From NCBI GenBank assembly GCA_010093605.1, contig MU004182.1:777032-841031 (forward strand): a stretch of DNA of 64,000 nucleotides, written 5' to 3'. This DNA is from Lophium mytilinum. Lineage: Eukaryota. Each line of letters starts with the position of its first letter. Positions within the stretch are counted from its first letter, which is position 1. The notes under the pieces are model-generated. The model had not been told where the DNA came from. It was given only the letters and a program-made list of their open reading frames with translations, and made no database searches. The translations under genes were made by a program, and so were the position numbers. Below, piece by piece: positions 1 through 64,000 of the stretch.

Positions 1-83
1 ATCACTATTTACTAACTACATCGCTAGTTAGTTGTCCCTCCAAAGCATATATGCAGAAGACTCCCAGGCAATACACAGCCATC

Positions 84-896
84 ATGCCCAACGAACCCTC
101 TTATGTCCATGGCCATCATTCCTCCGTCCTACGCTCCCACTCCTGGCGAACTGTAGAGAACTCCTGCCCACACCTACTGCCTCACATGCGACCGGATGCG
201 AAGATACTCGACGTAGGATGTGGGCCTGGCACCATCACCTGTGACCTCGCACAACGCGTCCCACAGGGCAGCGTCATCGGAGTCGACATGTCCGTCGATG
301 TGCTCAAAGGTGCCGAGAAGCTTGCTACAGAGCAAAATCTCAAAAATCTGAGCTTCACGACTGGCAACATCTACAGTCTGGACTATCCAGACGCCAGTTT
401 CGATATCGTCCACGTGCACCAGGTGCTCCAGCATATCGATGACCCAGTACGTGGGATGCGTGAGCTACGTAGGGTCACAAAGCCTGGAGGGCTGGTGGCG
501 TGTCGTGATGTCGACTATGCCGCTACTCTGTGGTACCCAGAGACACTTGGCTTGAAGAAGTGGTGCGAGCTGTATCAGACTGTTGCCAAGAGCACAGGAG
601 GCGATCCGAACATCGGACGTCGACTTCACGCCGTTGCTCGTGAGGCAGGCTTCCAGCGGGACCAGATCGATTCTACTGTTGGAACATGGTGTTTCAGCAC
701 ACAAGAAGAGCTAGATTTCTGGTGCAACATGTGGGCGGACCGGATGCTGAATAGCGAGTTTAAGGTAAAGGCTAAGCAGGGTGGGTTTGCAACCGACGAC
801 AAGTTGGAGCGGTTCGCCCAAATATGGAGATCATTCGCCCAGGAAAAGGACGGCTGGTGTACACTTATCCATGGGCAGCTCATCTGCCGAGTCTAG
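84..896 (+). CDS. Class I SAM-dependent methyltransferase (UbiE/Methyltransf_31-like)
   Basis: Single-exon ORF with SAM motif I ILDVGCGPG and downstream FDIVHVHQVLQH. The ATG at 84 (MPNEPSY) is preferred; an upstream in-frame ATG lies at 51. Confidence 0.9.
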   Translation: MPNEPSYVHGHHSSVLRSHSWRTVENSCPHLLPHMRPDAKILDVGCGPGTITCDLAQRVPQGSVIGVDMSVDVLKGAEKLATEQNLKNLSFTTGNIYSLDYPDASFDIVHVHQVLQHIDDPVRGMRELRRVTKPGGLVACRDVDYAATLWYPETLGLKKWCELYQTVAKSTGGDPNIGRRLHAVAREAGFQRDQIDSTVGTWCFSTQEELDFWCNMWADRMLNSEFKVKAKQGGFATDDKLERFAQIWRSFAQEKDGWCTLIHGQLICRV

Positions 897-920
897 GTAA
901 GTGTGAAATAGTACCTAATA

Positions 921-2091
921 TTACAATGCAAGCTTGTAAATCAGTTTCTTTCCGCTCACTTTCCCTTCCTTCATCTCCATTATTCCTCCGAATACACCCT
1001 CCAGCCCTCCCTCCCTCACATCCATCCTGTGAATCTTGATCTTCCCATCTGCGATGAGCCTTTCGGCTACTTTGCACCACATTTTCATAAACTCGAAATC
1101 CTCCTCAATGGCCTCGAAGGTCTCTCCCGCAATCTCAAACTCCCGGCCTAGTCCTGTGTATCCGAGATTGAAGCTCACCTCCACATCATTTCTGGGAGAG
1201 AAAGTATCAGTGGTGATCGAACCATACCAAAGTTTGCTCCCATCTGGCTTGGCAGAGTCCGAGAATGCTTCTGCGCAGATCTTTGCTACTTCGTCTCCAC
1301 CAATGGTATCCCAAATGTCGTAAAGCTGGTTATGCGTATACGCTCGAATCTCTGCGCCACACCCCGGCGCCCTGTAGTCAAAAGCCGCCAACGCACCGAG
1401 TTCCTTGACATACTCAAAATTCCTCGGATGGCACGTAGTAATCACCTCAAAGCCAGACCTCACCCCAAAGTCAGTAAACCTCTCCAACAAAAACTCTCCT
1501 AACGGCGCAAACTCACATCTTCGCAAACTGAATCCCATACGCCCCCATCCCCGAACTACCTCCATAAACCAGCATCCACGGCTTCTTCTTCTTCTTCTCC
1601 CCACCCTCCCCTTCCCCCTTCTCCCCCAACCCCACCAACGACAACCCCTTCTTCTGATAAAACGCCTGCCCCACCGTCAACATCGCCACCCCGAGCCCCG
1701 CCCCCTCCTCCCAGCTCATCGCCGCCGGCAGCCTCATCACCAGCCCGTCGCGCGCAACCACGTACTCGGCGAACGCGCCGCTGGTGGGATCCGTGCTGTT
1801 CGCGCCGTGCACGACGCCGAACACGCGGTCGCCGATTTGGGCGGCGTCGACGCCTGCGCCGACGGCGGTGATGATGCCGGCGTAGTCGCAGCCGATCGTG
1901 CTGCCTATGGGGCCGAGGCCGAGGGCGGGGTTGTCGATGTGCTGGTTCCAGTCGGTGGGGTTGAGGGCGACGGTGTGGGTGCGGATGAGGAGGTGGCCTG
2001 GGGGAAGAGGGGGGAGGGGGGTGGTGGTGACGGCGGCGTGGGAGGGGGAGAGGATTTTGAGGGCGTGCATGGTTGGGGGGAGGGAGGGCAT
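921..2091 (-). CDS. Medium-chain dehydrogenase/reductase, trans-enoyl reductase-like (LovC/ToxD type)
   Basis: Two exons, 2091-1517 and 1458-921, with intron 1459-1516 (GTGAG...TACTGAC...GAG). Motifs ALNPTDW, GCDYAG, GAFAEY, LVYGGSSGMG and C-terminal GKVSGKKLIY. Confidence 0.88.
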
Positions 2092-2535
2092 GGTGGGGAG
2101 GTAGGTTGGGGGGGTTGGATTGGGATGGATGGGATTTAGGGAAGGTGGGTGGAGGGCAAGTGTGGGCAATGGGGAACCATGAAGTGATGTTGTTCGGAGT
2201 GCTGGTAGTTTAGTTTGCAAGAGGAATAAAGCTTAAGTAGTTAAATGAATCGAGTGTGGTGTTGTTGGATTGGAATAGTCAGCAAGATGGATTGGTAATA
2301 TGTGTATACCACAAAGGGAATCCGCTCCGAATCTGCACGCAAAGTCTGCAGACTAGTCTCGAAAGAACGTAATTGTAGGGTTGGTATCTCTGCATGCCGC
2401 CTCTCAAGCAAATTACCTCTCCGTGACTCCATCCACCCACTCATGAATCTGCAACTGGTATCATAGCTCAAGGTCCGTCGTCATCTTCGTTCGTTGGCGT
2501 CAGCAGGGATGCATCCGCAGGCTATTGGAGCTTGT

Positions 2536-2721
2536 CTAGACGGGGCAGGTCTTTAGATAGTGTTAGTGCACGTTAAAGCAAAGAGCAGGCTTTTATGTGT
2601 AGTAGAAAGTACTCACAGCACCGCAAGAGCCGCAAGCCTTGTTGTCACCGCTGATGGACGCGCCGCACTTCGGGCAGGAAGAGTTATGGCTGTTGACGGG
2701 AGTCATGATGGTAGTAGACAT
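2536..2721 (-). CDS. 39-aa zinc-ribbon-like microprotein MSTTIMTPVNSHNSSCPKCGASISGDNKACGSCGATCPV
   Basis: Exon 1 is 2721-2617; phase-0 intron 2551-2616 (GTGAGT...CTAAC...AAG); exon 2 is 2550-2536 ending TAG. Start context CAAC-ATG; pattern CPKC-x10-CGSC. Too short for the ORF track. Confidence 0.72.
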
Positions 2722-4237
2722 GTTGAGCTGAGTTCAGTGGAGTTGCTGACTTTGTTGGAAGCTGTTTGGACGTTTGGAAGTGTCTTGGTGGTGAAGTGTT
2801 GTGGTCGTGAGAAACGGAGTGAGGGGTGGCGGGGTATAGGTACGGGCTGAAACTGCCTAGTAACGGGCACGTGCCAGCTGATCTATCTCTTGAGAGTAGC
2901 CTGGGAGGAAACGATTGGTGATCTGTGAGAGTCTCATGCCTCTTTCGCTTTAACGTGGTGTCTTACGCTCGATTCGGGATAACCATCTGACTTGCATCTG
3001 ACCAATCATGTGTTGCCTTATGTCGGATTGGATGCACGTGACATCGGCACTGAGAGTGAACGGTCGTCTTCCACTAAGCCTTGGATTTCAATGGGGCGAT
3101 AAATTCCAGCTGCATGGGTGTATCTTCTCCAAGATGTTAGTCAATGATTCCATGTTCGAGAGATAGAGCTGGTAGATTCACCTTCGTCGTAAACCCAGAT
3201 ACAGCCTCCCCACATCAAACTCAACCACCATCTCTCGGCTGAGGCTTAAGACAAATAAGACGACTAAGAAAGGCAGTCACCCTCTTCCACGATATCTTCG
3301 ACATTCTAACGTATGATACAAAAAAATGATACACAAAAGCTTTCCTTTATGCCCAGCTTCCCCCAACCCACGGCATCGCAACCTTCAAGTACTCGCACAA
3401 CCACCATCTGACCTACCTATCCACCTCCTAGCCTGCCTTCTTCGGGCTTCAAAACCCTCAGCTCAGGCACATAAAAGAGTGGCGCAGCCAACACCGCCTC
3501 CCACGGCCGAAATTGCAGCTTCCACCCTTCAACGAGGCTGGACGGTTGCATCCAAGCACGTCAAGCCTTCCCAACGGTGCGCTTCTAGCATGTTTGTTCA
3601 GCGCGCTGGCGTCATACTCGTGTTTGCGGGTCCCTGGCCCCACTGGGCCGTTGGAAGCGATTGAGCTAATCGCAAGGCTGAAACATTTCGATGCAATTTT
3701 TGCCTGCATCGGGTTGGGGAGGGCGTGTGGGGGCTAAGGTGTTTCTGGATTGGGGAGAGTGTAAATGTGTGATCCGAGGTTGGAGAAATGCGAGCTAGAG
3801 CTAGTGGGCAGATGTGATTGAGTTTGACCGGATGGCGCAGGGGTGGGGAGGTGCTTGGGAACGGGTTGGAAGCGGAGGATGGCCGGATTGGGTAGCTGAG
3901 TCATGGTGTTGCTATGTGTGCATGGGACGAGGCTGGATAACCTGGGTGCTGGGAATTTTACCATAGTGGCGGTGCTAGGTGGGGGCCTTTTTCTTATACT
4001 GCAGCCTCGTCGCCAGGCTGGAGTAGACTTCATAATTGGACGGGCGTGTCTGCATAATGCTATTTATTGATAGAAAGGTACGCTTCCATGTGAAATTTCC
4101 GGAGATGAAGCTACGGCTCACCAAAGTTTTGAGCTTTCGGGGTTTTGTAGCCTTTCTCACACGAAGCTAAACAAGGCTACGGCTTACAACTCTCCTGTAA
4201 ATTGCGCTCTTGAGCTTTCGGATATGTTCATCACTTC

Positions 4238-6174
4238 TTACACGAAGCTGACAAAAGGCAGCCCGATCTTCTCTTCAATGTATTCCATTGCCTCCACCAC
4301 CTTCTCGTCCTCATACCTGCGGCCAACGAGCTGCAGACTGACCGGAGCATTTGCGTAAGTCGAGGGTTTGTCTGCGATTAATACTATTAGCGCTAGCTCC
4401 AAGGGGGCATTGATAGTATGGAGAACACTTACAAAGTTCATAGTTGTACTTGTCGTCATCATTTCTTGGGTGATATCCTTCCTCAATCAAATCAACTTCC
4501 GGATCTACCTTCGTCACTGGAAACACAAGTGCTGGATAATCGAGTAAATTCCACTGCGATGTGTATCCCCAGTACCTCGCACAGTCCAAGGGAGGCGCCG
4601 CACCGGGTCCTACCGGGCAGAGGATCACATCTACATCTCCCCACAGCTTGGCATACTCGGCCTTGTATGCTTCACGCTTCACGGTCCAGTCCCAGAGCTC
4701 GCGCACAGAGTGGTGCTTCACGTTGGGATTATCGGTGAGGATGAAGCGGGACAGCGGACGCCATGGCTCGCCGGATGCCTCGATCGCAGCGGATTCCTCC
4801 GCTCCTCCGTCGCAGAAGTAGAGAGAGGATATGATGGTCCAGGCTTCGTCGTGAGCGTAAGGGGTCCAAGGAACGACCTCGATATCCGGAATTGCCTTGA
4901 GCTTGTCGACTACTGTAGAGATGGCGCGGAGAATTGGAGGGTGTGGTTTGACGATGCCATCGTCACTCAGCACCGCGATCTTGAGCTTCTTACCACCGGT
5001 GGGAGTGGACGGTAGCTGAGACTCTGTGTTCCAAAAAATCGGCAGCAGACTGGGTTCCCGAAGCCATGGTTTCGCATCGATGAGCGTCTTCATGAAGAGT
5101 TTCACGCCTCCGAGGCTTGTAGACAGCGGGCCAACAACGGGGACCACTTGCTCTTGTCCTAACATAGTTGCAGCAAAATCCCCATTGGGCAGCCGATAGC
5201 TAGTTGGGCGTAGACCGTAGACGCCACAGTTGGCGGCAGGCGACCGAATGGAACCACCAATGTCAGTGCCGATCCCCAAGCAGCTTCCACGAAGACCAAC
5301 TAGGGCGCCCTCGCCGCCGGAAGAGCCACCAGACGTCAGAAGTCGGTTGAATGGATTGACCGTTACGCCATAGAAATTAGAGGACGTCTCCAAATGCATC
5401 AGAGCTCCAGTGAGTTAGTACAACTCACGACAATAAGCAGTCAAGGAAGTCTTACTTTGCGGTTGCGTAGTACGAACGTAGAGCACTGCTCCTGCAGCCA
5501 GCAGTATATCCAGGATGTGAGCATTTGAAACAGCAGTTTGAGCATGCCAAGAGATAAAACCAGCGTTGAGGCTGAGGCATTCCATGCCAATGTGCTCCTT
5601 CACGGATATCGGAAGGCCATGAAGCGGCCCAATTGGTTTTTTGTTCGTAGAAAGATACTCGTCAAGATACTTCGCACGGGCTAGAGCCGCTGCGGGTAAC
5701 AGCTCGGTAATACAGTTTGTCTGGAAACCGTATCGTAAGCCATTTTTCATTCGTCACTTCTGACTTGGTAAGATGTCGTACCAGATTTTGGGCCAAACCC
5801 GCTCTTCTCAGAAATGCCGTCGTAACTTGGACTGAGGTGAGGTCCCCGCTCGCCATCTTAGCGACTAGAATCTCGGGGGCAGCCTCTGTGATAGCAATAA
5901 TATCTTCGGAAAAAATCCTCTTTGGTATGTGTGACACATCTTGAGGTATCTCCCAAGGAATCGTTGGCAGAGGGGGTTCCAGTGCCGCAATAGAAGCGTC
6001 CCGGTGACTCTGGGCTGTCTTTGCAATCTCCTGCCATGTTGGACCGGGAACTTTACCTCGTCGGGGTAAAGGCAATTGAGAAGGAGAGACTAGACTCGAA
6101 TGAAGACGGGAGTAGAAATCATGGGAAAGGTCTGTTATGGAAGAAACTAGGGAGCTGAAGCTGGAGGTGGACAT
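4238..6174 (-). CDS. Amidase signature family protein (acetamidase/general amidase-like)
   Basis: Four exons with introns at about 5721-5779, 5405-5455 and 4372-4432. Motifs GPLHGLPISVKE, GGSSGGEGAL, GIGTDIGGSIRSPA and YTSQWNLLDYP. Confidence 0.92.
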
Positions 6175-7544
6175 TTTTGAGAAGGCTCGATGGCCTAGAC
6201 TGTTGGCCGAGTGAGGGGAGCTTGGTGGATGATTGGGCCGGGATAATTCGAGGCGTGCATGAAACTAAAGACCGTTATCGAGGCTTTAGTATGGTGGCTT
6301 GACAGACTGCTGTCTCTTCATCAGCTGCAATGAGACTGTGTAGTCTATATCCTCTTTCTTTTGGAGGTCCACAGAGAAGAGGGGAAGAAACAAGTCGCAA
6401 GATAAGGCTAATCGATGAATGGGGTCCACTAATGCAGCTTCCGGATTACAAAAAACCCACTTTGCAGAAAAAGCATTGTTCAGAAAGGAATAGAAAGTGG
6501 GGACTGTGTAAGCTGAGACTCCATGGCTATCAGCATTAAATAACATCGCTAACAGCGTCATTTTGAAGGCCAGGCAACTTGCACGAACGAGACGTCTGTT
6601 GAAGTAGCCTCACGGACGTGATGAGAAGTCGGCGTGCTGGCGTAGAATTAGGCCTCCTGCAGTTTCCCGGACAGCGGGCACTAGGCGGATCCCGGATCGA
6701 ATCAATCTCATGCCCAAAAATCCCCCGACATCGTTTCATCCAAAGCTCCTTCACTCGTCATCTCTATCTCCACCATTTTATCATTTTCAACCATCTGGCC
6801 CGCTCGCTCCTCAGCGCGGTAAAATTCTTTCATCTAAACCACAAGCCAAACTAAATCGCCTTTGGCCAAGCTATACTCAGCTAATCAATGCCCTCACAGA
6901 GGGCAAAGTGGCCGTAGTCATCTTCATCCGTTTGTTTGTACCGTGTAAGGAGCTGTTAAGTTCATTGCTTGAGGTTCTGTTTCATGTCTTCCTACGCCTC
7001 GTAACTATCTACACCGTAAACAGCAAACGGGAAACTGCCGGCTTGAGTCACGTTTTCGTTCAGGCCAGCCCGTTTTATTCTACCGTGACCAAGGCCACAC
7101 TCACCATCGAGTCATGTGGTGACAATAGGACCGAGGCGGCCCAGTAGCGATGAATGCCCAAGAAGCTCGAAGCTGGACCCTCTTTCACTAAAATCCCGGG
7201 TTGCCCGTTCAGGACATCCGCACCCCGCATCGACGGTGGCGGTTGGTCGTGGGCTGGAGAGCTTCATCACCAATGCTTCTTGAGGGGTTTGTCTGTTTGT
7301 GGCCTTGGTTACAGCCGCCGTTCGTGTCGTCGGCCTACTTGCTCCCGACCTACTCTTGATTGTTCTCTCCTCACTCTGCACACTCTTCCCTTGAATTGAC
7401 ACATTCCTGTTCAAAATTTCTTGATATCCGCGCGTCATTGCTCAGTCATTGCTTGTTGTAGTCTCATAGCTGTCTATTACTTCCACTGGAGTTCGTGGCC
7501 TTTTGTCTCTCAGCTGCTTCTAGTCTCCTCCGAAGGTCTAAAAT

Positions 7545-8708
7545 ATGGTCATGGCATCACCGATGCGTTTTTTGTCTTGTTCCGGACGGCGTTTGCTACG
7601 TGCTCGCGTGGCTAGCAGGGTGATCTGGCAGCCAAGTGCTGCCATTGCTACTCGAACTTTCGCCACTACTTTCAAGAGAGATGCATCCTCTCCGCCAGAT
7701 GCGCCACCTGCGGATATTGCATCAAGCGCAACAGCCTTTCTTGGCACGAAGAAGCGGCTTCCCGAATTCAATTTGACAGACAAAGTCATCATTGTCACTG
7801 GTGCAGCTCGAGGACTTGGTCTTACACAAGCACAAGCACTTCTTGAAGCGGGAGCTACTGGTACTGATATACCCGCGCGCGCTGGTCGATGCATGGACTA
7901 AATAGCTAACACCCCCAGTGTATGCTCTCGACCGGCTACCAGAGCCTTCTCCGGACTTTCACACGATTGCGGAGCGTGCAAAAAAGGAACTCGGCACTTC
8001 CCTACACTACCGTCAAATAGATGTACGCGATGTGCCAGACTTGAACAAGGTCGTTGACGCTATTGCCGAAAAGCATGGCCGGCTTGATGGGCTGGTCGCT
8101 GCTGCAGGCATCCAACAAGAAACCCCAGCGCTAGAGTACTCGGCAGAAGATGCAAACAGGATGTATCAGGTCAATTGCACAGGCGTCTTTATGACGGCTC
8201 AAGCAGTCGCGAAGAACATGATCAAGCTTAAGCAAAGCGGGAGCATCGCCTTCATTGCGTCGATGAGTGCGCACGTTGCCAACAGGGTAAGTGTCAAGAG
8301 CACTGGAAGCTGAAGAGAGCAAATCTGACAGCATCTATAAGGGGCTCATCTGCGCTGCGTACAACTCTAGCAAGGCGGGAGTTTTGCAGCTCTCGCGAAA
8401 CCTCGCATCTGAATGGGGCATGCATGGAATCCGCGTCAACACCATCTCTCCCGGGTACATTGTAACAGCGATGGTGGAGGAGCTATTCAAACAGTACCCA
8501 GAGCGCAAGGAGGAGTGGCCAAAGCAGAACATGCTCGGACGCCTCTCCTCGCCGGAGGAATACAGGGGAGCTGCTGTGTTCTTGATGAGTGATGCTAGTA
8601 GCTTCATGGTGAGTTCAACACCTTCGATACTTGCTGTACCAAGAGCTAACTGTGCCTCGATAGACTGCTAGCGATATGAAGATTGATGGAGGCCACTCGT
8701 CGTGGTAG
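7545..8708 (+). CDS. Short-chain dehydrogenase/reductase (D-arabinitol dehydrogenase/sugar-alcohol reductase-like) with a probable mitochondrial presequence
   Basis: Exons 7545-7860, 7919-8286, 8342-8608 and 8664-8708. Motifs TGAARGLG, YNSSK (YxxxK), IRVNTISPGY and MKIDGG. The N-terminus is Arg/Ser/Ala-rich. Confidence 0.9.
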
Positions 8709-8880
8709 AATAAGGATAGCCTGCAGCGGTCAAGGAACGGATTTGCTATGTGAAAGATGAAAGTCGCATATTTCACTGTAGAATGCGCGTGACTCAATAG
8801 ATACAGCAAACAACAAAAAGTCAGCAAGACCCTGATACGTTTTCAACCAGTGACTCGAGCTCCGTGAATAGTTGGAAGAA

Positions 8881-8932
8881 CACGTGAATCTGTGGGGCAC
8901 TTTGACACGCCTGACACGTGTCGGGGCACTTT
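8881..8932. promoter_or_regulatory. Candidate promoter element cluster: two CACGTG E-boxes interleaved with a duplicated GGGGCACTTT
   Basis: CACGTG at 8881 and 8915 and two copies of GGGGCACTTT, about 250 bp upstream of the ATG at 9152. Function is inferred only. Confidence 0.3.
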
Positions 8933-9151
8933 AGCGTGCCATGCCTCACTCGTAGGGCTGACAGGGGTTCGCTCCGAAGTATCGCCGTGCTTCCTCATCC
9001 TCCAGGCGCGACTTCATCCTCCACTATTCTGCCTTCCTCCAACATGCCTGGCCGGTAGGGAGTAGCACTTGGAGCTTCGAGCTCGCTCTCAGCATACTTC
9101 ACGCCATCCACCTCGACTCTTTAGTACGCGCTGATTTGGCCTCCAGCTCCC

Positions 9152-12100
9152 ATGGCGAACTATACATCCTCGCTGTCCCGCCATCGCCCAGTGGTCCTCA
9201 CTGTGACAGGCCTTCTGGCAGCCGCCACAGTTTTCTACCTTTACAGCACCCTTCAAACTCCTCCTGCCGGTGGCCTGCATAGAAGCAATGCAGTGCGACG
9301 CCCACCTCGCCGCCAGCTGCAGCGCCGAACAACACGTCCCGACTACACAAACGCCCAAGAGCTCGATCGCATCATCCCCGACGCTGTCTCTCATATAGGG
9401 TCGATCCAATTCCTTGGGTCTATGGTCGCCCTGAACGACATGCTTCCTTCCGAGGCAGAGCTTCGCCGCATTGCCGGACCAGAGCGCAATTCCGACGATG
9501 TTGCCGTTGCAATTGAATCCTTCTACGAAACCTTCATCATACGCCTCCTACACCGTATATTTCCCGGGCGGGCATTGCTACCGGAAGAGAGGCCGAACTT
9601 CGTCGCTGCGATGCAAAGTATGAACCTCGAAACCAGAACCATAGTGCACGCGTTTAGACAGCACGACATTGCCCGTGAGATGGCCGATCGGGCCCAGGAA
9701 GTCAATGACAACGAGAGCATTGCTGGCACAGAAGTATCATGGCACACCTCCCACGAATCTGGCGAGGAACAGATATCAGGCGACGGCCAAACTCTTCGGA
9801 AGACTCTATACCACATCGCCGAGGAGAGAGCGCGGCAAGAAGGAGTGAAGCATCGGGGCGTGAGCTGCGATCAGTGCGATGCTAAGCCAATCCGGGGGAT
9901 TCGCTGGCGATGCGCCAATTGCGCCGATTTCGACCTATGCTCCGATTGCGAGGCTACTAACAATCACTCCAAAACGCACATTTTCTACAAGATTCGAATC
10001 CCTGCTCCTTATCTCGGCTTACCCAAACAAGCTCCAGTGTACCCAGGCAGGCCGAATATGATGTCTCCATCCATAGATTCAGGGATCAAGAGGCGCCTTA
10101 TTACCGAGACCAACATCGAGGCCGAGGAAATAGAAGCCCTGTGGGACCAATTCACTTGTCTCGCGGACACTGAGTGGAGGGATGACCCGAGTAGTGTTGG
10201 GTGGGCCATTGACCGGCGGTCTTTCAACCAAGCCTTTATCCCCCGCTACTCAACTTTCATCTCGGCTCCAAACCTTATATACGACCGGGTGTTTGCTTAC
10301 TACGACTCCAACAACGATGGGAAGATTGGATATGACGAGTTTGTCAGGGGCCTTGACGGGATGCACTCTTCTAAGCCCGAGATAAAATTACGGATCGTCT
10401 TCAACGGCTACGATATAGATGGTGATGGCTACATATCGAGAAAAGACGTCCTGAGGCTCTTTAGGGCATACTATGCAATCGAAAAGGAAGGTACTCGTAA
10501 CTATATCGCAGAAAGCACGGACGAGCTGTCTGTCGCTGGAGCGCTAGATGTTATTCATTCTGGCCAACCCTTGGCCTCACAATTCACGCAGAGTACCCAA
10601 AGCTCGGCAACGAGCGCGCACAATCAACGGCTTCATGAAAAAGTACCAGATCAATTCGGAGACTTGAGGAGCCCATCTCATGGAGCTGTCCTTGATGACA
10701 CTGACGACACTGCACCTCGAGAGGATGTCTTGGGCATTGCGACGTCATCTCCTCAGCCTAGGGACACGGAAAATCGACATCTATCCGACTCGCCGGAAGA
10801 GCCGCGCCCGGATCCGATCGCTGAAAGATGGCGACGCAGACGATTTTATATCGATGAAGAGGAGGGTCTTAATGAACCGGACGGTCACTCTGGAAGTGAA
10901 GAGCTCAGCGATGTGGACGAACCCATCGAGGCCAGTTCCAATGGCCACCCAGAGTCGAATGGAACCAATCTCCCAAGAGGCTCACGCTCGTCGTCTAGAG
11001 TTCGCTTCCAAGAAGATCTAGATGTGGAGACTCGCTCTAATGCTTCGACTTCATCGCGCCCTTTCGGTGAACGATGGGGTGGCTATGAAATTCCAGAACC
11101 CGAGAAGGATCTTGGAAAGGAGCTTCTTTACCAGATAACTCAACAGGCTTTCAACGAAATGCTCAACCCCTTGTTCCTTGACAAGGAGGATCTCGCTATG
11201 GCCGCCTATGACACCAAACAAGAACGACGCCAACATAGGTCCGAACTGGACGGTATTACGGCTACATTCGAAACCGAAACGCAGATGAGTGTCAATGAAA
11301 TTATCTGGATGCACACTTCGTACGGATATAGCATCCGTATGGTGGAGTTGATTGTCGCGACTGGCTGTCCACGCTTTCTTCAAGAATTGAAAGATGGGAA
11401 GCATACCCACGATTCTGCTGAAGCGGAAATACGGAAGATTGTTTCGAGTGTAGAGATTCAAATGGTTGATAGTTCACAATCGTCTGAGTATAAATACCGG
11501 CCGACTTCACAGCAGCTTTGGAATGCCAAACTTTGGCGTATCCAGTTCTTATACGAGCTTAGTACAACACTGCTCGATATGTTTGCCGAATGCGGGTGGA
11601 TCGAAAAGGTTGAGTCCAGTCGCGTCCTGAAAGAAGTGGAAAACATGAATGGCGGCCCAAAACATACCAAGCTGGAAGTCAAGAACGTATCGTCCGCGCC
11701 AACTGTGCAACCTGCTAGCAACATCTCCGCTTCTGTACAGCAGCCGTATCGGGATGTTACGATGCCCCAATTCCGCCCTAATAGCCTGGAATCCGAACGA
11801 GCTCCTCAGCTTCAGGTCCTTATCAACAATGAGCAGTCGTATCGGGATCCTACCCTGCCTCAGTTCCGCCCCAACAACTTAGCGGACATCGATATCACTA
11901 CCCCAATCAGACCCGGGTCACCTCTCCCGAGCTCCACTGAAAGCCCTCTCACCCCACTGTCTCAGCAATCTCAGTACACCACTCCAGACGACGATGACGG
12001 CAGCTCTTACACAGACGGCAACACTGAGTTCATCTATCAGATGGACAAAGGCCCCATTTTCTTCTACCCGCATTCCTTCATCATTAGCGATTCCAACAAA

Positions 12101-12499
12101 GCAGAGTACGACCAACTCCCACGCCCCTTATCAGCATCACCAGACTCCGTCCCTGATCTCCTGAACGTTCCCCTGCATGCAATTTCAAAGCTGAGCCCAG
12201 CCCTCTTGAGCTTCAGCTTCGACCCTACTACTCTCAAGCTCGACGCGCATGACCACCCCTTCCAATCGCCACCCAACGCGCGCCAGGCTGTCGACATCAC
12301 CGACGCGCTCCGCAGCATGGCCTCCAATCCAACTTCGCCATGCTACCTCACGCGCCTCGCGAATCTCGACGCCGTGGAGAAGGAGATCCAGGAGCGCAAG
12401 GGCGAGGGCCTGATCAGCGAGGACGAGTTTATGACCATGGTGATGCAGGACGGCAAACTACGGTTCCTAGAAGCGTGGATGGACTGGGTGAATTTCTGA
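9152..12499 (+). CDS. ZZ-type zinc finger and EF-hand domain protein with an N-terminal membrane anchor
   Basis: 1115-aa ORF. Hydrophobic segment near residues 14-31; ZZ finger HRGVSCDQC...WRCANCADFDLCSDCE; EF loops DSNNDGKIGYDE and DIDGDGYISRKD. Confidence 0.9.
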   Translation: MANYTSSLSRHRPVVLTVTGLLAAATVFYLYSTLQTPPAGGLHRSNAVRRPPRRQLQRRTTRPDYTNAQELDRIIPDAVSHIGSIQFLGSMVALNDMLPSEAELRRIAGPERNSDDVAVAIESFYETFIIRLLHRIFPGRALLPEERPNFVAAMQSMNLETRTIVHAFRQHDIAREMADRAQEVNDNESIAGTEVSWHTSHESGEEQISGDGQTLRKTLYHIAEERARQEGVKHRGVSCDQCDAKPIRGIRWRCANCADFDLCSDCEATNNHSKTHIFYKIRIPAPYLGLPKQAPVYPGRPNMMSPSIDSGIKRRLITETNIEAEEIEALWDQFTCLADTEWRDDPSSVGWAIDRRSFNQAFIPRYSTFISAPNLIYDRVFAYYDSNNDGKIGYDEFVRGLDGMHSSKPEIKLRIVFNGYDIDGDGYISRKDVLRLFRAYYAIEKEGTRNYIAESTDELSVAGALDVIHSGQPLASQFTQSTQSSATSAHNQRLHEKVPDQFGDLRSPSHGAVLDDTDDTAPREDVLGIATSSPQPRDTENRHLSDSPEEPRPDPIAERWRRRRFYIDEEEGLNEPDGHSGSEELSDVDEPIEASSNGHPESNGTNLPRGSRSSSRVRFQEDLDVETRSNASTSSRPFGERWGGYEIPEPEKDLGKELLYQITQQAFNEMLNPLFLDKEDLAMAAYDTKQERRQHRSELDGITATFETETQMSVNEIIWMHTSYGYSIRMVELIVATGCPRFLQELKDGKHTHDSAEAEIRKIVSSVEIQMVDSSQSSEYKYRPTSQQLWNAKLWRIQFLYELSTTLLDMFAECGWIEKVESSRVLKEVENMNGGPKHTKLEVKNVSSAPTVQPASNISASVQQPYRDVTMPQFRPNSLESERAPQLQVLINNEQSYRDPTLPQFRPNNLADIDITTPIRPGSPLPSSTESPLTPLSQQSQYTTPDDDDGSSYTDGNTEFIYQMDKGPIFFYPHSFIISDSNKAEYDQLPRPLSASPDSVPDLLNVPLHAISKLSPALLSFSFDPTTLKLDAHDHPFQSPPNARQAVDITDALRSMASNPTSPCYLTRLANLDAVEKEIQERKGEGLISEDEFMTMVMQDGKLRFLEAWMDWVNF

Positions 12500-13075
12500 G
12501 CACCTGCCCGATTCACTCCCCAGTCTAGTCTGGTCAACAAAATATCTGAAGTGGTCTGAAGCTGACGTTGTGATGTTTCGAGTAGGCACACTTCCCGGCG
12601 GATTTTGTTCGTGGGTTAGTGGCCGAGTCTCAGCCTGAGGATATGTCGACTGGGGAGACAACGATTCCGTCGTCTGAGGTTGATGCGTTGGTTGCGGAGC
12701 GTACTGTTGTGCTGAATGTTTCATACCGATCTCGTTCCCGTTCTGGCTGAGAGAGTGGCTGTTGCACTGCCTGATTAGTAGGGTATGGTGGCGTTGAACT
12801 AGTCTTTCAACTATCAGGGCCGAGGGGTGCTAAATGCTAGGTACGGATGGAAGGGGTTTTATTGTAGGATAGGATGACATTATGCATGGACTACGAGTTT
12901 AGGATTAGCATTGGATTGGGTAGGTTGCATAGCTAGCGGAGGGTTGGATTGATCAGGATACGCTGAGGGTTTATATAACAGCACAAAACATATCATATTT
13001 CACATGCATCAAAGCAATAAGTTCTCAATCTTGAAATCTTTATTTGGAAGTTTGCGTTATATCCAACCTGCTCCT

Positions 13076-14446
13076 TCACATCTCATCCCCTTCAGCTTCT
13101 GTTTCCGCCCCTAAACTCCCCACCCACCGCCTCACCCCCTCTCGTAGCTTCTCCTCCACGCCCTTCTCATGCCAAAAATGCCCTGCGCCTAAAACCTCCT
13201 GGTACTCGAACCGCGACTCCGGCTCCGCCGCTAGCTTCGCCGCCCACTGCCTATACTTCCGCACCGCCACGAACCCGTCACTATCGCCAAACAGCGCTAG
13301 AGTAGGCCGCTCCACGATAGTCTCACCCTGGTGGTCCTTATGCTTATTCCAGAACTTATGCCCTATACCCGGAATCATGAAAGTCGAGAGCGGCGGGGGA
13401 ACCGGGGAGATGAGAAGGTACGCCGTGCTCACTGCCGGCCGGGGGTCTTCCCTTTCCCCGTCTATTTTAGCATCGGGAGAGACGGAGGCGGAAGGGGACG
13501 CAGCAACCCGCGACTCAATCACAGCCAACCCATTCCCGCCCCCGCCCCCCTCCCGCTCCGGCTGCGACGCGCCCCTCTTCCGCCGCAGCGACAGCGAGCG
13601 GATGCCGTGCGGCAGCTCCAGACTCCGCGCGTGCTCGGCCGATCGGCGCACCTCGCGGCTCGAGCGGCGGAGGTCGGGGGAGGTTTCCTCGCCGCCCATT
13701 TTCAGCGGGTGCAGCTCGTGGCTGCTGTGCTTTTTGCTGTGGTGGCGGGCGGCGGCAGCGGACTCTCGGTTGCGCTGGGCGGCGAGGGTGTGGGCGCGGA
13801 GGAGGATCTCGGCAGCGGCGGAGCCGAGGGTGGAGAGGGAGAAGAGGGAGAGGATGTGCGAGGTGGGCGGGAGGTGTTTGGTTATCAGGGAGCCGTAGGA
13901 GTAGCCGGCGAGGAGGAGGAGGGAGGGGTTTGGTGCTTTTAGGGTTGGGTGTGGTGGGGTGGGTGAGGTTGATGTTCGAGATCTAGGTGTGGAGGGCGTG
14001 GTGGGTGTGGATATAGGAGGGGAGGGCTGGGGTTGAAGGAGGTCGAGGTAGTGGATTAGAAAGCCGGCGAAGGAGATGTAGTCGTCGAGTTCGGGTTTCC
14101 CGGTCCAGCTTGTGCGGCCTTTTGAATGATGGGCTCCTCTGTATATACGTTAGGATTTCTTGCGATTGTCTATATCCTGAGGGGAGAGCTACCTGAAGTT
14201 AAACGTCCCCACCACGAACCCCTCCTTCAACAGCTCGTCAGCCACCATGCCGACAACATGGTCGTCAAAGTTGCCACCTAGAGGAGCATACGGATGCCCT
14301 ATCACCGCTCCTTTCTTTATCCATCTATGCGAACTCACGGTGGGCGCGCCGGGGAGCGTTGCAGGGTGGTATATTCGGCAATCGAGCGGCGTGTCGTCGT
14401 GGATCGAGGGAATTGTGAAGGTGAAGGCTGGCTCGGGGGCGGCCAT
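13076..14446 (-). CDS. Alpha/beta hydrolase fold protein
   Basis: Two exons with an intron at about 14140-14192. Motifs HPYAPLGG, TFNFR|GA, nucleophile elbow GYSYG, FGDSDGF and GAGHFW. Confidence 0.85.
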
Positions 14447-14971
14447 CTTTGGGTCTGCGAGACCCAAGGGGATATTGTCATATCATGGTCGAGGTTTTAG
14501 GGCGTGGGCAATGCTTCGCAAGGTTTTCCTAAGTGGTTAAAGTACCATGGTCAGAGGTGCAGTGGGGAACCAACTTCAGATCGCCGCGGTCTTGGCGTTT
14601 TGAGAAATAGGGCGTGTTTACGCGTGAAACTCGGGCATAACAACCATACAGCTCGATTTTTAGGGTTGCGATACTCTTGTGTGCTTGTATACCAGTCACA
14701 AACGCATCAGGCAATATTATGGGAGCTTAGTTTTAGAAACTATGGCTGTTTGATGGCTTTATCATCGGAGTAAGAGGCAACAGTAGTAGAAACACAATTT
14801 CAAGACTACGATCCAAAGCCCACGAACGTGTACAGAAGGGCGGGGTATAAGTTTAAAGAGCCAAAATGGGTACAAGAAAGGAGCTCCGATAGCCAAAGAG
14901 AGGACTACGCGTCCAGTACTCCAATGAGTCCATTATGATGCCTCAAGTACTGCCTGCAGTAAGACTAATTC

Positions 14972-16438
14972 TTAATCAGTATCTGTGTCGTGGTGTGAAA
15001 TCAAAAGTTCCGGATCAGGGTCGTCATCGCTCGCGTCGAAGTATTTCTGAGGTCTAAACGTGGAAGCCCGCGCAGCTGGCTCGGCCGATTGCTCTTCTCT
15101 ATGCTCTCCGAGGTCTACGAGTTCTTGTCCCGAGGTGTCCGAGTCTGTATCTGTTTGAAGGGTCGGCGGCGAGGCTTGGGACAGAACCTTTTCTAAAATT
15201 GTCCGACCTTGCTGGAAGGCTTCGAGTTCGGCTCCAATACAGCAAATCAACAGCTTCCAGTTCTTTTCTTCGGCAAGCTTCAGCTTGGTTTCAATGTAGA
15301 GTACGGTGGCGTCCATCTGTGCAATGAGAGCTTTTGAGCTCGAATTAGCAGTTTCAGGTGAGTCTCTGCTGCCCGTACGACCCCTTCCCATGCCCTGCAT
15401 CTCTTCCTGGAGGTGAGTCTCGAAGTCGGTTATGCGCTTGTACACATCTTGCCACAGGATCGCGCCTTCCTCTAATGCTTCCCTATCCATATCCACCTCT
15501 TGCCAATTCTCCTCCAGTCGCGTACGCTCTTCTTCCCAATGATCCCTCGCCATAGCCAAAGTACGGCGCTTCGGCGGAAGCGAGTAGAATGCAGAAGCCC
15601 TGGAGGAGTGGTTGGCGTCGGAGGGAGGTCGGGCAAGAAACTTGGCGACATCGGCTTCCAACAGGGACAAAGACGTCTTGTACGAAGAGAGCTTTGCTTC
15701 GACAGAGTTCTCTGTCTCAGACAGCTCAGCTAGTATCTTTCGATGCCGAGCTTTCATCGCCCACAGCTTCTCTTCCGTCTGTTTGATCTCAGATTCGAGA
15801 GTCTTGGCTTCGGCCTGGAGATTCTGCGCCCTTGACCCAGCTTGATCATTCTCAATAGCCTTGATCCGCTTTTCGATGCCTCTTTGCTTGCTCTCCCACC
15901 GACCTAGCCGCTCCAACACAGCTTTGTTCTTCGCCATATCAGCATCAAGGAGATATGCCTCCTCTTCCTTGACTGCAGCCATTTGTTGAACCCTTTTATA
16001 GATGCCGCGCCTAGCCATAGTGAGGCTCACTTTCCGACGAGCTGGACGCCGGTCCGGGCTGGTTATATCTCGTCGCATACTGCTGACTGTGGGAGTGCTG
16101 CTGCCATTTGATACTTGGTCATCTGGGGGGCCGCCGCCCAATCCAGCTGCCATGAGACCCTCTGCCTGGGAATCTAGAAGGTGTTGAAGCTGTTCTTCGA
16201 TATATCTTGCTTTCCGTTGGACAGCGAGAAAGTCATCAGGAACTCTATCCTTGGGCGCAGGAGGCGAGGCGGATACATATATACTGGAAGCTATGGGCGG
16301 CGGAGGGAAGGCTGGTGGAGCATTTGGCGAGCGCGGAGGAGAATAGAAAGGAAGCTCGTGCGATGCTTCCGAAGGGCTGCGAAGTCTAGGAGAGCCTCTA
16401 GGAGAGAGAGGGCCGAGCAGTGAGTTGATTAGCGACAT
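14972..16438 (-). CDS. atg28: Coiled-coil protein, Atg28-like (autophagy/pexophagy related)
   Basis: Single long ORF with probable ATG at 16438 (MSLINSLL). Extended heptads and a C-terminal AEEKNWKLLICCIGAELEAF segment that I recall from filamentous-fungal Atg28 annotations. Confidence 0.6.
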   Translation of the reverse strand: MSLINSLLGPLSPRGSPRLRSPSEASHELPFYSPPRSPNAPPAFPPPPIASSIYVSASPPAPKDRVPDDFLAVQRKARYIEEQLQHLLDSQAEGLMAAGLGGGPPDDQVSNGSSTPTVSSMRRDITSPDRRPARRKVSLTMARRGIYKRVQQMAAVKEEEAYLLDADMAKNKAVLERLGRWESKQRGIEKRIKAIENDQAGSRAQNLQAEAKTLESEIKQTEEKLWAMKARHRKILAELSETENSVEAKLSSYKTSLSLLEADVAKFLARPPSDANHSSRASAFYSLPPKRRTLAMARDHWEEERTRLEENWQEVDMDREALEEGAILWQDVYKRITDFETHLQEEMQGMGRGRTGSRDSPETANSSSKALIAQMDATVLYIETKLKLAEEKNWKLLICCIGAELEAFQQGRTILEKVLSQASPPTLQTDTDSDTSGQELVDLGEHREEQSAEPAARASTFRPQKYFDASDDDPDPELLISHHDTDTD

Positions 16439-17862
16439 GGTTGTATATTTGCATAGCTGTGTAGAATAGATGGAGAGCTCCAGCATGTGAATAAAGTTGG
16501 AAGTGCTGACTAAGTTGGTCGCTTGGCCCACGTGACCCCTTAATCAACCTCGAGAACAGTGCAGCTGCTCAACAACATCACCAGCGCAACGCACGAGACC
16601 AGCTCACGATCGCAACACCACAGATCCTCCGCTGCGCCTGCCAACGCCATACATTTTCGCCAAGAGCCGTGGAACACGTGCTGACGGACTGAGCATTTGC
16701 ACTGCACCTGGCGCAGCCCCTGCGCGCACCCCAGTCCTGGAACGGAGTACTACGCGCGATTCTTACGGCGGGCAGAATTGTGCACGCAGACCGAGCGCCC
16801 CGGAATGGCCTGATATATGCATTCAGGCTCCCCCGTGCCAATGATCCAAAAACCCCCTCCGCCTATTGAAGAACCCTGAACCTTAGGGGCCATCAAGCCC
16901 TCACGGGGCTCAGCGTTCAAGGTGCTGTCTGAACTGCCAAGTGTAAGAGGATCCATCCCTGGAGACGTCTTGTACGCTCGGCGCCGGCACTGCCATTTGA
17001 CCGTTGCCAATGTCTCTTCGCAGATGTCTGCTGCTGGGTGTAGCCAGCTGTCAGATAGATCAGGGTAAGCGCCCGAGGCTCCGCACATGAGGCCAAGAGT
17101 GTCTGCAAAGTTTCACACCACTCCTGCCCATAACGCGGCGAGATGCCTATCGTAGTAATGTAGTCAGTGTATTCAATTCTCGTCTACCTCTTCTTGCAAT
17201 TTCATCAAGCTTGCGTGAGCGTATAGAATTATCTTCATTCGTCCGCGCCTCCTCAAGTCTCGCAAGCAGTCAGGCTCGCTTGCATTGTTAGTTCATGCTC
17301 ATGGCGATCGCAATTATATGGCTTCGAGGACGCTTAATTTGGCAGTTCTCGGGGGCAACACAACATCCAGAACATGAGACAAGCACCCTTCTAGTGCTGT
17401 CATAAAAGCTTACGCACGCTCACGGCGCGGTCTGCGCATTTTCAAAGGAGAACTTAAGGAGTTTCTAGGCAATTGACTTGGCGAAGAAGCCTCAGCACTT
17501 GGCGGATAATAAAAGCCCGCGCCTGGTGTATCCGGTGGCTCCCAAGTCGTCTCACGGGTATGACTTGGCTTCCTCACTTCTTGGCTGCTACGTGTTGAGT
17601 ACAACAGTCCGTAGTCTTTTTGGCCGCAGCAAGGCCCTCTCCTCAGATTACATCAGCTTGAACGAACACACTCTTTACCGTCTTCGTGCTCTTATTGTCC
17701 TTCAAAGGTGTGCGTTGACCGCCACAGTATTGCACTATACACTCCTCGCCCACAAACGTTTTTTCAATTTAGCTTGCTCTCATCCTACGTATCGCCTTTT
17801 GATATATTGGCACATTCGTTGGCCTGAGTCTCGTTTATTTCTCCAAGACACCTTTCGTCACC

Positions 17863-19065
17863 ATGTTGTACTATAAATTTGGCGGTGCTCTCTTCTTTGT
17901 TGCGTCCGCGTATGGCAGCTGTCTGCACGCGACCTCTCATCTTCATCGTCGTGTTGAAGATGGGAAAGTGAAGGTCAGCACGTTCGGATACACGGATATG
18001 CAAGGGCCCCTGAACTGGGCAGGATTAGCAGAGGAGAACGAAGCGTGTGCTACTAGCAAGATCCAGTCTCCAATCAACATTGGTACGTATTGTTTTTCTA
18101 TAGATCACTCTCTTTGCGCAAAGTACTGAAAAGTCGTGTCGTTATCATCATCTATCACGAATCAGATTCGTCAAATGCTATCCGCGGCCAGCCTCATCCT
18201 TTCATACATTGCTTTGGCTGACCATGCGCACAGACGACACCATTGATGTGGCCGCCGAAGCCCCAAAGATCACCATTGCTCATGTGGAGTCGGCCGAGTT
18301 CGAGAACTTGGGCACGACTATTGAGACCATCGTTAACGGGACCACAACTTTCAATGGGACCGACTTTTCTCTTAAGCAATTCCACTTCCATACTCCCTCT
18401 GAACACCGCATCAACGAAGAGTACTTTCCGTTGGAGATGCACATGGTTCATGAAGCTGCAGGTTCGTTGTACAACTCTTACTAGACCTAAGAACCTACTA
18501 ACATCGGTCCCCTCTAGATGGCTCAGGAAACATCGCTGTCTTGGCCGTGCTGTTCCAACTCTCTGCGGACGGTTCGACAACCGACCTTCTTACTAGCGTG
18601 ACCGAGAACCTCAAGGAGATCAAGACTCCTGGCACCATAACAGAGACTGGACCCCTAGATTTCACCGCATTGATTGAACACATCGAGACCACCCCCCTTC
18701 GCCAGTATACCGGCTCACTCACCACTCCCCCATGCGCTGAAGGACTCACATTCCTGGTCACCCAAGAACCACTTGCGCTCGACGTTGCAACCTTCAACGC
18801 CGTCAAGTCGGTCGTGAAGTTCAACTCTCGGTTCTCACAAGGCGCATTGGGCACTGAGAATCTTCTTGTGGTGGCCAGTGCGAACGAAAAGAGCATTGCG
18901 GCACGCAAACAAGCTGGGGGCGGCGAAGAGAAAGCTACAGAGCCTACCCCCACAGAAGAAGCCGCGGCGACCGCAACAGGTCCTACCACCATTCTCGTCA
19001 CAGAGGTAGCTATTGGTATGCTCACGGTCCCTACTAGCGTCCTTGCAGTGGCCGTGAACGCGTAA
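17863..19065 (+). CDS. Secreted alpha-class carbonic anhydrase
   Basis: Three exons with introns at about 18083-18233 and 18462-18517. Signal peptide; QSPINI; zinc ligands in QFHFH...[19 protein letters not shown]. Confidence 0.92.
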
Positions 19066-19847
19066 GTCTAGAAAGAGAGGGAACGGATCTATCGAAAATG
19101 GCCTAGAGGTAGAGCTTTCTTGCGTGTAAGCGTATGTTTTGAGTATCATGTATCAAAAATTCTACATCCGTTTTGCTTTCGGTGTTCAGGAATCCATGCT
19201 GCCAATGAGACCTTTAGATTTCAGCACGTTCAAGATATCACCTCAGCAATCTCATTCTCACAGCCAGCAATCTTGGCTGCTGGCGTCATATAGCACTCAC
19301 CGCATGTCTGCTCTCCCGTACATGTCTTACTCGTTTTATTCACTCTCCATTTATTCATATAGATACTAATAGTTTGACTTTCAACGTCGATGCGCGTACG
19401 CCAAACCAAGCCTTCGCCAAGCATGTTCGGTCCTACCAAGCTTCAGTCGACATTTTCTAGCCTCGTGTCGCGCGATAAACTTCTTCCTTCACTTGCCAAG
19501 GGCCTAAGCTGCCGATCCACCACATCCTGCTCGCCTTAGCCCAATTCTACATACATCAGCAAGGCGCTAGTAGTATGCTTAGGACATATTGCCAAGCTTG
19601 AAGCTTCACTCGGGTCGCCGAACACGAAACCACGTCCACGTGGAGAGTAGGTTGTGAGTCAGGTTCATGTGTTGATATGCGGTGTTGCTACATACTTGCT
19701 GGAGTCAAGGGTGTCGTTATCGACCTACGTGGCTTTGCCGAATGTTAATGTTCAAGGACTACTTTTCAACTTACAAAACTTACTACCGCTACTTAGCACA
19801 GAGCGCAGATTCTCAACTTGGGCTGCCTAGCTGCGACTGTTTCTCAA

Positions 19848-20114
19848 ATGTGCTTCATCGAAAAGAAGCGCTGGCGCTGCGGGTGCCGCACCGTTTCCAA
19901 GATACCTTGCGCAAAGCTACCATTTTCCACAAGCTGGGCAGAGAGTGCGAATAGTTGTCCATTGCTCATATCGCGAGACATAGAGATGCTAGGAAAGTGC
20001 GAAAGTCGGTGTAAGATCGATGATCTGGGAGGCAAGTGGTGGGTTGATGCGGCGTATCGTAGATATTCCGGAGAGGACTGGTGGGACTGGAAGGTCAGGA
20101 AGGATGCGAAGTAG
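19848..20114 (+). CDS. Small Cys-rich hypothetical protein (88 aa, MC-x8-CGC...C...C...CxxxC)
   Basis: ATG at 19848 gives MCFIEKKRWRCGCRTVSKIPC...SCP...KCESRC. The Cys spacing resembles small fungal MC...CG[HC] proteins, but I recognise no homolog. Confidence 0.4.
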   Translation: MCFIEKKRWRCGCRTVSKIPCAKLPFSTSWAESANSCPLLISRDIEMLGKCESRCKIDDLGGKWWVDAAYRRYSGEDWWDWKVRKDAK

Positions 20115-20177
20115 GAAGACTACATTATGGTTCATTTCTCAATGGCCTTGATCTATGGTCCGATCTACGCGCCACGA

Positions 20178-20572
20178 CAATAGTATGCCAAGATCGAGTC
20201 GAAATCACACGGACTGGCTCCCGTTTATACATCTTAAAGGCGCTAATCTTGCCCTAAATCCATGTTCTGATTTAGGACGCCCATCAATACTTTCAACTCC
20301 AGGCTTTGATTCTGGCTCGCTTCCAATAACATGCCAAAGACGACTCTAAATCGCACGGACTGGCTCCACTTTATACATCTCAACGGTGCCAAATTTACCT
20401 CAAATCCATAAGCTGATTTAGGACGTCCTTCAAAACCCATAAATCGGGGTCTGATTCTCACCCTCTTCCAATAGTATGCCAAAATCGACCCCAAATCGCA
20501 CGGACTGGCTCCACTTCATACATATCAACACTGCCAACTTTACCTCGATCCCATGGCCTGATTTAGGACGCC
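20178..20572. repeat. Diverged tandem repeat, ~145-146 bp unit, just under 3 copies
   Basis: The anchor GGACTGGCTCC starts at 20211, 20357 and 20502. CTGATTTAGGACG and CAATA-x-x-ATGCCAA recur at the same period. Confidence 0.9.
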
Positions 20573-21111
20573 GATTAGTAAAGTAGATGCCGTGATCTAA
20601 TTTACGATGCCATCTCGTTGCGTGAATCGGGTGTCCCTTCTATCAATCCCACTACCTCAAACCCAATTCAAGGCCTCAGACCAGATACAGCGTCACAGAA
20701 TACACATCCCGGCAACACGACAAAACCGGCAAAACAAACGCGCGTTGACGATCGGCGAAAAGGTCTTGAAGTAGTATCTCACTCATCCCCATATTCACAC
20801 GCCCCAATCTCTAAAAGACGCGCCATCCTACACAGCAGCAGCCTAGCAACCCGCGGATATCGTAGCCCATAGCAACTCATATCACAAAACGCCACCCCAC
20901 TCTTCCAGTAAAAGGAAAAACAGGCCGCCAACCATGCCTATGCCACCCACTTACTCGATCCCATCAACCCACATCACATCAATCATCTCCCATCCATGTT
21001 TTAACCGTACGCAAAGAAAAAGATCATGGGTGCAGAATGCCGTGACAAAAACAGACCAATAGACCAAGAAATCATGGCTACAGCCTCCCAGTTTCATTCC
21101 ACGAAAAACTC

Positions 21112-23494
21112 TTATAGTTTCACGCCCCAGACACCCCGGCCACCACATACACCCACCCACTCGCCCCCTTGTGCCGTGAGCCCGCTCTGCGGTGCCCAGC
21201 TCAAATTCCCGACCTCGTAGTCGCACCGCCAGCTGGCGTAGGGACCTTTCTGGCCGATCGTGCCGCCCGTTCCTGCGGCGCCGTTGCCGGCGGCTGCGGG
21301 AGTGGGTGGTGCGGAGCCGGGCGTGTCGCCGTTGATGGCGGCGCCATTTTGCGCGTGGATGAGGTCCCAGATGAGGACGAGGGAGTCGTCGCCGCCGGAA
21401 GCGAGCATGCCACGGCGGGAGGGTGACCATTCGAGAGAGTTCACGGAGGAGGAGTGCCCGCGGAGCTCGAGGAGGGCTTGGCCTGGCTGTCGGACGTCGA
21501 GGATGCGGATGAGGTTGCTGTCGGCAGCGAAGGTGGCGAGGAGGTGGGCGTCATGCGGAGAGGCTGGATCTCATATTAGAAGCTGAAGGTTGAAAAGAGA
21601 GTAGGAAGGATATGTATGCTTACCGGCTAGTCGGAGGAGAGGCGGTGCGTAGGACATTGTTTGTTGGGCTTTTGTGGGCGACATGCGTCCTGCTGGCGAG
21701 CCTGTCATAAAGTCAATACGCGGTTCTGGTTCAGATCTCCTAGAATGTTTCTCACCTCCTTCCTTGTCTCCGGGCTGTTTTTCTGAGGGTTCGTAGATGA
21801 TTGTACTGTGCTCTAAGCTCCGCAGGTCAAACATCCGCACGCTGCCATCAGCACCACAACTAACGAAGACATCAACACTACCAGCGCAGAATCGAACATC
21901 GAAAACTTCTTTATCGTGCGCAATAAGTTGCGTCTTTGCTGTTAAAGTCGGTATATCCCAAATCGTACATGTCGTGTCGATGCTGGAGGTGATGATGAGT
22001 TTGGGAGACAAAGTGTTCCAATCAAGAGAGGTCAAGGGTGCGGTGTGTTCTGGAGTTTTCGAATTGGATAAGAGAGCAAGAGGAGTGAGCTTCTGAGGTG
22101 GGGGTTCTCGTGTATTTACAGAGGAGCTTCGGGATATGGTGTTGCTGACGTTTGAGGCAGGTTGTTGAGGAAGCGACCATAATCGGAGGTGGTCGCCAGA
22201 GGTAGCAAGTAGGTCGGTGGATTGCTTCTGAGAAGATGGGGGCTCCCACAGTATTCGAGTAACGGGGTACGAGCACGTAGCTTCCGCGACTCGGTTGTAC
22301 TCGAGGCCAAACGGGGGTGCGCCGGGGGAGGCGTCTTTTTGCGGAGTTATTTGAGTATCGAGGATTGTTATCTACATGACCAATTAGCATGATTGAGAGG
22401 TCTAAGGGAAAATAGAAGTGAGGGCGACATACGAAATTGTGAGTATCCTCCAAGTAGCTTCCCACGGCCATTTTGCCGGCGCTGTTGTTACCATGGACCG
22501 GCCACTTACACCAGTCGAAGGCATACACAGGCCATGGTCCGAGATAATTGCTATTCCCCGGTGTTCGGTCGTTGTCATTGTAGAAATTGCTGCCTCCCAT
22601 CGCTTCGTCCTGCATGCTAGAGTTAGCGCGCGGCCGTATGTCTGCTAGTCCTAATGGCGAGTTCGAGGCTGCTCCGGAAGGGGTTGTGGCAGTGTTGCTG
22701 TAGTATTTCTGGCCAGGAGTGCCGCCGTACTTAGGGTCGGGAGAATTGGAGAAAGGAATGTATTTTTGCTCTAGGCCGGCGGGACTCGATCTCGAATAGG
22801 TGTGTGAGGAATGTGAAGCGTTCATGGTGTTGGAACGGGTCGGCAGGGTGTACTGCTGGGCGTTGGTCGAGATCTGAGGCATGGTGGGGACTGTGGTAGG
22901 AGCGGTATATGCGGCGGAAGGCGCTGGGCGCTGCGAGGTGCCCGGCTGCAAGCTGCCTGGGACGCTGCCGGACGACGCAGCGTTATATTGCGAGCCCTGG
23001 GGAGTGGCTTGCTGCAGGTTGATGTTGGGCGCGCTGCCGGTCGAGTACTGGTCGGGTGTGTTGTACAGGTGCTGGTTATGGTGTTGCGGCGCTTGCGCGG
23101 AGCTGTGCTGGCCCATGGCGGCTGAGGAGATATGCAGCTCCTCGGGGTTCCTCCCTAGCGTATCTACCCGCCGCGGCGTCTCAAAATGCTGCTGACTGTG
23201 GGAATTGCCTCCAGATGCGAGTGCGCCAGGGCCGGGTAGACCTGATGCTGCTGGCGGGGCAGTGTGTCCACCGCCGTGGATGCTGGCGAGATTGTTTTGG
23301 CTGCTGTTCATGCTGGGAGCGTTTCCACTGCCTGGCATAAATGCATCAGTGCCCGCGGTAGTCGTCCCTGAGGTTGCTACGCGTAGACCGCCGGTGGGAG
23401 CGCCAATGGAACCCAGGGTTGCGGCGGCTTGGTAGATGCCAGAGGCGGGGGAGTTGGCCTGCGCATTGTGCGAGTGGTGGGAGTGGAACGGCAT
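21112..23494 (-). CDS. WD40 repeat protein of the DCAF7/WDR68/AN11 (yeast Ypl247c) family with a long low-complexity N-terminus
   Basis: Four exons with introns at about 22372-22432, 21702-21755 and 21563-21623. Motifs YPVTRILWEP, APLTSLDWN, SSIDTTCTIWD, TQLIAHDKEVFDV and SVRMFDLRSLEHSTIIYE. Confidence 0.9.
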
Positions 23495-24096
23495 GGCGCC
23501 GTCTGGGCAGTGTGGCGAGGATGGCGGCAGCTCCGCGTGCAGTGGGAGAGCAAGGCCGTGGTGTTGAGTTTGGGCTTTAGGGCTGAGGCACTTGGGCAAT
23601 GCTGTTGCGGAGGAACAGGATGACTAAAGAAGCAGCCTCGGGCGGTGAGCGCGTGGGTGGCACTCGAAGCCCATGGATGAGATGGCTGTAGCTTGGAATT
23701 ACACTAGTTATCGTGTTTAGATGATTCACCTGTGGCTGGAGCAGGTCAATGGAAGTCATCGTCTAATATGCCAGCCAGATAGTAGTTGTTAGGTGCACTG
23801 TGGGAGCAGCATCTAAACCACTCGATACTAATTCACCGACATGCTCTCGGAATTGCTCCTAAATACGGTTTCTAGTGCAGCAGAAGAGACAGGATCAGGG
23901 CTCGCACGCCACAGCCTATAACGACTCTCATCTAAGAGCTCGTTGTGTGTTCGAGACTAGAGAAAGCGAGACGTGAATATCAGATCCGCGTTCCCCGTTT
24001 GAGCGATAGTTTACGCCAAACTTACCCGGCCTCCTCGACTGACACCTGACTTCCGACTCTGCGCAACCCTCACCACCTGCTCTTCTCCCCAGATAG

Positions 24097-25410
24097 ATGA
24101 AAGCCCTGAGCAGCCGCCTCCTCCCCAGCCTGAGACCGCTCTGCACGCAGCCAGTGCTGCAAAGCTTTCACAACATGGCTCCACTGCTCAATGGGCGTAG
24201 TCGCGCGCTCCTGTTGCTTCCACCCCCGCCATCTCCGCCGACGTTTACCGCCTTGAAGGCTGCTTACGGCCCGTCACTGTCCTCCGTCCTCACGGAGCTT
24301 GCCCGCTCACGTAGCAAATCTCAAGGTGCTGTGGTTCTGGACATCGCCCTGCCCTGTGATCATCTGTACGGCAAACAGGACCAACCTAGGAGCAGCACTT
24401 ACGCTACTACACAGCGGCTGGTGGCTGGGCTCTACAAGCTCGTCTGTGTCATCTCAGCCAAGGAATCGATTGACGTCGAGGATGCCGACGGCATAGACCC
24501 ACGTCTCTTACTTCTGGCCTATCCCCGGAATGGAAAACTGGACCAAGCCTTAATCTCACGACCAGAGTTGGACACCCAAGGCCCCATCATCAATATACCC
24601 ACCCTCGCCTCTTGTTCTCGGCCATGGGATACCATTTATGCCGTGGAATCTGAAGAGGGCGAGCAGATACTCAAGACTTTCCTTTCTAGCAGACCGCAGG
24701 ACTGCAATATACACAGGGTCCCGGCCGGCGTTGTGCAGGTCTCTCCCCAAGCTGAGCCAGCATCAGCCGCCCCTGCCTCAGTTGCAGCTACGATACACTA
24801 TTCTGTTGCCGTAGGTGGCACTTTTGATCATCTGCACATAGGCCACAAACTGCTCCTTACCATGTTTGCTCTCGCCCTGGATGCACCACCCGAGACTGCC
24901 GAGATTGAGCAGAGTCTGACCATCGGCATCACAGGGGACGAACTGCTCAAGAACAAAAAGTTTGCCGAATTCCTCGAGAGCTGGTCCCAGCGCCAACAGA
25001 GCGTGCACGACTTCATGAGCTCCATCCTAGACTTTGGTCCCAACGGAGACAGCCGCGTCGTGGCCAAGGAGCTGACAGAACCAGGCCCTAATGGACACGC
25101 TGTCCACGTAACTTTCCCGTCACATCTGGTGATCAAATACGTGGAGATCTGGGATCCCTTTGGGCCCACCATCACGGACGAGTCTATCTCTGCGCTGGTC
25201 CTCTCGGCCGAAACCCGTGCAGGTGGCAAGGCTGTCAATTCCAAGAGAGCCGAAAGGGGCTGGCCACAGCTCGAGGTGTTCGAGGTCGATGTCCTGGATG
25301 CGGAAGAAAATGATGGCGACGTGGAGCCGGCAGACGAGAGCTTTCAAAGCAAGATCAGCAGCACCGAGATCCGACGCATGCAAGCTGGGAAGTCGAAAAG
25401 CAAAAAGTAG
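24097..25410 (+). CDS. Phosphopantetheine adenylyltransferase-like cytidylyltransferase (Cab4-like)
   Basis: Motifs VAVGGTFDHLHIGHKLLL (HxGH), DPFGPTIT and KISSTEIR. A second in-frame ATG lies at 24175. Confidence 0.88.
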   Translation: MKALSSRLLPSLRPLCTQPVLQSFHNMAPLLNGRSRALLLLPPPPSPPTFTALKAAYGPSLSSVLTELARSRSKSQGAVVLDIALPCDHLYGKQDQPRSSTYATTQRLVAGLYKLVCVISAKESIDVEDADGIDPRLLLLAYPRNGKLDQALISRPELDTQGPIINIPTLASCSRPWDTIYAVESEEGEQILKTFLSSRPQDCNIHRVPAGVVQVSPQAEPASAAPASVAATIHYSVAVGGTFDHLHIGHKLLLTMFALALDAPPETAEIEQSLTIGITGDELLKNKKFAEFLESWSQRQQSVHDFMSSILDFGPNGDSRVVAKELTEPGPNGHAVHVTFPSHLVIKYVEIWDPFGPTITDESISALVLSAETRAGGKAVNSKRAERGWPQLEVFEVDVLDAEENDGDVEPADESFQSKISSTEIRRMQAGKSKSKK

Positions 25411-26995
25411 ACGGACTGCAAGGCGGACGCAGGTGCGGCACTTATCGGGCTCGGCGGGCTTCTCGTGGGGTGCAGTGATGATTCAGAAGGATGGGTAAGT
25501 GCTCAGATATGCGGGAGGGCTCCGCGTTTTGTGTAACGATGGAATGCCGGATGTCGGAGAAATGGACGCAGTTCGTGCAACCTCAGCAGTGCAAGCCACT
25601 GGAACACATGGCGCGTCCAGAGGCGACGAGCCGGCATCGTGTTTGTCGATGTTCCGGAAACGGGCCGTTGGACGTCAGGCTAGACGCGAGGGTGCGGCAC
25701 GGCTCGATTCCCGCAGCAGCGTTAGCAAATGGAGATGCATTGCGTCAGTGCTGGAAGCGTCGTGGTGTTGTCGACAACGCACGCCGACCAAAGCAACGGA
25801 TGACTGCAGGTCGTGATCCTTCCTTCTGTGCAGCCGGGCGATGCCTTGGTGTGCGTCTGGTGCAGGGAAGACGGCGAGAGGGGAATGCGACCTTATATTT
25901 GGCAATACGGCGTCACTGACAGCGGCGGTCCACGTCGCGGCGGCTCGTCCCACTGCGCGGATCGCACGTCTGCTGGTTTGCTGGCCCGGCTGAGGGCCTC
26001 CGTAGACGTGCGAGGAGCGCGAGAATGCACAACATTTTCATCGTAGCGCTTGTTCGCCCCAGTCACGTTCGCAGTATGCTGCACCGCTTCGCTGGCCACG
26101 CATGCATGGGGCAGGGATCTGGAAGCCCACTTGCCGCACCACGGTCGAATGAAGTTGCTTGGCCCAAGTTCCTTCTGGCATCGTTGCCGTGCATGGCGGA
26201 CCTGCGGGCGACTGCGCCTGGGACGGAAAACTTGCATGAGCCAAAGGTCATGTGATTGCGGCCAGGATGGGCGCCCGTACACTGCAACGTGCTAGCTGGA
26301 GTGATGGATATAGCGGTGGCCAATTTACCCTGTTCGTCTAGAGTCTGTTGCGCTCTCTGCTCTTGCTCGCGTGTATGCCATTTTGGAGGAGAAATATCAC
26401 TTCACGCTCATGCTTCAGCCCGTGGGCCAAAACAGCCGATTAGCATCGCATCTGACAGCTTCGAGCCAGTACTCCCGTCGACTGAGGCCCTGAGCGGCTC
26501 CGTTTCTTCTGGCACCAGGAAACGAGGGCACCCAGGGCCGGATTGGGCTCGCACATGCAGCCAAGTGCGGGCAGTATACAGAGCCCCCCTCCTGGCCCTA
26601 AAGGAGCTATGAAGGCCTCATGATTCGCCGGTCGGGCCCCCGATCCAACTCGGCGTGCATTCGCAGCGCAACTGCGCGTCCACTCTCGACCTTCATCCAC
26701 GATAGCGCTCGGCTGACCCGCAGCAATAAGTCTGGCGACGGCTGTCATCTTGCAGAGGCACTTTGCTTTTAATCATCATGTCCCTCGCTGCTCCGACGAC
26801 TACTCAAAGACCCGAACCCGCGCTGCCCGCAACACCACGCCCAGCCCTTCCAGCCCTATCTTCGACGCCCGCCCGCTACGACCCGTGACGTCTCTCGCGA
26901 CGCCCTCTGCACTCGGCCCGTACTCGCCCTGCCACCCGGTGTGCTCCCCCAGGCGGCGAGGCCCGGTAGATGCTTCTCTTACCCCGCGGCGCGCC

Positions 26996-28605
26996 ATGGA
27001 CTTCGTTCCCGGCATCCTCAGGCTCAGCAGTGAGCTGCTGCGCGAGATACTCGACCATATCGAAGCAGACCCCGAAAAGCTAGTCAGCCTCGATCGCCGC
27101 GCCTATCTGTCGCAGGAGTCGTTCAAGCCGCCGCCGCCCCCGGCCCGAGACCAGGCCGCGAACATCGCCAGCTTCCGGCTAACATGTCGACGTTTCTCGG
27201 AGCTTGGCGCCATCCACCAATTTGCCCGCGTGACAACCCGCTTCTCGCGCAAGGGCCTGAAACGGCTGGAGAACATAGCGGGTCAGGAGCACCTGGCCAA
27301 GCATGTCAAGAAGTTCAGTTACATGGTGCCGTTTTTCTACGTCGAGGGTGCGCGCGTCCCCCCTAGTCCTGGAACTGCGGCTAACAGCGTGCAGGCCGCG
27401 AACGGGTGCGAGATCTGCTACCCAATCTGGGGGACAGCCTCGGCTTCCTCGATGTGCGCCATTTCCAGCGGAAGGTGAACGAGCAGAAAGAGATCGTGCA
27501 GACCAAGGAAGATGCCCGCGTCCTCACCAAGGCCATATCCGCCTTCACCTCGCTGCAGCACGTGCAGATTCTGCGAGTCCAGGACCAGGAGGACGGGCTC
27601 CTTCTGGCCTACATCCGCCAGCACGACGAGCTCGGCCAGCTGGTGGAGCTGAAATGGCCGCCTGCCTGCTCCCACAGCACTAAGACTATCGGTGCGGCTC
27701 TGCTGGCGTCGCGGTCGCCCTGCACGCGCTTCTCGTCGCCTATGCTGAGCCCGGTGAGCGTCATCGGCCTGGCCCAGGACCCTCCAAACACCTTCCAAGT
27801 GCTGGCAGAGCGCCTGACCTGCCTCGAACTGCATTTCGACGACGGGTACGACCTCGACAACCGCATGAAAGAGCTTTCCGCGCTGTCGAAAGTTGTCTTC
27901 AGCGCTGCCAAGAATATGCAAGCCGTTCACATTGGATTTCCCTCGCATAGGCCACTAGGCTTGAAGTTGGAAGACATCTTCCACAACGTCAAGTGGGATA
28001 AACTGCTCGCATTCGGCATCCAAGCATGGAAGCTGGACGCAGACGAGATCATCGCACTCGCACGGCGGCATCGAGAAAAGCTGCGTGGACTACGGCTAAG
28101 AGACGTGCTTCTAAAAGACGGAAGTCGGTGGAAAGACGTCCTAGCGTTTCTACGGGACGATATGGCGAGGCTGGACTGGGTGAGCCTAAGAAGAATCGAC
28201 TACGCAAAACACTTTGATGAGCAGTGGACGCTGGGAGCTGAGGTGCCTGACGACCCGCCAGGAGGTGCCTCCGACAGTGATGAAGAAAGCGACGACTGGG
28301 ACCCCCACGCCGAAGCCATTGGGGACGAATCGCCTGACCAGTCCGACATTGAAAGCACAGGTTCTCCCGAAACGGACTCAGAGGCCGGAAGCGACGACGA
28401 GCCGGAGCAAGGCGGGGGCATGGATTTCCCCCCAATGTCACCAGACACGCCTGCGTCGGCGGCGTGGTGCAGTTGCAACGGCCGCACCGGATATCCAGAC
28501 AGCGCCGACGATCTCGGTGACGATGGTATTGCGGTCTCCTACCCCCAACGCAAGCTGTGGGAGAAGTGGGTGGTCAGGCGGTGCGCAGAGCACAGCCACA
28601 AGTAG
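26996..28605 (+). CDS. Conserved fungal hypothetical protein with a degenerate N-terminal F-box-like motif and an LRR-like region
   Basis: Two exons with an intron at about 27348-27394 (GTGCGC...GCTAAC...CAG). Motifs ILRLSSELLREILDHI and FRLTCRRF; acidic C-terminus; coding-like codon usage. Confidence 0.75.
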
Positions 28606-30008
28606 GGCCATAGATGTCCGCGAATTGAACAGCGGCAGAGCCACATCTCTCCACGACTCGCTGATCCCTGACCCCGATAGCCGCCGGGCCACGTACTTAC
28701 ATCCTCGACTGGCTAGCATAACCCAGGTATGTCCTGGCTCCCACCCACTTTAGCCTATGCTTGCTGCGTTTTGCAAAATTACCTCGTCCGACACTCATGG
28801 CGTGCTCCCGCTGGCATGCCTTTCTGCAATAAAGCTGTCGGGCCGCGGTCATCATGCAGCCTGGGGCCTGTACACATCACACCTGCACCGGCAGTTGTTG
28901 GGGGTAAACGCATCGAGGCCAATCGCAGCGCACGCATATCTTTTCCCATAAAGCTTCACCGACCGCGGCTCTAGACTCCTCCCCACAGCCTGGATGCTGT
29001 CTCCCCACACTCATACCGTTGTCAAATCAGCGTGCGCACTCTCAGCCCTTTTGCATGGTATCGGCGTATATCATTTGTTGGCAATGCATCGGGGTTTCCT
29101 GGCGCGACGTGTTTCATGGTGGCACACTGCTTTGCTCACGACGGGTTTCTGTCCAATCGACCATAGCAAATGCTTGCTTAGCTTGTTGTTTTAGATGGGT
29201 GTCAGCATCTTCTGACACTGCTAGCGTGCGGTGAGAGAGGTTTGTGTTCTCTATTTCTGCACCGCGAGCAAATATCTTTATAATAGTATTTTGGTACAAA
29301 ATTCAACCTGAGGCTTGCCTCCAATAGATTTTCTTTTCTTTTCAATCTCCTCCGCACCCCTCTACTTTTCTTTCAAACATTAGGCGACCATAATGAGGCG
29401 ACCAATTTCGGATATGTCAAAATGGGCCATGTGGGTCACGTGACAAGCACATGACGGCTGCGACTTTCCCACGTGGGGCATACAAAGTGTTGGCGCACTC
29501 AACCGCATTCTGCCTCTCATACACTTGTCTGCCGCTGTTTATGGTGCTTCAATGCATTTCTAGATATAGGAATGAGATAGCTTTGGGCTATCTGGAGCCT
29601 TGTTGAAGCATCTCAAGCAGTGGCAGACAGATGTACACACGACCGCAAAAGACAGATCTGGATGAGTGTGCCACTTTTTTCATGCCCGGCGTGTTTCCGT
29701 TGCTAAGCGACATTTATGACTTCACCTGTGGCCAACACATAGCAAACACGAATACAAAGACTTACCTCGGGGAAACGAGCAGGCACACTACCGACAACAG
29801 CAGAACTTTTACATATCCACAGCCTCCAGCCTCGGGAAAACGAAACAAGCTCACTGTCAAACAACAGCAGCTCTTTCATCTCTGCACAACCATAACCCCC
29901 AATCTTGGGAATAGGAAACAACCCCGCAACTCTTTCATCTCCGCAAATCCATAGCCTCCACCTCGTGCCTCTACTTGGCGCTGTTTTCAACCCACTTCAA
30001 GTCTGCGA

Positions 30009-31475
30009 ATGGCTTTCCGAGCCATGGAAAAGAACTCGATTGCAGATCTTGCAGATACCCTCACTCACACCGCCATCAACGATTGGGGCGATGGCGACGC
30101 CAGCATTCACCAGCCTTTTCGGCTTCTTGACCTGCCCCGAGAGCTCCGAGACCTCATATATGAGCAGATGCTGTTTCCTTTCGACACTATTGCTCCACAC
30201 CTTGATCATAACAAAATCTGTATGGAAGAAGTGTCTATATCTGACAAGCCTTGCAAAACCACTATCTGGTCTACCTCATATCAGGATGGCGAGCTCGTCG
30301 CGGTGCTTCCTGCGTCCGCTGATAACGAGGATCTGGCTTCCTTCAGCACGTATCGAGATTCCAAGTACTATCGGAAGGCACCGGACATGAACATCTTCCT
30401 GGCCAACACTCAAATCTACGAAGAAGCACGCCCGATTTTCTACCGCATGAACTGGTTTCTATTCCCAGGTCTCGCTGCTTGTCTGGCGTTCCTCAACGAC
30501 CGGCCTAAAGAGGCACTCCGAGATATACGTTCCATCGATTTCAAGATCTACGAATACTGCAATGTGCAGACGACTGGTACTTTTGAGACCTCTATAAGTA
30601 TGGGGGACATCGCACGGCGGATTTGTGAGACCATTAGCCAGGACATGGAACTTCATCATCTGACCCTTCGCATGCATACCATGGTTTTGGACATGGATGA
30701 GAGCCCGCATTTCAATTGGCACGGTCGAAGCGGGAAGTTGGACGTCAACAGCGAGCCTGATGTTCTTCTTCCAGAGTGGGTCCCCGTTTTCCTCAACATC
30801 AGCAACCTCCAGTCCCTAACGATAGACTGGTCATCGAACGTTTTTAATATTGTGGGTCGGTCACTTGCAGCTGTGCGAGCTATGAGGGCCCACATGATTA
30901 AAAACGGGCAGAACCTGAAGAATGAGGGCATCAGAATCCAAATGAGACACGATGTCGAATCTGGAGACGACCTGGAATGGCACCGTACCTCAGACCGATG
31001 TATGCAACTAAACATGAATGTCGACCACCGTGGCAAGACCGTATATCGACGAATGAGACGAGTTCATACCGACGACCGTTGTGGGTTTACCGATTGCGGC
31101 CACTTCTACACCGGACATAACCTATGCTGGTGTAAACGAGAAGCAGCGGCTGTGAATGAACCCGAGACGCATGTTGCAGGCCAGGCCACCGATAGCGAAG
31201 GCCAAACGCACGAAGATGGATCTGACCAGGTCTCAGCCTCAGAGACCGCAAAGGAAGCTATCGATGAGCAAGAGCCGAACGTCGATGAGGCTGATGGAGA
31301 AGAGCACGGCAACGAAGATGACGAAGAAGACAGGCTCTCCGCTGAGGATTACGGCTGGGACACGCAGCTCCACTGTCATCTCGGCGACGAGCAGTCCTAC
31401 ACTGCGAGCGACTTCGGAGACACTGATAGTGTGCTGAGTGTTCATGGCTGGAGCGATGATGAGGCGGAGACATAG
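30009..31475 (+). CDS. Hypothetical protein with an F-box-like/2EXR-like N-terminal motif
   Basis: 488-aa single-exon ORF with PFRLLDLPRELRDLIYEQML and IFLANTQIYEEARPIFY. Confidence 0.75.
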   Translation: MAFRAMEKNSIADLADTLTHTAINDWGDGDASIHQPFRLLDLPRELRDLIYEQMLFPFDTIAPHLDHNKICMEEVSISDKPCKTTIWSTSYQDGELVAVLPASADNEDLASFSTYRDSKYYRKAPDMNIFLANTQIYEEARPIFYRMNWFLFPGLAACLAFLNDRPKEALRDIRSIDFKIYEYCNVQTTGTFETSISMGDIARRICETISQDMELHHLTLRMHTMVLDMDESPHFNWHGRSGKLDVNSEPDVLLPEWVPVFLNISNLQSLTIDWSSNVFNIVGRSLAAVRAMRAHMIKNGQNLKNEGIRIQMRHDVESGDDLEWHRTSDRCMQLNMNVDHRGKTVYRRMRRVHTDDRCGFTDCGHFYTGHNLCWCKREAAAVNEPETHVAGQATDSEGQTHEDGSDQVSASETAKEAIDEQEPNVDEADGEEHGNEDDEEDRLSAEDYGWDTQLHCHLGDEQSYTASDFGDTDSVLSVHGWSDDEAET

Positions 31476-32056
31476 AGTACTAGGCCATAATTGTAGGCAT
31501 ACAGATATCATTGCTCGAGTGTCGATTTTGCAAGCTGGACGGCACTGTCAGTGGCGGCCCCATGGTGAGAATACCTCTTGTTCAAAAGGATGCTCGGATT
31601 AAGCTGTCTAGAACTTGACATGACGCCTACCTTGCGGTCACCCTATTGGAGCACTCCCAGCAATGGTAAACGAGTGTGCACAGAGTTCTGCCCTGTCACT
31701 GTAGCCACCAAGTACGGGGACTCTTGACCTCTGATTGAATCCTTGCTGAGCATATGTTGAGGCGATGCAAGCGGCAGATCAGACAGCAGATGCATCGATT
31801 GGTACCCCCGTGAGAACTGCCTTGGCCACTAAATCTCCTAGTAAAAAGTCTGGTAGGACGAAAGAATTCTGGGTGGTTACTCTCCACTCTTATCTAACAC
31901 TACCCTTGATGTTTCAGATTAACCTTCTTTGCGCTCCCGATACTCTCCTGTCATACTAGTCAAGAACAAAATCAAACAAAGAGTGATTTCTATTCCTCTT
32001 GCTATCCGTGTGCCAATAGTACTGAAAAATGGCCAAGCCCTTTACCCATCCTCCAA

Positions 32057-33728
32057 CTAAAACACCACCCCAGCAGCCGGCGTAGCAGCCGCTTCTCTAG
32101 CACCAAAACTCCATGTATAGACCGGGAAGTCAACCGACGAAGACAAAGACAAAGACGAAGACGAAGAGGAACTCAAGGTCGTCGAAGTCGTTGTAGAAGA
32201 CTTATGATGCCAGATCCACTTCGAATGATGCTTATGCCCGCAGCCTTCCTTGGGACACGGCTCGCGTTCCTCGAAACCCTCCCCCCGAGCAACTTTAGGT
32301 GCGGGCGTAGCAACCGCAACTGCTCGTTCTCCCGGGAAGCTCCACGTATAGGGAGGGAGTTCAACGGAGGTAGATGATGATGAAGCCGACGATGAGGTGG
32401 AAGATGAAGAAGAGGTTGTCGAAGTCGCCTTGTGGTGCCAGACCCATTTCGAGTGGTGTTTGTGCCCGCATCCCCCTTCAGGACATGCTTCGCGTTTCGC
32501 AATTTGTCTGCCGTCGGGGACGGCGCGCTGGTCAATGGGGAGCGCGGAATCTTCGTCCCAGTGGTGCTGCTTTGGGCCGTAGTTGTTCTGATACTCGTAG
32601 CTGTAGTCTTCGGCATCATCATCGTCGATCGTGATGATGACTTTGTTGATGTTCACGTTCTTGTGGTCGGTGTTTCCAGGGGCAGCCGAGTAAGGGGTCT
32701 CTGAAGGTACTTCACCAGCGCCAATACCGGGCCCAATTGCTCCGAGGTTAGAGTCGCATCCAGCGGCCGCGTTCTGCGCTATCGTGTTTGGGGTAGCAAC
32801 CATGAGTTGCTTGAGGAAGTCGAGCCCGATGAGGTAGCCGTTTGTGGGATCGGTAGGGTTATTGGGGTTCGTGAAGGAGTCCTCCGTCCCTAATATCAAA
32901 CAGCGTTAGCATCATTTCCTACCATCCACTAGGATATCAGAAAGGGCTTCGAAGACTCACAAAACGACGCATCCGCCTCAATATGCGGCCCCGCCAACCC
33001 CAACACCCCCTTCCCAAACCCCATCAACCCCGCCGCAATATTCTGATCCGCCGTATACTGGCCCACAACCTCCAAGTCCTTGCTACACCCGCTCGAAGAG
33101 TTGTCAAGCAGCGTAAGCCCATCCTGGAAGAATAACCACTGTCCGGTGAGCAGCGTGCCGTTCGCGAGCGTGTAGTCGATTTGGATAGTCGTGTCGGCGT
33201 CAGTCGGCCTCTGCGTGCCGTTTTGGAGCCACTCATCGTCAACTAAGATACCGCTGGGAAACATGTTGAAGCCCACGGTCGCGGAGGTGTCGCTGAAGTT
33301 CCCTGCGAGGTAGCCGCCCTGGCAGATGCCGAGATATCTGCCACCATTGCGGACGTAGGAGCGGATTTTGGTGCTCAGGGGTTGCATGTCGGCCCAGACG
33401 TCGTCGTAGTCGGTTGTGTTGTCTAGGGATAGGGTCAGTAAGATGGTGTTCAATGGCGAAGGACTGTGTACTTACCGCCTCCACCGGGCTGCAGATAGAG
33501 ATCAACTCCAGTGAGATCGGCCGCAAGTAATTGAGAGTGGTTCAAGAATTCGATACTGCTGAAGCCAAGGGAGGAGTTCCCTAAAAGCCAGCCTGCGGCG
33601 TCCCAGCATGAGCTGTTCGTTGTCAAACCGTCCTCGCACCAGGCAGCCAAACCGGTGTAGACCACAGCTTTGTAGGCGAAGGAAAAGCCATGGTACAAGG
33701 AAAAGACCCAGAGCGATGAAGTTTTCAT
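32057..33728 (-). CDS. Secreted class I glutamine amidotransferase-like (BPL_N-type) protein with a C-terminal duplicated His/Cys-rich repeat
   Basis: Exons 33728-33476, 33422-32961 and 32889-32057, with canonical splice sites and consistent phases. Signal-peptide-like N-terminus; motifs DLYLQPGGG, GGRYLGICQGGYLAG and GPHIEA. Confidence 0.8.
32060..32497 (-). repeat. Intragenic duplication with a 228-nt (76-aa) period, two copies
   Basis: REACPEGGCGHKHHSKWVWHHK...VELPPYTWSF versus REPCPKEGCGHKHHSKWIWHHK...VDFPVYTWSF. Confidence 0.9.
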
Positions 33729-34172
33729 AGCTTGAGGACTATGAAGTTTGTTGAGAAACTCAGGTATCTTCTGAAGGAGGCCGTGCAGTGTAGTGGAGGA
33801 GGTAGGCTTGTTGACACGCGCTGCTGCGTTCAGGAATGTGGGAGGGAATGAAGAATACTTGCTCGTTGCCACACCAATCCAACAACGTGCGTATGTCAGG
33901 ATGCTCAGGCTCTCAGGGTTGCCGTAATTGTCGCATTCAATTATGTAGTGATGTACCCAAAGGAACTCGTGAGGCTCTAGACAAGAAGACGTAAATATGA
34001 AAATGTGTAACTTGGAATAAGAGAAAAGCGTATCTACTAAGTCCGCCAGTACTAATACAGTCATGAGCGCATTAATCCTTCTGTCCACTTCAAAGTTAGG
34101 AGAAGAATGTAGGACTGGTAGGGCGGTCCAAGATCGAATACCTCTACTCTCGCGAGCACTGACGTGAAAACC

Positions 34173-36463
34173 CTACCAGCTCTCCCACTTCTGCCCACCA
34201 AGCGCTATGAGCCGATTGAACAGCTCGTCCCTCAACGGGCAAGCAGTGATCCTCCACGTATCACCCTTGCGATCCACAATTTCCAATCCATCCGCGACCT
34301 CCCTATCAAGCGCCCAGCCCACTACCAGCTTCGCCTTCCATCCAAACCCGCCAATCTTCTTGAGCTCTTTGATATCGCCCACGGGAATGCTCCATACAGC
34401 ATGCAGATCCTCTCGATCTACACTACCGATCTTCTCAATACTCGAGTCACCCGAGAATGCCACGCAAGGGATTGTGGCCTTGGTGCTGATGTACGTATGA
34501 CCCTTGTTGCCCTTATAGCGGCACTTGAAATCAACAGGTCCGGAAATCTTCGGCACATTTGGCTTGGGAATCACTCCTAAGCGGTTCTTTGCGTGACCAG
34601 AGCCAGCTTTGGCTTTCAGCCTGTCTGCGCCGATGCTGGTCTCGACGGCAGCTTTGGCGGTAGACTTGAAGAAGCCGAGAACGCGGCTGCCCTTTTTGCC
34701 GTGCTTGGTGTTCTTGGAGGCATCGATGTCAGTGCCGCCGGTTTCGTGTGCCGTGGTCGGATCGTGAGACATGGCGTCGTCAAGTTCTTCTTGAGTCGCA
34801 TTCAAAGGCCAATCAGCGCCAGTAGCTCGGAGATGCTCGTCGCTCAGGTTAGCGGGTTGGTCTGGAGGGGCAGTAGCGGTTTGAGGCGGTGGGGGAAGAG
34901 GAGCTTTGTTTGCTTCGCCGATGCGGAGGAGGGTGAGAGTTAACTGAGCATTCGTGGGGACGCCTTTGAGAATTGTACTGAAAGCCGTTAGCATCCTAGA
35001 TTGAAGGTCGAGGTTAGACCCAAAACTCACTTTCTAATCTCCAACAGCTTCTTCCAGTTAGGGAACTTTCGGTTGAGAATCTCCAAGCCGCGAGATGTAA
35101 TGGGGTCACCGAAGAATCCGAAACCAGCGCCAAAGGTGACGCCCTTCATAAACATATATGAGTTCACGAAGATAGATATGAGAAACACAGGTACGATGAG
35201 GGCTGCTAGCCGAAGTCTGTGTGTTTCACGGGGAAACGGTGGTGTAGGAGAGAGAGCACTATGCGGAAGTCAGTGATATACAGTCACTGAAAGCTCATGG
35301 CACTTACTTGGCGAAACGCTCCCAAGTATCCGTGGCATCTGCAATCCCATGCATAATAGGTCTCATCTTCGTCCACATAGCTGTTTCCATTGGAACCTTA
35401 GTCTTGTCGTGCTTGTCAGTGGGTGTAGCTCCGGCCGCTTTGTCCTTGGCGTCGGCTGCTCCAATAGCGATGGCAGTCGGGTCAGGGATCGAACTGCTAG
35501 GTGAATCCTCATCACCCCGTGGTTCGCCCTGGGGGTGTTTGCCCGTGGCGCTGCTCAAAGCTACCGATGCAATTCCATTGACGAAGTTGCTCGCCTCAGC
35601 TTCAACTGCTTCGCCTTTGTGGTTCTCAGCTGCTCCGGTTGCGCTATCATGGCTTCCTAAAACACCGGCCTTAGGCTTTTGTACGCCACCAGAACTGCTC
35701 ACAAGCGCTAAGGGAGCTGGAGGAAACAGGATGGCGCGGCAGGGTGGGTATGCGATCAGTGCGATTATGGTGAGGGAGAACAACGGTACGAGACAATCGA
35801 GTAGCCATGCAGCAAAGTAGGCCTGAGGATGTTAGCGCTTACCGGTTGCTGTGAACATGGTGCTTGCTCACTGTGCAGAACCAGGCTGTTCTTCGCGTCT
35901 CGCGCCATGAACGAAGTCGAACGATCTGCTTGCCGAAGCCCATAAGGCCAATGATCTACTTCCATGAGTTACAGTCCTATGTCTACTTCTCATGGTAGCT
36001 TACTATAGTCATGTATAATCGCTCCACGTTGCTTCTAAGCTTGTCTGGGGAGAACTCCTCCTCGTCTGCGATGTTGAGGTCCAGACCTCCTGGAACGGCA
36101 TATGGGTACTCCTTGACATGATACATTTGCTTCAAGGAAGGTCAGCCAACACTCCATATCCCCGTTGGTGTTTCTTACCTTATCGAACCTTCGAATCAAG
36201 ACCCAAAGCTCGTCATTTGGAAGTCCCCCAACAAGTGGACTAGCCACAGCGTGCTGCGGTTCGTTCCACCCTAGATCCACGACCTCCTGGTCATGCTCTA
36301 CCTGGGCTGCACCCTTCTCCTCGTGGTCAGCCATAGCAAGAGCATGGCTTTCTGTCGGTTGATCTCGAAGAGTGTGGGAAAGGTCCTTGTTTTCCGGTGT
36401 CTCTGCGACTGACGTCTCCTTCGGGATAGGAAGCAGGTCCTTGTATACGACGCCGCCTGACAT
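34173..36463 (-). CDS. DUF3292-type membrane protein
   Basis: Multi-exon gene. Conserved-looking segments VVDLGWN, LVGGLPNDELWVLIRRFDK|QMYHVK, GGLDLNIADEEEFSPDKLRSNVERLY and C-terminal RDELFNRLIALGGQKWESW. Confidence 0.8.
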
Positions 36464-37685
36464 GATGAACTGATTTGGTGTTGAGTTTTCAGAGGGCAGA
36501 AACAGGGAGGGTTGTTCTTCCTGTGCCTCTTTATCATGAAAGATCGGCGGTGGTGCATCTGTGAAATGGCAGCCACCGAGTGGCCATGACGTCAGCCACT
36601 GTGGGACGCGAACGCAACAAGCTAAACCTACTAAAACCTTGGAACAAACAGCGAGAGCCCAATGTTACAAATGCAGCATTGCAAAAGAGTCTTTTGAAGA
36701 GCCTAATGACAGCAGACGAAATGAAATTAGATTGTCTCATGTGAAGTAGAAGGATAGAGGACCCCTCACCCACCAAGAATCCCAATATGCATGGAATGAC
36801 AAGGAAGGTCCTTACCAAACCCAGAAAGCAATATCGCCTGGCTGATCAGCCCTGGGGATCCTGTAGTTGCGCATTGATGGCTACCAGACAGTAAGGATCC
36901 CAGGTTCGATCATGATCCTAATCGACATCTTGCCGTCACGAATCATCAGAGACGGCTGAAGAACAGTCTATTCTCGAGCTAACGCCCTCCATATTGCTTG
37001 AATAGTTAGTTTCTTACTAGTGCGTACGTAGATGCGATATAGAGGCGTTTATGGCCCGCCAAACTACCACTATAGGCGGTCTAACGACATTTAGCCCCAT
37101 ATATTACATCACGTGACTTGTTCCCATGCAGTTAGCGCCGTATCCCCTGTTTATAAGCAAATCAGCCGCTCTCAGGTTACATTGTCACAGCTGTCACCTC
37201 TCAGGATGCTCAGCTTCAACTCACTTCTTTGTCCAACGCCATTAGACAGTCCCAATCCCCACACAAGAACTATCCTTGTCAAGACTTGGGTGAAGGATAT
37301 GCGAAAGACAGTTATTACAACTTAGACTTGGGGACCTATAAAGTCCACCTCAAATCAGACTTCAAGCTCTATGGTCACATCACTATGATCCTAATGCAGA
37401 ACTGCCACGCCTTAATCCACGTACGATCACTTTTCCCTTCTTGTTTAGGAACGTAAGTTGCTCCTGCTCTAGCCTGAGCTGTGGTTGAGGTGAGCGGAGC
37501 TTGAGTCGATACTGGCGTTCCGGTTCCGTGGCTCGGATGCAGCACCTACTGTTGATCCGAGCTACTCCTCACTTCTAACAATACTACGAAGCCATCGTGT
37601 GACATGTAATTTCAAGTTCTCTTAACTGTCTTATACAGCGTTAAATCCACGGATTTCGTATCGAACTCATATTCTATCAAAAATA

Positions 37686-38209
37686 ATGGCTTCTGCAGCA
37701 GTAGAAAAACATAAATACGTCAAACTCTCAGTCTACCTGAAACGCCTGCCTGACTGCACCGACGAAAAGTTCCATAGTTACTGGGCTGGGAATCATGCTC
37801 AAGTAGCAATGGAACATGATGTCTTTAGGAAACACGTCCGCAGGTACAACCAAGTACGCAACCGCATTATCCCCCGAATCACCACAAACACCCTGTTGAA
37901 GCTAAATTGAACCAATAGTATCACATCCCTCCAGAGCTGAAAGCTGCAGCGGCAGCAACTGGCCTACCGACGCTTGATTTTGATGGCGTGGCAGAGATCT
38001 GGGTTGATAGTTTAGAGGGCTGGAAAGAAGTCCAGAACAATGTTGATTTTGTGAAGGCAATAGCTGGTGAGTTTTGATTCCCTCTTTTTGACAATAGCGA
38101 GAGATGCTAAAGATTTGTCGAAGCCGACGAAACGCATTTCTTGGCGCAAGATCGAGCGATACTGATTGGGTACGATAATTTGATCATCGGAAAGGAGGTT
38201 TTGTCGTAG
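37686..38209 (+). CDS. EthD-like dimeric alpha/beta barrel protein (133 aa)
   Basis: Exons 37686-37853, 37919-38066 and 38124-38209 sum to 402 nt. Motifs LKRLPDCTDEKFHSYWAGNH, RRYNQYH, FDGVAEIW and DETHF. Confidence 0.85.
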
Positions 38210-38411
38210 TTTGGTAGGATAAAATGACGCCGACTTCCTTTTCGCTGCTCTGCTCGACCCATGAGAACTTCAATATGCTCAAGCCAACTGTCGCTATCCA
38301 ACGTTTGCACTCCCAAACTCATTGAGCCATGTTAGTTAGGCGGTGAGGCTTATCTACCACGTCTATGCCGTGTATAGGTGACCCTCCACGCTACTACACA
38401 AGACTTCTGTC

Positions 38412-41400
38412 TCACGCCCCACCAAACAGCCTCTTCAAGCCTCGCCTACGTTTCCGCGGCTTTCCGACAAGACTGAGACGTGTTGCGTATTCAAACAGCT
38501 CCTTCAACCCCTCGCCTGTCTTGGCCGAAATCTCCATATACCTCTTTGCCTCGATCTTCTTGCAGACATCCTCCGCCTCTTCTCGCGTTACGGGATGCTG
38601 GCCTATTTTGCGCAAGTCCTCAATCTCTTTCGGGTCATTGACTACATCCTTGTAGTTGCCGACTAGGATGTACGGTACTCCAGGAAGGAAATGGAGGATT
38701 TCGCTAATCCACTTTGGTACCTGTCAGCCTTCCCGAACAGCTTGATGAAGAGCGTTCTAGTCTGTCTACGTACTTTCTCTTGAATATTATCAAGTGAGTC
38801 TGGGTTCACCAAACTGAACATTATGAGCACGACGTGCGTGCCGGGATATCCAAGTGGTCGGAGGCGGTCGTAGTCTTCTTGGCCCATTGTGTCCCACATA
38901 GAGACCTCGACGGCTCTGCCGTCCACTTCGACGGTGCTTACGTGTATGTCCCAGTTATAGGTTATGCCGCCGCCGAAATCCTTGATGATATTAGCTTGAG
39001 ATCCAGTGGAAATGGCTGCGGGGGATATCATACGTCAGGGACTCGGCCACGTGATTGATGGCTGTGAAAGGTCCAGTGAGTACGTTATTGGAGCGGAAAA
39101 TCTACAGGCGGCGAGGGCTTACACTAGTAGCATTGTTTTACCGGCGCATCCATCCCCTACAACGACTAGTTTACGGCTATGTTTTGGTAGCAATGACGAA
39201 GGAGCAGTCGTTGGCGGTGTTTCAGTCTGATCCCGTGCCGGTGATGCGACTTGAGCGGCTCCTGAAGCGGCTGTAGAGGGGTGGGGATTTGACCGTTTGA
39301 TCTCCGCTTGTTCTGCGGCTACGATTCGAGGTATATCATCAAGAGATAAGGCGCCCACTGTGAAAGTGTCTCCTTCGATTACGAAAATTGACTCTCCGGG
39401 GGGTGCTGTCCCGTCAATCTTACCCAGCGGCGCTTTTAGCAGAGGTAAGCGAGCTGTGGTATCAGGAAAGCTGTCGGGACCAGGGTTGTCCATGCGCTCT
39501 CCATGGAGTTGGTTAGCTTCATCCTTGTGCGCGTTAGCTTTGGTGAAAATGGTAGCAACACCGAAACCGTCGTTTGTGTGCTGGTCTCCAGTCAAAGCGG
39601 TAAGCTCTTCGTTATCAGGAATCCTAAGTCCCAAATCGTGAGTGCTGAAATCGAAAAGCTGCTCTGATACCCTGTCTGGACCAACATCATTACGAGTCGC
39701 TTGGACAGGGTGCATTTTGGTGTTCAGAAGCGGTGAAGGAGATCCAGGAGTAGTAGAACTCCTTTTGATTATCGGACTGCCCAGATCCTGTAGCCGTCAA
39801 CAGTATTCATTCCATTTATTTCGTGCATCACAAACCTGGTTGGAATCTTGAATGTTTTCGCGCTTCATACTGTCCGAGTTGAGCAATTTAATACTAGTAT
39901 CATGCTCCGGTGGAACAGCCTGAACATTTTGATCAACGCAACCCTTATGAATTGCACCATCAAGGCCGAGCTGAGAATCACTCGCATCGGCTTTTGCGTC
40001 ATTGGAGTCTTTCAGAGTTTCGGCCGGGACTTCAATAAGTGATGCATCATCAACGTCGTCCACAACAGTGTCACTTTGCCGAATCTGAGAACTCAGCTCG
40101 GAGGGCGAGTCTTTGCCGCCTCCATTCCACTTCTTGCCAATTGGTTTTCGACGCAACGACCCCTCCGGCACCAGTGAGGCAGAGATCGACTCAGGAGTTG
40201 ATGGACTTGTGCGAGGAACGTTATTTGCTCGTGGATTCATCTCTGTCTTATCTGTGTTTGGCGTACTGGGTTCAACTGGAAGTAGCGGAGAACTAGCCTC
40301 CGCCATTCTCTCTTGATAATCAGAGAGCATCACCGCATATGCTTCCTCTTCATCGGCCTTTCCATCGGCTTTGCAGATCTCCACCAGTAGAATCAAGGTT
40401 CTCTCAAAGCCCTCATGACCCTGTGGGCCGAGTCTCTTGTAGCCTTTGAGTGCTTGGCGAGCATAGAGATGGCACGCAATATAATCGGACTTTTGGAACA
40501 AGACGGTTACTAGAGTTGACAGATCATTCAATGCTGCTTCGCCTTTCTTGCTTTCCTGTCTTGCAGACAATTTCTCCATCAGAAGCGATTCCGCTTCATC
40601 CCATCGTTCCAATCGGAGGTATGATTCGCATAGAAGCCCGGTGACTTCATCTTTTGACACACCACCTTTCGCTTTCCGTTGCCAGGTCGTTGCTGGAATG
40701 GCATTTATCCTGTTTAGGCAGTTCTTTAGAAGGCGTTCCGTAGCATCATAGTCTCTCTTATGGAAGGTCGCTCTGCCGCGTTTGAAAAGACCCATGGTCA
40801 ACTCTGTTTCGAGATCCGAGTCTGAATCCGATTCAGAGTTATGTGCTGCTGTTGGTTTACCAGGAGGCTGTGATTCAAACGCTGGGTTGGGAGGGATAGA
40901 CGCAGACGATTGAGACTCAGTCTGATCATCCTCGTTGATTACGTTCGATGAAATCCATTTGAGCATTGACTCGCTGGGCTCTGAAGGGAAGCAATCGCCA
41001 TACTCGGAGCCGCAGAAAGAAGATGCATCATCGACATTTTCTCTACCCAGGATGGTCGACGCTGTCGACATGATCGTAGCAGAGGAGCGGACACAATTCC
41101 TTAGATTACCGAACACTTCGATTTGCCTTTGGCTAGAACCGTCGACGACTGCTGAGGCGAGTTTGCGGATTTGATCGTTCAGATCAGTCGCGATTCGGCG
41201 AACGTCTCGTTGAAGCTCGTCTAGATTAGGAAGAAGGCGGTCGGTCGATTCTTGAAGAGTAACTTGATTCCATCTTATTTGCTGTCAGTATCTTTTCCAT
41301 CTCCTAGTTCACGTCCGTAGGAATACCAACAGAATCATGGTCTGAAGAGAGAGCTGCAAAGCATCCTTGTAAGCCTGGACCTGCTTCCTGAAAACCTCGA

Positions 41401-41770
41401 TTTGACTAGTTGCTATTTTCAATCTCATATGTTTGCGTGGCCCATCTAAAATTTTGACCTCTTTGTTGACTCCCTGAAGCAGTACTCGCAGCTCTTCCAT
41501 TGTAGTTTGCGCGTCTTGAAGTGATTGATTAAGATTCTTCCAATGAGTACCAACGTGGCCCGTAGCTGGGGGTTGCTTTCCCACTTGCTCAAACGTTTCT
41601 TTCATAGACTCCAAAACTCGGACCAGACTTTCGACTTCGTAGAGCATGCCACTGACGGTGCTGTTGACTGCTACGACTCCATCGCGAAAAGCACGCAGCT
41701 CTAGCGTTACCGTGTAACAGGCACCTACTAGAGCAACCACGCCAGTGGTGATGCTGAGAGGATCGGGCAT
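38412..41770 (-). CDS. Multidomain protein (~1025 aa): HeLo-like/STAND N-terminal domain + TPR-like helices + disordered linker + C-terminal divergent Rho1-like GTPase domain
   Basis: Exons 41770-41331, 41273-39836, 39787-39123, 39061-39034, 38980-38774 and 38711-38412. All introns are GT-AG with plausible branch points, and the phases give one continuous frame. N-terminus [18 protein letters not shown]; Rho motifs [41 protein letters not shown] and [10 protein letters not shown]. Confidence 0.8.
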
Positions 41771-42226
41771 GTTCACAAGCAGAGGACTCTGTTAACGTGG
41801 CTGGAATATATATGTTGGGATTAGGATGAGGCAACGAGGCTGAACTACGAGCATATTGACACAGAGCCTGGAAACTGTAAAGGGAACAGACGTGCAATCA
41901 TTTCGTGGCCATGAGAAGAAAATAGGAGAAGAATGCCGCCGCGTCTCGCATTGACAAGGTGTTCGTACTGCATATACGTATGGTTGTATGGAGTTCAGAT
42001 CGCTCCAGAGCTGAAGCCTTCACCTAGGCTGCGGGGCATCATTCACGTGACCGCTTGATAGCATTGGCTGTGCATGGGGCGGCATTTAAGACGGCCGCTA
42101 GGCAGCAATCAGTATAGCTGTCTCCTTTAAATCCACCATCCGCCTTAGACGTACCTCTACACCTTTCTCCTTCGCCTTTTTTGTGTTGATAAGAAGCGAG
42201 TCCACCGTGTCTATCAGTCTTTGATC

Positions 42227-44128
42227 ATGCGCAGTCAGCAAAAACGTCGCAGAAGTGACAGTCTGTCTGAACCCGAGACACGTAGAAAAGCGCCCGGGAG
42301 GGAAGCCTCCTGCAACGAACTAGCAGCCTTGCCAAATGGATCTTATCGAGTAGATATAAATCTTCGTTCCCAGTTGAAGCCAGAACGAAACAATCCGAAT
42401 CCGCGAAGCTATTGGGAAAAGTTCTCCGAGAGCATATGCGATGATGAGGATCAGGATGAAGAAGATCCATATGAGAGCGATGTCGATATGGATTCGTTAG
42501 ACGATAGTTCGGGCTATGATTCTGAGTACGACGAGTTATCCCGCTTCAAATGGCTTGAGCAGATGGATGGCAAGGTGCTTTGGACATCCCCAGATGGTCT
42601 TGAAACTACGACCATCGGCCAATGCAGCGGTGAGCTGATCAGCCGTCCGGCAATTCGACACATATTCCATGAAGAAATGGACGGGCCAAGTACCGAGATC
42701 TCGAGTCTCGGTTTTGGCCTATTTGATCGGTATGGCCGGCTCAAGCCTGAGTTCAAAACCCATTCTGTCAAGAAAGGATCCGGCGTATGGCAAGATGAAC
42801 TTGATAGCGGAGACATCTTACTCATCAATGTTCTACACGTAAAACTCTCGCATCGACGTCGCGGACTCGGGCGCAAAATGTTTGTGGAGCTGTTTGAGAA
42901 AGCGCGGAAGAAAACCGTCGGTAGCTTCTTCGCGATCGTGCAACCGGGTTATCTTACCCGCGAGAGCGACGAGGAGATGGGAGATGTTTCAGGCGAAGAG
43001 AGAAAAGCATTCTACCATCAAGCAGAGGATGCCGCATGCCACTTCTGGCGACAGCTCGGCTTCCGCCGGATTGGTTCATCCATTTGGTTCGGGTTTGCAA
43101 GTAAACCTGATCATGCCTGCCACAGCCTGTTAGCGAGCGATGACTACGACCCACCAAGCCCAGCATATACACCAGATCCAATAAACGAAGCCATACGAAG
43201 TACCATCTCCAAGACAGGGGATGACGAATGTGTTGAACACTTGAGACTACGAGAAGTGGCATCCGGAGATCCACGCTGGCGGGCAATAGATGATAAGGGT
43301 AACACATTCCTTCACATTGCCGTCACCGCATGCAAACCAAAAACTCTGAAATGGATCTTGCAGCAGAACTCTGACTCCGATTTACTCGATTTCCGCAACG
43401 GCGATGGGCTTACTCCACTTGAGGTACTCCTGGAACTTCTTGAAGTCAAGAGGACCAGAGGCTCCTTTTTTAGAGGCAAGCCATGGTCAGACGAGTTCGA
43501 TGGGTTTAGTCCTGCGGCTGTGGAGTGCTTGTCGCTTCTAAAAGGCATCACGCAGGACATCGAAAAGTTACGCCTTATGTACGGATGCACCTGTGGGATC
43601 TGTATAGGAGGGTTTCTCAGCCCTCGCATGTCGTTCGCATTGCTTTGCCAGGCCGAGATAAATCACGACATGCTCAGGTCATCCATTAACGATTTCACAA
43701 GTACAGGCTTAGAATTCGTCCAATACAACCAGGACGACCTTCAATTTCTTCAGCCTTCAGTCCGTGCAAGCTTAGCCAGGAACCAGCCCATGCGAGAGGG
43801 GTTCATCAACTTCTTTGATCACTTTGCTACGTGCATTCGTAGCAAGATGCTACCGACCGAGCCGTTCGTAATGCGGGCAATGCAAAATAGCAATGAGCAG
43901 CCGCCAGTGTCGCAGAACTTCCTCGAAAGAGGTGGGACCATTTACTCGATTGGATCAGTTATCTTTAAGAAAGCAATGGAACAAGATATGTGGGCTGGGG
44001 ATGGCGAGCACTGGAGTGATTTTGAAGATGATATCCGAAAACTGCCCTACTGCAGGAATGACCACGAATTTGCCTTCGTGAGTGGCATGTGCGGCTTCAA
44101 GCGAGTCTCTAGGATGAGATATGTGTAG
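42227..44128 (+). CDS. GNAT-fold acetyltransferase-like domain + ankyrin-like repeats + Cys-containing C-terminal domain
   Basis: Single exon. GNAT-like motif A VKLSHRRRGLGRKM and motif B FWRQLGFRRIG; ankyrin-like DDKGNTFLHIA and NGDGLTPLE; GCTCGICIGGFLSPRM. Confidence 0.8.
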   Translation: MRSQQKRRRSDSLSEPETRRKAPGREASCNELAALPNGSYRVDINLRSQLKPERNNPNPRSYWEKFSESICDDEDQDEEDPYESDVDMDSLDDSSGYDSEYDELSRFKWLEQMDGKVLWTSPDGLETTTIGQCSGELISRPAIRHIFHEEMDGPSTEISSLGFGLFDRYGRLKPEFKTHSVKKGSGVWQDELDSGDILLINVLHVKLSHRRRGLGRKMFVELFEKARKKTVGSFFAIVQPGYLTRESDEEMGDVSGEERKAFYHQAEDAACHFWRQLGFRRIGSSIWFGFASKPDHACHSLLASDDYDPPSPAYTPDPINEAIRSTISKTGDDECVEHLRLREVASGDPRWRAIDDKGNTFLHIAVTACKPKTLKWILQQNSDSDLLDFRNGDGLTPLEVLLELLEVKRTRGSFFRGKPWSDEFDGFSPAAVECLSLLKGITQDIEKLRLMYGCTCGICIGGFLSPRMSFALLCQAEINHDMLRSSINDFTSTGLEFVQYNQDDLQFLQPSVRASLARNQPMREGFINFFDHFATCIRSKMLPTEPFVMRAMQNSNEQPPVSQNFLERGGTIYSIGSVIFKKAMEQDMWAGDGEHWSDFEDDIRKLPYCRNDHEFAFVSGMCGFKRVSRMRYV

Positions 44129-44858
44129 GATGCGAACCTGGGTGGCAGTGCCCAAATCATCCTGTCTCATAGAGGGCGCGATACGTTGTGTATCAGGTCG
44201 ATTGGACGAACCTATCAATGTCGATTGAAAATCAATCACAAAACTATTGTAGTCCGGGTTGGTTCCGAATTCTCCGTTCAAGCTTCATCTATGTTCATAA
44301 TTACCTGAGTTTTTTCACACTTTGCTGTTCGGCTCATCATCCAATCCCACTTCAGAAATGAACTCTTAGAGTCTACATTCCGTTTTGCTTTTTCCACTAC
44401 ACATCTCATTCTCAAACTAGTCAGGTTGTAAAAACATGATCTCACTTAGAGTGCTCACTTTTTACTCAATCTTTTATCCCAACTCTGTTAGCTAGCCTAA
44501 TCATAATACACAAGGAACTATCCTTATTACAAAGTGCAGCCAAATCTAAGCGAGATACGTTGGCTGAGATTTTTTAGTATATGATCCAGAACACGGACAA
44601 TCATGCAGAGCCTCAAAACTAGATTTTTCGTCTGGCGGGACGTTCAAATGTCTCGAAAGTCTATGGAAACAACTAGTCACGTGACCATACCCTACACCAT
44701 CTCAACAGATAAATCGGGCCACAAGCAGCCAGTTATGATCAGCTCATTTCAGCATTACCGCCCTATACAAACACCGCCTGGGTATGAACAACACCACGCT
44801 TCCAATAATCTACACAACCGCAACACCCTGAACACCAGCACACCGTTCCCATGAACAC

Positions 44859-47173
44859 TTACTCGCTATCCAAGTTCTCATCCGGAACACTCCACTTCTT
44901 CTTCCCCAAGATCCGCTGTTTCTTGCTCGGACTCCTCCCCTGGACCTCCCTCTCCAACAACTCCAGCTTCCTCTTCAACCCCTCGTTCTCTCTCTCCAAC
45001 TCATCCACCCTCACTTCGCCCTCCGCCTCGCCCTCTTCGTCTTCATGGACCTCAATCCCCTTGACCAGCACTTCAATCTTGCGATCGAAGTGCTCATCAG
45101 CGCGATCCGCCTCCTCATCCCACGCACCCTTCCACCGCCGCCGCTCTGCATCCATACGCTCTTCCATCTCAGCGAAGCACTCGTCTCTGATCTCCTGCTC
45201 TAGGGCGGTCATGCGCTCTTCGGCTGCCCGCCAACACTCCTCGGCATGTAGCCTCCTCTCCCTCTCGTCGTCAAGCTGCATAGCTAGGATGTCGGCTTCC
45301 TCGGTGAGTCGCGCAACCTCCTGCGTCGCCTGTTCGAGCTCTTCCCAAGAGACTGTAGGCGAGGAGCGCCCGCTGGAGAGCGTCGATTTGCCGCCTGCGG
45401 TTGTTCCGGATAGGATAGTGCTGCTGACGGATGGAATGCGCGGCACAGTGATTTCCCGCGCAAGTGCTGAGTAGCGGAGGATTTGGGAGGTGGCGTTGAA
45501 GTCGCCCACCGGGTCTGCTGTTACAATCATGATTGCTTTCTGCGGATTACGGTGCGACGAGTTCTGTTGGTGATGGTGGCTTGTGGCGGATGGGAACGAG
45601 TTGGAGAAGAGGAGTTCGGTGAGTTTGCATTGCCGGAATGGGACGATATTTTGCTGTCCAAGATTAGGTCATAGTCAAGACACGTGAAATAAATGATCAT
45701 ACCTTGTTCCCTTCCTGGTTGTCGTTCTGCATCTGCATGCACTGTCCCAGATACATGAGACTCTCATTAATCTTTCCAGCTTCTGCCAACGTAGCACCCG
45801 CGGTCTTTGCGTTTCTCGCGCGCTCGGAACCTGCGAGGTCCACAATGGTGAGTGTGCTGCCTCTCCAAGAGCCACGGCCTGACCGGTCCCGCTTCTTGAC
45901 TTCCACGCAGAAGAAGCCATGACTCCGCGAGCTGACGGCATTGCTACCCGTTCCAGCGACCCTCCTTTCATGCAGACCCGTTTCCAGCACCATGAGTGCT
46001 TCGTCCAGACTACCGCAGATGATCTTCCGGAGGCCGGCCACAACCTTCCTGTCCGGACTCTGCTCCGTGCTCTTGAACAAAAGCGCTCGCCGCTTCTGCT
46101 GACCATTCTTACTGTTCGTGCCGGATCCTGACAAGAGATCGAAGATGCGGTCGTTGTACACCTCATACATAGATATAACGATGGCGTACTCTGCGTTCGG
46201 GTCCGCCGGTACTTCAACCTCCTGGACGCTTGGAGTCTGTGGTAGCGCAGAGGGGCGGGGGATGTTTCGTGATCGGGTCGTGGTAGGGCCTATGAAGGAG
46301 CTGTACTCCTTTGGGATGTGTGAGCTTCTTGATGTGCTGCGAGTTACGCTCGCGAATCCGCCTGTGACAGGTCGGATGCTTGCGTGCGCAGGATTGACAG
46401 AAATTGGGGTTGAAGGCCCATTGCTAGGCCCGATATATACATTGTTACGGAGAGAGGGATAGAGATTACGGGATGAGTGATGGGAAGGAGTTTGGAGAGG
46501 TGCAGTAGTAGAGGAGCGGGGGGTATTATAGTCTCTCGTAGGAGAATTGGGGCATACAGGCATAGGAGTTTGAGCTCTAGAGTTGAAGCCACGCTCGGAT
46601 TGGTTGTCGCCATAGTGTGAGTCTAAGAAGGCCGACGCGGTAAAGAGCTGGGCTTCGGACGCATCTGTAGCTGCAAGGGATGGTACGGCATTGGAGCCAT
46701 ACGTAGGTTGGACGATCTGCGACTCGGTGCTCTGGAAGAGTAGGCCCAGCGCCATTTGAGTGAGACCGCGTTGTGATTTCGTGCCCAAGATGGTGTGGCT
46801 CTGGTAAAACAGTCAGCATTTCTTCCCTTTCCTTCTATTCCAGGTGACATGCCTTTCCAGAGCCGGTCACTCCTAGTGTAGCAAGCAGTCCATCGCGCCC
46901 ATGGCTCCCGTCCGCAGCCAGCACGCCCTCGATCAGAGGCACCACTCCAGTGCCCTTGAAGATATCCAACTGCTTGGCATGCTCCTCGAACACTTGAGTA
47001 AACGCAAACTTCTCGACTGCGCGCTTGCGGTGGTCCGTTGGAGGCGGCTTGATGGTGATGTGGGTCCCGTCGTCTTGGACGTCGAGAAATCGCTCTGCGC
47101 CGACGGCATTGGAGGGACGCAACCGTAGGTAGACTTCGAACAGCGAATTCGAAGGCTTAGGAGGAGGTTCCAT
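44859..47173 (-). CDS. Kinesin motor protein (kinesin-6/Klp9-like)
   Basis: Motifs FEVYLRLRP, P-loop GVTGSGK|S across intron 46801-46852, MYEVYNDRIFDLL, NAVSSRSH, VDLAGSER, INESLMYLG and VPFRQCKLTELL; coiled-coil tail. A further intron lies at about 45654-45702. Confidence 0.9.
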
Positions 47174-47314
47174 GGTAACTTGTGCTGGTGGTAAATGTGG
47201 TGGGAAGATTTATGCTGTGCTGGACGTTGGCGATGTTGAAGCCATGAAGTCCACGGTTGGTCAACAAGCGCTAAGCCGTTGTCTAAGCAACCAGCCACTT
47301 TACGAAATATCACG

Positions 47315-47320
47315 ACGCGT
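47315..47320. promoter_or_regulatory. MCB-like element ACGCGT upstream of the kinesin gene
   Basis: ACGCGT about 140 bp upstream of the kinesin ATG, with CGCGTTT nearby. Compatible with cell-cycle regulation, but a 6-mer is weak evidence. Confidence 0.25.
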
Positions 47321-47617
47321 CGATGCCTGGCGGTCTTCGGTGAGTCACGAAAGTCATGAGCGCGTTTCAAACTATACATGGTATTTTCTATAATGACATG
47401 TTTTACAAGACGTACTCAGATCCCACGTGATGTTCCTAATGCAGATACCACCAACACCTAGAGATGTTGATGATCCCAATGCGCGCGATAGACTCCTCCC
47501 TAGATCCCCTGATTTTTGTACAAATAGCCTCCTAGTCACGAAAGGGGTTCACGGTAGCATCGAACGAAAGATGAATGCCGGATTGAAACACCCAACCCCA
47601 GTAGGTCAGTCACTTAC

Positions 47618-50009
47618 TCACAGTGACACTCCAAAATGGCTTCCAGCTTCGTTATACTCGCGGCCCTTAGCCCGATGGTCAAAGCGATTCCACTGAGCAC
47701 CATCCCGCCGGGGCCGTCGTTCTGTCCTCTGTTCTTGTGGCTCTTCCCTCCGTCTGTTTGCGCGCCGTCGCGTCTCCGTAGTGCGATCCTCCCAGGCCTC
47801 GAACACCTCCACCTCATCCTTGCGGTCTCTTGCACGGACTTTCTTCTGACTCTGTCGAAGCTTGCCCTCATCATCCCCCTCATCCTCCAGTAGCATATGC
47901 TCATCTTTTTCTGTCTTGTTGCGTGTTTCCCTTAGCGCTGCAGCCTTGCGTCTGAGTACATAGTCGAGCCGGTTTAGCAAAGCACTCAATCGACTTCTTC
48001 CCTCTATATATGGCCGCCTCTCCTCAGTAGACATCTCCTCCCTGAGTACCATGCGTTCGTACAACCGGTAAATCGACTTTATTGTCTCCATTGCATCCGT
48101 CCTTTCTTCAGCCCGAAGTGGAAGAGGTCCGGAGTCCGATATCTCTTCTCCAGGATCCTTCCCTACCCCTAATTGGATCTTGATGCTTGCGAGGACTGGT
48201 TCCAGCTTAAGTAGCGCGGTCTTCACGGCCTCGCTATTTGGCGCGGCCTGGAAGACTAAATCTGCGTACGCGGTTGATGCCTTCGCATCCGCATCGGCGA
48301 GTGTAGATGTCATAGCATCCAAGATCCGACCCGCGTGGTCGAGTACCCTAGGATTGTTCTTGTCGCGTTTGCAGACGCTCATAGCAATCCGAAACGTGCC
48401 ACTCGTGGGCCTTTTGTCCGTGCCCACTAGATCATTCTCGATCAGGTCGACGGCTTCCCTTGAGGCGCGGTTTTGGCGAATGATGCGCAGGCGCATGTTC
48501 AGGTTATTCAGGTCTGGTTTGATGCCATAGCTGTCGGTCAGGAGATTCCAGTAAGCTGTCGATTCCTGGTTGGCGATAATCTTCAAGCACGCTTCCTGGA
48601 TGACGGATAGAGTATTGTTACCCGGCGTTGCGTAGAGAAGAGGCCAGGCCTTCCCACTGCCCACCGTCTTCTGAACTATGGGCAGAAATTCGGCGCCCCG
48701 GGATGGCCCAGTTTCAGGGTCATAAGCCTCCTGCTCTATCTCACGGAGAGCCTCGGGTTCTCTCTCAAGAAGTCGTTTGGTCGCCCTGTCGTGCTCGCCA
48801 TCAGCATTTACTGTGCCAAGGCGGGGAACAAGTCGCGGGATATCCATAGTCTGGGCCAAGAGAGATAATACATCATCCCAATCTCGTGGTCGGGACCCGA
48901 TGAGGAGTAAGCGGGCCATTGCACAAACGAGCTCTTCGTCAATTTTTAGTTGTGACGCACTCCATTTTCCCGCCACATCCACCCATATCCTTCTCCCGTC
49001 CACTATCGCTCGTTCACGCCGAAGAATTGCCTGTTCCTCAGTCTCTCCTTCAGGGCCGTTAATGAGGGCATTCTGCCGCAGGAAGTTCAAAACCGTGGTG
49101 TAGGTGAGAGAGTTGGCGGCGTTGGGTCCTCCGTCTGGAATTTTGGCCGCAATGCTCCACACAGCATCCGAATTGTTCGCGCGGACACAGACTTTCAGGG
49201 CTGCGTTCGTATGTATGACAGATGGGGGGACTTTCGAATTGGGTGCTGACATGGAGTGGTATACGGACAAGGCTTGTCCCAGGACGTTGAGCACATGAGC
49301 ATGGTCTGCGTAGCCGCGAAGGAGGATGGTGTACGTAAAGGCATCGGGAAATTGCCCGCGTTTCTTCATCTACAAAAATCGTCAGTCTTAAAGCCGCGGG
49401 ATGGAGGTCTGAGGCGGGCCTTACTTCATTATAGATCTTGTATGCATTGTTCAGACGACTTTTTAGGAACTCATGATTTATCAAGTGATTCCAGCTCACT
49501 TCACAGTTTATTCCTTTCTTGCTAGCCAGCCTGACCAAGTCCAGCATTTCCTTCTCATGCCCTTTGCTCAATCGACTTGCCACAAACTTCGCCAGCTCCA
49601 CAGGATCCTCTGCGTATTTCAGCTCCATCTCGCGGCTCACTCGATATCCTCGCGGCTCGACTTTTCTTTCGGTATTCCGCGATCTTGTTTTGTACGACTC
49701 AATGTCCCTCCTGTTCACTGAAGTCTCCTTCTTCATGGCTACTGTCATGTTCCTTTTTTGTGCAATCCCCATTTCTGACCTCTTCCACGGGCTACTCCTC
49801 CAATGATCGCCTTCCTCCTCATGCTGCGCGTGCGAATCGATGTCGTTTTTCCAGTAGGGTCCTGAGCTGGCGAATCGGTGGGGAGTAGTCTGGAGTCTGG
49901 AGACATTTGGGGCGTAGGCAGCGCGGCGCAAGGTGCTGTTATAAGCAGCCGCAACATCGGGCTGAACGGCTCGTAGAGATCGCCATTGGCAAGCTCGGGA
50001 GGCCAGCAT
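47618..50009 (-). CDS. Mitochondrial pentatricopeptide repeat (PPR) protein
   Basis: Two exons with an intron at about 49370-49424. Presequence-like N-terminus; PPR motifs VSWNHLIN...AYKIYNE|MKKRGQFPDAFTYTILLRG and HTNAALKVC. Confidence 0.88.
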
Positions 50010-53000
50010 GAGTGGAATGATGGTTCGGGGGAGGGGTCGGGGCGCGAGAGATGCAGACGTCTGGCGGCCGAACTTTTTTGAGGTCAGAGTTCAGCCGTGA
50101 TCCCGATCACGTGATGGGCCGATCGGGCCGGCTTTACATGTCTTCGTCGCCAGAGCAGAGTGTCCTCAGCAACGCATCCCCCGAATATCAGTTAGAATCC
50201 GCCATTAAAGCAAGATAGAAACCGACACCACGCCGCCGTGTCACGCTTCGTCGGCCAGGAACCACGCTCTGCTTCGCCACACTTTTCTTCACCGATGACT
50301 GCTAGCTCGGGGCCGGGCAGCAGCCCCTAGGTCGCCTTCCTCACCACGACCGGCGTCTTAGCAGAGCAAACCCGTCCCTTAGCAAACCCGGACTGTCGGG
50401 ATGCTGGCGCCAGACCTTCGGGGTCCGGTCAACCCCCCTTCGGCAAGCCTAAGGCAAGGCATCGTGGAACCCGCGTGACAAGCCCGGCGACAGCTCCCGC
50501 AGCGGCAACGCCAGCGAGATCTGCCCCCAACGCCGGTGCGGCAGCGGATCCCGGGGCTTGTTGCGCAAGTGCCTTACCGATCAAACGGCACCCGAAGATG
50601 CAAACGGGCTGGCGTTGGAGGCTGGCGGGTGGCCGAGTTCGCGGCCATGCTCTGCCTTGCCAAGCCCGACTCCTGGTGTCGTGAATATGGGATGCAGGGA
50701 CATCGCGTTACAGTTCGCCGCAGGGGCTAAGTTGCAGGATTTTTTATTGTGGAATAGATTTTCTACGGTCTAGGATTGCGAGAAGGTGCTGAAATAGCAG
50801 GACACCCAATTGCATCCTCAGGAGGTTGTCGTCGTGGTAAGGAGAGGTCTGTCGACGGTCGCAAGTTTCAAGGTTGAACAGCCATGTATATGAAGATACC
50901 AGCTTACATAAGTCCACGCGAGTAGACCCTCATCCAAACTACAGTCTGCGAGCTACTTCGAGGCTGCTGATGATATCTCCTTCCATCGCTCATCCCATAG
51001 TGTCCTATTGGGCATCAACACACCAAACGAACAGGCCTCTTTCTAGATTAGGAAATGCTCAACATGCCAACATCGGTAGCCTCTCAGTCAGTTCGCACAT
51101 TCTGCTGCTTTTTACCACAAGTGTTGTTTTCACTTGTCTTCTTGTTCTGTGTTCTGCGTATACGATACGTGTTCGAGTTCTTTTGGTCTTTGAAGCTTCT
51201 CTTATTGTTGCCATTTTGCTGATATGCATATACCGAAGTGACTCTGCAGGTTGACAGCATATTGACAGCATGTTGACAGGTCTAGTCGGGGAAATGAGCG
51301 GTTACTTGCAGGCTATGCAACCTGCACGTGGTGGTAGTATCGCACCGAATGTCGTTCCGAGTTCATTCGCACTACCTTGTCGTCCGTGGATATCGAATTT
51401 CGAGAATAGTCGAGGCTACAGAGTCAAATGCAGGACAAATTGATACGCTCTCGAGACAAGGCAAGGGCCTGGTCTTCCTTGACAAGATTCAAGATTGCGG
51501 GTTTTAGGAGGGGGTAGAGGTCCCAAAGTGTGACGGAGTTACTTGCGAAGAACATGCCAGTAACCGAAAACTGGATATTGGAGTCGCAAAGAAGAAGAAA
51601 AGCCTTGGACATATAGAAGCTGGAAACGATGAAAAAGGTGGCTTTCGAACCTGTGACTTCGGTAGGGCCATACAGCGATGAGCGAAGAGCTAGGACAATT
51701 GAGGACGAATGAGCCGCACCTCGATGCAGGTCAATTCAGATGGCAGTCAAGAAGACCGGAATGGCGGGTACTCGTTCCTTTGCTTCAGGATCTCGGGCTC
51801 AAAGCCTGATTTTCTTTGTCTTTGGAAGTTGTCAGTGCTGCACTAGCAATCTGCTTCACAGCATAAGGGGCGACATCTCAGCCCGACCAGATGGAATGTT
51901 TTGGTGTTGAGGGGCAGCGTGTGCGCCATAGCGGGGCATCAGGCTCATGCGGAGATGGGGCGATTTCCCGAGTAGTGTAACTACTGGCGAAATGGCTGGC
52001 GGTGCCACTGTTACCGTGATTGCTGACTTGCGTGGGCGATCACGGTAGACGTTGTGTTGCTGGCATGAGGGGTGCTGACCCAATCGCAGGCAGCCATTGT
52101 AGGGAACACGGAGAGAGCACGGCGGCCGAAGATCCCAACGCCCAACGTCGTGTGCTCGAAGCTGTTGAGAGCATCCAGAAAGTCCCCGTTACTGCATCTG
52201 GAGGCAATCCCGACGGCACGGCTGGCGATATTGATTCGGGATGAAGATCAGCCCGGCTTGGCAGATTCGGCTTCCCGAGAAGGCGCCAATCTCACGCCAA
52301 GGGCCATCTCGCAGCAGACCCGATCCCCAGGAAAGCGGCTGCCGTGTAACGCGCCCGTCATCTCGCCGGCTCAAGTCACACACGTTAGCTGCCGTTTTGC
52401 TTGCATTGCTTGCATTGCTAGCGGCCGGTGCGTGTGTTCTGGCGCGGTTCCATCGGCCGGCCTGTCAACCACGAGGCTGGCGAGGGAGCCGTTTCGTTCC
52501 CGAGCACAGCACGACGTCCCTCGACGTCCCTCTAAGGCGGCCCGATGGTGCTGCTGGACGCCTGACCACCGCTGGGCCGACGTGCATTCTCTATGCTGCC
52601 CAGGTGCATTCACCGGCTGCGAGGGGGACGGACATGCACGCCCTCGTCGCCGTCGCATCTGCTGGACGTTGACAGCCCCCAGGTACGACAAAACCATCCG
52701 TGCCCGCGAAAAGACAGCACGTCGCGTGATGGCCAGCCCAAGCAGCTGCATGCATTCCTAGCATCCACTCTTCCGCCTCCATAGACCCATGCCCTGCAGC
52801 TTCTCGTGGCCCAAAGGCAGAGGCAAAAGAGCGGTGATGCAGTCGCAACGCCACGCAGTCAACGAGCTGCATACGCGCCTTCGCTGCAAGATGCAGCCGT
52901 CCTGCACTTGTCAGACGCAAGAAGGCTATTGGCCATGCAGCGCGCGATCCCGGCAGCTACTGACGCAGCGCTGATTCACCATGCCGTAATGTGGCGCAAA

Positions 53001-56000
53001 TCTAATTGATACGTATGCCTCTCACATGAGGGAGCGTGGGAGTGCCGCAGGACACGCAGGATACGAGCATTATTGAAGGATGCAGGATGAAGTCGGCGAG
53101 GAGAACTGAGGACGTCAGATCCACCAATGACCTCGATCCAAGACTCTCTCACCAAACCACAACGGATCAACTCCAGCCCGTCTGTGCATACCCCAGTGTG
53201 CTATAGTGAGCAAAGCCCGTCGTCAATATTGGCCGGGATAATCTTGCTCCATTTAGAACGAGACGGGAAAAGTACCACACCGCCATGCAGACTTCACCAA
53301 AGCAGCAGACCCGAAAATAGGGGAGACCTAGAAGCCACAGAAGAGCAAAACTTTAAACCCCAATTAACGACTAAGTATAGGAACTAGCAATACGAACTTA
53401 GCCCGTTCTATGTCGCCGTCTTTCCCCCCTGCCTGCTGTTCTGCACTCCAACGCCAATCTCCACGTATCAGACATTAGCCCACAGGCAGCCGATCCTTAC
53501 ATATGCACAGGAGACGCGTCGCCCGTCCGGAATGATTCGAAATCGACATCGGCAAACCTTCTCCAACAGCCACAAACAGGCAAAAACCGCGAACATGGAA
53601 TCCCGCACCCCGGCTTAGCCCGAAGCAAACGCACCTTTAGCCAGCAGATAGCCGAGCAAGAAAATACCCAATCCCAGAACCCAGTCCAGCATCCCAGCAG
53701 CGGCAGGCCCAAGGATTCAGGTTCCTATTCTGCAGCATGGGTCATTTGGGAAAAACGCGGCAGCCGCAACTGCTCGGGGGTCAGAGACCTTGCATTTTCA
53801 AGGTTTTCGATGACAGACAAACATCCCCACTTTTGCCTGCAGGTGCAGCGTTTCTCCACCCTAGAATTCTTCTCGAGCGGTTTCCATGGTTGGAGTGGAT
53901 CTTGCTTCCTGGCTCCCCCTTGAGCTCACCCAAGGTTCTCATTTGTTGGGGACGACAGACATCCGTGGATCACAAAGATTAAAGATTGTAACCACGACAT
54001 TGAGCCCGTGATGTAACCACGGAAGGCGATACATATCGGAAAGTGCAGAAAGAAGTGATCTCCACGGACCATGGGTGATGTGCGGTGCCATCCGATCACT
54101 TGCTCAGTCATGTGTCCTCCTCGACTCGAGTCGTCGAGCCGTGGAAACGGCGAAAACTCTGTCCGATCCTCTCGTTTTCTCCACCCGCCATTCCTTCCGT
54201 GGCGAAAACGACGCGGGATCTGCGCGGTACGGTATCATCGCAAATCTCCAATTGGACTTTGCCCTCGATAAATCCGGTGAGCGAGACGCGACCCTCGATC
54301 ATCCGCGCATCAGACACCACGTATCAAACCGTTAGCGAGCAATCATCAAAATAGAAGCAGATGTGATATCTCACATTCCCACCAGTTCCGCTCTTGCACA
54401 TGCGATGCCCAATCTCAGATACGCATATTGCGACTGAACCGCGGAACCCCGCTAACTCTAAACAACCATAAAGCAGAAAACCCGTGGTTCCAACCAAACT
54501 CAAAAAAAGGTTAAACCTTGTCGCGACCTCCCCTCATTGGCCCAATCTCACCACCCACCCCTCCCCACACTATCTAGCACTCTCTCGAATCCATTTCGAC
54601 ATCTATACTGCCGATCGTGAATACACACCAACGCAGCAGTTAGAACTGCAATTCACACGCACAAAGAAATCACATATCACACAACATAGCGCACGTAACC
54701 GCCGCCCCACAACCGTTCGGTCCACGTCTGCCGACAGGGAGAGGGGGGATGGGTGAGTGGATGTGGGTGTAGGCGGGCGCAACCCGGTCGTCGGGTATGC
54801 TGGTTAGGCGTCTGTGAAACCAAACACCCCTCGAGATCGGGGACGGGTGTGGGTGCCAATCTATCTCTTTGTGAGAGTGTCGGGAAGTCGGCGCATTCTC
54901 AACCTCCACCTCCGCTCGTTTCGTGTCTCGAGTCAAGCATCCATCACGCGCATGAGATGAAATCGTCACTTTGTAAATTTGTTGGGGCCTCGAGGAGTTG
55001 TCTCCGAACTAGGCGGGGGGAGAAACAGAATAGGTTCTAGTCTTACAGATTTTTGCCGTACAGAGTTTTGCTGGTTGCTGGGCCCAGAGAACGTAGTTGC
55101 AGAAGACGTGCTGAACTGTACTATAGAGGGAACAAAGTGAAAACCAAAAGAATTGTTTCAATAAGCGCCACTCTTTTTCGCATGCAGACATGATCGATCT
55201 ATGCAGCCCTCGTAGAAGAAAAAAGGAACAAGAGCCCACCACAAAATCTATATTCGCAAGAAAGCCGCCTAAAAGCGTCATCTTTCGTTCAGAACCCCCT
55301 TACACAACGTATAATCTTTGGAACTTGAGTGTTCACAAGCGGTGAGAAACCACAAGTAGTGAGAAAACACGAGTCCGTTATATACCAATGCAACCGATAC
55401 ACAACGGCCGTGATTCACGTAGTCGTATTTCTTTGCTTGGATGAAGCTTGCCACGCTTTTTTTTGCCAGCGGTCATCTCTTTCCCCTTTCTTCCTCCCAC
55501 AGCTCTCATCCACGGAGCGCTTCCAGCCTAAGAAACCCCCACCACCTGACCCCCCTATTTTTTTTCTTGCCACCAGAGATCCGCCCGCTTGTCCCATCCC
55601 AGACGTACAATGCATGATACACCGGCCAACCCGCTCCCGCCAGGCCAGCCTGCCTCCGTAAAACGTTAAGACACAACGCTCTTCCCGTACTATCAAGCCC
55701 ACCCAGCAACCAGCAAGAGGGGCGAGATTTGACAAAAGTCCGATACAACGAGTAAAAAACACTGAACGAGCAAAAACAGCAGATAGCCACCCCGGTATGT
55801 TAATGCAAGGATAGAGAGCAAACAACGAGAAAACGAAAGTACACACGCGGGGAAAAACGCCCAAAATTTAGGGGAAAACACAACCCCCACCCCCTCCCAA
55901 GAATGCCTGAGGCCCACGCTCGAAAAGCCGCCCTATGCATATCCTCTAAATGGATCCAGTGTCCCTCAATTTGGTTGAAGTGATGTTGATCCGTTGTGCA

Positions 56001-56201
56001 GGAGCTCCGAGCCGTGCTGCATGTTGAGTTGGACCATACAGTGAGAAGGTATCACATGGTGTGAAGACAGTGTTCAGAAGGTGGGAAAGCTCCATTTGCT
56101 GACTTTGTGCCTGCGGTTCCTTTACTGTTGGAACGTGTTTGAGTTAGGGTCCGTCGCTGCTGAACGGTCAGCTTTTTCTATCGTGACCAGGCAATCTGGG
56201 A

Positions 56202-57813
56202 TTAGTGACCCTGTTGGTAGATCTGAGGAGGCTGGCCGTACGGCGATTGCGGATAGCTGGTCATGTTAGTGATCATTTGTGAAAGTTGTCAGACGAAGCA
56301 ACCTACTGGGCCATTCCCTGGTCGAGACCTGGGCTCTGAGTGCCGTACTGAGGCGCCTGCGGGCCCGGAGCTGCAGCTTGATAGCCGATCGGCGGCAGTT
56401 GAGGGCCGCCCATCTGTGGTGGGCCAATGTTGGCACGCATCTGGCCGTAGACGGGAGTCTCGGATCCATTGTCGTGGCGACCCTCGGCCTGGCGCTGCCG
56501 CTCCTCATCGGCCTTACGCACAGCCTCCTCCTCCTTCTTCTTGGCCTTCCACTCCTTGCGGATCTCCTTGAACTCTGGAAAGATAGGTCAGCAAGTGCAG
56601 TGACTAAGATCTGATAATGTTGCGCCAAGCTAGTAAGGTCAGGGTAGCCTGATGCTAGCTGCCGCGAGTTTCGAGGCTATCCGAACCAGCGGGAACACCA
56701 ACGAAATAGTCGCGACACCAACACGAGCTCCACGGCAAACCTAGCTTACTAGCCAGGGCTTTCTGCGCTATCGCAGTTGCTTAAACGCGTAAAAGGGTTC
56801 GTCAACATACCTTCTGGGGTTCGTTTTGTACCGTGCGACTGCATCGTAACATGTGCGTTCAAGTGATTAAGGGTCCCATACGCTTTTTCGCAGCCATTCC
56901 AGCCGCACTTGTACATTCGCTCTATTTCTTCATATCGCCGTCGCGGTCGCTTATGCTGTTGCGCGCCTGGAATCGGGACAAACGAGTACACTGTCGAAAG
57001 TGGATGGCCGCCCTATCGAAACGTCAGCAAAGCGCTCTGGAATACGAAAATCACAACGCGGCGACAAAACAAAGAACGTCGCATTCACATGTCACCCTCA
57101 GGATGATATGCACGCACGTTGACCGCAGTTGGAATGATCCAGCCGTAGTCAGGGGGTCCAAGGTGGTCTTGGACCGCCCCTACGTGGTCGCGAGAGAAAT
57201 CGACGTGAAAAGGGCGTACCGCAGGTGGTCGCTGGACCGGACTAACCATTGACTGTGCTGGCGGCCCAGAGGATGCCGGATGGCCGTATTGCATATGAGG
57301 AGGAGGGTACTGCCCCGCCCATTCTGGACGCGCCCCGTACATTGGGGTCTGCGGATGCCCTTGATAATGTTGCATTTCGTGTTGCGGCGGGTAGGGGGAG
57401 TACTGCTGGTGCGAAGGGTAGGTGGGACTCGCCCCCGTGGCGATTGATGGATCTATAGGAACGTCGGAGTCAGACTTGTTGTGTTGAGTGTCATTGGTTT
57501 GACCATCTGACAGAGGCAGAGACGGACTTGTTGGATTCGCCATACCTCCAGCGGGAGCCCCTTGAGCGCTGGACTGATACGAGCGCTGAATGTACTCTGG
57601 GAAGGAGCCCGAGCGCGCTGACGAGGGATTGATGCCGTACTCGGAGGTTGGAGTTTGCGCTGGGGAAAAGTTCGCGGCGCGTGGATCTTGGCCTTGAGGG
57701 TATGGCGCAGCAGATGCTGGATCTGCAGATGAACCTTCAGAGGCAGGTTCAGGGAAAGACGGGTAGGGTTCGCTCAAACCTGACTGCGGATAATCCGTCT
57801 GTCTGCCGTCCAT
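56202..57813 (-). CDS. con7: C2H2 zinc finger transcription factor, Con7 family
   Basis: Exons 57813-57220, 57012-56811, 56574-56307 and 56256-56202. Signature YSFVPIPGAQQHKRPRRRYEEIERMYKCGWNGCEKAYGTLNHLNAHVTMQSHG...PEEFKEIRKEWK. The start codon is uncertain. Confidence 0.88.
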
Positions 57814-60800
57814 AGACTGTCGAAGGTAGCGTTGAGGTAGCCAGGCGCGCTTTGCACGGCGGGGATCTGGCGCTTTGAGGCGTGGAGGATGGGCGGAGGG
57901 GGCAGCCTTGGAGAGATAGGACAATGGTTGGACCAGGAGGCCGGCGGCGGGATGGTTCGTGGGTCGGTGAATAGTCCGGTGCACAAGATCTATGGATCAA
58001 AAGTGGTTGACCTAAGGCCGAACAGTGGTAGCGTTGGGGGGGAGCGAGTTCAGAGTAGCGTCAGACTACCGAGGGTTGGACGAATCTCGAGGCAATAGCG
58101 TCGACCTTAACTGCGGATGATTTGCAGACGGTGTGGAATCTGCGTGCCAGACTGAGGGGACAGCGGCCGGCAGATTTGCGCTCAGATAACACGCTTGGAG
58201 GGAACAGGGCAGGCTAGCCGTGCGAGTCGCGGAAATCCGGCGCAGGTGTGACGGCGAGTCGCACGGGTGCTGGTTCGGCGGCCAAGCAGGACGAGCCAGG
58301 ACGAGCACTCGAGCAGCAGCAGGCAGCGCGGGCGGGCTAACAGCGAGCACTAGAGCGAAGCAGCTAGCGGGAGGGCAGCGCCGTCGCAGTGGCAGTCTGG
58401 TGAGTGGCGTGTGCCGCAGCTGTGTGGCACCAATCGAGGCGGCCGTGAGAGCGTTAGCACACACAATGAAGTAATGCTGCCGACGCCCCGAGATCTTTGA
58501 GCCGAGCCGCCTGTGGCCTTGTTCGCGGGAGCTCTGCGCGGGGGGCGGGCGCAGGCTGATGCTGGCGATGGCGCTGGGGGGGTGTGAGGCGTGGAGCGTG
58601 GACGTGCTGCGTGAGCAAGGCTCCCTCTGGGCGAAGTGGTCGTGTTGGCGAGCCGGGCGCGACGGATTGCGGATGGCGTGGTCGAAGGTTAGGGACTGGT
58701 GCGGGGAGGGGTCTAGTTCTTTTCGGGCCTGGAGCCTGCAGCGCGCCCGGTGCAGCGTAGCTTGGGGTGAATTAAAGGTGCGACTACGACGATGTTGGCC
58801 GTGTGCTGGGGGGCCAAGATGAAGAGAGTCGGTCCGTCGTCGGGCGCGGTGATGCTGGGTTCCACACGCGCAGCCACACAGCGGACAGTATTTTCGATTT
58901 TGCCTCCGAGCGAGAGAAGCGCCGAGAAAGCGATCTGCCTGCCCAAGTCGCCGTCTTTTCCGGGGGTCCCCACCGCAGCGCACACGGGAGGTCTGGCTGC
59001 ACTGAACGCTGAGACGATGACCGCAGCGACGCGCGCTGGAGTGCTCTGGAGCGGTCGCGACGGCGGACGGGGCTGCCGTGGGCGGAGATGGAGGTGGAGA
59101 TCGGGGTCTCTTGTTTTTGCAGAGGCAATGCGCACTAAGGACTGGCGAGCCGTGGCAGCGAGGGCGGAATCGGGGTTGCACGTGTTGTTGCACGGCGCGG
59201 AAGCAGTCAGCGGCCTAGTAGCGGTGGGAGGGGAGGACGGAGCGGAGGGCTTCAGTGCTAGCAGGACACCGGGGCGGAGTCTTGGGCGCGTGGGAGGATG
59301 GGCGGGTGGTGTGGGTGTGGTGATGGTTAGCTGGAGGGTGAAGGAGTCTTGCACGCAGACGGGAAGGTGCGAAAAAGCGAGCGGGCCTGGGGCACTGGGT
59401 GGCAAGTCAACGAGGCAGGAAGGCAGGAAGGACCCCAGCCAGGCAGGACCCAAGTCTCGGGTGGGGCCGCAGTCGTCGAATCAAGCACCTCCGCCGGGCC
59501 CTTGAGTATGACGGGGGTCCATTGTGCAGTGCAGCGCAGTAAGCAGTGCCAGCCTCGCGCTCAGCAGACCACCGAGGCCGGGCTCAGAGACGAGGGCTTG
59601 GAGACACCGCCTGCGCACTAAAACTAGCGGAGGCTTGTCTTGCGGCCGCTTTGCCTGCCGCGGCTGGCCATCGCGTGAGGCTGAAGGCCGCGCTAGAACT
59701 CCCTGTCGGAGCATCCAACGTCAACGGAATGCTGGAACAACAACAACAGCACGGCATGCCGCTTCAGCAGCGCCAAGACGCAAAACCACAGCGTCCTCAC
59801 TGTCGCATCGAGGCATGAGGACATCACCGCAGGCACCCGCGCGTCTCGGGCTCGCCGCGACTTCGGTGGCGGACGGATCGAGTGCCACTCGTCGGAGAGC
59901 TGCCCGAGCTGCCCAGACTGCGCACAACGAGCCCCGTTGCGACGACGCGGGACAGCCCTGGGCAGCCCATCCGCGCCCTGCGATTGGGTCCAGGGCCGCT
60001 CCATGACCAATTCGCGCTGGCTATCACGAAGCACGATTCACTGGCCGCGGGAGAGTGGCCTCGTTGCCTCATTCAGCCCGCGATGACGGTGGTGGAGGGC
60101 TCCTTTATCGATTCCACTCCCAGAACAACCCACATCCCGACTCTCCAGTCCAGCAGTCTCCACACGCCCGCCCATGTCTGACACGCTGCCATGCCCATGC
60201 CATGCCATGCAACAGCTGCGAGACCTCCCCACCCTGAAGGATGCGGCCTGCACGCCCACCTGCCTCTTCCAACTGCCTCCTCCAACCGCCAATATCAGAA
60301 CATGAGGCCGCAGAACCGGCCGCCGCCCTGGTCCTGGCCGCGATCCCACGCCGCCCTCTCGCGTTGCGCTGGGCCTCGCTCTCCCGTCGACGGCGCCCAA
60401 CCGCCTGCTCACCGTCTCGTCTTTGTCTGCCATGCCGTGTACCGCCGCTGCGTTTCCGCCGTGGACCCCTCGCCGCCGTTGCAGCGCGCACACGCACACA
60501 ACGCACGTCAGCAGACCGTTGCTTCGGGGTACAAGAGCCGACTGCCATGCGACTCCCGCTGTCCAGCACGCACATGGCCGACAGGCTCCAGGCCGGTGTC
60601 GCAGGCGTCTGTTTCGACGCCCGCCCGTGAATATAGAGCGCGTAGAGCGACAATGGAAATAGAAACAGGCAGCAGAAAGCGGGTCTGCGCGCTCGGTCCC
60701 GCTTTGTCTGCAGCGTCGTTGTCGCACCCTTGGCGATGCGCAGAGAGGAGGTCGAGACGAGCCTCGAAACATCGATAATTCAAGCCTACGAGCTGGCCAC

Positions 60801-63487
60801 ACCTGAATCGTGCCCTTGCGGGTCAGCCCACTCGCGCTGTTGGCCGCCACGCTGCAGTCAGACGCCAGCCGTCTGGAAAGGGACGGATTGGGGACAGCCC
60901 GGCCCAGAGAGGCATCTCGAGCATCGCGGTGGGCTGTGGCGTTGGCGATACGCGGTATTTGCTGCCAGCTGTCAACGAATCGCCGAGCGCGCTATTCCCG
61001 GCTAACCTCTTGGGTAGGATGGCATTTCGAGAAGGGAGCACTTCCTCGGTTTCTGCGAAGGCCTGCCCCACAGTCCACTTGACACTGTCGGCCACCCCTC
61101 CGCGCTATACAATTGGTCACTCTGACCCCCGTTGGACAATCTTGGAACCATCATGACGCAGCCCTGCGGTTGGGACCCTGGCGATGCGTCGTGGTGTGGT
61201 GCTGTTGACCCTCAAAGGGCCGCCCTCTCGCCGAAAATCCACCCCAACCAGCCGTCGATATCGGTACGGGAGCGTTCCATCTCTTCAGGCTCGGAACAGT
61301 CTTCCGTTCTGCTCCCAGAAGCAACAAGCTGCGAGCAGCAAGAACACGCGACTGCGGCTGTGATTCGGCGAGTGAAACTCCATGCATTGCGATGCAGCCA
61401 AGAAAGATTCCCCGGCGGACGCGCCGTTTCCGCGGCTTGTTGCTCTCTCTCGTCTCGCCCAGCCATCCCCATCAATGGTTGTGATGGATCATGGCCATCT
61501 CCAAATCTGATGTCTCCAGCGGCACCAGCCACAGCTACTACTAGCGCCCTCCCTAACACCAGGCTCGCGGCAGCCCACACCACCAAGACCCAGCACCCTC
61601 CCCAAACCTCCCTCACCAAAACTGACGCCGGAGGTGTGGGTGTTTCGCGCAAGGGTAGCCCCCTGCCGTCGTTTTTTTCCTTCCCCTCCACCAATTGGTC
61701 AGCTTTATGCACGCTCCCCGATCACGCGTCGCCTCGGCCTTTTTTCCCAGCCATAGCGCCGACTTGGCCCCAAGCCTCGCGTGGGCATGCCAGGGGCTTA
61801 GGGCCGATCTGAGCTTCGTTCCATTCCGGGAATCCGGATCCCGTGCCTTTTATGCCGTCTTTGGCAGTGCCGGCGCTGGGACCCGGGCTGGCCCCCTCTC
61901 CAGCCAGAGACACCGTGGCGGGAACCTCGATCCCAGCTTCCAGCCCTTTACGCGGCCTGCAGCACCAAAGGCGCACGCTATGCAACCTGCCTCTTGTGGC
62001 GGCGTCCAGCGCTCATCGACGCTGTCAGACTTGCAGCAAGACGGTTGGGGTTCTGCAGGTCACTGTCAAGTCACGAATCCTAACGGGCACGGTTCCAGCG
62101 CTCCTCCTCTGCTGTCGGGATGCGAACCCAAACCCAAGACTAACCATCGCAGCTTTACCGCCAGCCGTAGCCGCTAGCAAATGTATTTTCCCTCCGTCTT
62201 ATTTTTTTGCAATTTGGAATCTGTGAACAGCGCTTTTTCCCCACAGTATCGCCGGGGCCTTGGTTGGACTGTGGGGCTGGACCGGGCCTGTGAAGTGGTA
62301 TGTATTTCAGGGATCTCGACATCCGAGGAACACCCACCAGGTCGCCGTTCACTATCAAATATTTGTGCACAGGAACCATCATCTGGAACCCGAACCCGGT
62401 CTCCGCCTTTGACATAGCAATGAAAGGTAATGAGATGTAGACCGTGATGTCACTACTGAACTTCAGAAGTGTAATTCCGCGTACCCCCTGATACATGCAT
62501 GATTAATGGGGGATTCGGCGTTCCCGCGCGCCACTAATCGTGACATCTGGATCTTTCCTGGGCCCTGACCATAGCATACGTAACTACATCCTGTTGTTAA
62601 TATTGCTTTTATAGCCCGCTGACCCTGACTGTGCTGAATCAGTCTAAGCCAATAAATAAATAGTACCTTGAACAATAGCGGTGAAATAGTATGTCGAACA
62701 ATAGGGGTGGAGTTCCAGACACATTGCACAAGCCATCTCCTACACAATGATACCCCGTCTGAGTGAAGAGAGGAAGCCAAGAGGGTTCAACTCAGGAATC
62801 CTCAACCACTCCTCGGGCCTTTCCAACTCCACTGCATATAAGTGCCGCAATACAAGACCCTCACGTCCGTACCAATTCATCACGGTCATCTCCCACACGA
62901 ATGAAATGCCTAAAACGTATTTGTTCTCATCTAGTCACTACCTAGGAAAGCTTTTCCATAAAAGACGCCCATACCATGAAAAAAAGCAGCACCCCTTATG
63001 GGGCAATCGAGCGCGCCCAGATAGAGGACGAAAAAAGACCCTGGGACCTCCCTGCCGTCCGACCATTCTGTCTTTCGAGACCAGAAAAGGCCCAATGAAA
63101 AAAAGACATGCTGAGGTTCTAATTTGAGAGAGAAAATGAAAATTGGTAACCCCAACCTCAATAAGCCCCACCCTGCCGAGCAGAATGTGTGTGACTAACA
63201 TGCTGTCCCGCCCGTGCATTATTGCTGGAGGAGAAAGTCGCAGCACGATTCCACCATGAGATCAAGGGAAAAGGAAAAAGGGGATAGACAGATTGACTGT
63301 GTGAGAGAGAGGAAACCCCCGTATGAAACTTCTAATGAGTACGCCACACCACCAACACCGACTTTGCTGGAGCGATTGAAGTAAGCCTCTTGCGCGAGGC
63401 AATGAGAGATGTGCTTTCGCTGCTGATCACATACCGGCCACTTGTAAGAACCAAGTAGCGGGGCTTGCTTCGAAGATGAAGTCCGCT

Positions 63488-63938
63488 CTACCAACGGCTG
63501 TTCCGGAGCGGAGCGCTGTTGGATCCAGAGTAGCCTGTACAAATTAGTTAGCATCGTTTATCTAAGGGTTTGCAGGAGTCAAACATCTAGTAGCGGGATC
63601 CCCTACCTCCACCGCGGCCTCCTCCGCCACGACCACGACCACCGCGCCATCCACCTCCTCCGCCGCCGCCGCCGTACCGTGCCATCTCAGCTAGACGAGG
63701 ATCGATCTGTTGCTTGGACTCGGTAAGTACGGAAACGAGGTCACGAGCTTGCTTCGAGTCTGCCATGCGTTAGTCTTTGTTCAAGCCGAAAACGTGGTAG
63801 GTGACATACTCTCTGTAGTGAACAGAGTGATGGCGGTACCATTGGCACCAGCACGACCAGTTCGTCCAATGCGATGAACGTAGTCTTCCGAGTTGTTCGG
63901 GTAGTCATAGTTGAACACATGAGTGATGTTTTTGACGT
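63488..63938 (-). CDS. DBP2: DEAD-box RNA helicase Dbp2/p68, 3' exons only (the gene continues beyond the window)
   Basis: Not in the ORF track. The spliced translation is [31 protein letters not shown]...[29 protein letters not shown], then an RGG tail and [15 protein letters not shown]. Introns at 63760-63809 and about 63535-63606. Confidence 0.92.
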
Positions 63939-64000
63939 CTTGATAGAACCGTTAGCATGTCTCAGGGTAAGTGGATGATCAAAACGATCTGTTGATCGTC

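Follow-up and report, generated by a model that had tools for sequence, protein, structure and literature searches.

A six-exon gene on the minus strand

On the minus strand of the window, the 64,000-nucleotide stretch of Lophium mytilinum DNA analysed here, is a single expressed gene of six exons that encodes a protein of 1025 residues. It extends from an ATG at position 41770 to a stop codon at 38412–38414 (window coordinates), and removal of the five predicted introns, all five with GT..AG borders, leaves a spliced frame of 3078 nt, equivalent to 1025 codons plus the stop, with no internal stop codon.

Covering the entire gene is a single 4529-nt contig of a public run (run X1, Logan contigs), which spans window positions 37195–42004 with no differing letters. 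The gaps in its alignment, of 62, 53, 61, 48 and 57 nt, are exactly the five predicted introns (CT..AC on the plus strand), a 28-nt micro-exon at 39034–39061 is present between two joints, and its length is made up of 234 nt upstream, 3078 nt of coding sequence and 1217 nt downstream. The model with five introns and a micro-exon, proposed in an earlier sequence-only reading of this DNA, is therefore matched base for base, with the frame open. The 'RNA?' label of run X1 is a guess, no run with this sequence being recorded as RNA; the run behaves as a transcriptome, because the contig of the neighbouring gene also skips an intron (49 nt, CT..AC, 36130–36178). The contig represents one joined form, and carries no information on strand, transcript ends or the share of joined transcripts.

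Above the start codon is a 5′ untranslated stretch (41771–42004, minus strand), the contig reaching 42004 and the first ATG to follow a stop in this frame lying at 41770. Past the stop codon, the same contig continues unspliced through 37195–38411, where it overlaps with an EthD-like gene that runs convergently on the plus strand; EthD (PF07110) matches the open reading frames 37626–37910 and 37919–38077; this region may represent a long 3′ UTR or, alternatively, two overlapping transcripts. The neighbouring genes are ordinary (DUF3292, EthD, kinesin and PPR), and no NLR or het cluster was found among them.

A HeLo-like domain, a TPR block and a linker

At the N terminus is a HeLo-like domain, formed by exon 1 (41331–41770, minus strand, as are all exons and introns below; residues 1–146 plus 2 nt) and completed at the beginning of exon 2 (39836–41273, residues 147–626). 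Exon 1 alone matches PF17111 (PigL_N) with 33.3 bits, above the Pfam cut-off of 27.2 (E value of 4e-8, profile positions 2–135 of 209), which upholds the HeLo-like N terminus recognised earlier from the sequence; 22 of 25 relatives match the same profile (E ≤ 0.01). PF17111 was formerly called Helo_like_N (HeLo-like/HELL domain), and because its present name comes from a pigment-cluster protein, membership is no proof of killing activity. Residues 5–23, the hydrophobic first helix, form the most hydrophobic 19-residue segment among the 1025 residues (Kyte–Doolittle value of 1.74), and values of 1.26–1.82 are observed at the same N-terminal place in seven relatives; by hydropathy, an extreme N-terminal helix with transmembrane propensity is thus present in the window protein and in these relatives. 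A family profile of the domain gave no sequence match in the PDB, even at E ≤ 10. Between exons 1 and 2 is intron 1 (41274–41330; 57 nt, GT..AG), which is absent from the contig and whose removal keeps the frame; a break after residue 146 recurs in all 13 metagenome loci containing both parts.

In two reviews (PMC9815663 and PMC12881547), Helo_like_N is described as aligning with the executioner domain of MLKL, membrane targeting by HeLo/HELL domains is ascribed to the extreme N-terminal helix, and some HELL domains are reported to be carried by kinase or pseudokinase proteins.

Following the end of the PigL_N match in exon 2 are a conserved helical core, an acidic SDSDSD patch, a TPR block and the start of a linker. 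The TPR block (40304–40816, borders approximate) is of the kinesin light chain type: TPR_12 matches exon-2 residues 213–279 of the single sequence with 23.3 bits, under the cut-off of 30.1, and the family profile (positions 311–453) matches the kinesin light chain TPR in the PDB (7ai4_A) with an E value of 2.5e-15, so that the TPRs noted earlier are indeed present. A match of the family profile to the TPR of p67phox (E value of 0.15) is too weak to serve as evidence for a contact between TPR and Rho of the p67phox–Rac type, and an Atlas feature search returned only TPR clusters of a generic kind, with a value of 0.90, which shuffled proteins attain in 4–10% of cases. The reading of the repeats as an NLR-type sensor is weakened, since the block belongs to the conserved core and is not a variable sensor.

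Separated from exon 2 by intron 2 (39788–39835; 48 nt, GT..AG, absent from the contig), exon 3 (39123–39787, residues 627–847) continues the low-complexity linker, which is about 350 residues long in all; the exon has 61% disorder-promoting residues and no Pfam match, and ends with the first strand and P-loop of a Rho domain. On no exon was a Pfam match to NACHT or NB-ARC found, and the sole Walker A motif among the 1025 residues, as detected by regular expression, is GDGCAGKT at residue 837, the P-loop of the Rho domain; the absence of both domains had been read correctly from the sequence. Fungal NLRs with HeLo-like and TPR domains resemble the window protein in the type of their N-terminal domain and in repeats of the TPR_10/TPR_12 (kinesin light chain) kind, but neither of two features of these STAND proteins is found here: a central NACHT/NB-ARC domain is missing, and in place of a variable C-terminal repeat array the window protein has a short, conserved, internal TPR block and ends in a G domain.

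A constant chassis with exchangeable heads

The gene belongs to a family with 423 representatives in the Pezizomycotina (E ≤ 1e-3), the core of which comprises exon-2 residues 1 to about 330. The N-terminal 480 or so residues are conserved and the C-terminal part, here called the head, is variable. Among the 89 family proteins scanned (≥560 residues), a Ras/Rho head occurs in 20, rarer heads are WD40, SH3, EH, MSP, UBA and RhoGAP, and NACHT/NB-ARC was found in none. In a tree of the core, Rho heads are distributed over nearly all clades; the 22 changes of Rho label on this tree carry no meaning, as truncated open reading frame calls make up most of the 'non-Rho' rows (P0019, for example, is nearly identical to the Rho-bearing P0274). 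The family is shown by these data to be old and Pezizomycotina-wide, with a constant chassis made of the first 480 or so residues and a head that is most often Rho. Such age and spread are as compatible with housekeeping as with immunity. The closest non-self match is 45% identical, a value that is uncalibrated against neighbouring genes and from which no conclusion on rate is drawn.

Four ascomycete classes are represented among the predicted proteins of complete architecture in public databases, which bear names such as 'hypothetical', 'Helo-like-N domain-containing protein' and 'GTP-binding protein rhoA/Rho1', so the architecture is neither unique nor, as had been supposed, hidden. The accompanying statement that no protein of HeLo-like/TPR/Rho architecture has been characterised agrees with our literature search, which found none, and this widespread family appears never to have been studied.

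Could the model wrongly join two adjacent genes, one of HeLo-like/TPR type that stops near 39797 and an independent one for Rho? Intron 2 contains an in-frame TGA, such that its retention in unspliced RNA would yield a protein of 638 residues without Rho (computed); some public annotations split the gene (a 191-residue 'Rho GTPase' in Exserohilum and a 625-residue model in Fusarium solani); and the contig alone is no proof of a single transcript. Against such an artefact, which we regard as close to refuted, the contig lacks the 48-nt intron exactly at its GT..AG borders and in frame, a CAAX box is found in none of the 24 family Rho heads, and the arrangement recurs in the four fungal classes. 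In three distinct metagenome relatives (L004, L009 and L012), moreover, a single open reading frame continues unbroken from the core as far as the P-loop of Rho, and the fusion is therefore independent of splicing. Of the 8 metagenome loci whose downstream sequence extends for 2 kb or more, 7 (4 of 5 distinct sequences) have a Rho domain on the same strand.

The Rho1-type G domain

Beginning with strand β1 at the end of exon 3 is a Rho-type G domain that is spread over four exons. Its G1 motif (P-loop, GDGCAGKT, residues 837–844, 39134–39157) was located by regular expression and by alignment with RhoA/Rho1, and just after it is intron 3 (39062–39122; 61 nt). An intron in this place recurs in the family, the open reading frames of L004, L009 and L012 and proteins P0004/P0005 all stopping after GK[T]. 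Exon 4 is the 28-nt micro-exon (39034–39061, residues 848–857), in which a rebuilt switch I begins. Beyond intron 4 (38981–39033; 53 nt), exon 5 (38774–38980, residues 858–926) supplies the remaining switch I, strands β2 and β3 and switch II, and beyond intron 5 (38712–38773; 62 nt), exon 6 (38412–38711, residues 927–1025 and the stop) supplies helix α3, G4 (NYKD), the Rho insert, G5 (SAK), helix α5 and a basic tail. Introns 3 to 5 have GT..AG borders and are absent from the contig.

The Ras profile (PF00071) matches exon 5 with 51.7 bits and exon 6 with 39.2 bits. The best PDB matches of exon 5 are fungal Rho1 proteins (8etd_A, E value of 8.2e-23, the alignment starting no earlier than residue 11), and that of exon 6 is Rho1 6jik_A (E value of 6.9e-26). 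With 58% identity to canonical Rho1, the domain falls within the Rho1/RhoA clade (SH-aLRT of 98 against Rac/Cdc42), in a tree that separates only Rho1/RhoA from Rac/Cdc42 and on which the fused heads show eight label changes, the starred branches forcing at least two. Both lines of evidence confirm a GTPase of Rho1 type, as first proposed.

Compared with Rho1/RhoA, the domain keeps the P-loop, switch II, the Rho insert (53% identical to that of a Rho1) and G5, but it forms the end of a 1025-residue protein, its basic tail (...GLKRLFGGA) lacks a CAAX box, its switch I is rebuilt and its G4 carries the substitution K118Y. G1, G3 (DTMGQ) and G5 are intact, and G14, D59, G62, Q63 and D120 are retained; Thr37 of G2 was not found by alignment. 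The rebuilt switch I is only 13% identical to that of Rho1, with a three-residue insert and, by alignment, the substitutions Y34F, T37G and N41I. With T37 lost and K118 replaced, binding of nucleotide or effectors by the window copy is uncertain; with both G14 and Q63 in place, it may still hydrolyse GTP as a true switch.

Across the 20 family Rho heads aligned, the window copy included, positions that bind nucleotide are nearly invariant (K18, G12, D120 and S160 in 20/20, D59 in 19/20), and the catalytic residues G14 and Q63 each survive in 9 heads and are lost in 11. A basic-[LM]F motif ends 12 of the 20 non-redundant tails. On this pattern, the family head is probably a binding or regulatory module and not a normally cycling switch. 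Rnd and RhoH are atypical, GTPase-deficient Rho proteins, small and lipid-anchored, and many family heads resemble them in being substituted at G14 or Q63 (11/20 each), which suggests that nucleotide is loaded constitutively and not cycled; the window copy differs from Rnd and RhoH in retaining both residues.

These observations bear on the proposal that the Rho domain replaces the STAND switch, with GTP loading or hydrolysis driving a conformational change or oligomerization that arms the N-terminal domain. Such a true GTP/GDP switch would be in keeping with the P-loop, G14, D59, G62, Q63, D120 and SAK of the window copy, and with the Rho domain being the only nucleotide-binding module of the protein. 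We nevertheless consider it improbable: besides the decay of G14 and Q63 in the family, the same position on the same chassis is filled in other members by heads without nucleotide binding (SH3, EH, MSP, UBA and WD40) and by RhoGAP, and the window copy has by alignment lost T37, which coordinates Mg2+ and senses the γ-phosphate, and has Tyr in place of K118. To our knowledge, small GTPases do not oligomerize in the manner of STAND NTPases.

Two other classes of large G protein were considered. TBRG-1 of Trichoderma virens is likewise a large fungal protein with a Ras-superfamily G domain, but Big Ras GTPases are described as lacking G4, having Trp in G5 and being annotated as P-loop, AAA or IMAP proteins (PMC8146680), a description that sets them apart from the Rho1-type window domain with its G4 Asp and G5 SAK. 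Membership of the ROCO family was also rejected, as the Roc match (27.1 bits) only overlaps the stronger Ras match and no match to COR was found.

Proposed control of the HeLo-like domain

The reading that we tentatively prefer, with a probability of about 40%, follows by analogy the plan of MLKL and HELLP, with a non-prenylated Rho1-like head gating the HeLo-like domain. The membrane-targeting helical bundle would be kept inactive until the C-terminal regulatory module receives a signal. That module would be a Rho1 look-alike without prenylation, presumably still nucleotide-bound (G1, the G3 Asp, the G4 Asp and G5 being kept), and would bind partners of the Rho1 pathway, such as GEFs, GAPs and effectors, or foreign proteins that seize Rho1. 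Through such binding the N-terminal domain would be positioned or set free, and its first helix would then enter a membrane. The trigger may be self (cell-wall or cortex stress) or non-self, and the outcome may be cell death. The ordinary neighbours and the lack of a PDB sequence match for the N-terminal domain were counted against this plan.

Executioners of the HELLP/HET-S type resemble the window protein in their N-terminal PF17111-type domain with its hydrophobic first helix, in having no NOD in the chain and in a C-terminal part presumed to receive the activating signal. As described in the two reviews (PMC9815663 and PMC12881547), this part is in their case a short motif that forms amyloid, with a neighbouring NLR as the template; in the window protein its place is taken by the TPR block, the long linker and the Rho1-like G domain, and there is no adjacent NLR gene. 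The likeness to MLKL is one of design and an analogy: a killer domain of the 4HB/HeLo-related kind is joined to a degenerate nucleotide-binding regulatory domain, the G domain of the family often being without catalytic residues. The regulatory domain is here a Rho-type G domain and not a kinase fold, with no kinase match in Pfam, and the homology of the MLKL N-terminal domain is taken from the literature (PMC9815663) rather than from a comparison made here.

A cortical scaffold, in effect an atypical Rho tethered to the membrane by an N-terminal helix that replaces the CAAX lipid anchor, would account for much of the same evidence with neither killing nor immunity involved; we judge it the less probable explanation, though one to be taken seriously. 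The chassis would place a Rho1-like, SH3, EH, MSP, UBA or RhoGAP module at the cortex, in polarity, endocytosis or cell-wall signalling. This would fit a first helix that stays hydrophobic in a family whose Rho heads have no CAAX, alternative heads drawn entirely from the toolkit of polarity, endocytosis and membrane contact, the spread of the family over four classes, with Rho heads in nearly all clades of the core tree, ordinary neighbours and expression in an ordinary transcriptome run. It fits less well with the loss of catalytic residues in 11 of the 20 heads, not what is usual in a Rho that functions in signalling, with the WD40 heads that also occur, of a kind seen in fungal NLRs, and with a best non-self match of only 45%, low for a housekeeping gene if uncalibrated. 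Also against the scaffold, the characterised PF17111/HeLo relatives are, according to the two reviews (PMC9815663 and PMC12881547), membrane-damaging executioners.

The head might also be bait. The integrated domains of plant NLRs offer an analogy for swappable host-derived heads, and a constant chassis with exchangeable pieces of host machinery (Rho, RhoGAP, SH3, EH, MSP and UBA) has that appearance. An integrated decoy or guard of this kind would present the Rho1-like head to bacterial or mycoparasite toxins or effectors, which on attacking it would free the HeLo-like domain and kill the compartment. Dispensable catalytic residues and a missing CAAX box are as expected of bait, and some relatives (for example, P0095, P0236, P0250 and P0259) retain a canonical switch I. 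In the window copy, however, the residues of switch I that such toxins target are gone, Q63 being the only classical target left; the fusion is an ancient one and no recent capture; and the protein has neither a NOD nor another known oligomerizer. A decoy is consequently unlikely, and as applied to this copy the earlier suggestion of one for toxins that modify Rho is weak. We likewise hold it doubtful that the family at large is a NOD-less guard system of filamentous fungi, an executioner chassis of HeLo-like type with integrated baits from the cortex machinery (Rho1, RhoGAP, SH3, EH, MSP/VAP and UBA), in which seizure by a bacterial or mycoparasite effector would free the helix and kill the attacked hyphal compartment. 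If true, the family would be a fungal counterpart both of pyrin-type Rho guarding and of plant NLRs with integrated decoys, without a STAND NTPase. Overall, the sequence-only reading is partly supported: its gene model, its domains and the absence of a NOD are borne out, and the points that are unsupported or weakened are the hidden architecture, the STAND switch, the TPR sensor and, for this copy, the decoy.

HeLo/HELL domains are the fungal relatives of MLKL and of the plant CC/RPW8 killer domains, and three means of controlling them are known so far: amyloid templating, a NOD carried on the same chain and, judged from annotation, kinase-like domains. Under the preferred reading of a gated HeLo-like domain, a family that joins it to a Rho1-derived G domain would add a further mode of control for executioners, and would link the Rho1 pathway, the governor of cell-wall synthesis and polarity, with regulated attack on membranes. 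If the cortical scaffold is right instead, PF17111 domains have non-lethal uses, which bears on genome surveys, where they are commonly tallied as effectors of cell death. Sister genes carry other cell-cortex modules in place of the G domain; one of these, the RhoGAP head of P0087, is nested in a Rho-rich clade of the core tree and was counted as a link to Rho signalling.

Structure and transcription of the fusion gene

On the minus strand, at 38412–41770, lies a six-exon gene for a HeLo-like/TPR/Rho1 fusion, referred to here as HeLo-Rho. It is assembled from five open stretches of the minus-strand ORF map (41309–41791, 39797–41284, 39119–39796, 38663–39034 and 38412–38723), from which splicing in silico of five introns, all with GT start and AG end, leaves 3078 nt, that is, 1025 codons and a stop. 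For a transcript check, Logan contigs of the public sequencing run X1 (kind guessed as RNA) were placed on positions 36000–45000. A single 4529-nt contig, with no differing letter, spans 37195–42004 and comprises 234 nt upstream, the 3078-nt CDS and 1217 nt downstream. It omits 62, 53, 61, 48 and 57 nt precisely at the predicted introns, all reading CT..AC on the plus strand, and retains a 28-nt micro-exon flanked by two joints. As a second X1 contig also skips the 49-nt intron of a neighbouring gene, the run behaves as a transcriptome, although strand, transcript ends and minor isoforms are not readable from its contigs.

Every coordinate proposed by the sequence-only reading was right: the frame is open, exactly the five predicted introns are skipped, and transcript evidence now crosses the junction at 39788–39835. 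This 48-nt intron 2 carries an in-frame TGA, and its retention is computed to leave a product of 638 aa, HeLo-like/TPR but lacking the Rho head; no contig retaining it was seen in X1, whose contigs drop rare variants.

Domain composition

Exon 1 matches Pfam family PF17111 (PigL_N, formerly Helo_like_N), scoring 33.3 bits where the cut-off is 27.2 and bearing out the HeLo-like N terminus; exon 5 and exon 6 each match Ras (51.7 and 39.2 bits), and exon 3 has no Pfam match. TPR_12 is matched on exon 2 at 23.3 bits, under its 30.1 cut-off. The TPR block is real, because a 25-member family profile compared with the PDB matches kinesin light chain TPR domains (E 2.5e-15); the N-domain part of the profile has no PDB match. 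Fungal Rho1 is the best match of both exon 5 (8etd_A, 8.2e-23) and exon 6 (6jik_A, 6.9e-26). No other 19-mer in the protein is as hydrophobic as residues 5–23 (Kyte–Doolittle 1.74), and the protein start is likewise most hydrophobic in seven relatives. The Pfam scan of the exons found no NACHT or NB-ARC domain, as had been claimed, and the Rho P-loop (GDGCAGKT at aa 837) is the sole Walker A within the 1025 aa.

Conservation of the fusion

With exon 2 as query among longer proteins, five relatives were found. A Lachnellula arida relative (1051 aa, named ‘GTP-binding protein rhoA’) combines PF17111 with Ras, and one from Mollisiaceae (879 aa) also carries Ras. Exhaustive search of 1.84 billion representatives places 423 proteins in the family at E≤1e-3, 123 of them also at E≤1e-30, with a conserved core from exon-2 aa 1 to about 330. 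Rho-bearing members occur in Leotiomycetes, Sordariomycetes, Dothideomycetes and Eurotiomycetes, the named genera being Saxophila, Fusarium (solani complex), Cladosporium, Elasticomyces, Exserohilum, Alternaria, Zasmidium, Hyaloscypha, Cladophialophora, Aspergillus and Cladobotryum. All named members bear automatic names (‘hypothetical’, ‘Helo-like-N domain-containing’ or ‘rhoA/Rho1’). The fusion is not unique: it belongs to a large family that public databases already contain, unremarked.

Among 14 metagenome loci of close relatives, eight extend 2 kb or more downstream of the core, and seven of these carry a same-strand Rho domain (the near-identical L004–L007, L008, L009 and L012; four of five distinct sequences). 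The eighth, L002, has tandem ~33-aa repeats and no Rho domain downstream of the core; L011 shows no Rho within its 1.5 kb. The repeats of L002 (8516–9204), of the type EHVASTxDQAxxRRSRRxISPPSNILEKxxF, stand where Rho would. Since L004, L009 and L012 each have one unbroken ORF that reaches from the core as far as the P-loop of Rho, ending just past GK[T], and L008 has two same-frame ORFs parted by one stop, like the window, the fusion is already present in the genomic DNA and does not need splicing. An artefact of two separate genes is the least credible account, close to negligible; some public annotations do split the gene. Also conserved are an intron right after G1 and a break after aa 146 (13/13 metagenome loci).

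The sequence-only reading knew of no characterised protein with this architecture, and we found no description of one in the literature searched. ‘HeLo-like’ and ‘Rho’ as whole words co-occur in none of those papers; ‘GTPase’ and ‘Rho’ are absent from a 2025 review of fungal regulated cell death (PMC12881547), and ‘TPR’ and ‘HeLo’ from a 2021 review of fungal small GTPases (PMC8146680). Big Ras GTPases, as section 3.7 of the latter describes them, lack G4, have Trp in G5 and carry P-loop/AAA/IMAP annotations, unlike the window’s head.

The Rho head

In a tree of 69 G domains, whose finer branching is unsupported, every fused head groups with Rho1/RhoA rather than with Rac/Cdc42 (SH-aLRT 98). 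The window’s head pairs with that of the Fusarium protein P0015 (SH-aLRT 89) and is at most 58% identical to canonical Rho1. Key positions were scored in RhoA numbering over 20 family rows, window included: G12, K18, D120 and S160 are kept in all 20, D59 in 19, T37 and K118 in 15 each, and G14 and Q63 in only nine each. Because the binding residues are kept and G14 and Q63 often are not, nucleotide binding is, judged from these positions, under constraint in the family heads, and GTP hydrolysis is not. The window copy keeps both G14 and Q63. A true GTP switch in place of a NACHT/NB-ARC nucleotide-binding module is nevertheless quite unlikely, given that relatives have lost catalytic residues and that non-nucleotide heads sit on the same chassis.

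Switch I of the window copy is rebuilt, with a 3-residue insert and, by alignment, Y34F, T37G and N41I, and is 13% identical to Rho1 (family mean 48%). Switch II has 80% identity to Rho1, G4 reads NYKD and the Rho insert is retained. The head might also serve as an integrated decoy for Rho-targeting effectors; with the switch I target residues lost in the window copy, this is unlikely.

A CAAX box is absent from all 24 family heads examined. In 12 of 20 non-redundant tails, including the window’s, the end is a basic stretch and then [LM]F, which might act as an amphipathic membrane binder or as a docking motif. This conserved motif, a basic stretch followed by R-L-F-G/S, stands where Rho1 has its polybasic-CAAX end (the window’s protein ends ...RLFGGA). 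The protein may instead be a non-lethal cortical scaffold in which its first helix would substitute for the missing lipid anchor, a weaker candidate than the partner-binding reading set out below.

One chassis, several heads

In the window’s protein, the conserved N-terminal ~480 aa (chassis) are joined through a ~350-aa low-complexity linker to the C-terminal head; P0095 (749 aa) is a relative whose linker is short. In a Pfam scan of 89 family proteins of at least 560 aa, 20 have a Ras/Rho head (one in two tandem copies), three WD40, two SH3, and one each UBA, EH, MSP and RhoGAP; none has NACHT or NB-ARC. The remainder show no recognised head, many being ORF calls cut at introns, and most non-Rho heads are each backed by one cluster of a metagenome or run assembly. 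A core tree of 142 rows, many of them truncated so that head-change events are not countable, has rows with a Rho head in nearly every major clade. The window falls in a well-supported six-row clade with P0015, the EH and RhoGAP heads lie among clades that carry Rho, and one tight clade holds a UBA and an MSP head. These placements suggest that the Rho fusion is old and that heads were swapped later.

Tandem Rho-like domains end P0097 (Elasticomyces elasticus, 1262 aa). By eye, the linker before the Rho P-loop in P0004 and P0005 has UBZ-type zinc-finger-like Cys/His patterns, and the C termini of P0002 and P0132 are UBA(-like) domains, with a Pfam UBA match for P0132 only; the family may include ubiquitin-binding modules.

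Architecture and conservation are established; for the mechanism, we infer as follows. According to PMC9815663 and PMC12881547, the Helo_like_N profile can be aligned to the executioner domain of MLKL, HeLo/HELL domains use their first helix for membrane targeting, and some HELL domains are, in the manner of MLKL, borne by kinase or pseudokinase proteins. By analogy with MLKL and HELL-kinase proteins, the first ~480 aa would be an effector chassis and the Rho1-like domain a signal-receiving head, a nucleotide-loaded, non-prenylated Rho1 look-alike. Binding of Rho1-pathway partners by this head would gate or place the N-domain, a tentative reading to which we give a probability of roughly 40%. 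Owing to the family’s heads and catalytic positions, an interchangeable partner-binding head is favoured over a replacement NTPase switch. Of the earlier interpretation, the HeLo-like/TPR/Rho1 fusion lacking a NACHT/NB-ARC module stands, and Rho as a substitute switch is disfavoured. An immune role is hypothetical.

Large proteins with a Rho1-derived domain also include basidiomycete (Tulasnella, Ceratobasidium, Mycena) and Glomeromycete (Diversispora) proteins with a protein kinase and a Rho1-like domain (these and similar large proteins include P0199, P0242, P0245, P0246, P0266 and P0277), and further ascomycete proteins of 440–800 aa in which a long N-terminal part without Pfam match precedes a Rho1-like domain. 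Such domains may be a wider fungal theme; some could be gene-model fusions.

Neighbouring genes

The genes flanking HeLo-Rho are ordinary. Convergent with it is an EthD-like gene (37626–38210, plus strand; PF07110 on two ORF pieces), located inside the 1.2 kb past the HeLo-Rho stop that the X1 contig covers, unspliced, to 37195; here the contig represents a 3′ UTR that is long and antisense to EthD, or else two transcripts that overlap and were joined in assembly. A DUF3292 gene (34173–36664, minus strand) of at least two exons matches PF11696 at 375 and 69 bits, and its 49-nt intron (36130–36178) is confirmed by the second transcript contig. Divergent from HeLo-Rho is an intronless 659-aa ORF (42149–44128, plus strand) with its own contig (42175–44556); it has no Pfam match at E≤0.001 and shows, by eye, an acetyltransferase-like motif and ankyrin-like stretches.
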